Virus record (IMG/VR): IMGVR_UViG_2648501186_000016
Origin: a virus
Taxonomy: Duplodnaviria; Heunggongvirae; Uroviricota; Caudoviricetes
Length of the DNA: 10,679 nucleotides
Strand: one strand, 5' to 3'
In this document: piece after piece, positions 1-10,679 of the stretch
How the letters are laid out: each line of letters begins with the position of its first letter
Numbering within the stretch: position 1 is the stretch's first letter
Position numbers and translations under genes: made by a program
Notes under the pieces: model-generated
Told to the model about the DNA's origin: nothing
Seen by the model: the letters and a program-made list of their open reading frames with translations, nothing else
The model's database searches: none

Positions 1-777
1 AGGGAATCGGGATTCGAAGAAATGCGGCTGCGTCTCGCGCGGATTTGCGGGACTGGTGATGTTCTTGCCGAACATGCAGCCTTTCGCTGTCAGCGACCAG
101 AATTTTTTGATGTTGTTAATCGCGGTACGGCTGTATCGTTCGCGTTGTTCAACGATCCCCAGCTTCGCCATCTGGTGATATGCCTGATTAGCCGTCAGGC
201 GGATACCATACTGTTTCAGCAGTGCACTCAGCGACAGCGTAGGGCGACTTGAGCCATCAGGCGCGTCAGCAGGAGCATCAATGGCATAGCGCGGTGCCAG
301 ATTCGGTAAGCCAACAGCCTCCTGGAGTTTCTGACAGGCACCAAGCACTGAAGAGTTAGACAGGTTTAACTCCCTGCGCATAAAGTCCAGCAGAATCACT
401 CCAGCCTGCATCTTGTCAGCAGCCTGCCCGGATAATTTTTCCGGTGCGCTGGTTACCATATCGAAAGTACGGATCACCTTCAGATGGAATGACGGGCTGA
501 TCCACATTGCATAGGCATACACCAGTTCTTTGCAGACATACGTCCCCTGGTTATTTCCGCCATTAATGACGCTAACTGGTTGATTTTGTTCCAGAGGCGG
601 AATTCCACCCTCGGTGAAAAGTTGTTCAATCAATTCACAGGTTTGCTTATTGGAGAGCCAGTATTTCGGGCGGTTTTTTTGTTCTCCCCCGGCTGCCCTG
701 TGCAGATCGTTCAGGCTGTAACGCCCATAAGCATCACGACGAACTTCAATACCATCAATAACCATCAGATTATTCAT
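1..777 (-). CDS. KilA-N / KilAC-domain phage antirepressor-like protein (Ant/Roi-like); 5' end complete, 3' end runs off the window
   Basis: Absent from the supplied ORF track because it is open to the window edge. My translation of the minus strand from ATG 777-775 gives MNNLMVIDGIEVRRDAYGRYSLNDLHRAAGGEQKNRPKYWLSNKQTCELIEQL...GGNNQGTYVCKELVYAYAMWISPSFHLKVIRTFD, a KilA-N-type signature. It continues ...LSALLKQYGIRLTANQAYHQMAKLGIVEQRERY..., which resembles an antirepressor C-terminal domain. There are 259 sense codons down to base 1. Strong SD: TAAGAGGAGAAACGAAGT directly before the ATG (778-795). Confidence 0.75.
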   Translation of the reverse strand, partial: MNNLMVIDGIEVRRDAYGRYSLNDLHRAAGGEQKNRPKYWLSNKQTCELIEQLFTEGGIPPLEQNQPVSVINGGNNQGTYVCKELVYAYAMWISPSFHLKVIRTFDMVTSAPEKLSGQAADKMQAGVILLDFMRRELNLSNSSVLGACQKLQEAVGLPNLAPRYAIDAPADAPDGSSRPTLSLSALLKQYGIRLTANQAYHQMAKLGIVEQRERYSRTAINNIKKFWSLTAKGCMFGKNITSPANPRETQPHFFESRFP

Positions 778-796
778 ACTTCGTTTCTCCTCTTAA

Positions 797-1624
797 TCAG
801 GCGGCTGCACCCGCCGGTTTCTCATACTTACTGATAGTGATCTCGACCTTCCCTTTCGGGATAACCGGTCCCCACTCCACCAGCATTCTTTTCACCTGTC
901 TGTCGTCTTCCCACACACCCGCGTGGGTCAGGGCGTCAAACAGCGCCTTGTTATAGTTGTCCAGATCGCGGATCCGGTTACCCATCGCAGATACCCAGCC
1001 CGCATAGCGTTTCACACCTTCCAGCATGGTTTCGGGGTTTACCCCCTCATTCAAACGGGCTTTCCAGGCTTTGAAGGCTGCAGATTTTGAATTGCCACCA
1101 GCACGTTTGGGATATGCCAGCCATGCCTGCTCAAACTCCGGAGAGTATTCCGGTCGGTTTGAACGAACTCGCACAGACTCATCAGCAGATGCACCAACAG
1201 CTATTGGTTCATTGACTGGTTCTTTGACTGGTTCAAAAGAGTGACTGGTTCTGGGTGAATCTCCTGCATTACCCCCTGGTGCAACTCCTGCACTACCTGG
1301 TGAATTTGCTGCACCAGATAGTGAATTATTTGCACTACCCCCTAGTGAATCTCCTGCACCATCCAGATGAAGGAGATAGATATTACTTGAGTTACCTTTT
1401 TCACCTTTCCGGGTGACTTTTTTTACCAGCCCGGACTCACAAAGGGCCGCAATATGATTCATCACAGAACGTTTGCTAATCTCGCACTGGTCAGCAATAT
1501 GCTGGTAGCTGGGCCAGCACTCACCCTGATCGCTGGCATTATCAGCCAGCTTGATCAGAACCAGTTTTCGCAATGGATTACCCACTCGAATTTTCATCGC
1601 TTTAACCATCAGCGCCATACTCAT
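797..1624 (-). CDS. Chimeric ORF: winged-HTH replication-initiator-like N-terminus (aa 1-~216) fused in frame to the C-terminal half of a RusA Holliday-junction resolvase (aa ~217-275); probably a deletion product or pseudogene
   Basis: The N-terminus (PLRKLVLIKLADNASDQGECWPSYQHIADQCEISKRSVMNHIAALCESGLVKKV) is a typical HTH of phage replication/DnaD-like initiators. The central YSPEFEQAWLAYPKRAGGNSKSAAFKAWKARLNEGV block is typical of the same proteins. The tail RIRDLDNYNKALFDALTHAGVWEDDRQVKRMLVEWGPVIPKGKVEITISKYE aligns by eye to E. coli RusA [52 protein letters not shown] (recalled). The first ~65 RusA residues are missing. The start overlaps the upstream stop (ATGA at 1621-1624). Confidence 0.7.
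   Translation of the reverse strand: MSMALMVKAMKIRVGNPLRKLVLIKLADNASDQGECWPSYQHIADQCEISKRSVMNHIAALCESGLVKKVTRKGEKGNSSNIYLLHLDGAGDSLGGSANNSLSGAANSPGSAGVAPGGNAGDSPRTSHSFEPVKEPVNEPIAVGASADESVRVRSNRPEYSPEFEQAWLAYPKRAGGNSKSAAFKAWKARLNEGVNPETMLEGVKRYAGWVSAMGNRIRDLDNYNKALFDALTHAGVWEDDRQVKRMLVEWGPVIPKGKVEITISKYEKPAGAAA
1203..1358. repeat. Two iteron-like direct-repeat arrays inside the replication gene (putative ori)
   Basis: Array A is (T/G)TGACTGGTTC at 1212-1222, 1224-1234 and 1241-1251, with a partial copy at 1203-1210. Array B has five ~15-bp repeats, RGTGAAYYTYYTGCA-like, at 1254-1268, 1278-1292, 1299-1313, 1320-1334 and 1344-1358, spaced 24/21/21/24 bp. They lie in the low-complexity linker (GDSLGGSANNSLSGAANSPGSAGVAPGGNAGDSP), analogous to ori-lambda inside gene O. 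Confidence 0.5.
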
Positions 1625-1845
1625 GCTGCACCTCCGAGATGCTTCATGTTTTTTCCGGAGCGAAAGGTTATAAGCGGCATACTGACGCGGTAATTACGGC
1701 CCAGCGGTTCACAAATCACCTTCTGACATTCACGGTCCACCAGGCTAACACGTAGAACATGTCCTGCAGGTGTGGTGTACCACTGACCCGGACGAGGACA
1801 ACGGAAAGTCTGATTGGTAAACCGTTTGAAAATATTCCGGATCAT
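1621..1845 (-). CDS. Small hypothetical phage protein (74 aa), possibly DUF4222-like
   Basis: ORF in the track. Both ends are translationally coupled (ATGA overlaps at 1842-1845 and 1621-1624) within the early-right operon. I recognise no strong motif. Confidence 0.55.
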   Translation of the reverse strand: MIRNIFKRFTNQTFRCPRPGQWYTTPAGHVLRVSLVDRECQKVICEPLGRNYRVSMPLITFRSGKNMKHLGGAA

Positions 1846-2993
1846 TTGCGCCCCCTTACCTCTGAAGGGTTCAGCGACAAATTTATGAGGCAGGCCAGTG
1901 CCGAAGCATCATTAATATAGTCATACAAGCTAACAGCCAGCGGAGATTCGGCTTTTGCCAACATAGGATAAAGCTGCTGCAGCCAGACCTGATGAATTGA
2001 TGAAATGTAGGAACAGAGAACGCTGGCGTTATGTGCAACGTCGCTCGGTACAGCGGGCTTTGAAAGCTGTTTCTCCATCTGGTTAAAGGCATTGATGTAT
2101 GCCTCTTTGAACTGGGCAGCACGTTTACCCGTGAAACCCATAGCAAGAAACGCAAAGCCGTCGCGGGTTATTTGATAGCAAGGTAGTTTGCGGCCTGTGC
2201 AATCGGTGTAATCACTCACCGAAAAATTGCGGGCAGTGAATGATGCGGAACATTCAAGCGTGCGGATCTTTTTCAGTACATCGTCATGACGTTTGGAGAA
2301 GAAGTTGGCAACAGCCAGGGATGAAGTAACAGCCTGACCATCAACGATGGCAATTTCAGGTTGAGTGAGGGTTGGGATCGTAGCCATGATGGCAGCCTCT
2401 TTGGTGATTTTTAATAACTCACCACCAAGGCTTTCCACGACCTTATTGGTGGTGAGACGTACAGGGGTGGAAATACCGGTCACCAAAGAACCCGGCCCAA
2501 CCGAAGTTGGCCCTGCACGCCCCACCATAATTTGGGCGTAATGCTGCTCATGACACAAAAAAACCGCAAGAGCGCGGTTGTGCGCTTTGGTGAATTCCGG
2601 GTTTCCACGCCCGGCACCCGCTTTATAAGGTGCCTGAACAGTGTAACGTCCCGGAATGGCAGAATCAATGTGCTGGTGGTCCTTCACACTCAACAAAATC
2701 ACGCCTGAATTTCCACAAAGGACTAAAGCATTCATGCGGGTAGTCTTTGCGAAGATAGATAACGCGCTGTGTTTCTGGCTCCCAACGAATAACATGAACA
2801 TAAAGTCCTCTTCCGTCACGAAACCAGCGGTTAAGTTCCTGCACAACTCGCCCCCCACAGTCAGGTAAAGTTCTCTGTGGTTACTAACAGCCAGGTGATT
2901 TGGTAATCTGCATTCATGCCGTAACAACAGGTGTGCAGCGACACTGACCACCAGCTGTTGCGACAAACGGTTATTTGCCGTTAAACTGTTCAT
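1842..2993 (-). CDS. Rha-family phage regulatory protein module (aa 203-383) preceded in frame by a 202-aa region of unknown function
   Basis: The C-terminal part MATIPTLTQPEIAIVDGQAVTSSLAVANFFSKRHDDVLKKIRTL...YQITRDGFAFLAMGFTGKRAAQFKEAYINAFNQME is a full Phage_pRha-type domain. It has its own ATG (2387-2385) and SD (AGAGGCTGCCATC-ATG). The upstream ATG at 2993-2991 overlaps the CII-like stop (ATGA) and has GGAG 10 nt upstream. About 606 nt run stop-free, so the N-terminal region is or was coding. An alternative model is a Rha-only CDS at 1842-2387. Confidence 0.6.
   Translation of the reverse strand: MNSLTANNRLSQQLVVSVAAHLLLRHECRLPNHLAVSNHRELYLTVGGELCRNLTAGFVTEEDFMFMLFVGSQKHSALSIFAKTTRMNALVLCGNSGVILLSVKDHQHIDSAIPGRYTVQAPYKAGAGRGNPEFTKAHNRALAVFLCHEQHYAQIMVGRAGPTSVGPGSLVTGISTPVRLTTNKVVESLGGELLKITKEAAIMATIPTLTQPEIAIVDGQAVTSSLAVANFFSKRHDDVLKKIRTLECSASFTARNFSVSDYTDCTGRKLPCYQITRDGFAFLAMGFTGKRAAQFKEAYINAFNQMEKQLSKPAVPSDVAHNASVLCSYISSIHQVWLQQLYPMLAKAESPLAVSLYDYINDASALACLINLSLNPSEVRGRK
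2555..2579 (-). terminator. Intrinsic-terminator-like hairpin inside the 383-aa ORF
   Basis: The minus strand reads AACCGC-GCTCTT-GCGGTT followed by further Ts (7 consecutive T in total, plus-strand A run 2557-2563). It is preceded by two more hairpins on the same strand: CCGGG/CCCGG at 2597-2614 and GGCACC/GGTGCC at 2613-2634. The stem is modest (6 bp), so function is uncertain. Confidence 0.3.
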
Positions 2994-3541
2994 GCGTTAG
3001 TTTCTCCACAGACACAAAACGCCACGACGCCCGGAGCTGCACACTCGCGGGCGTCACTCTTTTCTGGAGCGCAGAAAATTTTGTAGACCAGTGCCGCATG
3101 CTCCTGGAGCTTCGAAATTGACAGATACAATTCATCATTAATTGCTGTCTGCTCGTGTGGCTCCACTACCCCATCTTCGATTGCCGAACGAATCTGCTTT
3201 GAGTAACTCCCGATCTGTTCGATGACTTCCAGCAGGCGCTGGTTTATATCTGCGTTCTCTACTTCCTCAATTTCAGGAAGCGATACAAACACCCCACCAG
3301 CAGACTGTGCGACAGCATCCGCAATGTAGTGAGTGCCAGCAGCACGCTGTAAAATCATTGCCCATCCCAGCGGGAAAATCTGATCGCCATCTGCACGAAG
3401 GCGGTTGAATAAAGCGTTCTCTGTAACATCCAGCCACTCAGCAGCTTCAGCGTAACCCCCCGGCAACGCCGCGATAGTTTTTCTGACAGCTTTCACGTAC
3501 CACTCAGGCTGTTTTTCCACTTTCCAGTGATGATTACCCAC
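2990..3541 (-). CDS. CII-like phage regulatory protein (phage 186 CII / CP76 family-like)
   Basis: 183-aa ORF with a GTG start at 3541-3539, preceded by AGGAGG plus 6 nt, and overlapping the cro-like stop. The pattern ...TENALFNRLRADGDQIFPLGWAMILQRAAGTHYIADAVAQSAGGVFVSLP...INQRLLEVIEQIGSYSKQIRSAIEDGVVEPHEQTAINDEL... matches my recollection of the 186 CII/CP76 architecture. Its position immediately after cro is as expected. Confidence 0.65.
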   Translation of the reverse strand: MGNHHWKVEKQPEWYVKAVRKTIAALPGGYAEAAEWLDVTENALFNRLRADGDQIFPLGWAMILQRAAGTHYIADAVAQSAGGVFVSLPEIEEVENADINQRLLEVIEQIGSYSKQIRSAIEDGVVEPHEQTAINDELYLSISKLQEHAALVYKIFCAPEKSDARECAAPGVVAFCVCGETNA

Positions 3542-3794
3542 GGCTTACCTCCTGTTCCTGTGGTTTAAACCCATTCTGGTTTTGGCTAGATTGAAAACGT
3601 GCCGGATAAAGAATCTGCATTTCGCTGATTTCACCCTTAAAAAAATTGGCCAGACGTTCTGCAAGATCGATAGATGGAATTTGTTCCAGTCTTTCAATAC
3701 GACTCAGCGTCGCTGGATTGACCTGAACGCCAGCAGCAACATGCTGCAAAGTAAATCCGTGCGCCTTACGCACATTCCGTAATGGTGATTGCAT
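3534..3794 (-). CDS. Cro-like XRE-family HTH regulator
   Basis: 86 aa. The HTH is FTLQHVAAGVQVNPATLSRIERLEQIPSIDLAERLANFF. SD GGAGG lies 4-8 nt before ATG 3794-3792. The gene is divergent from the cI-like repressor across a 97-bp operator/promoter region. Confidence 0.8.
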   Translation of the reverse strand: MQSPLRNVRKAHGFTLQHVAAGVQVNPATLSRIERLEQIPSIDLAERLANFFKGEISEMQILYPARFQSSQNQNGFKPQEQEVSRG

Positions 3795-3808
3795 ATGACC
3801 TCCACATA

Positions 3809-3871
3809 TTGCGTGATGAGCATATTATTTCACGCAAATATTTTGCGCAAGTTGATTTGCTTAACGCGCAA
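3809..3871. promoter_or_regulatory. OR-like operator cluster between cro-like and cI-like genes
   Basis: TTGC-N7-GCAA site at 3857-3871 (TTGCTTAACGCGCAA). One-mismatch copy at 3809-3823 (TTGCGTGATGAGCAT). Palindrome TTGCGCAA at 3843-3850. Large inverted repeat TTGCGTGA-N13-TCACGCAA at 3809-3837. The outer sites lie 48 bp apart (2 x 24), matching the 24-bp spacing of the OL-like pair. Confidence 0.55.
3822..3850 (-). promoter_or_regulatory. PR-like promoter for the cro-like operon
   Basis: On the minus strand: TTGCGC (complement of 3845-3850), 17-nt spacer, TAATAT (complement of 3822-3827). It sits about 20-25 nt upstream of the cro-like SD/ATG and overlaps the operator motifs. Confidence 0.5.
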
Positions 3872-3885
3872 TAAAGAAATGTAAT
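3857..3885 (+). promoter_or_regulatory. PRM-like promoter for the repressor gene (predicts a leaderless mRNA)
   Basis: TTGCTT (3857-3862), 17-nt spacer, TGTAAT (3880-3885). The ATG at 3892 lies 7 nt after the -10 and there is no SD before it. The -35 sits inside the TTGC-N7-GCAA site. Confidence 0.4.
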
Positions 3886-3891
3886 AAACGC

Positions 3892-4584
3892 ATGAACATA
3901 GGAAACCGAGTCAGACAACTTCGCCAGGCGAAGAACATGAAAATCGCCGATCTCGCTGAAGCAATAGGAGTGGATGCGGCGAATATCTCACGCCTGGAAA
4001 CAGGTAAGCAGAAACAATTCACTGAACAAGCCCTGAGTAATATTGCCAAGAGCTTAGGTGTTGATATTGCTGATCTCTTTACCTCAGACTTCAAAAGTAA
4101 TACTGTATGTAAAAACAGTATTAGTGAGGATGTTGCGCAGGTGAAGGATGTATTCCGTATTGAAATGCTGGATGTCAGTGCCAGTGCGGGAAATGGCCTT
4201 ATCCAGGGCGGTGATGTCATTGATGTGATTCATGCCATTGAATACAGAACTGATAATGCTGTATCGATGTTTGGTGGACGGCCAGCCAATCACATTAAAG
4301 TTATCAACGTTCGTGGGGACAGTATGTGTCCAACCATTGAGCCAGGAGATCTCATCTTCGTTGATGTCAGTATCAATCAGTTTGATGGAGATGGTATCTA
4401 TGTATTTGGTTTTGATGATAAAATTTATGTCAAACGACTGCAAATGATACCTGACAAACTACTGGTGATTTCTGATAACCAGATTTACCGTGAATGGGGA
4501 ATTACCAGCGAAAATGAACACCGGTTTATGGTCTTTGGAAAGGTCTTAATCAGCCAGTCACAAACCCTTAAGCGACACAATTAA
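3892..4584 (+). CDS. cI-like prophage repressor: N-terminal XRE HTH plus C-terminal S24 (LexA-like) autopeptidase
   Basis: HTH: MKIADLAEAIGVDAANISRLETGKQ. Putative Ala-Gly cleavage site in DVSASAGNG. Ser nucleophile in VRGDSMCPTIEPGDLIFV. Lys in IYVKRL. 230 aa, divergent from the cro-like gene. Confidence 0.9.
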   Translation: MNIGNRVRQLRQAKNMKIADLAEAIGVDAANISRLETGKQKQFTEQALSNIAKSLGVDIADLFTSDFKSNTVCKNSISEDVAQVKDVFRIEMLDVSASAGNGLIQGGDVIDVIHAIEYRTDNAVSMFGGRPANHIKVINVRGDSMCPTIEPGDLIFVDVSINQFDGDGIYVFGFDDKIYVKRLQMIPDKLLVISDNQIYREWGITSENEHRFMVFGKVLISQSQTLKRHN

Positions 4585-4604
4585 CCCTTACCTCCTCATC
4601 AATT

Positions 4605-4629
4605 AGCCACCCAAAGGTGGCTTTTCATT
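4605..4629 (+). terminator. Rho-independent terminator after the repressor gene
   Basis: AGCCACC-CAAA-GGTGGCT (7-bp stem, 4605-4622) followed by TTTTCATT, 21 nt after the TAA at 4582-4584. Confidence 0.7.
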
Positions 4630-4639
4630 ACCCTTTAAA

Positions 4640-4692
4640 TTGCATATCTCGCAACAAAAACACTTGCATAATGCGCAACTTCATTTTATCTT
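4640..4692 (+). promoter_or_regulatory. OL-like operator pair with a candidate PL-like promoter
   Basis: Two perfect TTGC-N7-GCAA sites: TTGCATATCTCGCAA (4640-4654) and TTGCATAATGCGCAA (4664-4678), 24 bp apart centre to centre. Candidate promoter TTGCAT (4664-4669), 17-nt spacer, TATCTT (4687-4692). The exact promoter assignment is uncertain. Confidence 0.45.
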
Positions 4693-5086
4693 TCTTTCCA
4701 GACAAACAAACAAGGTACTAACAAAATTTGGTTGTAACACGGCGTATGGCACATGCGTCGTTAGCGGTCTGGGGACGTTAAAGGGGACAATCCACTCCTT
4801 GCTCGGGCAAACAAACCAGGTAGCCGGAATGTGCAAGTCAATGATGATGCTGATAAGACGCCTAACCAGCGTGGCGATTCGGTTTGACGCCTGGGAAGAG
4901 ACCAGGGTGCAACGATGAGGGCATTTATGGAGCCGCGACAAAGTGTGGTGCCGTAACTGGCTAAGTGCTCTCAGCGTTGTGGTAATCCGCGAAATGGCGC
5001 GGCGGTAAGTATGGCGGGGTTACTCTTTCCCCGTTGAGGACACCGGATTGTCAGGTTGACCATACGCCTGAGTGACAACCCCACCA

Positions 5087-5150
5087 CAACAGCCACTGCT
5101 TTGGCGGTACCAGTTTGTACCCTTGCTTCCGGCTGGTACCGCTCTTTTTA
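5087..5150 (+). ncRNA. dicF: DicF-like sRNA including its terminator hairpin
   Basis: TTTGGCGGTACCAGTTTGTACCC...CTGGTACCGCTCTTTTT resembles my recollection of E. coli Qin DicF (TTTCTGGTGACGTTTGGCGGTATCAGTTTTACTCCGTGACTGCTCTGCCGCCCTTTTT). There is a perfect 10-bp stem GCGGTACCAG (5104-5113) / CTGGTACCGC (5133-5142) followed by TCTTTTTA. The context matches dicF: the repressor-controlled leftward operon of a lambdoid prophage. The 5' end is not determinable from sequence. Confidence 0.55.
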
Positions 5151-5286
5151 CAAAACAGAGAAGAGCATCACCGGACGACGGGCTCATAACCCAATCCATC
5201 CGGGCGGCTGCCACCGCAGGTGTTCTTCTCCGTTTTGTGGAGAAACCAACCGACCTTGCAGGGTCGATATGATGAGGAGCAGCAAA

Positions 5287-5649
5287 ATGGCTAGCGAACG
5301 CAGTACTGATGTGCAGGCATTTATTGGGGAGCTGGACGGCGGCGTATTTGAAACCAAAATCGGCGCAGTTCTCAGTGAAGTCGCTTCCGGTGTGATGAAC
5401 ACGAAAACCAAAGGTAAGGTCTCGCTCAACCTGGAAATCGAACCGTTTGATGAGAATCGTGTGAAAATCAAACACAAACTCTCGTATGTTCGCCCGACTA
5501 ACCGCGGGAAAATTTCCGAAGAAGACACCACCGAAACGCCGATGTATGTCAATCGCGGTGGTCGCCTGACTATTCTGCAGGAAGACCAGGGACAATTACT
5601 GACTCTTGCTGGTGAACCTGACGGAAAACTCCGCGCAGCAGGTCATTAA
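5287..5649 (+). CDS. yfdP: YfdP-like prophage protein (120 aa)
   Basis: MASERSTDVQAFIGELDGGVFETKIGAVLSEVASGVMNTKTKGK... with SD GAGGAG 7 nt upstream of ATG 5287. The track ORF (from TTG 5056) extends upstream through non-protein-like sequence that contains the terminator. In-frame ATG 5269 is an alternative start. Synteny with the yfdQ- and yfdR-like genes supports the call. Confidence 0.75.
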   Translation: MASERSTDVQAFIGELDGGVFETKIGAVLSEVASGVMNTKTKGKVSLNLEIEPFDENRVKIKHKLSYVRPTNRGKISEEDTTETPMYVNRGGRLTILQEDQGQLLTLAGEPDGKLRAAGH

Positions 5650-5714
5650 TATCGTTCTTAATTAACTGATTATTTATCTCATCACTGAATATCTTTATAT
5701 AGTGAGGACTTATT

Positions 5715-6539
5715 ATGTCTCAGAACTTAGACGCAACCGCAATTAATCAAATCCATGCCCTTATTTCTGCTCAGGGTGTTAATGAAATTATCAGTAAGAT
5801 TGGTGCCGATGCTGTGGCATTGCCTGAGAATTTCCGCATTCATGATCTGGAAAAATTTAATTTAAATCGCTTCCGTTTCCGTGGTGCGCTTTCCACTGCC
5901 AGCATCGATGACTTTACCCGTTATTCTAAAGATCTTGCAGATGAAGGCACCCGCTGCTTTATCGATGCTGATAATATGCGTGCCGTCAGTGTGCTTAACC
6001 TGGGTACTATTGATGAACCAGGTCACGCAGATAACACCGCCACTCTCAAACTGAAAAAGACAGCACCGTTCTCTGCTCTGTTGTCTGTTAATGGCGAGCG
6101 TAACTCCCAGAAATCACTGGCAGAATGGATTGAAGACTGGGCCGACTACCTTGTGGGCTTTGATGCTAATGGTGACACCATTCAGGCAACAAAAGCGGCT
6201 GCGGCGGTCCGTAAAATCACGATTGAAGCAAACCAGACCGCTGATTTTGAAGATAATGACTTCAGCGGCAAACGCTCCCTGATGGAGTCTGTCGAAGCGA
6301 AGACTAAAGACATTATGCCAGTGGCATTTGAATTTAAATGCGTTCCGTTTGAAGGCCTTAAAGAACGTCCGTTTAAATTACGCCTCAGCATTATCACTGG
6401 CGATCGTCCTGTACTGGTTCTGCGCATTATTCAGCTGGAAGCGGTGCAGGAAGAAATGGCTAACGAATTTCGTGATCTGCTTGTTGAGAAATTTAAAGAC
6501 AGCAAAGTAGAAACCTTTATTGGTACTTTCACCGCCTGA
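5715..6539 (+). CDS. yfdQ: YfdQ-like protein (DUF2303 family), 274 aa
   Basis: Clean 274-aa ORF, SD GTGAGGA before the ATG. The sequence and its position between the yfdP- and yfdR-like genes match my recollection of the CPS-53/KplE1 yfdPQR cluster. Confidence 0.8.
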
Positions 6540-6551
6540 TTTCATTACTGC

Positions 6552-6573
6552 AAATGCCCCTGCGGGGGCATTT
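6552..6573 (+). terminator. Stable hairpin after the yfdQ-like gene (weak terminator or RNA-stability element)
   Basis: AAATGCCCC-TGCG-GGGGCATTT: 9-bp stem, 4-nt loop, 13 nt after the stop. The U tract is short and partly within the stem, so it may only attenuate or stabilise. Confidence 0.4.
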
Positions 6574-6666
6574 ATGGAAACATAATTTACTCAATAATCG
6601 CCGGATGGTGATGGCTTCCTTTTACCAGAATTCAGCGCGGTGCAGCGCATATACGTGGAGAACGAA

Positions 6667-7203
6667 ATGTCATTTATTAAAACTTTTTCCGGGAAGCATT
6701 TTTATTATGACAAGATAAATAAAAATGACATCGTTATTAACGATATCGCGGTTTCCCTTTCAAATATCTGTCGCTTTGCTGGTCATCTTTCACACTTCTA
6801 CAGCGTTGCCCAACATGCGGTGCTTTGCAGCCAGCTGGTACCACAGGAATTTGCTTTTGAAGCGTTAATGCATGATGCAACAGAAGCGTATTGTCAAGAC
6901 ATCCCCGCGCCACTGAAACACATTCTTCCTGACTATAAACGGATGGAAGAAAAAATAGACGCCGTAATCCGTGAGAAATACGGGTTACCCCCGGTTATGA
7001 GCACGCCTGTGAAATATCCCGATCTCATCATGCTCGCAACCGAACGCCGTGATCTCGGGCTTGATGATGGCTCTTTCTGGCCTGTACTGGAAGGTATCCC
7101 GGCAACAGAGATGTTCAAAGTTATTCCACAGTCGCCAGGCCATGCCTACGGGATGTTTATGGAACGCTTTAACGAGTTATCGGAGTTACGCAAATGCGCA
7201 TGA
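6667..7203 (+). CDS. yfdR: YfdR-like HD-domain phosphohydrolase (5'-deoxynucleotidase family), 178 aa
   Basis: MSFIKTFSGKHFYYDKINK...SVAQHAVLCS...ALMHDATEAYCQDIP carries the H...HD metal-binding motif and is near-identical to my recollection of E. coli K-12 YfdR. I prefer ATG 6667 (GGAG 6 nt upstream) over the track's GTG 6640. Confidence 0.85.
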   Translation: MSFIKTFSGKHFYYDKINKNDIVINDIAVSLSNICRFAGHLSHFYSVAQHAVLCSQLVPQEFAFEALMHDATEAYCQDIPAPLKHILPDYKRMEEKIDAVIREKYGLPPVMSTPVKYPDLIMLATERRDLGLDDGSFWPVLEGIPATEMFKVIPQSPGHAYGMFMERFNELSELRKCA

Positions 7204-7237
7204 GTCTTTCAACTGCACAACCATTGGAGGGGTAGCA

Positions 7238-7432
7238 ATGAACAACTTAATGACAACTAAACAGGTCGCCGACTTCTGTGGTGTTTCAATATCAACAGTG
7301 CTTCGCTGGAACAGCATAAACCATAGAACAGGTAAGAAATATAGACCAGACTTTCCTGATCCTGATATAAAATCCTGTCCCAATAAATGGGCATCACACA
7401 AGATTTATAGGTTTGCGGGTATTATCGAATAA
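7238..7432 (+). CDS. AlpA/Xis-type small HTH DNA-binding protein (probable excisionase/RDF), 64 aa
   Basis: MNNLMTTKQVADFCGVSISTVLRWNS...RPDFPDPDIKSCPNKWASHKIYRF fits the AlpA/excisionase pattern (HTH, then FP.P, then a conserved W). SD GGAGGGG precedes ATG 7238. The longer track ORF (7049) overlaps the yfdR-like gene and is rejected. Confidence 0.7.
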   Translation: MNNLMTTKQVADFCGVSISTVLRWNSINHRTGKKYRPDFPDPDIKSCPNKWASHKIYRFAGIIE

Positions 7433-8102
7433 CATTTATTTGTTTCGATGTTAGCTGACACATCTATGGCACAGAGCAAAACCGAATATGATTGTCCACT
7501 CTGTGCTAGTAGAAAACATAGATATCAACTATCCGTACCAATCTATGAGTATAGAATAAATTAATCTGCTCGCAACTAATAGCCTCTAACAGCCAATACA
7601 GTGCCACCGATGATACAAAAAACAATACTCCAAAAAGCGTCTGGTATTGGATTGTCATTACTAGCTTCCGAGGTGAGATATGCATTAAGCCAGGTGCGCT
7701 GGAAAAGTTATGTTTCCCTAATGGAATTGCCCATGACTCAACATATTTTTTCTCTGTTGCTAGCGAATAGACCTAAAATGATAAGCACCATTAACATCAA
7801 CAGCGCCCCCTTGAGCTCTTCTTTTCGGTGAAAAGCCCATCATCAACGGCGCATTGCCTAACCCGAATTCTAGCCACCTTAGCCAGTATTTACCCCCTAG
7901 ATACCAAATGCTTACCCCTCTATTTGCTCTGATAATACTTTATTGCATAATCCCTCACTACATTAGACACTGCGTCAATCCTGCCTTCTATAGCTTGTTT
8001 TAACGCTTTCGGCACATTCCTCTGAACCAGCCCAAGATATGGCTGTTAAATTTTTACTTACATTCAAAAAAACTTTAACTTTTGCAATCAGATCATATGA
8101 TG

Positions 8103-8132
8103 TTGTTAATGGTAATATTCTGAATCTAAAAT
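8103..8132 (+). promoter_or_regulatory. Candidate sigma70 promoter for the cargo gene
   Basis: TTGTTA (8103-8108), 18-nt spacer, TAAAAT (8127-8132), about 30 nt upstream of ATG 8165. Spurious matches are easy in AT-rich sequence. Confidence 0.3.
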
Positions 8133-8164
8133 GACTTAAGAGTTCGTAGGTTAGAGGGACATGT

Positions 8165-9184
8165 ATGACTTCTGAAAGCAACAGAATTGGGAAGATGGGT
8201 GTAAACTACATAGAAGGTGTATTGACAAGATGGGGATGGGGATATCAATCAATTTCGCAAGAAAATGATGATGGGTTTGATGGCTTAATATATATAAGAT
8301 CTAAACGATTTGAGGCGAAAGATAAAGAAAACCGGAGTAAACAATCTTGGGAGTTCACTGGTGGGTTGATTCATGTACAAGTAAAAAGTGGAGATACATA
8401 CATTAGTAGTCGTAATAAAGATGAAATAAGGATCAAAATAAAAAACCTCAATGAAAAGAAGAAAATATGGTCTAGATCGTCTATTCCATGCATACTTGTA
8501 TTTGTTTTTTGGGATCATAATGAAGTTGAGTATTCCTACTGGGCTGATCTTAAATCTGAATTAACTTATTGTGATAACAGTAGTACGCTAATAAAAATCC
8601 CCTTAAAAAATAGATTTATGAGATCCCAAGAGTGTAAGGGGCCTTTAAGACGACTTGCAAGGGTATCGGCCAACTATGCAGATAAGCCGCTGATAGATTT
8701 ATCAAAATTTGACTCATTAAGTGGTAAGCTACCTACAAGTCTAAACAGTAACCTAAATTGTTCTTTGAAAAAGAAAGGTATTGAATTCTATCAGAAATGG
8801 CGATTAATTGGGGCTACAAACCCTTATTTTGGTCCTGTTCTAATAAACAGAACTGGTTGGAGTCATATAACTCGACGAAATCGCCCAATAGCAAGAATTG
8901 AAGCAAGCTTTAATTTGTTACCTTTAGCAGCAAGAATTATAAATGATGTATCTACATGGCGAATGTTAACACCCGTACGACGGTATGATAATAGAAAGGA
9001 TGGTTATGTTTGCTTTATAGATTTCGTTGGGTTAACAGCCAAAGTGAATTTAAAGAATCGCAACTCATCAGAAGTTATGGTTGTGTTAAAAAGGGAGAGG
9101 AGGTATAAACAGGGTGAAGACTGTTCCTCTGCGAAAACAAGATTATGGTTTTACACTGTTTATGAACCTGGAAGAGGAAAATAA
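8165..9184 (+). CDS. Cargo protein: N-terminal DUF4365-like PD-(D/E)xK nuclease-fold domain plus an unrecognised ~200-aa C-terminal domain
   Basis: 339-aa ORF with SD GAGGG 6 nt upstream. N-terminal motifs are GVNYIEGVL (E), NDDGFDGLIYI (D) and GLIHVQVKSG (QxK), followed by SIPCILVFVFWD...YSYWADL. This matches the DUF4365 pattern as I recall it. The gene is visibly much more AT-rich than its neighbours and sits between the xis-like gene and int. Confidence 0.75.
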   Translation: MTSESNRIGKMGVNYIEGVLTRWGWGYQSISQENDDGFDGLIYIRSKRFEAKDKENRSKQSWEFTGGLIHVQVKSGDTYISSRNKDEIRIKIKNLNEKKKIWSRSSIPCILVFVFWDHNEVEYSYWADLKSELTYCDNSSTLIKIPLKNRFMRSQECKGPLRRLARVSANYADKPLIDLSKFDSLSGKLPTSLNSNLNCSLKKKGIEFYQKWRLIGATNPYFGPVLINRTGWSHITRRNRPIARIEASFNLLPLAARIINDVSTWRMLTPVRRYDNRKDGYVCFIDFVGLTAKVNLKNRNSSEVMVVLKRERRYKQGEDCSSAKTRLWFYTVYEPGRGK

Positions 9185-9393
9185 ATTGAGGCGGTACAAT
9201 CGCGCTCAGGCTGTCCCAGACGTGATGCATAACACCACCGGTTCCAGAATTTAAGGATCTGGACCTTCAATTATGCGTGTACCGCCTTATGCAACAATAC
9301 TATAAAATTATTAAACGTCAAGATGTTCAATAAGATTTGGGCTTTCATGCCACAACACGAAAGTTCATTTTATAACGTCTAAAGCTTTCACAA

Positions 9394-9422
9394 TGTCCGC
9401 TTTTCGCAGCTCAAAGCGGACA
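9394..9422 (-). terminator. Hairpin downstream of int (possible terminator, no clear U tract)
   Basis: TGTCCGCTTT (9394-9403) / AAAGCGGACA (9413-9422): perfect 10-bp stem with a 9-nt loop, 34 nt past the int stop in a convergent intergenic region. Confidence 0.4.
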
Positions 9423-9455
9423 GTCATATTTGATTGTATTCTGGCTACTGGAGCC

Positions 9456-10679
9456 TCAGTTAGAGTCTGAGATAGTACAAGTAATGATCGATTCAACTCT
9501 CTCCCACCATGCCTGGTAGGCTTTACGCTGTTCTTCTAGATAATCGCTCTTATCATAAACTTGCCATACCCCTGGCAGTTTATGGCCGAGCATTATTTCT
9601 GCAATATGAGGCGCAGTAAGATCAGAAAAGTTTGTTCGTGCTGTTCGCCTCAAATCATGAAGAGACCAATGAGGGAATTGATACCCCAAACGCCGCCATG
9701 CGTACTGCATTAAATTGTAAGGCAGCGACTGCAATGATGTTCGTCCAACGGGTTCCCTGCTTCCTTCCTTAGTAAAAAGCATATCGGAACCATTGTTCAT
9801 AGAGATAACGTACTTTATAAGCTCTTCAACCGGTTCAATAATGGGGCGCTTTAGCGGTTCGCCTGTTATATCCCCTGTCTTATGTCGTTCTGGCGGTACA
9901 GTCCATACCTTATTAATGAAATCAAAATCATCCACCCTAGCGGTAATTAGCTCTGAACTACGGCAGCCAAAATGCAGCAATAGTTTAATGAAGGCCCGGT
10001 ATTTAGGAACCATTCGAGAACCATCGATCGCAGCATAAAGGATTTTAATTTCATCATGTGTCAGAAACCGTTTCTTCTGACCTTTACGGATATCCATATC
10101 TTTACCCGTGATATCCGACAGCGGGCGGGTTTCAATGAGCTTTCTCTTATAGGCCCAGACATGGGCCTGCTTTGCGTTAATTAGCAATCGGTCTGCTATT
10201 GCTGGAGTCTTAGTGCTAAGAGGCTCTAAGACTTCTAACCAATCATGCAATGTAGCTGCATCGTGAGGGATACTCCCGATTTTAGAGAACAGGTGCAGCT
10301 CAAACGAGCGGAGTATCTGTTCAGAACCTTTTTTATTTTTTACACAATATGCTTCATACCAGGCACGGATCACAGACTCTACCGTCATGGCTTCAGTAGC
10401 TTTTCGTTTTTCAGCCTGCTTGACCAATCGTGGATTACGGTTTGACTCGAGTTCACCACGAAGACGGAGAACTTCTTCTCTGGCCTCTTTTAATCCAGTT
10501 GCCGGGTAAGTTCCGATATCAAGACGCTCACCTTTCCCTGCCCATTGATAACGATATTGGAACACTACGCGACCTTTCGGTGATACTCTGACAGACAGAC
10601 CATCACGATCGGATTTAACCAAAACCTTATCACGTTCCTTTCCAACGACTGAACGCAACCACGCATCAGACAGCGCCAT
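9456..10679 (-). CDS. int: Tyrosine recombinase/integrase, P4/CP4-57 family (DUF4102 N-terminal arm-binding domain)
   Basis: 407 aa. N-terminus: MALSDAWLRSV...DGLSVRVSPKGRVVFQYRYQWAGKGERLDIGTYPATGLKEAREE. Catalytic motifs: HFGCRSSEL (Arg), WSLHDLRRTART (H-x-x-R), MLGHK...VYDKSDY (His, Tyr). The ATG is the last codon of the window, so attachment-site or tRNA sequence would lie beyond base 10679. Confidence 0.95.
   Translation of the reverse strand: MALSDAWLRSVVGKERDKVLVKSDRDGLSVRVSPKGRVVFQYRYQWAGKGERLDIGTYPATGLKEAREEVLRLRGELESNRNPRLVKQAEKRKATEAMTVESVIRAWYEAYCVKNKKGSEQILRSFELHLFSKIGSIPHDAATLHDWLEVLEPLSTKTPAIADRLLINAKQAHVWAYKRKLIETRPLSDITGKDMDIRKGQKKRFLTHDEIKILYAAIDGSRMVPKYRAFIKLLLHFGCRSSELITARVDDFDFINKVWTVPPERHKTGDITGEPLKRPIIEPVEELIKYVISMNNGSDMLFTKEGSREPVGRTSLQSLPYNLMQYAWRRLGYQFPHWSLHDLRRTARTNFSDLTAPHIAEIMLGHKLPGVWQVYDKSDYLEEQRKAYQAWWERVESIITCTISDSN

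Follow-up and report, generated by a model that had tools for sequence, protein, structure and literature searches.

The open reading frame (ORF) at 797..1624 (minus strand) of the window—by which we mean the whole 10,679-nucleotide stretch of DNA analysed here—is a chimera of a phage replication-initiator gene (rep) and a RusA resolvase gene (rusA), and we hold with high confidence that it is a deletion scar whose rusA endpoint lies at a hotspot, not a designed protein. Taken alone, the rep::rusA fusion is a familiar form of ordinary prophage decay, and its in-frame, two-domain ORF should be annotated neither as a RusA resolvase nor as a new architecture. The sole part that is surprising to a specialist is the hotspot itself. 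It is well supported that the rusA endpoint is a recurrent, two-sided, dinucleotide-precise deletion hotspot; one dinucleotide in a conserved phage gene is the common endpoint for dozens of independent deletions of replication, immunity, lysis or virion genes.

The chimeric reading frame and its prophage

The window is identical, at 10,679 of 10,679 bases, to positions 4060297-4070975 (reverse complement) of the E. coli ETEC4073 chromosome (NZ_CP122660.1), where it spans the left half of a prophage sited between yjjG and prfC. The int gene (9456..10679, minus strand) lies at one end and is followed, in window gene order, by a DUF4365 gene, early-left genes resembling yfdR, yfdQ and yfdP, an S24 cI repressor gene (3892..4584, plus strand), cro, a CP76 cII-like gene, an Ash/Rha regulator, a 74-aa gene, the rep::rusA ORF and, last in the listed order, a KilA-N gene. 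The cI, cro, cII-like and int ORFs are all intact, in keeping with the initial annotation, which had credited the prophage with an intact immunity switch, int and xis; its xis does not hold up, the window's candidate being an unannotated 64-aa ORF with an HTH_17 match below threshold. The same annotation had called the prophage cryptic on account of the fusion. Cryptic it is—in ETEC4073, a remnant of ~23 kb in which the terminase gene is truncated, with a tail-fibre assembly gene directly after it, and from which portal, head and tail genes are absent—but the main cause is these missing virion genes and the truncated terminase rather than the rep lesion.

The fusion ORF comprises 275 codons plus a stop, and both the ORF list and two-domain Pfam and PHROG matches delimit it. 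Its Rep-derived part (977..1624, minus strand) corresponds to codons 1-216 of a 272-codon replication-initiator gene of the SfV orf39 / mEp460 gp43 family, and differs from the rep gene of prophage ST70 by 3 mismatches in 648 nt. HTH_36 (Pfam) matches at fusion aa 17-67 (E 1.8e-11; window 1424..1576), and the PHROGs family phrog_270, replication initiation protein, covers aa 3-217 (E 5.6e-70). The RusA-derived part (797..976, minus strand) corresponds to codons 71-129 of a 129-codon rusA gene plus its stop. Here Pfam RusA (PF05866) matches at fusion aa 214-264, through profile positions 76-123/124 only (E 1.8e-10), and RusA-like phrog_34 matches at aa 216-273 (E 4.8e-26). The change at codon 216/217 from a replication-initiator type of protein to a RusA tail, first read from the sequence alone, is thus borne out by Pfam, PHROGs and anchoring to ST70 alike, with a tail of 59 residues; this tail retains significant similarity to RusA when queried against Pfam by itself (E 4.6e-11). 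The RusA-derived part falls on profile positions 80-123/124. Existing annotation is divided: for the ETEC4073 ORF, PGAP calls a rep pseudogene over the left part and a 62-aa RusA ORF, and NCBI nr contains an identical protein (P0001) under the name RusA resolvase.

A phmmer search of the PDB found E. coli RusA (1Q8R; E 4e-8), whose residues 66-116 pair with aa 216-266 of the fusion; R219, D220, D222, N223, K226, D240 and D241 of the fusion thereby fall on R69, D70, D72, N73, K76, D90 and D91. By alignment to 1Q8R and 2H8C, the catalytic residues are encoded on the minus strand at 965..967 (D220), 959..961 (D222), 947..949 (K226) and 902..907 (D240/D241), so that the active-site aspartates are kept, as had been proposed, along with the DNA-binding residues. 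In the RusA-DNA complex these arginine, aspartate, asparagine and lysine residues serve metal binding, catalysis and DNA binding (PMC1636454). The complete RusA domain of ~120-130 aa, with its N-terminal strands and helix alpha1, is nevertheless not present in the fusion: residues 1-65 of E. coli RusA have no counterpart, and what is left is attached to the end of an unrelated protein. The N-terminus is therefore missing as first described, although the lost length, given then as ~65 residues, comes to 70 of the 129 aa that make up the phage RusA. At the RusA dimer interface, helices alpha1 and alpha2 move together (PMC1636454). Judged from the sequence, a RusA fragment without its 70 N-terminal residues is unlikely to fold or dimerise, and Holliday-junction cleavage as a homodimer is predicted to be lost in the fusion.

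The deletion and what remains of Rep

Anchored on the left, the match to ST70 extends through the ORF as far as nt 648; anchored on the right, it reaches back to nt 645. This confines the switch to 977..980 (minus strand). These four positions hold a microhomology, TAAC (GTTA on the plus strand), that includes the TA common to the hotspot junctions described below; the junction codons are 216 (AAC) and 217 (CGG). Both parental ends carry the repeat—GGGTAAC in rep, GGATAAC in rusA—and one copy is left at the junction, the arrangement expected of a microhomology-mediated deletion. The suggestion that microhomology would be found at about 970-985 was accordingly well placed.

Intact relatives carry rep (272 aa) and rusA (129 aa) as separate genes, which substantiates the earlier proposal that a deletion joined two reading frames in frame. 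In prophage ST70 the order is rep, a truncated perC-like gene, a gene for a LexA DNA-binding domain (DBD) and rusA, and the loss relative to it is 1,032 bp (3 x 344). Phages SfV (NC_003444, orf39-orf43) and mEp460 (NC_019716, gp43-gp47) have the full early-right module: complete rep, a perC-like activator gene (orf40), dam, the LexA-DBD gene (orf42) and complete rusA. Their DNA is 96-99% identical to the window on both sides of the junction, with the same neighbours (cro, cII-like CP76, Rha/Ash, a 74-78-aa gene, rep ... rusA, KilA-N, DUF968/HNH and Q); in contrast to these phages, the window lacks 1,844 bp and has the end genes fused. Altogether 56 rep codons, the perC-like gene, dam, the LexA-DBD gene and 70 rusA codons were removed.

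The deletion had been described as large, with loss of a helicase-loader gene and nin genes from between the initiator and rusA. Phage lambda does have the gene order O-P-nin, and no helicase or loader gene is found among the ORFs of the window; even so, we regard such a loss as very improbable, and it is ruled out by how the genes are arranged in SfV, mEp460 and intact prophages. Between rep and rusA in SfV, mEp460 and prophages ST70 and A17 there are only perC-like, dam and lexA-DBD genes, in an early-right operon without a loader; no helicase or loader gene occurs in the rep-rusA interval of these intact relatives, nor in the annotated 37-kb SfV genome. The deletion, moreover, measures just 1,032-1,844 bp, or 1.0-1.8 kb, which does not merit the word large.

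The fused arrangement is confined to very few genomes. Searching 5,426 complete E. coli genomes with 1.3 kb of sequence from around the ORF gives matches in 2,321, and the match is unbroken in two, ETEC4073 and ETEC1706, both porcine; in the other 26 genomes with at least 80% query coverage the match is interrupted by extra DNA. A 140-bp junction probe finds the window junction, among complete E. coli genomes, in ETEC4073 and ETEC1706 alone. The course of events is that an SfV/mEp460-type lambdoid prophage between yjjG and prfC of porcine enterotoxigenic E. coli (ETEC) strains dropped the DNA from rep codon 216 to rusA codon 71, and that the ends were joined at the common TAAC; with a loss divisible by three, the frames were fused. 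Chi protection of the right end was also considered—given the polarity with which Chi acts, it is ruled out on orientation.

The fusion retains the winged-helix DNA-binding domain of Rep, the iteron-bearing linker and three C-terminal helices, and loses, with the deleted tail, the best-conserved stretch in Rep's C-terminal half. This block, GTQ(F/Y)VKQAxxFFGPD(R/K)HFExxW or, more narrowly, GTQFVKQAxTFFGPDRHFEExW, occupies aa 218-239 of intact Rep and is absent from the fusion, where Rep stops at aa 216; G218, T219, Q220, F228, F229, G230, P231, D232, H234, F235, E237 and W239 vary little or not at all across 18 homologues, the most divergent of them 66% identical. The breakpoint also falls inside a stretch of intact Rep (aa 147-249) that matches phrog_1701, a family of DnaD-like helicase loaders. 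An AlphaFold model of intact Rep has a mean pLDDT of 57: residues 1-90, the winged helix-turn-helix (wHTH), are folded with pLDDT 74-85, helices 162-214 are folded, and residues 218-272 are of low confidence. A search by sequence found no relative of Rep in the PDB. Because model confidence is low for 218-272, the loss of Rep function is argued here from conservation and not from disruption of a fold; with that tail and a pLDDT of 57, structure was dropped as an argument either way. Since the invariant C-terminal motif is gone, it is plausible that the prophage is replication-defective, and most likely, as far as sequence can indicate, both Rep and RusA activities are lost in the fusion product.

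Retained within the region coding for the Rep linker are five iteron-like direct repeats of 21-24 bp (family D1; 1251..1361), for which TRF reports a period of 21-24 and 4.6 copies. The number of iteron copies differs among homologues and gives rise to proteins of 272, 294 and 302 aa. A second set of direct repeats of 11-12 nt (TGACTGGTTCT; D3, D4), with a TRF period of 12, adjoins the iterons at 1205..1252 and is likewise retained. Together the two sets probably form a putative replication origin. The lambda origin (ori) lies inside gene O, and lambda O-type initiators resemble Rep in having an N-terminal DNA-binding domain, in-gene iteron-like repeats and a C-terminal portion through which the replication machinery is presumably recruited. 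Rep differs from lambda O in belonging to another fold family (HTH_36, with a weak DnaD_N match) and in having no separate P-like loader in its lineage; its role as an initiator is putative.

A common breakpoint in rusA

Intact rusA genes read TCCGGA-TA-ACCGGA at the site of the junction, and the surviving right half of this sequence (TA-ACCGGATCCGC) lies at 966..980 of the window (minus strand), with an exact match to TAACCGGATCCG at 969..980. The SfV allele, TAACAGGATCC, has a broken right arm. Across the sequences that we searched, ~40 distinct deletion junctions, leftward as well as rightward, cross over at the same central TA.

Leftward deletions keep the rusA tail. Two complete genomes, AB56 (rep nt ~773) and EC130 (rep nt ~119), have other left breakpoints and the same rusA breakpoint, and both junctions create a TAA stop. 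A protein search with the 59-aa RusA tail recovered 13 further chimeras, all of them switching at ...N|RIRDLDN; their left partners include Rep at aa 16 and at aa 29, Cro at aa 41, a cII-like gene, the 74/78-aa gene, DUF4222, dam, two ORFs of the cI-yfdP region and an alternative, GntR-type rep gene. The DNA of nine junction loci reads N-TAAC|CGGATCC in every case (9/9), and the contexts of leftward junctions are plain collinear deletions of 0.4 to >4.5 kb. Rightward deletions keep the rusA head instead: a search with the 70-aa RusA head recovered ~24 chimeras, all retaining ...VLFPPD, in which the next codon starts with A, giving retained DNA of ...CCGGATA. Downstream partners are KilA-N, DUF968, Q, a DNA methylase, portal and, to judge by their motifs, probably baseplate, a terminase-like tail and tail-fibre or J-like tails. 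The rightward junctions, too, lie in contexts of plain deletion, and these deletions probably reach about 25 kb.

We mapped 23 partner sites to parental DNA, and TA is present in 23/23; 12 share TA only, and the others share 3-6 nt spanning TA. In both classes of deletion, the left flanks of the partners show an excess of CCGG at positions -5 to -2, with a mean match to the hotspot's left flank of 3.26/8 versus 2.02 for 1,998 control TA sites, a value reached in 0 of 50,000 resamples. On the right flank, similarity between partner and hotspot is weak (P = 0.03). Junctions in rusA off the hotspot are fewer, at ~10-12 (P0005, P0153, P0167, P0178, P0234, P0236, P0246, CFS3273 and others), in counts that are approximate for hotspot and non-hotspot alike and biased in detectable position, the protein searches giving short proteins only (up to ~1.76x the query length). 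Hotspot junctions are rare in unbiased IMG/VR viral contigs, with 2 of 119 on the right side and 0 of 120 on the left. A literature search for a described rusA deletion hotspot found nothing.

The TAAC junction of the window type itself occurs on three SNP backgrounds and in two upstream gene contexts, with distinguishing SNPs as near as 28 nt to its left, which points to a recurrent junction rather than one inherited event. A window-type junction (P0003) on an AB56-like SNP background and context also speaks for an origin in two steps: a deletion of the AB56 type would come first, from rep nt ~773 to the hotspot and making GTTAAC, and a 127-bp deletion between GGTAAC and GTTAAC, repeats that agree at 5/6 positions, would then restore the frame. 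One complete genome and one IMG/VR contig contain the AB56 junction. For the window we nonetheless think this route improbable. Its flanks are nearest ST70 on both sides (3/648 nt and 1/180 differences, versus ~10 and 4-5 for AB56), and a single step through TAAC (GGNTAAC, 6/7) is simpler; the hotspot is used by either route.

The recurrence of an in-frame junction also raises the prospect of a native, selected two-domain protein, in which the Rep DNA-binding module tethers a RusA fragment or acts as a dominant-negative origin binder that blocks related superinfecting phages. The fusion is in frame, the wHTH, the iterons and the full set of RusA catalytic residues survive in it, and the one junction stands on three sequence backgrounds. 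In a library of 5.8 billion clusters, however, HTH_36 and RusA occur together in just 5 one-member clusters among 5,318 homologues—three with the window junction, one that is the window protein further rearranged near its C-terminal end, and one a different in-frame rep::rusA fusion—whereas a single cluster of the stand-alone 272-aa rep has 2,852 members. Among 71 phage records matching the region, none was found with the fusion (0/71), and full-length homologues with this domain order are thus not widespread, a finding that would have counted against the deletion reading had it been otherwise. Because the fusion is so rare beside thousands of stand-alone Rep proteins, we read it as decay and not as native architecture. 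The sister junctions AB56 and EC130, which use the same site, lose the frame and run into a TAA stop; the RusA portion is without 70 N-terminal residues including helix alpha1; and, by lambdoid analogy, an early-right operon gene downstream of cro would be expected to be silent in a lysogen. The recurrence itself is accounted for by the hotspot together with the best local microhomology. Rarity and the out-of-frame sister junctions rule out a native fusion, to which we assign hardly any credence.

An assembly or sequencing artefact joining two repeat-containing genes can safely be set aside, for although the 3' half of rusA is a multi-copy repeat (up to 7 places per genome) and a related 'chimera', P0203, is Illumina adapter read-through, the identical junction is found in two complete genomes and two independent Logan assemblies, the partners have 2-6 nt in common, far under any assembler k-mer, and whole genes are gone from an otherwise collinear context.

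Hotspot mechanism and known systems

The likeness to CCGGNTA lies 5' of the TA whichever flank is kept, which fits annealing of a top-strand 3' end. Most likely, to go by the junction sequences, a 3' end in ...CCGGNTA is joined at the rusA site under the guidance of microhomology: the top-strand end would anneal at the rusA TA, taking off from the hotspot in rightward deletions and landing on it in leftward ones. The route may be template switching during replication at a small hairpin, or (polymerase-assisted microhomology) end-joining after a site-specific break. The hotspot can form a hairpin with a 5-bp stem and a 4-nt loop that contains the TA (dG -5 kcal/mol; z roughly between -1.7 and -1.9). 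We rejected this hairpin as enough in itself to produce the hotspot, the fold being weak and not significant against shuffles; many such hairpins exist, and the hairpin alone does not explain the dominance of the rusA site.

Two further mechanisms deserve discussion, both of which we consider unlikely. In the first, an insertion sequence (IS) that duplicates a 2-bp target (TA) enters the rusA palindrome again and again and is later excised with flanking DNA on one side, by an IEE- or transposase-type process with microhomology-mediated joining (MMEJ). IEE-dependent IS excision is known to give adjacent deletions of a few nt to >40 kb joined by microhomology (PMC9943667), IS30 makes 2-bp target duplications and favours hot-spot sequences (PMC9333248), and the source of the window is a porcine ETEC. 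Against this, the left flanks of the partners resemble the hotspot's own left flank in both classes of deletion, which is not predicted if an IS end lies beside the retained TA. Nor was an IS seen at the rusA site in 239 IMG/VR viral contigs (119 + 120) or at 12 junction loci, a sample that is small and biased toward intact prophages. The inverted repeats of IS30 are not known to resemble the rusA site, and we count this against IS30 as the agent.

The second, equally doubtful, is an enzyme with dyad symmetry—serine-recombinase-like, transposase-like or a site-specific nuclease leaving TA overhangs—that works on TCCGGA-TA-ACCGGA as well as on degenerate CCGGNTA sites, with strand exchange at the central TA. 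The TA common to 23/23 mapped partners is what such an enzyme would leave, the crossover is nucleotide-precise in both directions, and the site is a quasi-palindrome centred on TA; Cin, by way of precedent, selects its quasi-sites by identity of the central dinucleotide. The flanks are asymmetric, however, the left being strongly similar and the right weakly so (P = 0.03), and this suits annealing of a 3' end over symmetric recognition by a protein. No candidate enzyme has been identified, and no inversion products were recognised among the junctions. The rusA site has likenesses to a REP arm (GCCGGATAAGGCG), a DnaA-box-like sequence (TTATCCGGA) and a CRISPR repeat tail (GGATAAACCG), where an 8-mer match may be chance; neither these nor the Hin/Gin sites and the RusA (CC) and RuvC cleavage consensus are known to fit a TA crossover.

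Whatever the agent, it is possible, though we lean against it, that TCCGGA-TA-ACCGGA is a true site-specific site of recombination or breakage, at which an enzyme or a structure-specific replication event connects the central TA with sites resembling CCGGNTA, on either side and at distances of up to tens of kb. Were that so, the rusA TA would be a major, previously undescribed driver of the decay of SfV/mEp460-type prophages of E. coli, with rep::rusA as one recurrent product. If confirmed, the hotspot would offer a tractable natural system for the study of illegitimate recombination in E. coli—a fixed site, many partners, both directions and defined preferences—and would account for part of how this abundant family of prophages becomes 'grounded'.

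Among known processes, IS excision with an adjacent deletion is the closest to give the same outcome (PMC9943667). Like the rusA hotspot, it has one nucleotide-fixed end and one variable end a few nt to tens of kb away, joins through short microhomology, proceeds in both directions and leaves no IS behind; the rusA hotspot is unlike it in that no IS is seen at the site and in that partner sites resemble the hotspot flank. Microhomology-guided joining at rusA, the reading that we prefer, has a parallel of another kind. The lacI hotspots of Albertini, Glickman and Ripley are reportedly sites of recurrent deletions guided by short imperfect repeats beside a small palindrome, and the rusA site resembles them in this respect. 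The lacI deletions reportedly run between two fixed repeats, whereas rusA combines one fixed site with at least 23 partners, probably up to ~25 kb to either side, at a single dinucleotide.

Deletion breakpoints in rusA and beyond

The rusA gene contains a deletion hotspot at which breakpoints fall, two-sided and precise to the dinucleotide, at the central TA of TCCGGA-TA-ACCGGA—about 40 distinct junctions are found at this TA in related prophages, and the partner sites are similar to CCGGNTA. The site is intact in the ST70 prophage (L002 13945..13965) and in L007 (6481..6501), and its surviving half lies at window 966..980. A further, looser cluster of junctions occurs in the N-terminal half of RusA, directly past ...VEQLRRL(P) (rusA codons ~50-53, L002 ~13895..13910; proteins P0264, P0276, P0277, P0280, and P0281), and may be another preferred breakpoint.

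The rep-rusA interval is deletion-prone throughout its length, and 'intact' relatives carry several other deletions: in ST70, imperfect repeats of 16 nt (CAGGCGGAAAAACTGG; L002 13092..13424) flank a loss of 812 bp, and A17 lacks 396 bp and 323 bp (L004 4092..4190 and ~4843). In CFS3273, a 1,137-bp deletion joins perC to rusA (L005 4403..4429). Beyond the window, the terminase large-subunit gene of the ETEC4073 prophage is truncated, with a gene for tail-fibre assembly immediately after it (L001 21305..24329 / L009 19869..22893); together with the absence of portal, head, and tail genes from this prophage, the truncation marks a second, much larger deletion.

Chimeras that are probably not simple deletions

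In the chimeric proteins P0264 and P0291, the N-terminal part of RusA is fused to same-strand sequences from the antisense-yfdP region (window 5184..5552, minus strand) and the Rha C-terminus (window 1842..~2030, minus strand). These partners normally lie upstream of rusA, which implies duplication or inter-prophage rearrangement rather than simple deletion. The public protein P0203 joins the RusA N-terminus to RSEERRVGKECRSRWSPYH, the foreign part starting directly past ...CCGGAT-A; the added stretch resembles Illumina adapter read-through. P0203 looks like adapter contamination of the deposited assembly and not a biological junction.

Repeats and Chi sequences in the early-right operon

Iteron-like repeats inside rep (window 1251..1361; proteins P0017, P0006, and P0034) differ in copy number among prophages, giving Rep lengths of 272, 294, 296, and 302 aa, a variation consistent with repeat slippage in a putative origin. 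Four Chi sequences (GCTGGTGG), all on the minus strand and so sharing one orientation, fall inside 2.5 kb of the early-right operon (window 877..884, 1095..1102, 2948..2955, and 3294..3301); one lies ~95 nt downstream of the rep::rusA junction, where ST70 reads GCTGGTTG.

Other genes of the window

The annotated 383-aa Ash/Rha ORF (1842..2993) is probably over-extended, because its Ash and Rha domains begin only at aa 117; inside it, in another frame, sits a 59-aa DUF4222 ORF (2665..2844, minus strand; Pfam E 9.5e-14, above cut-off), a gene probably overlooked by PGAP. Between int and the early-left operon lies a gene for a 339-aa DUF4365 protein (8165..9184, plus strand); this position, at which ST70 carries different cargo, resembles a slot for variable morons or possibly for defence genes. 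The initial annotation had described xis as intact, a claim that now comes down to one candidate—a 64-aa ORF (MNNLMTTKQVADFCGVS...; 7238..7432, plus strand) without RefSeq annotation, whose HTH_17 match is below threshold (E 9e-4).

Between cI and yfdP, ~700 bp are without an annotated gene (window 4585..5286). The deletion partner sites P0137 and P0124 lie in or adjoining this gap, which occupies the position of pL/N in lambda.

Follow-up and report, generated by a model that had tools for sequence, protein, structure and literature searches.

The C4 and CI immunity RNAs of phages P1/P7 and P4 are cut from leader transcripts by RNase P, and C4, which is 77 nt long, regulates its own operon as an antisense RNA. 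In the virulent phage T4, the stable RNAs 'species 1 and 2', of unknown function, are co-transcribed with the phage tRNAs. DicF has so far been regarded as a relic of defective prophages, and a 2016 study reported none in about 2,000 phage genomes (PMC5069750). In the Qin prophage of K-12 RNase III generates the 5′ end of the long form of DicF, which measures 190 nt, and both this species and the 53-nt species depend on RNase III and RNase E (PMC10448788). The put RNA of phage HK022 is about 70 nt long, forms two stem-loops and is found at both PL and PR (PMC9378689).

The window analysed here is the whole stretch of 10,679 nt from a virus of the Caudoviricetes (IMG/VR record IMGVR_UViG_2648501186_000016). 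Its positions 4693-5086 form a leader that combines a new component, a structured RNA designated element A, with one already known, the leader of the DicF small-RNA precursor (designated module B). The features that surround the leader are:

4605..4622, + strand: intrinsic terminator of the cI-like repressor gene (3892-4584), a 7-bp stem followed by TTTTCATT
within 4640..4692, + strand: operator-like repeats read from the sequence, TTGCATATCTCGCAAC at 4640-4655 and TTGCATAATGCGCAAC at 4664-4679
4664-4669 and 4687-4692, + strand: predicted PL-like promoter, -35 TTGCAT and -10 TATCTT, with a 17-nt spacer
4711..4737, + strand: conserved 5′ flank of element A (…AAAUUUGGUUGUAAC), common to P7 and D6
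5287-5649, + strand: yfdP
5715-6539, + strand: yfdQ/DUF2303
6640-7203, + strand: yfdR-like gene

The three yfd assignments draw on Pfam, PHROGs and RefSeq; the RefSeq annotation is that of the CB9615 copy, whose comparison with the window covered 4590-5290 only and showed identity there. The product of 3892-4584 matched Pfam Peptidase_S24 and an HTH domain. Transcription from the PL-like promoter is predicted to start near 4699; a consensus promoter scan did not list this promoter because its -35 hexamer matches just 3 of 6 positions. Similarity across immunity types ends to the left of ~4711-4724, which fits a promoter and operator that are specific to the immunity type, and 4711-4724 is also the left mosaic boundary in lambdoid phages; in P7 and D6 a flank of the 4711-4737 type lies directly 3′ of a tRNA end. 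The first protein genes of the operon are yfdP, yfdQ and the yfdR-like gene (5287..7203), and the leader from start site to yfdP ATG is about 590 nt long. The consensus scan listed no promoter-like site in 5150-5286, no ORF in 4693-5286 had a family match in Pfam or PHROGs, and no N-like ORF lies between promoter and yfdP. For yfdP itself there was no Pfam match, and the lambda-type arrangement with N as the first gene was not observed. Access to yfdPQR would thus be only via read-through of the terminator at 5103-5149, as a preliminary description of this DNA had held.

The preliminary description had also presented 4693-5086 as a non-coding, structured and G+C-rich stretch with a PL-like promoter before it and a DicF-like terminator after it, lacking ydfABC-like genes, and our analysis agrees on each point: no credible gene was found, and G+C is 50-57% over 4700-5100 compared with 39-46% in the flanking repressor region. 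A mechanical ORF list over the leader contained a 92-aa TTG ORF (4640-4918, + strand) and an 86-aa ORF (4681-4941, − strand). Neither matched Pfam, and PHROGs matches had E >= 0.016 at best. No single reading frame was open in more than 42 of 144 homologues, and indels among homologous copies had lengths that were not multiples of three, so that the leader shows neither the conserved frame, nor the indels in threes, nor the family match of a protein gene or pseudogene. Some phage records annotate a 'hypothetical protein' at the leader position.

ARAGORN detected no tRNA and no tmRNA in the window. A search with the Rfam 15 covariance models, one of the checks suggested in the preliminary description, gave no relevant match in window 4550-5300, SPN1S or phiV10 and no family for either element A or module B (gathering threshold and E <= 10). 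A C4-type RNA was noted elsewhere in the window (2445-2532, − strand).

Folding energy of the whole leader was marginal (z = -1.75; 5/100 shuffles fold equally well), and the case for stems beyond chance comes from covariation among homologues, not from folding energy. The stems CCTGG/CCAGG (4890-4894 / 4902-4906), CCGCG/CGCGG (4987-4991 / 4998-5002) and CGGGG/CCCCG (5015-5019 / 5029-5033) lie where they had been placed. Direct repeats, for example GGGGAC at 4771 and 4783, were all present at the coordinates given, but individually they are not conserved features. Likewise, the 9-bp complement between GGCGTATGG (4741-4749) and CCATACGCC (5060-5068) exists but the pair is not conserved; in element A GGCGTATGG forms the 5′ side of helix H1, and the partner of CCATACGCC lies inside module B.

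The 3′ part of the leader and the terminator that follows it contain:

4976-4983 / 5083-5090, + strand: clamp helix GUUGUGGU / ACCACAAC, 8 bp, enclosing module B
4984-5082, + strand: module B, with hairpins 4987-4991 / 4998-5002 and 5015-5019 / 5029-5033
5091..5149, + strand: DicF-related hairpin and intrinsic terminator, with single-stranded AGCCACUGCUUU, stem 5103-5115 / 5131-5143 and UCUUUUU

Comparison with K-12 identified this part. Over 107 nt the module B region matches the ydfC-dicF spacer of Qin at 93% identity, 4976-5086 being 93% identical to the stretch upstream of dicF in the dicBF precursor (Faubladier 1990; Ragunathan 2023, PMC10448788). Counted from the 3′ end, the Qin RNase III site corresponds to window ~4975, at the 5′ foot of the clamp helix. 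Homology from the RNase III site to dicF and a helix at that site, two features expected of a precursor leader, were found. The clamp is present in the minimum-energy folds of the window and K-12 copies; at position 8 the U-A pair of the window is C-G in Qin, a compensatory change, and positions 5 and 6 are Watson-Crick or wobble. A search for acceptor-like closing stems around every cassette was noisy, and only the clamp GUUGUGGN/NCCACAAC was retained. The two loci also share their place downstream of a repressor-controlled early promoter and a terminator hairpin that starts UUUGGCGGUA-CAGUUU, and a DicF-type terminator ends 79/94 module B contexts. They differ upstream, where Qin has ydfABC and this prophage has element A.

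The terminal hairpin itself is a real terminator, as had been proposed: a perfect 10-bp stem (5104-5113 / 5133-5142) is followed by TCTTTTT (-22 kcal/mol, z = -3.2). Like DicF, it is a Rho-independent hairpin starting UUUGGCGG that ends the untranslated stretch of a repressor-controlled early operon. It differs from the Qin hairpin in its top and in the seed: the window/K-12 alignment has a window gap of 19 nt where K-12 has AUCAAUUUUCUGGUGACG, exactly the place of the DicF 5′ seed UUUCUGGUGACG, the part that base-pairs with ftsZ and further targets and is absent here. The Rfam DicF model RF00039 scored 76.7 bits on K-12 (family threshold, 48 bits) and failed to match the window or phiV10, even at E <= 10. 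By sequence homology, 4976-5149 is the counterpart of the long (190-nt) Qin DicF precursor, consisting of clamp, module B and a DicF-type hairpin that has lost its seed. The earlier statement that known features do not explain the leader thus holds for its 5′ 240 nt but not for its 3′ 110 nt (4976-5086), a known DicF-precursor leader.

The 5′ part of the leader comprises element A:

4738..4981 (about), + strand: element A, conserved structured RNA with homologues in three phage groups
4739-4748 / 4752-4761, + strand: helix H1
4765-4771 / 4817-4819 plus 4823-4826, + strand: helix H2
4781-4786 / 4795-4800, + strand: H3, variable hairpin with a UCCUUG motif
4820-4839, + strand: near-invariant single-stranded 19-nt core GGUAGCCGGAAUGUGCAAG
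4840-4857, + strand: Hv, variable hairpin
4858-4861 / 4869-4872 (S1) and 4864-4867 / 4881-4884 (S2), + strand: H-type pseudoknot
4890-4894 / 4902-4906, + strand: H5, with loop GAAGAGA
4908-4914 / 4975-4981 plus 4916-4923 / 4966-4973, + strand: helix H6
4924-4965, + strand: variable tip insert of H6

Covariation, which the preliminary description had suggested as a check, supported this fold in the homologues of element A. In an anchored MAFFT alignment of 40 diverse copies with the H6 insert excised, 85.7% of cells were paired, compared with 31-47% when partners were slid. Twenty-two pairs were changed on both sides and 0/500 shuffles reached the observed values; the sequences behind these counts are related, and the number of independent events may be small. 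Pseudoknot helix S2 read CACC/GGUG in 102 copies, AACC/GGUU in a further 12 and a mixture of the two in none. Native H6 strands paired at -18.1 kcal/mol compared with -13.7 for swapped partners (p = 1e-11), and RNAalifold made the outer H6 longer by two pairs. The GGUAGCCGGAAUGUGCAAG core was retained in 215/241 copies found via a different anchor. Frequent G·U pairs identify the + strand as the transcribed strand. H6 can accommodate insertions that reach about 200 nt. Motifs resembling a tRNA T-arm occur in some of the H6 inserts and cassettes and were not called as tRNAs. The core and the UCCUUG loop motif bear a possible resemblance to a CsrA site or an anti-Shine-Dalgarno sequence.

Two pairs of helices compete. 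Outer H6 and the clamp helix are mutually exclusive, both needing GUUG 4976-4979, and H1 is rivalled by a long-range pairing of GCACAU 4749-4754 with AUGUGC 4829-4834, which RNAalifold prefers. Both sides of the latter are near-invariant and its variants (AUGCGC, n = 4; GGUACAUG; GGAACAUG) are uncompensated; the double changes belong to H1. Because of this competition the fold given above for the mature RNA is provisional. Further long-range complements between element A and module B or the terminal hairpin (4730-4749/5060-5080, 4786-4793/5045-5052 and 4822-4829/5127-5134) were taken as not conserved, since an identical element A occurs beside a different cassette and other DicF-type loops lack the complement. 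As predicted from its homologues, element A is a ~240-nt RNA with six helices and an H-type pseudoknot, conserved in its fold and in its 19-nt single-stranded core. No description of it was found in the literature, searched by core sequence and among papers on DicF-like RNAs, the ban operon and antiterminator RNAs.

Element A was found in lambdoid PL leaders, in epsilon15-like phages and in P1, P7 and D6; hosts of its relatives include Salmonella, Klebsiella, Citrobacter, Kosakonia, Enterobacter and Erwinia, and >= 80% of the 394-nt leader is present in 813/5,426 complete E. coli genomes. By these matches, element A is conserved across temperate phages of many Enterobacteriaceae. It often adjoins tRNAs: tRNA-Arg(UCU) lies directly 3′ of 48/274 copies, the placement of epsilon15-like phages, and tRNA(CAU) lies directly 5′ of 28/274; in P1, P7 and D6 the 3′ end of a tRNA immediately precedes element A. 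The phiV10 copy has a promoter-like TTGAAC-16-TATTTT whose end is 7 nt upstream of H1, and the unit element A - tRNA-Arg - DicF-type terminator contains no ORF. In P1 and P7 the 5′ domain alone is retained and is joined to the 5′ UTR of ban, which would suit a leader element better than a free RNA. In these two phages the module B/DicF-type terminator lies 2.3 kb upstream of element A rather than downstream.

A terminator of the UUGGCGG…CCGC-UUUU type occurred 3′ of element A in 168/241 contexts (70%; reverse-strand controls, 0), and in all contexts seen, protein genes lie on the same strand 3′ of the DicF-type terminator. Different stretches of 4693-5086 matched different loci: module B is 3′ of element A in only 40/274 copies, and element A is 5′ of module B in only 21/94 module B contexts. 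Judged by these matches, the leader is a mosaic of two independently mobile non-coding modules, not one leader. The alignments place the ends of element A at sites where RNA processing is known or expected, namely tRNA ends and the position of the Qin RNase III site.

The preliminary description had offered HK022 put as one model; put suppresses termination in cis through RNA polymerase (beta′ zinc-binding domain). Like putL and putR, element A is non-coding, structured and promoter-proximal, in the early operon of an N-less lambdoid phage with terminators downstream. As membership of the put family, however, the proposal fails on size and architecture, copy number and sequence: element A is ~240 nt long, folds into six helices plus a pseudoknot and occurs a single time, a profile search of the window returning one copy (4736-4985, E = 2e-45; next-best E = 1.3). 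Sequence comparison with put RNAs covered HK022 itself only, and there the element A and module B profiles found nothing better than 16 nt at E = 0.26 in the 20-32 kb immunity region (nhmmer). Unlike put, element A also occurs beside tRNAs in P1-like and epsilon15-like phages.

A nut-type boxB comparison gave a 5-bp stem with the 7-nt loop GAAGAGA for H5, compared with the pentaloop of boxB, and no boxA before H5; the UGCUCUU-like run is part of the 3′ strand of H6, which covaries. The H5 loop may resemble the lambda nutL loop at its start. With the C4 and CI RNAs, element A would share the character of a phage regulatory RNA that is cut out of a longer early transcript where tRNA-like processing takes place, such excision being what its position would predict. 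It differs from C4 in that 4550-5300 contains no C4 match and element A has no evident target. The T4 species 1 and 2 RNAs are alike by description only, as structured non-tRNA RNAs inside a phage tRNA unit that are released by host enzymes.

Among the three earlier hypotheses, a large sRNA precursor or scaffold fits these results best. We consider it an even call that this region makes up the untranslated 5′ portion of the early-left (PL) transcript, a mosaic 'RNA operon' of two mobile modules and a terminator, which is processed, with element A acting in trans. After derepression, transcription from ~4699 would give a transcript of roughly 450 nt that stops at 5149 or continues into yfdPQR. 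RNase III would cleave at the clamp/H6 foot and RNase E would trim the product, and this processing would release a DicF-related, probably Hfq-binding, hairpin RNA. To judge from its anatomy, element A would also be freed, as a separate stable RNA with both ends protected by H1 and H6. The same anatomy suggests action in trans as its most likely mode, with the invariant core contacting a host component that is itself conserved; a conserved host target is indicated because the 19-nt core is near-invariant in otherwise mosaic phages. Possible, though doubtful, is the bolder proposal that element A represents a new functional class of phage RNA acting directly on a core host machine, either as a second, unrelated type of RNA-only processive antiterminator on RNA polymerase or as a catalytic or decoy RNA of a host-takeover/anti-defence 'RNA operon' of phage tRNA and DicF-type sRNA.

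A cis role in read-through is equally compatible with the anatomy, since same-strand protein genes follow the terminator. Element A might be put-like in its working and yet unrelated, a cis-acting processive antiterminator or anti-pausing RNA whose nascent fold binds its own RNA polymerase, which then passes the DicF-type terminator and Rho to yfdPQR. Its promoter-proximal position (about +40 from PL here, about +1 in phiV10), the intrinsic terminator and same-strand genes downstream in most contexts, and the lack of an N-like ORF or promoter-like site before yfdP are consistent with this, and the strictly conserved single-stranded core suggests binding of a conserved host machine. We nevertheless regard it as unlikely. 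Element A is not a put family member, occurs as a single copy in the window with none on the PR side, tolerates the long H6 insertions, and in P1/P7 lies 2.3 kb downstream of the module B/DicF-type terminator. Moreover, constitutive action would make a strongly conserved hairpin pointless as a maker of 3′ ends, and Qin reads through the dicF terminator without element A (PMC10448788).

Distinctly unlikely in our view is that element A is a sensor, a riboswitch-like attenuator of read-through or processing, or a new self-cleaving ribozyme cutting the polycistronic RNA at its own 3′ boundary. Its multi-helix junction, pseudoknot, invariant core and freely varying peripheral helices would suit such a role, as would the two mutually exclusive helix pairs and the coincidence of its boundary with processing sites. 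However, no Rfam 15 riboswitch or ribozyme family matched, no conserved terminator/anti-terminator alternative sits immediately at its 3′ boundary, the module that follows varies, and host RNase III and RNase P already account for the boundaries. It is very unlikely that the structure merely shields a long untranslated leader from Rho loading and RNases, element A having no specific partner. The length of the leader (about 590 nt), free of ORFs, G+C-rich and densely paired ahead of protein genes, would agree with shielding, but this function needs no near-invariant unpaired 19-nt core, no covarying pseudoknot and no conservation over three unrelated phage groups, and leaves the placement beside tRNAs in an ORF-free unit unexplained. 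A decayed or frameshifted protein gene, the former also raised in the preliminary description, or chance stems and repeats in G+C-rich DNA, is scarcely credible. The overlapping 92- and 86-aa mechanical ORFs, the 'hypothetical protein' annotations and a folding-energy z of just -1.75 speak for it; the closed frames (none open in >42/144 copies), the indels not in threes, the absence of Pfam matches with only marginal PHROGs ones, and compensatory helix substitutions, with observed values reached in 0/500 shuffles, speak against it, and the decayed gene is rejected.

Set against the view of DicF as a relic, DicF-type terminal hairpins with varied seeds were found in functional temperate phages (lambdoid phages such as cdtI and mEp460, Stx2c phages, P1/P7/D6, and epsilon15-like phages such as phiV10 and SPN1S), joined to a large conserved structured RNA for which neither an Rfam family nor a description in the literature was found. 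For annotators, the results provide a model for a region now left blank or labelled 'hypothetical protein'. The target of element A, once identified, would reveal a new RNA player in the early interaction between phage and host.

The ORF-free leader (4693-5086) lies in a part of an E. coli lambdoid prophage (4590-5290) that is 100% identical to O55:H7 CB9615 and many further strains. The features around it are:

2990-3541, - strand: CII-like gene, diverging from the cI-like gene
3534-3794, - strand: Cro-like HTH gene, diverging from the cI-like gene
3892-4584, + strand: cI-like repressor gene (HTH and S24)
4605-4622: intrinsic terminator closing the repressor gene
3' of the repressor terminator, beside the PL-like promoter: two operator-like repeats
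4664-4669 and 4687-4692: PL-like promoter, TTGCAT and TATCTT with a 17-nt spacer, read from the sequence
5287-5649: yfdP, the next annotated gene, followed by yfdQ and then yfdR

The promoter was counted as inferred because a simple consensus scan did not list it. With yfdP as the next annotated gene, about 590 nt past the inferred start are therefore untranslated. A 66-aa GTG ORF (5072-5272, +) extends across the terminator hairpin into the spacer that precedes yfdP; it matches PHROG 33599 (function unknown; E = 5e-15), which is probably a family of over-called ORFs from a conserved non-coding stretch. The early-left operon has at its distal end a 339-aa ORF (8165-9184, +) that matches DUF4365 and, in PADLOC, an Aga REase-type candidate defence protein (E = 9e-9); the CB9615 locus, whose comparison to the window covered 4590-5290 only, has a RefSeq-annotated Dsr1 defence gene (L001 9984-12701). 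On the - strand, Rfam gave strong matches to C4 antisense RNA (83.6 bits) and isrK (67 bits) at 2445-2633, within a 383-aa ORF (1842-2993). Exactly these RNA genes fall under the ORF's Pfam Phage_ASH match (aa 117-213, about 2355-2645), after which comes a Phage_pRha domain. This locus looks like an immI-type, RNA-controlled antirepressor unit, and the 'Ash' protein domain may be translated RNA genes.

The stems, repeats and long-range complement listed in the preliminary description were each found where it placed them. Its GC-rich leader was also borne out (G+C of 50-57% over 4700-5100 versus 39-46% in the flanking repressor region), as was its strong terminator, whose 10-bp stem (5104-5113 / 5133-5142) is perfect and precedes UCUUUUU (fold -22 kcal/mol, z = -3.2). 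Folding energy by itself would not prove structure in the leader, as the whole leader scored z = -1.75 against shuffles and 5 of 100 shuffles folded equally well. A mechanical ORF list contained a 92-aa TTG ORF (+) and an 86-aa ORF (-) in the leader; neither matched Pfam, and PHROGs gave marginal matches only. An open frame, whichever is taken, is kept in at most 42 of 144 distinct homologous copies, and the lengths of their variable segments are not multiples of three. The broken frames, non-triplet length changes and database results contradict the suggestion that the leader is a decayed gene.

A BLAST search with 4693-5086 against 5,426 complete E. coli genomes showed that the leader is a mosaic, separate parts of which match separate loci. 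Query positions 284-394 (window 4976-5086) matched at ~93% a locus found in most strains, K-12 included, while positions 47-290 (window about 4739-4982) matched at ~84% a stretch adjoining tRNA-Arg. In 813 genomes, 80% or more of the full query was present. The phage collection displayed the same mosaic pattern, and an identity profile of 98 IMG/VR copies placed the module boundaries at ~4711-4724 and ~4976-4984. The preliminary description had held that known features do not explain the leader. This stands for two thirds of it, which are a real, widespread and previously undescribed structured RNA (element A, about 4738-4981), and not for the remaining third, which is already explained as the known DicF precursor leader.

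In K-12, the counterpart of 4976-5086 is part of the Qin prophage, flanked by ydfC and dicF (L003 3001-3107), just 5' of the Rfam DicF position (L003 3133-3184). Two DicF species occur in K-12, one of 190 nt with its 5' end generated by RNase III and one of 53 nt generated by RNase E (Ragunathan et al. 2023, PMC10448788, confirming Faubladier 1990). With 190 nt measured upstream from the dicF terminator, the RNase III end falls at ~L003 3000, or window ~4975, the exact start of window-Qin homology. In minimum-energy folds the module (module B) is closed by an 8-bp clamp helix, GUUGUGGU/ACCACAAC in the window (4976-4983 / 5083-5090) and GUUGUGGC/GCUGCAAC in K-12. In the clamp of 94 distinct copies, positions 5 and 6 form Watson-Crick or wobble pairs and position 8 alternates between U-A and C-G, with U·G in some; 79 of the copies are followed by a DicF-type terminator. 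The ban operon of P7 and P1 begins, right after operator Op(ban), with a module B copy and a DicF-type terminator hairpin (P7: L004 about 150-300); the P7 copy starts right behind the promoter and has neither clamp strand. The window copy shares UUUGGCGGUA-CAGUUU with DicF but differs by a 19-nt gap that removes the DicF seed. With the seed absent and the Rfam DicF model giving no match even at E <= 10, the terminal hairpin was rejected as DicF itself. The 3' part of the leader belongs to the DicF-precursor leader family by homology, and 4976-5149 is accounted for by known biology, as a seed-less relative of the long DicF precursor.

Covariation among homologous copies, a check proposed at the outset, supported the fold of element A. 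Pairs were counted for a model read from the sequences, using an alignment of 40 diverse copies (A4) with the variable H6 tip excised. Standard pairs filled 85.7% of cells versus 31-47% with the 3' partners slid, 22 pairs changed on both sides versus 5-12, and the covariation score was 0.219 versus at most 0.082; none of 500 shuffles reached the observed value on any of the three measures. One H1 pair is A-U in 22 copies and G-C in 17, one H2 pair is C-G in 30 and U-A in 10, and H5 shows U-A/C-G and C-G/G-C exchanges. Each S1 position has three to four pair types, and all 26 distinct S1 variants keep at least 3/4 pairs. The pseudoknot stem S2 has two forms, CACC/GGUG (102 distinct copies) and AACC/GGUU (12), and no copy combines strands of the two. 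H6 occurs in fully compensated versions (e.g. GAUGAGAGCA/UGCUCUCAGC, GGUAAGAGCA/UGCUCUUUCC, UGAAAGAGCGC/GCGCUCUUUUUCA and GGAAAAGGCG/CGCCGUUUCC), native strands pairing at -18.1 kcal/mol versus -13.7 for swapped partners (p = 1e-11). The many G·U pairs identify the + strand as the RNA strand. The tips of H3, Hv and H6 vary freely in sequence and length, with H6 inserts of up to about 200 nt. Of 241 copies collected via a different anchor, 215 keep the unpaired core GGUAGCCGGAAUGUGCAAG without change.

An independent RNAalifold run recovered S1, H5, part of H2 in another register and outer H6, and in place of H1 it predicted long-range pairing of GCACAU with AUGUGC, both invariant segments. H1 was kept because double changes occur in H1 and none in the alternative, although the predicted pairing may also form. 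Both outer H6 and the clamp helix draw on GUUG (4976-4979) and so compete with each other. Element A matched no Rfam family, and a literature search found no description of it. H6-tip inserts, and some of the cassettes that separate element A from the DicF-type hairpin, contain T-arm-like and D-arm-like motifs (GGTTCAATTCC, GTCCGTTCGATTCGGAC, GCTGGTTCGACTCCAGC; SPN1S locus L131 about 1640-1720, L093 and the L142 cassette), where ARAGORN calls no tRNA; these may be fragments derived from tRNAs or else tRNA-like modules. The H3 loop (4781-4800) and many DicF-type terminator loops of related loci share a pyrimidine motif, UCCUUG or UCCCUUG. It may be an anti-Shine-Dalgarno-like seed, and AAGGGG is its pairing partner in the window copy.

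Element A lies in lambdoid PL leaders behind several differing immunity regions (cdtI, mEp460, 2H10, Ayreon and Stx2c phages). In epsilon15-like phages (genus Uetakevirus: phiV10, SPN1S, Tyrion and Klebsiella BUCT711) it heads a reverse-strand unit between portal-side genes and terminase genes, and in P1, P7 and D6 it sits directly 3' of tRNA(CAU) and 5' of ban, P1 and P7 retaining the 5' domain only. A species-representative scan located it in Kosakonia, Citrobacter, Klebsiella, Kluyvera, Phytobacter, Enterobacter, Buttiauxella, Pseudescherichia and 'Ca. Erwinia dacicola'. tRNA-Arg(UCU) follows within a few bases in 48 of 274 copies, and tRNA(CAU) directly precedes 28.

A same-strand UUGGCGG…CCGC(C)-UUUU terminator hairpin lies 3' of element A in 168 of 241 distinct contexts, sometimes with module B, tRNA-Arg or other cassettes in between; the reverse-strand control gave no such hairpin, and the stems show compensatory differences between loci. 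The phiV10 unit, which has no ORF throughout, runs from a promoter-like TTGAAC-16-TATTTT, ending 7 nt 5' of H1, through element A, tRNA-Arg and a small hairpin to a DicF-type terminator. Element A is thus the conserved leading part of non-coding 'RNA operons', a family whose members end in DicF-type RNAs. A second intrinsic terminator (phiV10 L005 2982-2997) stands ~10 nt 5' of the ribosome-binding site of p03, the next same-strand gene, which can therefore be expressed only via read-through. In P7, UUUUCUGGUGAUGAC follows the shortened element A in the ban 5' UTR (L004 about 2700-2720) and nearly matches the DicF seed. A 2016 paper reported no DicF among phage genomes (PMC5069750).

The preliminary description was confirmed in its observation and partly supported in its interpretation. 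Its HK022 put-like RNA fails as the identity of element A on size, architecture, copy number and sequence, and a nut site seems doubtful: no N-like ORF was found, and H5 has a 5-bp stem like that of boxB but a loop of 7 nt (GAAGAGA), with no boxA before it. The main rival is put-like in function, with element A acting in cis on RNA polymerase. Its promoter-proximal position, with protein genes always 3' of the terminator, would fit this. Against it speak the order of genes in P1, the fact that Qin reads through with no element A present, and conservation of the terminator itself, and we consider it unlikely. The complex fold, its sole positive support, leaves a riboswitch or ribozyme rather improbable, and pure shielding from Rho or RNase, which leaves the invariant core unexplained, is marginally less probable still. 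A decayed gene or chance, contradicted by the frame, family and covariation results, deserves almost no credence.

Homology, fold, strand and modular architecture are established, and the module boundaries fall at tRNA ends and at the RNase III site mapped in the Qin homolog. The P1 C4 and P4 CI RNAs, like the stable RNAs encoded in the tRNA operon of T4, are excised from a longer phage transcript; by analogy, element A may be like them, in its presumed excision from a longer transcript alone. The PL transcript would run from about 4699 to 5149, or read on, and would be cut by RNase III at the foot of the clamp and H6 and trimmed by RNase E. The products would be a hairpin RNA related to DicF and element A itself, as a free RNA of about 240 nt with helices capping its ends. 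Our confidence is evenly balanced on this joint reading, in which element A, once released by processing, would act in trans on a conserved host component via its invariant core.

Follow-up and report, generated by a model that had tools for sequence, protein, structure and literature searches.

The window, that is, the whole 10,679-nucleotide stretch of DNA that was analysed, is a lambdoid prophage of the mEp460/cdtI/SfV/CPS-53 kind. On the plus strand, a repressor gene and a set of operator-like repeats are followed by a leader of ~600 nt and then by yfdP, the first early-left gene, with yfdQ and yfdR after it. The features of this region are listed below with the evidence on which each was assigned.

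3534-3794, minus strand: cro-like HTH gene (domain search)
3892-4584, plus strand: repressor gene with HTH and peptidase S24 domains (Pfam search)
4605-4627, plus strand: intrinsic terminator after the repressor gene, AGCCACC-CAAA-GGTGGCT (stem-loop 4605-4622) and a T-rich tail (terminator scan)
4640-4679, plus strand: OL/PL-like region (direct-repeat family)
4976-5090, plus strand: block A, a conserved structured leader RNA (homology, folds and RNAalifold)
5091-5102, plus strand: linker CAGCCACUGCUU, between the closing helix of block A and the hairpin
5103-5143, plus strand: DicF-related hairpin, a 13-bp stem (5103-5115 with 5131-5143) and a 15-nt loop
5144-5150, plus strand: U tract, C UUUUU A (sequence and comparison with dicF)
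5148-5240, plus strand: long dsRNA stem (5148-5169 with 5219-5240), which starts inside the U tract
5274-5279, plus strand: Shine-Dalgarno sequence GAGGAG, 5' of yfdP
5287-5649, plus strand: yfdP, ATG at 5287, 120 aa (RefSeq annotation of identical DNA, Pfam)
5715-6539, plus strand: yfdQ, DUF2303 (RefSeq annotation of identical DNA, Pfam)

The terminator at 4605-4627 separates transcription of the repressor gene from the early-left operon. Beyond it lie two repeats of the form TTGC-N8-GCAA, TTGCATATCTCGCAAC (4640-4655) and TTGCATAATGCGCAAC (4664-4679), which resemble sites in the repressor-cro interval (3857-3872). The promoter scan called no consensus sigma-70 promoter at 4640-4679, where the hexamers are weak and poorly defined, and a PL promoter is placed there provisionally. 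The same scan returned no sigma-70-like promoter near 4976, so that the leader RNA may begin at a processing site, or its 5' end may lie elsewhere. The view of this segment as a repressor-controlled early-left leader, taken from the first-pass annotation of this DNA, agrees with the repressor at 3892-4584, the operator-like sites at 4640-4679 and the yfdP start at 5287, the promoter hexamers being its weak element. An ORF in the leader (4640-4918) was considered as an N-like protein and rejected: it starts with TTG, has no arginine-rich motif, has no Pfam match and is unannotated. A search of the whole window against Rfam found C4 and isrK, both outside the hairpin region. The arrangement is reminiscent of the lambda PL leader, which is likewise a repressor-controlled leftward leader with a terminator (tL) and an RNase III-type stem before the ribosome binding site of the first gene. 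Of the lambda features sought in the window, neither an N gene nor nutL boxA/boxB nor sequence similarity was found.

The hairpin at 5103-5150 and its relation to DicF

On the plus strand, positions 5100-5116 read TTTGGCGGTACCAGTTT and open a hairpin whose predicted stem contains 10 Watson-Crick pairs with G-U pairs on either side. The pyrimidine-rich loop, UGUACCCUUGCUUCC (15 nt, 5116-5130), lies inside TTTGTACCCTTGCTTCCGG, the segment singled out by the first-pass annotation, and the 3' arm, CTGGTACCGC(T), has its last base at 5143 and is followed by C and TTTTT (5144-5149). The hairpin has a folding energy of -21.2 kcal/mol, compared with -11.5 +/- 2.5 kcal/mol for shuffled sequences (z -3.92; 0 of 200 shuffles as stable), and its exact 10-nt inverted repeat was recovered independently in an inverted-repeat search of the window. 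As expected for a canonical intrinsic terminator, the GC-rich stem runs directly into a U tract, here of five U residues as in DicF, and this tract completes the terminator. The loop of 15 nt is longer than the canonical 3-8 nt, and the consensus terminator scan, which allows a maximum loop of 8 nt, missed the hairpin for that reason. No U tail follows the hairpin when it is read on the minus strand. The U tract possibly also forms an Hfq-type 3' end, to which Hfq would bind.

The DicF 17-mer TTTGGCGGTATCAGTTT aligns to 5100-5116 with a single mismatch (16/17), where 0.01 chance matches are expected in the window. Together with the shuffle z of -3.9, this makes the resemblance between the hairpin and DicF a real one and not a chance match, and the DicF-like core with a strong stem and U tract that had been noticed at first reading is borne out. 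In the alignment, the window and the DicF alleles have UUUGGCGGUA(U/C)CAGUUU in common, after which the loops and 3' arms diverge until both end with CCGC(C/U)C-UUUUU; the portions common to DicF and the window are thus UUUGGCGGUAYCAGUUU, the CCGC base of the stem and the five-U tail. The window stem is a perfect 13 bp with a 15-nt loop, whereas the stem of DicF is interrupted.

The surroundings of the hairpin are related to those of dicF as well. Positions 4976-5082 are 93% identical over 107 nt to the Qin prophage of K-12 (E 4e-41), and the annotated dicF gene begins 25 nt beyond the end of the matching Qin segment. Both hairpins therefore occupy the same locus, a cI/DicA-type-repressor-controlled early-left leader after the same ~107-nt block, and in both a long dsRNA stem directly follows the hairpin. 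The equivalence of position to dicF, claimed earlier from the gene order, is confirmed by this match. Judged from the alignments, the hairpin is a positional and partial sequence homologue of dicF and a diverged allele of the DicF hairpin.

In contrast to this local resemblance, searches for DicF itself gave little. The Rfam DicF family, RF00039, has a gathering threshold of 48 bits; it produced no match at the gathering score in the whole window and none at E<=10 in 4950-5300. As positive controls, K-12 dicF scored 76.7 bits, and an allele with a different 5' end and the DicF hairpin scored 61.1 bits. A covariance model for DicF only, built from 15 distinct natural alleles, had its best window match at exactly 5100-5149 with 14.6 bits and an E value of about 0.03, a match that spans only model positions 14-59 and skips the loop. 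The similarity to DicF is, by these scores, detectable and far below family level. The first-pass annotation had assigned the hairpin to the DicF family, with a score below the gathering threshold around 5050-5170 as the computational half of what would speak against it, and such a score is the outcome; the assignment is not upheld.

The elements through which DicF is made and acts are also different. The 5' end of DicF is produced by RNase E and its 3' end either by termination, which gives 53 nt, or by RNase III, which gives 72 nt; xylR is paired by the 5' end, and ftsZ and pykA are paired by the 3' part (PMC5069750). In the alignments, the 19-nt segment UAUCAAUUUUCUGGUGACG of the DicF alleles is absent from the position of the linker in the window. 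This 19-nt segment holds the single-stranded 5' part of DicF, UUUCUGGUGAC(G), with the RNase E-made end and the xylR seed. The loop and 3' region that pairs with ftsZ and pykA, UUUUACUCCGUGACUG, is replaced by UGUACCCUUGCUUCC. What the window retains of DicF is a rho-independent terminator hairpin that has GGCGG/CCGCC at its base and ends in a U tail, situated in a repressor-controlled early-left leader after a conserved upstream block. The dicB gene found downstream in Qin does not follow; yfdP, yfdQ and yfdR are there instead, and the earlier statement that a yfdP-like gene takes the place of dicB stands, with the yfdP ATG at 5287 in the RefSeq annotation of identical DNA.

Pairing with DicF targets was evaluated against shuffles for the single-stranded parts only, with the corresponding DicF parts as control; full-length duplex prediction ignores intramolecular structure, is uninformative here and was set aside. 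Among the controls, the DicF 5' end with xylR gave -16.7 kcal/mol (shuffle fraction 0.006), the DicF loop with pykA -22.3 kcal/mol (0.006) and the DicF loop with ftsZ at the ribosome binding site -18.8 kcal/mol (0.11). For the window, the 5' linker with xylR reached -7.3 (shuffle fraction 0.83), the loop with pykA had a shuffle fraction of 0.66, and the best duplex of the loop with ftsZ, -20.1 at -37, lies upstream of the ribosome binding site (0.14). Taken over ftsZ, xylR, pykA, manX and GcvB, neither the loop nor the linker did better than shuffles (0.14-0.83). The pairings with ftsZ, xylR, pykA and manX that had been proposed for this RNA thus fall within the shuffle range, whereas the DicF controls are significant for xylR and pykA. 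The suggestion that a different loop means different targets agrees with a family of hairpins in which the stem is common and the loop variable. By model score, seeds, targets and neighbouring gene, the hairpin is not a member of the DicF family.

The flanking structures and the wider hairpin family

Block A is predicted to fold into a four-way junction of ~115 nt, in which a closing helix of 4976-4983 (GUUGUGGU) with 5083-5090 (ACCACAAC) encloses three hairpins. RNAalifold on 20 block A variants, that of P1 included, gave 29 pairs, 7 of which are changed on both sides. By eye, the apical stem of the second hairpin reads GGCGGGG/CCCCGUU in some variants versus CCAGGUG/CACCUG and CUGGG/CCCAG in others. 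In Qin, the closing helix is GUUGUGGC/GCUGCAAC, a compensatory change. Phages mEp460 and SfV have unrelated sequence at the block A position, and in their folds it is closed by the same helix, GUUGUGGUG/CACCACAAC. No Rfam family matched block A at E<=10 in 4950-5300. A put-like antiterminator of the HK022 type was considered and rejected, as there is no similarity to the HK022 immunity region and the put RNA is a ~70-nt, two-stem RNA just after PL with sites alike in sequence, unlike the ~115-nt four-way junction of block A.

In phages P1 and P7, block A (77-81% identity) is situated in the ban operon leader just after the C1-controlled Pban promoter, in a segment annotated as a 'dicF-like region'. 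As in the window, block A there lies downstream of a repressed promoter and is followed by an intrinsic terminator; the P1 terminator, GCCCAUCUUCGGGUGGGC and a U run, is however unrelated to the hairpin of either DicF or the window. On this comparison, the similarity behind the 'dicF-like' name in P1 is that of block A and not of DicF itself. In a crude script test, a hairpin and T run were present shortly downstream of all block A loci sampled (81/81), and these hairpins belong to at least 9 different sequence types.

The dsRNA stem that follows the hairpin at 5148-5240 has a folding energy of -43.1 (z -5.9) and is a perfect helix of ~23 bp in most alleles; a Citrobacter allele keeps it despite substitutions. 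Its equivalent in Qin is a 28-bp helix that starts at the DicF U tract (z -4.4), and the 72-nt RNase III product of DicF, counted from the annotated dicF start, ends in the 5' strand of this helix. By analogy, RNase III would process read-through transcripts at the stem in the window.

Related loci were collected in two scans of IMG/VR, one with the core of block A and one with a degenerate hairpin pattern, and the results were sorted by script. They comprise 24 distinct hairpins with about ten loop types on one scaffold, UUGGCGG-N-A-Y-CAGUU ... CCGCC-UUUU. Further loops on this scaffold include UUUUUUCUUGAAGUUCGA, UUCAUUCCUUU, UUUCAUUGCUGG, UUUCUCUCCCUUAUUU and UUCCAUCCCUUGAAGUCC, and UUUUUUCCUUAGUCCUUU in Citrobacter; loops of the family are 11-19 nt long and 67-94% pyrimidine. 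Compensatory changes in the stem distinguish the hairpin types (UAC/GUA vs CAU/AUG; GGCGG/CCGCC vs GGUGG/CCACC). Among the IMG/VR loci, GGUACCAG-type stems are always followed by a yfdP-type leader, and the DicF and CAUCAG types are always followed by a dicB-type leader. Across the 27 window-type copies in IMG/VR, all 4 variable positions of the 26-nt stem keep pairing, and 4 of the 15 loop positions vary, a density no lower than that of the stem (4/26). The stem is, from this pattern of substitution, clearly under selection, and the loop has no extra conservation and no sign of a conserved seed. When the complement of the loop was sought within the window, only the element itself was matched. 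The Pas sRNAs were considered as relatives and set aside, since they sit in the late region and are unrelated.

Of 5426 complete E. coli genomes, 1996 contain the 78-nt element, in up to four copies, and no annotation covers it among the full-length matches listed. The strict pattern occurred in only two E. coli and one Citrobacter among the GTDB species representatives, so the family is narrow. In the CPS-53 prophage of K-12, yfdP is present and the element is absent, which makes K-12 data sets uninformative. The strains listed as carrying the element do not include EHEC Sakai, EDL933 or EPEC E2348/69.

The hairpin as the 3' module of sRNA-17

In the E. coli K1 strain RS218, a 193-nt RNA named sRNA-17 was defined by RACE and Northern blot from an mEp460-like prophage (PMC7719688). 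The primers and the supplementary alignment of that study contain caccacaacagccactgctttggcggtaccagtttgtac[a/c]cttgcttccggctggtaccgctctttt (PMC7719688), and the 5'RACE primers are antisense to the plus strand of the window, which places sRNA-17 on this strand with its end at the hairpin. Window positions 5082-5300 are 99% identical to mEp460; 4990-5082 have no match in mEp460, block A being there instead. The window accordingly resembles sRNA-17 in strand, in prophage type and in the last ~68 nt of the RNA (CACCACAACAGCC...hairpin...UUUU); this segment and the DNA downstream of it as far as yfdP have 99% identity with the mEp460-type allele. It differs in the 5' ~110 nt, which are of another sequence in RS218, with both domains closed by GUUGUGGU/ACCACAAC, and the full 193-nt sequence of sRNA-17 is not matched by the window. 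Two strains, PAR (CP012379) and 2013C-4974 (CP027587), are 100% identical to the window over the stretch searched (4600-5700), and both are listed as carrying a 'degenerative sRNA-17' (PMC7719688). The allele is also present in O55:H7 strain CB9615. From these sequence matches, the hairpin is the 3' module of sRNA-17.

The RNA mapped at 193 nt is that of the mEp460-type allele, with a 5' domain that differs in sequence from that of the window.

The authors of the sRNA-17 study name DicF solely as an example unrelated to their RNA, and they report no homologue in Rfam (PMC7719688). Two points appear to be new with respect to the literature searched: that sRNA-17 is linked to the dicF locus, and that there is a family of hairpins with variable loops and a conserved domain upstream. 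In the sRNA-17 mutant of that study, yfdP rises ~96-fold (0.5 to 47 reads), and the deletion primers spare the hairpin and insert a cat cassette (PMC7719688). This apparent de-repression of yfdP may be a polar artefact. The cat cassette of pKD3 is presumably transcribed towards priming site 1 and hence towards yfdP, and a polar effect is then the simplest account of the rise.

Function of the hairpin and its alternatives

The reading best supported by these observations, with a probability of about 0.7, is that 5103-5150 is the intrinsic-terminator hairpin of a structured early-left leader RNA, a diverged allele of the DicF hairpin and the 3' module of sRNA-17. The hairpin would stop transcripts that come from PL or from upstream, and termination there would keep yfdP-yfdQ-yfdR silent and release a stable RNA of ~175 nt (4976-5150), with the closing helix shielding its 5' end and the hairpin its 3' end. 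After induction, transcripts that read through would be cut by RNase III in the 23-bp stem, as for the 72-nt form of DicF. A loop of 15 nt is unusually large for a simple terminator, so that pure termination may not be the whole story. By analogy with DicF, this loop could act in trans as an anti-Shine-Dalgarno seed, for which we see somewhat short of an even chance; if it does, its targets differ from those of DicF.

The alternative that survives best is that the element is a transcription terminator only, a tL-type insulator or attenuator with no role in trans, and that the released RNA is a by-product. The perfect GC-rich stem with its U tract agrees with this, as do the stem SNPs, which all keep pairing, a loop that tolerates at least as many SNPs, and the lack of a significant predicted target. 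Every block A locus is followed by some terminator, including the unrelated one in P1, and this variety suggests that termination itself is selected. Efficient terminators usually have loops of 3-8 nt, yet pyrimidine-rich loops of 11-19 nt (67-94% pyrimidine) persist in every variant of the family, which is hard to explain by termination only. In addition, the homologous DicF hairpin is a proven regulator that uses its loop region (PMC5069750), and sRNA-17 accumulates as a discrete RNA on Northern blots (PMC7719688). Taken together, these points leave termination without a trans role as a substantial minority possibility.

A functional DicF-family sRNA, that is, a 50-70-nt, Hfq-dependent RNA cut from the operon transcript that represses ftsZ and/or other DicF targets, is improbable. 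The 5' arm, stem base and U tract in common with DicF, the same position after block A in an early-left leader and the best match of the DicF-only model (14.6 bits, E about 0.03) would be expected of such an RNA. Against them stand the lack of an RF00039 match at E<=10, where the controls reach 76.7 and 61.1 bits, the absent 19-nt RNase E end and xylR seed, the replaced ftsZ/pykA-pairing loop, and target shuffle fractions of 0.14-0.83 compared with 0.006 for DicF with xylR and pykA. Furthermore, a single-stranded seed would have little space in the ~12-nt linker, and the RNA mapped at a related allele is 193 nt long and not 50-70 nt (PMC7719688).

More remote still is a decoy of the AgvB type, which would sequester GcvB through the CACAACA motif directly 5' of the hairpin (5084-5090), an imitation of GcvB R1 targets. 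AgvB uses CACAACA, the consensus of these R1 targets (PMC4104026); here the motif lies immediately upstream of a terminator hairpin, and CACCACAAC is kept in alleles with otherwise unrelated upstream sequence. However, CACAACA forms the 3' strand of the closing helix and pairs with GUUGUGGU in all three unrelated block types, so it is probably not free; the conservation of CACCACAAC follows from its being a strand of this helix, which argues against a free GcvB mimic. With GcvB R1/R2, the predicted duplex does not outperform shuffles (fraction 0.26), and the window has no match to AgvB or AsxR (RF02702, RF02703). The AgvB and AsxR RNAs of EHEC prophages (Tree et al. 2014) do resemble the window family in having a conserved terminator scaffold with a short variable part, and in the CACAACA motif. 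They are of unrelated sequence and occupy the PR' moron site, not a PL leader, and their variable part is the 5' end, whereas in the window family it is the loop.

Finally, it is hardly credible that the minus strand is coding (mEp460 gp36/gp37-like, ORFs 5020-5595 and 4971-5096) and the hairpin incidental. Hypothetical proteins are annotated across the stretch in mEp460 and several phage records, but the ORFs have no Pfam match, the one of 191 aa runs antisense to yfdP, and in RefSeq genomes the NCBI pipeline annotates nothing here. Mosaic boundaries and covariation track the RNA helices and not a reading frame.

As a terminator hairpin within a structured leader, the element bears on DicF, a classic sRNA of prophage origin that connects prophage induction with oxygen and cell division. 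The comparison suggests that the DicF hairpin is one allele of a wider set with the same scaffold and variable loops, and that sRNA-17, published as novel, is an allele of a dicF-type locus. The element is unannotated in the records sampled, so that transcriptome and RIL-seq studies may overlook it or name it inconsistently. The succession of a structured domain, a terminator and a stem that would be cut by RNase III accounts for the insulation of yfdP-yfdQ-yfdR in lysogens.

A broader and distinctly speculative reading, which we hold rather doubtful, is that DicF belongs to a hidden superfamily of leader RNAs in prophages, each assembled from three exchangeable modules, and that the allele in the window regulates host targets of its own. 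As part of that reading, the first module would be block A or a non-homologous counterpart, closed by a long-range helix, the second a conserved hairpin-terminator scaffold whose pyrimidine-rich loop of 11-19 nt would be a swappable anti-Shine-Dalgarno seed, and the third the RNase III stem. If the superfamily exists, block A would be either a cis element that passes polymerase through the terminator after induction or a processing platform that releases the sRNA, and a regulator present in over a third of E. coli genomes would be invisible to Rfam.

Block A and its terminators

4976-5090, plus strand: block A, a four-way-junction RNA of ~115 nt whose helices covary
L003 (the K-12 Qin locus) 2752-2866 and L004 (presumably the P1/P7 locus) ~1490-1600: copies of block A

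Block A, which matches no Rfam family, lies 5' of dicF in Qin and 5' of the DicF-related terminator hairpin in the window. In P1/P7, it directly follows the C1-repressed Pban promoter. A rough scripted check places an intrinsic terminator 3' of block A in each of the 81 loci sampled, and these terminators are of at least nine types. Block A could act in antitermination, provide a platform for processing or make up the body of the sRNA.

4760-4780, plus strand: two GTTA repeats, 17 nt apart

This pair matches the GTTA-repeat pattern from which an ArcA site was predicted for sRNA-17 of E. coli K1 RS218 (PMC7719688). The window position that corresponds to the mapped sRNA-17 5' end (about 4975) lies ~195 nt downstream of the pair. 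Because no sigma-70-like promoter was detected between the GTTA pair and 4976, the 5' end at about 4975 may be a processing site.

Exchange of the DicF seed and hairpin

In three IMG/VR loci (L034, L055 and L049), the DicF 5' seed, UUUUCUGGUGA, is retained after block A and is fused to a short, different hairpin, GGCGGAAAUGGAUAUCCGCC. In L012 and L041, the DicF hairpin is retained and the 5' end is different. Rfam finds only alleles of this latter kind, not the seed-only alleles. The occurrence of both seed-only and hairpin-only alleles shows that the DicF seed and hairpin recombine independently.

Stems and minus-strand ORFs of the leader

5148-5240, plus strand: long, nearly perfect dsRNA stem of ~23 bp
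L003 2936-3100: long, nearly perfect dsRNA stem of 28 bp after dicF in Qin
4971-5096 and 5020-5595, minus strand: counterparts of gp36/gp37-like ORFs

Both stems begin within the hairpin U tract, and each ends a short distance before the ribosome-binding site of the gene that follows (yfdP in the window, dicB in Qin); the Qin helix includes the published RNase III end position of the 72-nt DicF. Several phage records annotate minus-strand hypothetical proteins over the leader, including gp36 and gp37 of mEp460 (L002 3097-3650). The two window ORFs have no Pfam match, and in RefSeq genomes the NCBI pipeline makes no call for their equivalents. These minus-strand leader proteins are probably spurious calls on structured RNA.

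A C4-isrK module

Within 2445-2633, minus strand: C4 antisense RNA (Rfam, 83.6 bits)
Within 2445-2633, minus strand: isrK (Rfam, 67 bits)

The two RNAs are arranged in tandem, both inside a 383-aa ORF (1842-2993, minus strand) that is annotated in mEp460 as an antirepressor and whose CDS start is probably over-called. In this lambdoid prophage, the C4-isrK pair forms a module like P1 immI and Salmonella isrK-anrP.

What the first reader, a model, noticed from the sequence alone, without database searches (positions are those of the whole stretch)
8165..9184. AT-rich single-gene cargo at the int/xis junction: DUF4365-like nuclease head fused to an unrecognised C-terminal domain (candidate anti-phage or abortive-infection effector)
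This gene and the ~730 bp upstream of it are strikingly more AT-rich than the rest of the prophage. That pattern, together with the position between the recombination genes, is typical of a laterally acquired moron. The first ~130 aa carry an E / D / QxK arrangement (YIEGVL, DDGFDGLIYI, HVQVK) plus the hydrophobic strand and YW that I associate with DUF4365, a PD-(D/E)xK fold recurrent in defence-system effectors. I do not recognise the remaining ~200 aa (…WRLIGATNPYFGPVLINRTGWSHITRRNRPIARIEASFNLLPLAARIIND…). They could be a sensor or a second effector domain. No partner gene is visible, so it would have to act alone. The int-proximal slot of temperate phages is a known hotspot for defence cargo. 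A defence function is inference only.
Basis: partly seen in the sequence, partly recalled or inferred. Interest (0 to 1): 0.7.

Follow-up and report, generated by a model that had tools for sequence, protein, structure and literature searches.

The report
Prophage nuclease gene with RNA partner
A prophage cargo gene for a DNA-cutting enzyme is always accompanied by a previously unnoticed small structured RNA gene, and the pair looks like a new toxin/RNA-antitoxin style anti-phage module.

Summary
The ORF (8165-9184, 339 aa), its AT-richness and its position between xis and int are real. The N-terminal half is a bona fide DUF4365 ("DREN") PD-(D/E)xK nuclease with an intact DxGxD...QxK motif. 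Its best structural match is the SPARDA nuclease domain. The C-terminal ~150 aa form a well-folded conserved domain with no significant Pfam, PDB or viral-structure match. Its only resemblances are weak (RelE/BECR-like fold, faint LPD3). In relatives this domain is constant while the head is swapped for SIR2 or GIY-YIG, or extended with TIR, CHAT or EAD11. Directly after the stop codon, on the opposite strand (about 9186-9290), lies a ~100-nt structured RNA gene with its own conserved promoter (9294-9321). It shows strong covariation (20 of 31 pairs compensated). It is present in every locus with a homologue of about 38% identity or more. It is absent from control prophages and not in Rfam. 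Six of six metagenome loci found through the RNA alone carry the protein next to it. Protein plus RNA is the unit of horizontal transfer. It sits in prophage moron slots, defence islands and plasmids. Most likely it is a type III-like toxin/RNA-antitoxin defence module; function is inferred, not shown.

The parts
7238..7432 (+). Excisionase (xis); left border of the cargo slot
   Evidence: phrog_1553 E=1.6e-33 on residues 64-127 of ORF 7049-7432; HTH hits. Homology with prophages lacking the cargo runs 7226 to about 7506.
7507..9404 (.). Variable int-proximal cargo slot, as occupied in this prophage
   Evidence: blastn against four prophages with the same int and att site (L015-L018): homology stops at about 7506 and resumes at about 9405-9456. 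Those prophages carry other genes here.
7507..8102 (.). AT-rich spacer specific to the E. coli version of the module; no conserved ORF; site of IS3 insertion in some genomes
   Evidence: Found only in the 22 E. coli genomes and not shared with other genera. No annotated gene. IS3 is inserted in H4-H7. Rfam: none.
8103..8132 (+). Sigma-70-like promoter candidate for the protein gene (TTGTTA-18-TAAAAT)
   Evidence: Consensus scan; a pattern match only. It lies outside the region conserved between genera.
8165..9184 (+). Protein gene, 339 aa: DUF4365/DREN nuclease head plus a conserved C-terminal domain
8165..8629 (+). N-terminal PD-(D/E)xK nuclease domain (residues 1 to about 155), DUF4365 = DREN; catalytic candidates E4, D35, D39, Q72, K74
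   Evidence: Pfam PF14280 E=7.3e-19. Invariant residues. Foldseek top hit is the XauSPARDA DREN-APAZ chain 9qcc_A, E=8.4e-11. The DxGxD...QxK motif is essential in the EAT16 toxin (PMC11297309).
8747..9181 (+). C-terminal domain (residues about 195-339): constant module of the family. Invariant G223 R229 G231 W232 H234 T236 R237 R240 S248 L251 L252 Y330 Y333 P335 R337. Proposed RNA-binding/regulatory domain.
9186..9290 (-). Structured non-coding RNA gene (~100 nt): 12-bp closing stem P1 (9190-9201 with 9275-9286), three inner hairpins, four-way junction
   Evidence: More conserved than the CDS across genera. RNAalifold. CM hit 94 bits, E=6e-20. Covariation: 92.5% paired against 23-40% slid, 20 of 31 pairs compensated, 0/500 shuffles. 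z=-3.96. G.U 102 against A.C 15 favours this strand. No Rfam or tRNA hit.
9205..9221 (-). Nearly invariant RNA core (RNA sense GUCUGGgaCAGcCUGAG; family consensus GUCUGGAUCAGUCUGAG)
   Evidence: Present in all RNA-bearing loci, with one 2-mismatch off-target in 655 kb. A 21-nt version retrieved 6 metagenome loci, all next to the protein gene.
9294..9321 (-). Promoter of the RNA gene (TTGACG-16-TATTGT)
   Evidence: Found by scan. The -35, the -10 (TAnnnT) and the 16-nt spacing are conserved in 9 of 9 close-clade loci while the spacer sequence varies. In the ~40%-identity clade, 9 of 12 loci have an extended -10 (TGnTAnnnT) at the same place.
9456..10679 (-). Tyrosine integrase; right border of the slot (attachment next to yjjG)

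Best explanation
The cargo is a compact two-gene protein-RNA module, not a lone gene. The protein has a DREN-type (DUF4365) non-specific DNase head and a conserved C-terminal domain. Convergent with it, starting within a few nucleotides of its stop codon, is a separately promoted ~100-nt structured RNA. I propose that the module works like a type III toxin-antitoxin / abortive-infection system of the AvcID or AbiF-RCd22 kind. In uninfected cells the abundant, short-lived RNA binds the C-terminal domain and keeps the nuclease head monomeric and inactive. When a phage shuts off host transcription, or degrades or sequesters the RNA, the RNA is lost. The proteins then self-associate, the DREN heads assemble into an active oligomer as they must in SPARDA, and DNA is degraded, which blocks phage production. 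Shown here: the gene, the nuclease domain with intact catalytic residues, the conserved C-domain with swappable heads, the structured RNA with its promoter, their strict co-occurrence and co-transfer, and the mobile/defence habitat. Inferred: transcription of the RNA, RNA-protein binding, the antitoxin role, activation by oligomerisation, and the anti-phage phenotype.
For: Nuclease head: Pfam E=7.3e-19; invariant D35, D39, Q72, K74; structural match to the SPARDA DREN domain, E=8.4e-11. The isolated DREN domain is an inactive monomer that needs tetramerisation (bioRxiv 10.1101/2025.04.08.647717). RNA: more conserved than the CDS; 25 CM hits in 444 kb, all on the opposite strand and abutting the stop codon, none in control prophages; covariation in P1-P3; strand asymmetry G.U 102 against A.C 15 and a conserved promoter; z=-3.96. 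Coupling: the same 22 of 5426 E. coli genomes; 6 of 6 metagenome loci found through the RNA core carry the protein convergently, 12-13 nt away; cross-genus DNA homology spans exactly ATG to RNA promoter; no conserved protein neighbour in 25 loci. C-domain as regulatory module: constant under DUF4365, SIR2, GIY-YIG, TIR, CHAT and EAD11 heads with motifs retained; weak but repeated similarity to RNA-handling RelE/BECR toxins. Habitat: int-xis, Q-lysis and P2 S-V moron slots; neighbours include R-M, Old, DarG, BrxA and a CBASS-like operon; plasmids; 11 IMG/VR contigs. Precedents for a single structured RNA antitoxin with a non-RNase toxin: AvcID (PMC10511110) and AbiF/RCd22. A DUF4365-headed single-cassette defence, Divona, has been validated.
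Confidence: 0.5

Rival explanations
1. The RNA is not an inhibitor but a positive cofactor. It could be a scaffold that assembles the nuclease. It could be a bait that a phage factor cuts, modifies or binds, so that the protein guards it as retron msDNA is guarded. Or it could be a specificity element whose variable loops recognise invader nucleic acid.
For: The P2 and P3 stems and loops vary freely while an invariant 17-nt core is kept. DREN needs assembly to be active. The C-domain has conserved R/H/W/Y residues typical of nucleic-acid recognition or cleavage.
Against: Nothing distinguishes this from the antitoxin model computationally. The loops are short and no target complementarity was sought or seen. 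Constitutive-looking promoters and RNA retention next to decayed protein genes (L029 remnant) fit an antidote better.
Confidence: 0.2
2. One reading: a stand-alone sensor-effector protein. On this view the conserved 3' element is only an mRNA 3'-UTR structure (terminator or stabiliser) read on the + strand.
For: The element also folds on the + strand (-29.2 against -32.3 kcal/mol). No transcript data exist.
Against: A terminator does not need about 100 nt, a four-way junction and an invariant 17-nt core. There is no U-tract after the closing stem on the + strand. The -35/-10 with fixed spacing is conserved on the opposite strand. G.U pairs outnumber A.C 102 to 15 on the - strand.
Confidence: 0.1
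3. Type I-like antisense control. The convergent RNA acts mainly by pairing with the read-through 3' end of the nuclease mRNA, triggering its decay or blocking its expression, without binding the protein.
For: The arrangement is convergent with no + strand terminator between the stop codon and the RNA gene. So the transcripts should overlap by about 100 nt, as in txpA/RatA-type loci (general knowledge).
Against: Pure antisense needs no conserved secondary structure, yet 20 of 31 pairs show compensatory change. Type I toxins are small membrane peptides, not 339-aa nucleases. Both modes could coexist, as RCd22 acts at both levels.
Confidence: 0.1
4. The C-terminal domain is itself an active BECR-fold RNase. 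It would act as a second effector, or as the enzyme that processes the RNA, instead of being a passive binding domain.
Confidence: 0.07
5. The 3' element is a DNA-level mobility or recombination site (attC-like folded single strand). Alternatively, the protein is a type IV restriction enzyme whose tail reads modified DNA.
For: The element marks the end of the horizontally transferred unit. Divona, a DUF4365 defence gene, is an integron cassette. The layout, a nuclease head plus a reader tail, resembles PvuRts1I (my own recollection).
Against: No RYYYAAC/GTTRRRY core sites by inspection. The structure is a four-way junction, not a single hairpin. The sequence is highly conserved, unlike attC sites. 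The G.U asymmetry and the promoter argue for RNA. No integron integrase lies nearby. No SRA, EVE or YTH-like fold hit. SIR2, TIR and CHAT heads do not fit a restriction enzyme.
Confidence: 0.03

Closest known systems
Type III toxin-antitoxin / Abi systems with a single structured RNA antitoxin: AvcID (AvcD deaminase + AvcI sRNA) and AbiF-RCd22
   Same: A protein effector is encoded next to a dedicated, separately abundant non-coding RNA. In those systems the RNA binds and neutralises the protein, and loss of the RNA after phage-induced transcription shut-off activates it (PMC10511110; bioRxiv 10.1101/2025.04.15.648962). They are carried on prophages and mobile elements.
   Different: The effector here is a DREN PD-(D/E)xK DNase with an unclassified C-domain. 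The RNA is a new family (no Rfam hit). It is downstream and convergent, abutting the stop codon. Binding and neutralisation are not shown.
Classical type III TA (ToxIN, CptIN, TenpIN)
   Same: A protein toxin plus an RNA antitoxin acting as an abortive-infection module. Possibly an RNase-like RNA-binding domain.
   Different: Those antitoxins are tandem repeats upstream of the toxin in the same orientation, and the endoRNase toxin processes them. Here there are no repeats, the orientation is convergent, and the toxic activity is expected to be a DNase.
SPARDA (short pAgo + DREN-APAZ)
   Same: The same nuclease domain (DUF4365/DREN; Foldseek E=8.4e-11). The activity is probably gated by oligomerisation and linked to an RNA.
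   Different: No Argonaute and no APAZ domain. The RNA is a dedicated structured gene product, not guides sampled from transcripts.
Divona (Vibrio cholerae integron-cassette defence gene)
   Same: A single protein with an N-terminal DUF4365 nuclease and a different C-terminal domain. It is experimentally anti-phage. Homologues are reported in E. coli within 20 kb of integrases (bioRxiv 10.1101/2024.07.02.601686).
   Different: Its tail was described as crr6-like (PF08847), which neither this protein nor 144 relatives hit. No RNA partner was reported. I could not obtain the sequence, so identity or homology with this family is unresolved.
LPD3 (PF18798) of phage and plasmid polyvalent proteins
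   Same: 6 of 144 family members give sub-threshold LPD3 hits that fall on the C-domain.
   Different: The window protein has no LPD3 hit at E<=1, and the hits lie below Pfam's cut-off. LPD3 has no known function (PMC5512222).

Membership tests
DUF4365 / DREN (PF14280, PD-(D/E)xK clan) | Pfam profile match above the gathering score | tested here: met
   68.6 bits against a cut-off of 24.3, E=7.3e-19, residues 10-153
DUF4365 / DREN (PF14280, PD-(D/E)xK clan) | Catalytic motif DxGxD...QxK present and conserved | tested here: met
   D35, G37, D39, Q72 and K74 are invariant in 38 homologues. The motif is defined and mutated in EAT16.
DUF4365 / DREN (PF14280, PD-(D/E)xK clan) | Fold matches a solved DREN domain | tested here: met
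   Foldseek top hits 9qcc_A/Q (XauSPARDA), E=8.4e-11 and 3.5e-10
SPARDA | APAZ domain fused to the nuclease | tested here: not met
SPARDA | Adjacent short pAgo gene | tested here: not met
   No conserved protein neighbour in 25 loci. No Piwi or Argonaute in the gene lists of six loci or among the 25 most frequent of 95 neighbour Pfam families.
Type III toxin-antitoxin | Protein toxin gene adjacent to a dedicated non-coding RNA gene | tested here: met
   Structured RNA with its own promoter abutting the stop codon in all loci of the clade. Transcription itself was not observed.
Type III toxin-antitoxin | Antitoxin made of tandem repeats upstream of the toxin | tested here: not met
   No tandem repeats. 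The RNA is a single copy, downstream and convergent.
Type III toxin-antitoxin | The RNA binds and neutralises the protein; the protein alone is toxic | not testable with these tools
   Needs toxicity/rescue assays and RNP purification
Type I toxin-antitoxin | Small hydrophobic toxin peptide regulated by an overlapping antisense RNA | tested here: not met
   The toxin candidate is a 339-aa soluble two-domain nuclease. Only the convergent-RNA geometry is shared.
Divona (DefenseFinder) | N-terminal DUF4365 nuclease in a single-gene system | tested here: met
   description
Divona (DefenseFinder) | C-terminal crr6-like (PF08847) domain | tested here: not met
   No PF08847 hit at E<=1 for this protein or at E<=1e-3 in 144 relatives. 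The authors used HHpred and fold tools, so a faint relation is not excluded.
Divona (DefenseFinder) | Sequence homology to the V. cholerae N16961 Divona protein or its DefenseFinder model | not testable with these tools
   Sequence and model unavailable. No Vibrio-named protein appeared in three homologue searches.
LPD3 (PF18798) | Pfam profile match above the gathering score | tested here: not met
   No hit for this protein. In the member checked individually (P0202), 21.8 bits against a cut-off of 27, on the C-domain. 6 of 144 members hit at E<=1e-3.
BECR / RelE-like RNase fold | Significant structural similarity to a solved member | tested here: inconclusive
Rfam RNA families / tRNA | Covariance-model or ARAGORN match | tested here: not met
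   No Rfam 15 hit at E<=1 on 7000-9600, and only a noise hit at E=9.4 on 9150-9350. ARAGORN found none.
Integron cassette attC site | R''/R' core sites (RYYYAAC ... GTTRRRY) flanking a single imperfect hairpin | tested here: not met
   The core sites are absent by inspection of 9185-9325. The consensus fold is a four-way junction.
Retron | Reverse transcriptase gene next to the ncRNA | tested here: not met
   No RT among the neighbours

The most novel reading that the evidence does not exclude
The C-terminal domain is a previously unrecognised RNA-sensing module that couples a dedicated, co-inherited structured RNA to interchangeable death effectors (DREN DNase, SIR2, TIR, CHAT, GIY-YIG). That would define a new, widespread class of RNA-gated single-protein immune systems. 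The divergent structured elements seen downstream of the TIR, SIR2 and EAD11 variants would be cognate RNAs of sister clades.
Probability: 0.3. Interest if true: 0.9.

Novelty: new variant of a known kind. Interest (0 to 1): 0.78.

Why it matters
If correct, this adds a new protein-RNA pair to the small set of RNA-antitoxin defence modules. It is the first with a DREN DNase as the effector, with a new structured RNA family and a new RNA-associated protein domain. It would explain how a stand-alone DREN nuclease, inactive as a monomer in SPARDA, is kept safe and then triggered without an Argonaute. It also shows that 'single-gene' defence candidates can hide RNA partners that protein-centred pipelines miss. 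That matters when such genes are cloned for testing: a construct ending at the stop codon would lose the RNA and might be unclonable or misleading. The module is short (about 1.16 kb), occurs in porcine ETEC and other Enterobacteriaceae prophages, and is directly testable.

Tried and rejected
1. Type IV restriction (PvuRts1I-like SRA tail): no SRA, EVE or YTH fold hit, and the SIR2, TIR and CHAT heads do not fit.
2. APAZ-like tail: no structural hit.
4. AFDB Foldseek search: library unavailable.
5. Viral structure library: nothing significant.
6. PDB sequence-profile search with the C-domain: 0 hits.
7. LPD3 link: only 6 of 144 members, all sub-threshold. One checked member (P0202) falls on the C-domain, and ten further divergent members show none.
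8. Slot as a proven defence hotspot: five alternative occupants in four prophages match nothing in Pfam or PADLOC, so this is inconclusive.
9. Conserved protein partner: none in 25 loci.
10. Phage genome database: no tblastn hit.
11. The RNA as tRNA, tmRNA or a known Rfam family: none.
12. Tandem-repeat antitoxin: none.
13. Extending the RNA model to the SIR2, TIR, CHAT and EAD11 variants and to homologues of 26-31% identity: no significant hit even with filters off.
14. Identifying Divona's sequence through papers, supplements and three homologue searches: failed.
Full report
1. THE OBSERVATION

The ORF is real: 8165-9184 on the + strand, 339 aa. Its start is fixed by the family-wide N-terminus MTSESNR and by a GAGGG Shine-Dalgarno sequence.

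The gene has GC 0.354 (GC3 0.279). The 732 bp upstream have GC 0.391. The rest of the window has GC 0.474, and no 1020-bp window in 1-7432 falls below 0.417.

The gene lies between an excisionase (phrog_1553, E=1.6e-33, about 7238-7432) and a tyrosine integrase (9456-10679, - strand). These belong to a lambdoid, yfdPQR-type prophage inserted next to yjjG.

The module is found in 22 of 5426 complete E. coli genomes. It is always chromosomal and at least 99.7% identical, and most carriers are porcine ETEC. The exact protein is on record from about 1000 contigs.

2. THE PROTEIN

Residues 10-153 match Pfam DUF4365 well above threshold (E=7.3e-19). NCBIfam and PHROGs give nothing. PADLOC gives only weak hits to the N-terminus, from pAgo-associated REase and PDC-M02A models.

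In an alignment of 38 homologues, D35, D36, G37, D39, Q72, K74 and W126 are invariant. D35/D39/Q72/K74 correspond to the DxGxD...QxK motif whose mutation kills the DUF4365 toxin EAT16 (PMC11297309).

The AlphaFold model is confident (pLDDT 85.6). Its best PDB match is the DREN-APAZ subunit of the activated XauSPARDA filament (9qcc, E=8.4e-11). In SPARDA the isolated DREN domain is an inactive monomer and cuts DNA only when assembled into a tetramer (bioRxiv 10.1101/2025.04.08.647717).

The C-terminal part (about 195-339) also folds confidently on its own (pLDDT 88, pTM 0.83). It forms helices packed on a long antiparallel sheet. It has no significant relative:
- the PDB profile search finds 0 hits;
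- the viral structure library gives nothing.

3. THE C-DOMAIN IS THE CONSTANT MODULE

A profile of the C-domain finds 297 cluster representatives among 1.84 billion proteins. Of the 144 best:
- 99 carry DUF4365;
- 4 carry SIR2, 3 TIR and 3 CHAT;
- one each carries GIY-YIG (T5orf172/MUG113), EAD11 and Mrr_cat;
- 6 give sub-threshold LPD3 hits, and the one examined individually (P0202) falls on the C-domain itself.

SIR2 and GIY-YIG replace the DUF4365 head. TIR, CHAT and EAD11 are added in front of it. All variants keep the GW.H.TR..R motif, and full-length ones keep FYSVYE. A constant tail under interchangeable effectors is the usual signature of a sensing or regulatory module.

4. HABITAT

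Across 25 non-redundant loci there is no conserved protein neighbour. The only recurrent family is a tyrosine integrase, in 6 loci. The gene occupies:
- the int-xis slot here;
- the Q-lysis slot of a Yersinia prophage;
- the gpS-gpV slot of P2-like Enterobacter prophages;
- positions next to an XamI R-M system (Acinetobacter), between an OLD nuclease and a 1470-aa NOV_C protein (Pseudomonas), and after a CBASS-like operon;
- plasmids and 11 IMG/VR contigs.

Bulk annotation of 125 neighbours finds integrases, P2 tail genes, Old, type I and II R-M, DarG, BrxA, mad2, TmtA, PDC-S02, DO-GTPases and PIN_8.

The integrase of this prophage occurs in 700 genomes, but the cargo occurs in only 22. Four other prophages with the same int and att site carry unrelated, unannotated genes in the slot. 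The slot is therefore hypervariable. Its being a defence hotspot is not shown by this sample.

5. THE UNEXPECTED PARTNER

Comparing loci at the DNA level showed that homology between genera begins exactly at the ATG. It continues 100-145 bp beyond the stop codon. The 732-bp upstream stretch is not shared.

The 3' non-coding stretch is more conserved than the CDS. It folds into a 12-bp closing stem and three inner hairpins, about 97 nt in all (z=-3.96).

At its distal end, on the minus strand, sits TTGACG-16-TATTGT (9321-9294). In nine loci from different genera the -35, the TAnnnT and the 16-nt spacing are conserved while the spacer sequence differs. In the ~40%-identity clade, 9 of 12 loci instead have an extended -10 (TGnTAnnnT) at the same position.

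A covariance model built from nine sequences found 25 hits in 444 kb:
- all are on the strand opposite the protein gene;
- all begin within about -5 to +13 nt of its stop codon;
- they occur in Gamma- and Betaproteobacteria, a Salmonella plasmid, an IMG/VR contig and an Acidobacteriota remnant;
- there are none in the four control prophages.

On the 25-sequence alignment:
- 92.5% of cells pair, against 23-40% when the partners are slid;
- 20 of 31 pairs show compensatory double changes;
- 125 cells carry double changes, against 10-21 in the slid controls;
- 0 of 500 shuffles reach the observed values.

That alignment was fitted to the model, but an independent RNAalifold run gives 19 compensated pairs. 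G.U pairs outnumber A.C mismatches 102 to 15 (33 to 15 without the invariant helix), which favours the minus-strand RNA.

A 17-nt core, GUCUGGAUCAGUCUGAG, is nearly invariant. The RNA is not in Rfam 15 and is not tRNA-like. It is not made of tandem repeats.

The reverse association also holds. In E. coli the RNA region occurs in the same 22 genomes, as a single unannotated copy. A metagenome scan with a 21-nt core returned 6 loci, and all 6 have the DUF4365+C-domain gene convergent and 12-13 nt away.

So the unit of inheritance is [protein gene + convergent RNA gene], about 8165-9322.

6. LIMITS OF THE RNA FINDING

The model finds nothing significant next to the SIR2, TIR, CHAT, EAD11 or HNH-like variants. 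It also finds nothing next to the most distant DUF4365 homologues (26-31% identity), including a second, rare E. coli subfamily.

Some of these loci do have a well-folded element with a long closing stem right after the stop codon:
- TIR locus: z=-4.8;
- SIR2 locus: z=-3.0 on the minus strand against +0.1 on the plus strand;
- EAD11 locus: z=-3.0.

The TIR and SIR2 elements resemble each other. With two or three loci this is only suggestive.

7. MECHANISM

The best-supported reading is a type III-like toxin/RNA-antitoxin abortive-infection module. The constitutively made, structured RNA binds the C-domain and keeps the DREN head from assembling. Loss of the RNA on infection frees the protein to oligomerise and degrade DNA.

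Precedents for single structured RNA antitoxins acting on non-RNase or HEPN-type toxins are AvcID (PMC10511110) and AbiF/RCd22. The existence and coupling of the parts are shown here. Binding, neutralisation, triggering and phage defence are all inferred.

Rivals: the RNA as activator, bait or guide; pure antisense control of the read-through mRNA; the element as a mere 3'-UTR structure; the C-domain as an active RNase; an attC-like site or a type IV restriction enzyme. Each is weighed in its own entry.

8. COMPARISON AND NOVELTY

The head is a clear member of DUF4365/DREN. The system is not SPARDA, because it has no APAZ domain and no Argonaute. It is not a classical ToxIN-type type III TA, because the RNA has no repeats and a different geometry. 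It is not a retron.

Divona is a validated Vibrio integron-cassette defence gene with a DUF4365 head and a 'crr6-like' tail. Its homologues were reported near integrases in E. coli. It may be the same or a sister family. I could not obtain its sequence, and neither this protein nor 144 relatives hit PF08847. No RNA partner has been described for it.

I therefore rate the finding as a new variant of a known kind (RNA-antitoxin-type defence). It has three new parts: the effector context, the C-domain and the RNA family.

Noticed in passing
L046:4246-4375, L048:4230-4335, L049:1972-2070 (loci of TIR-, SIR2- and EAD11-headed relatives): Directly after the stop codon of these variant-head relatives lies a well-folded ~100-130-nt element with a long closing stem. 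z is -4.8 (TIR), -3.0 on the minus against +0.1 on the plus strand (SIR2), and -3.0 (EAD11). The sequence is unrelated to the RNA described here. The TIR and SIR2 elements share sequence. These may be divergent cognate RNAs.
   Followed up: partly
window 7238-7432; L001 19839-20033: The excisionase gene (phrog_1553, E=1.6e-33) is not annotated in the RefSeq record of the identical prophage. The RNA gene is also unannotated in all 22 genomes.
   Followed up: partly
window about 7433-7445 (hits H4-H7): In four porcine E. coli genomes an IS3-family element is inserted in the AT-rich spacer between xis and the nuclease gene. This lengthens the match span from 2061 bp to 3397 bp.
   Followed up: no
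L015:3424-4400, L016:3121-4116, L017:2782-4329, L018:3496-4215: Other prophages with the same integrase and yjjG attachment site carry different genes in the int-proximal slot (160+150 aa, 331 aa, 515 aa, 239 aa). None has a Pfam or PADLOC hit. They are further candidate cargo or defence genes.
   Followed up: partly
L042:6986-7981 (E. coli H240 chromosome, filed as a plasmid in PLSDB): This is a second, distant subfamily (26% identity, 331 aa, motifs RRGWEHITRKSRP and FYSVHE kept). It is present in only 2 of 5426 complete E. coli genomes but is widespread in Morganella, Yersinia, Raoultella, Pseudomonas and Ralstonia. No RNA was detected downstream with the present model.
   Followed up: partly
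P0084 (223 aa, partial, 'Bacilli bacterium' MAG): The C-terminal domain (72% identical) runs directly into a BRCT domain after residue ~153, replacing the usual WFYTVYEPGRGK end. This may be a genuine fusion or an assembly chimera.
   Followed up: no
L013:2248-8942: The distant homologue P0098 lies 79 bp downstream of, and co-oriented with, a CBASS-like gene row: a 392-aa gene, an E2/E1/JAB fusion, a patatin gene and a 353-aa gene. It might be an extra effector of that operon or an independent neighbour.
   Followed up: no
L002:9160-9999 (-) and L008:9555-10559 (+): Locus-specific neighbours of unknown function. In Yersinia, a 279-aa protein with a faint HEPN_Cthe2314 hit lies between the module and the Q antiterminator. 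In Caballeronia, a 334-aa protein without Pfam hits is conserved in two contigs.
   Followed up: no
L043:6001-7143 (Salmonella IncFIB plasmid CP053577.1) and L029:2162-2776: The RNA is retained next to a protein gene annotated as truncated (Salmonella plasmid). It is also retained next to a 164-aa C-domain-only remnant (Acidobacteriota MAG). This pattern is often seen when a toxin decays and its antidote persists.
   Followed up: partly
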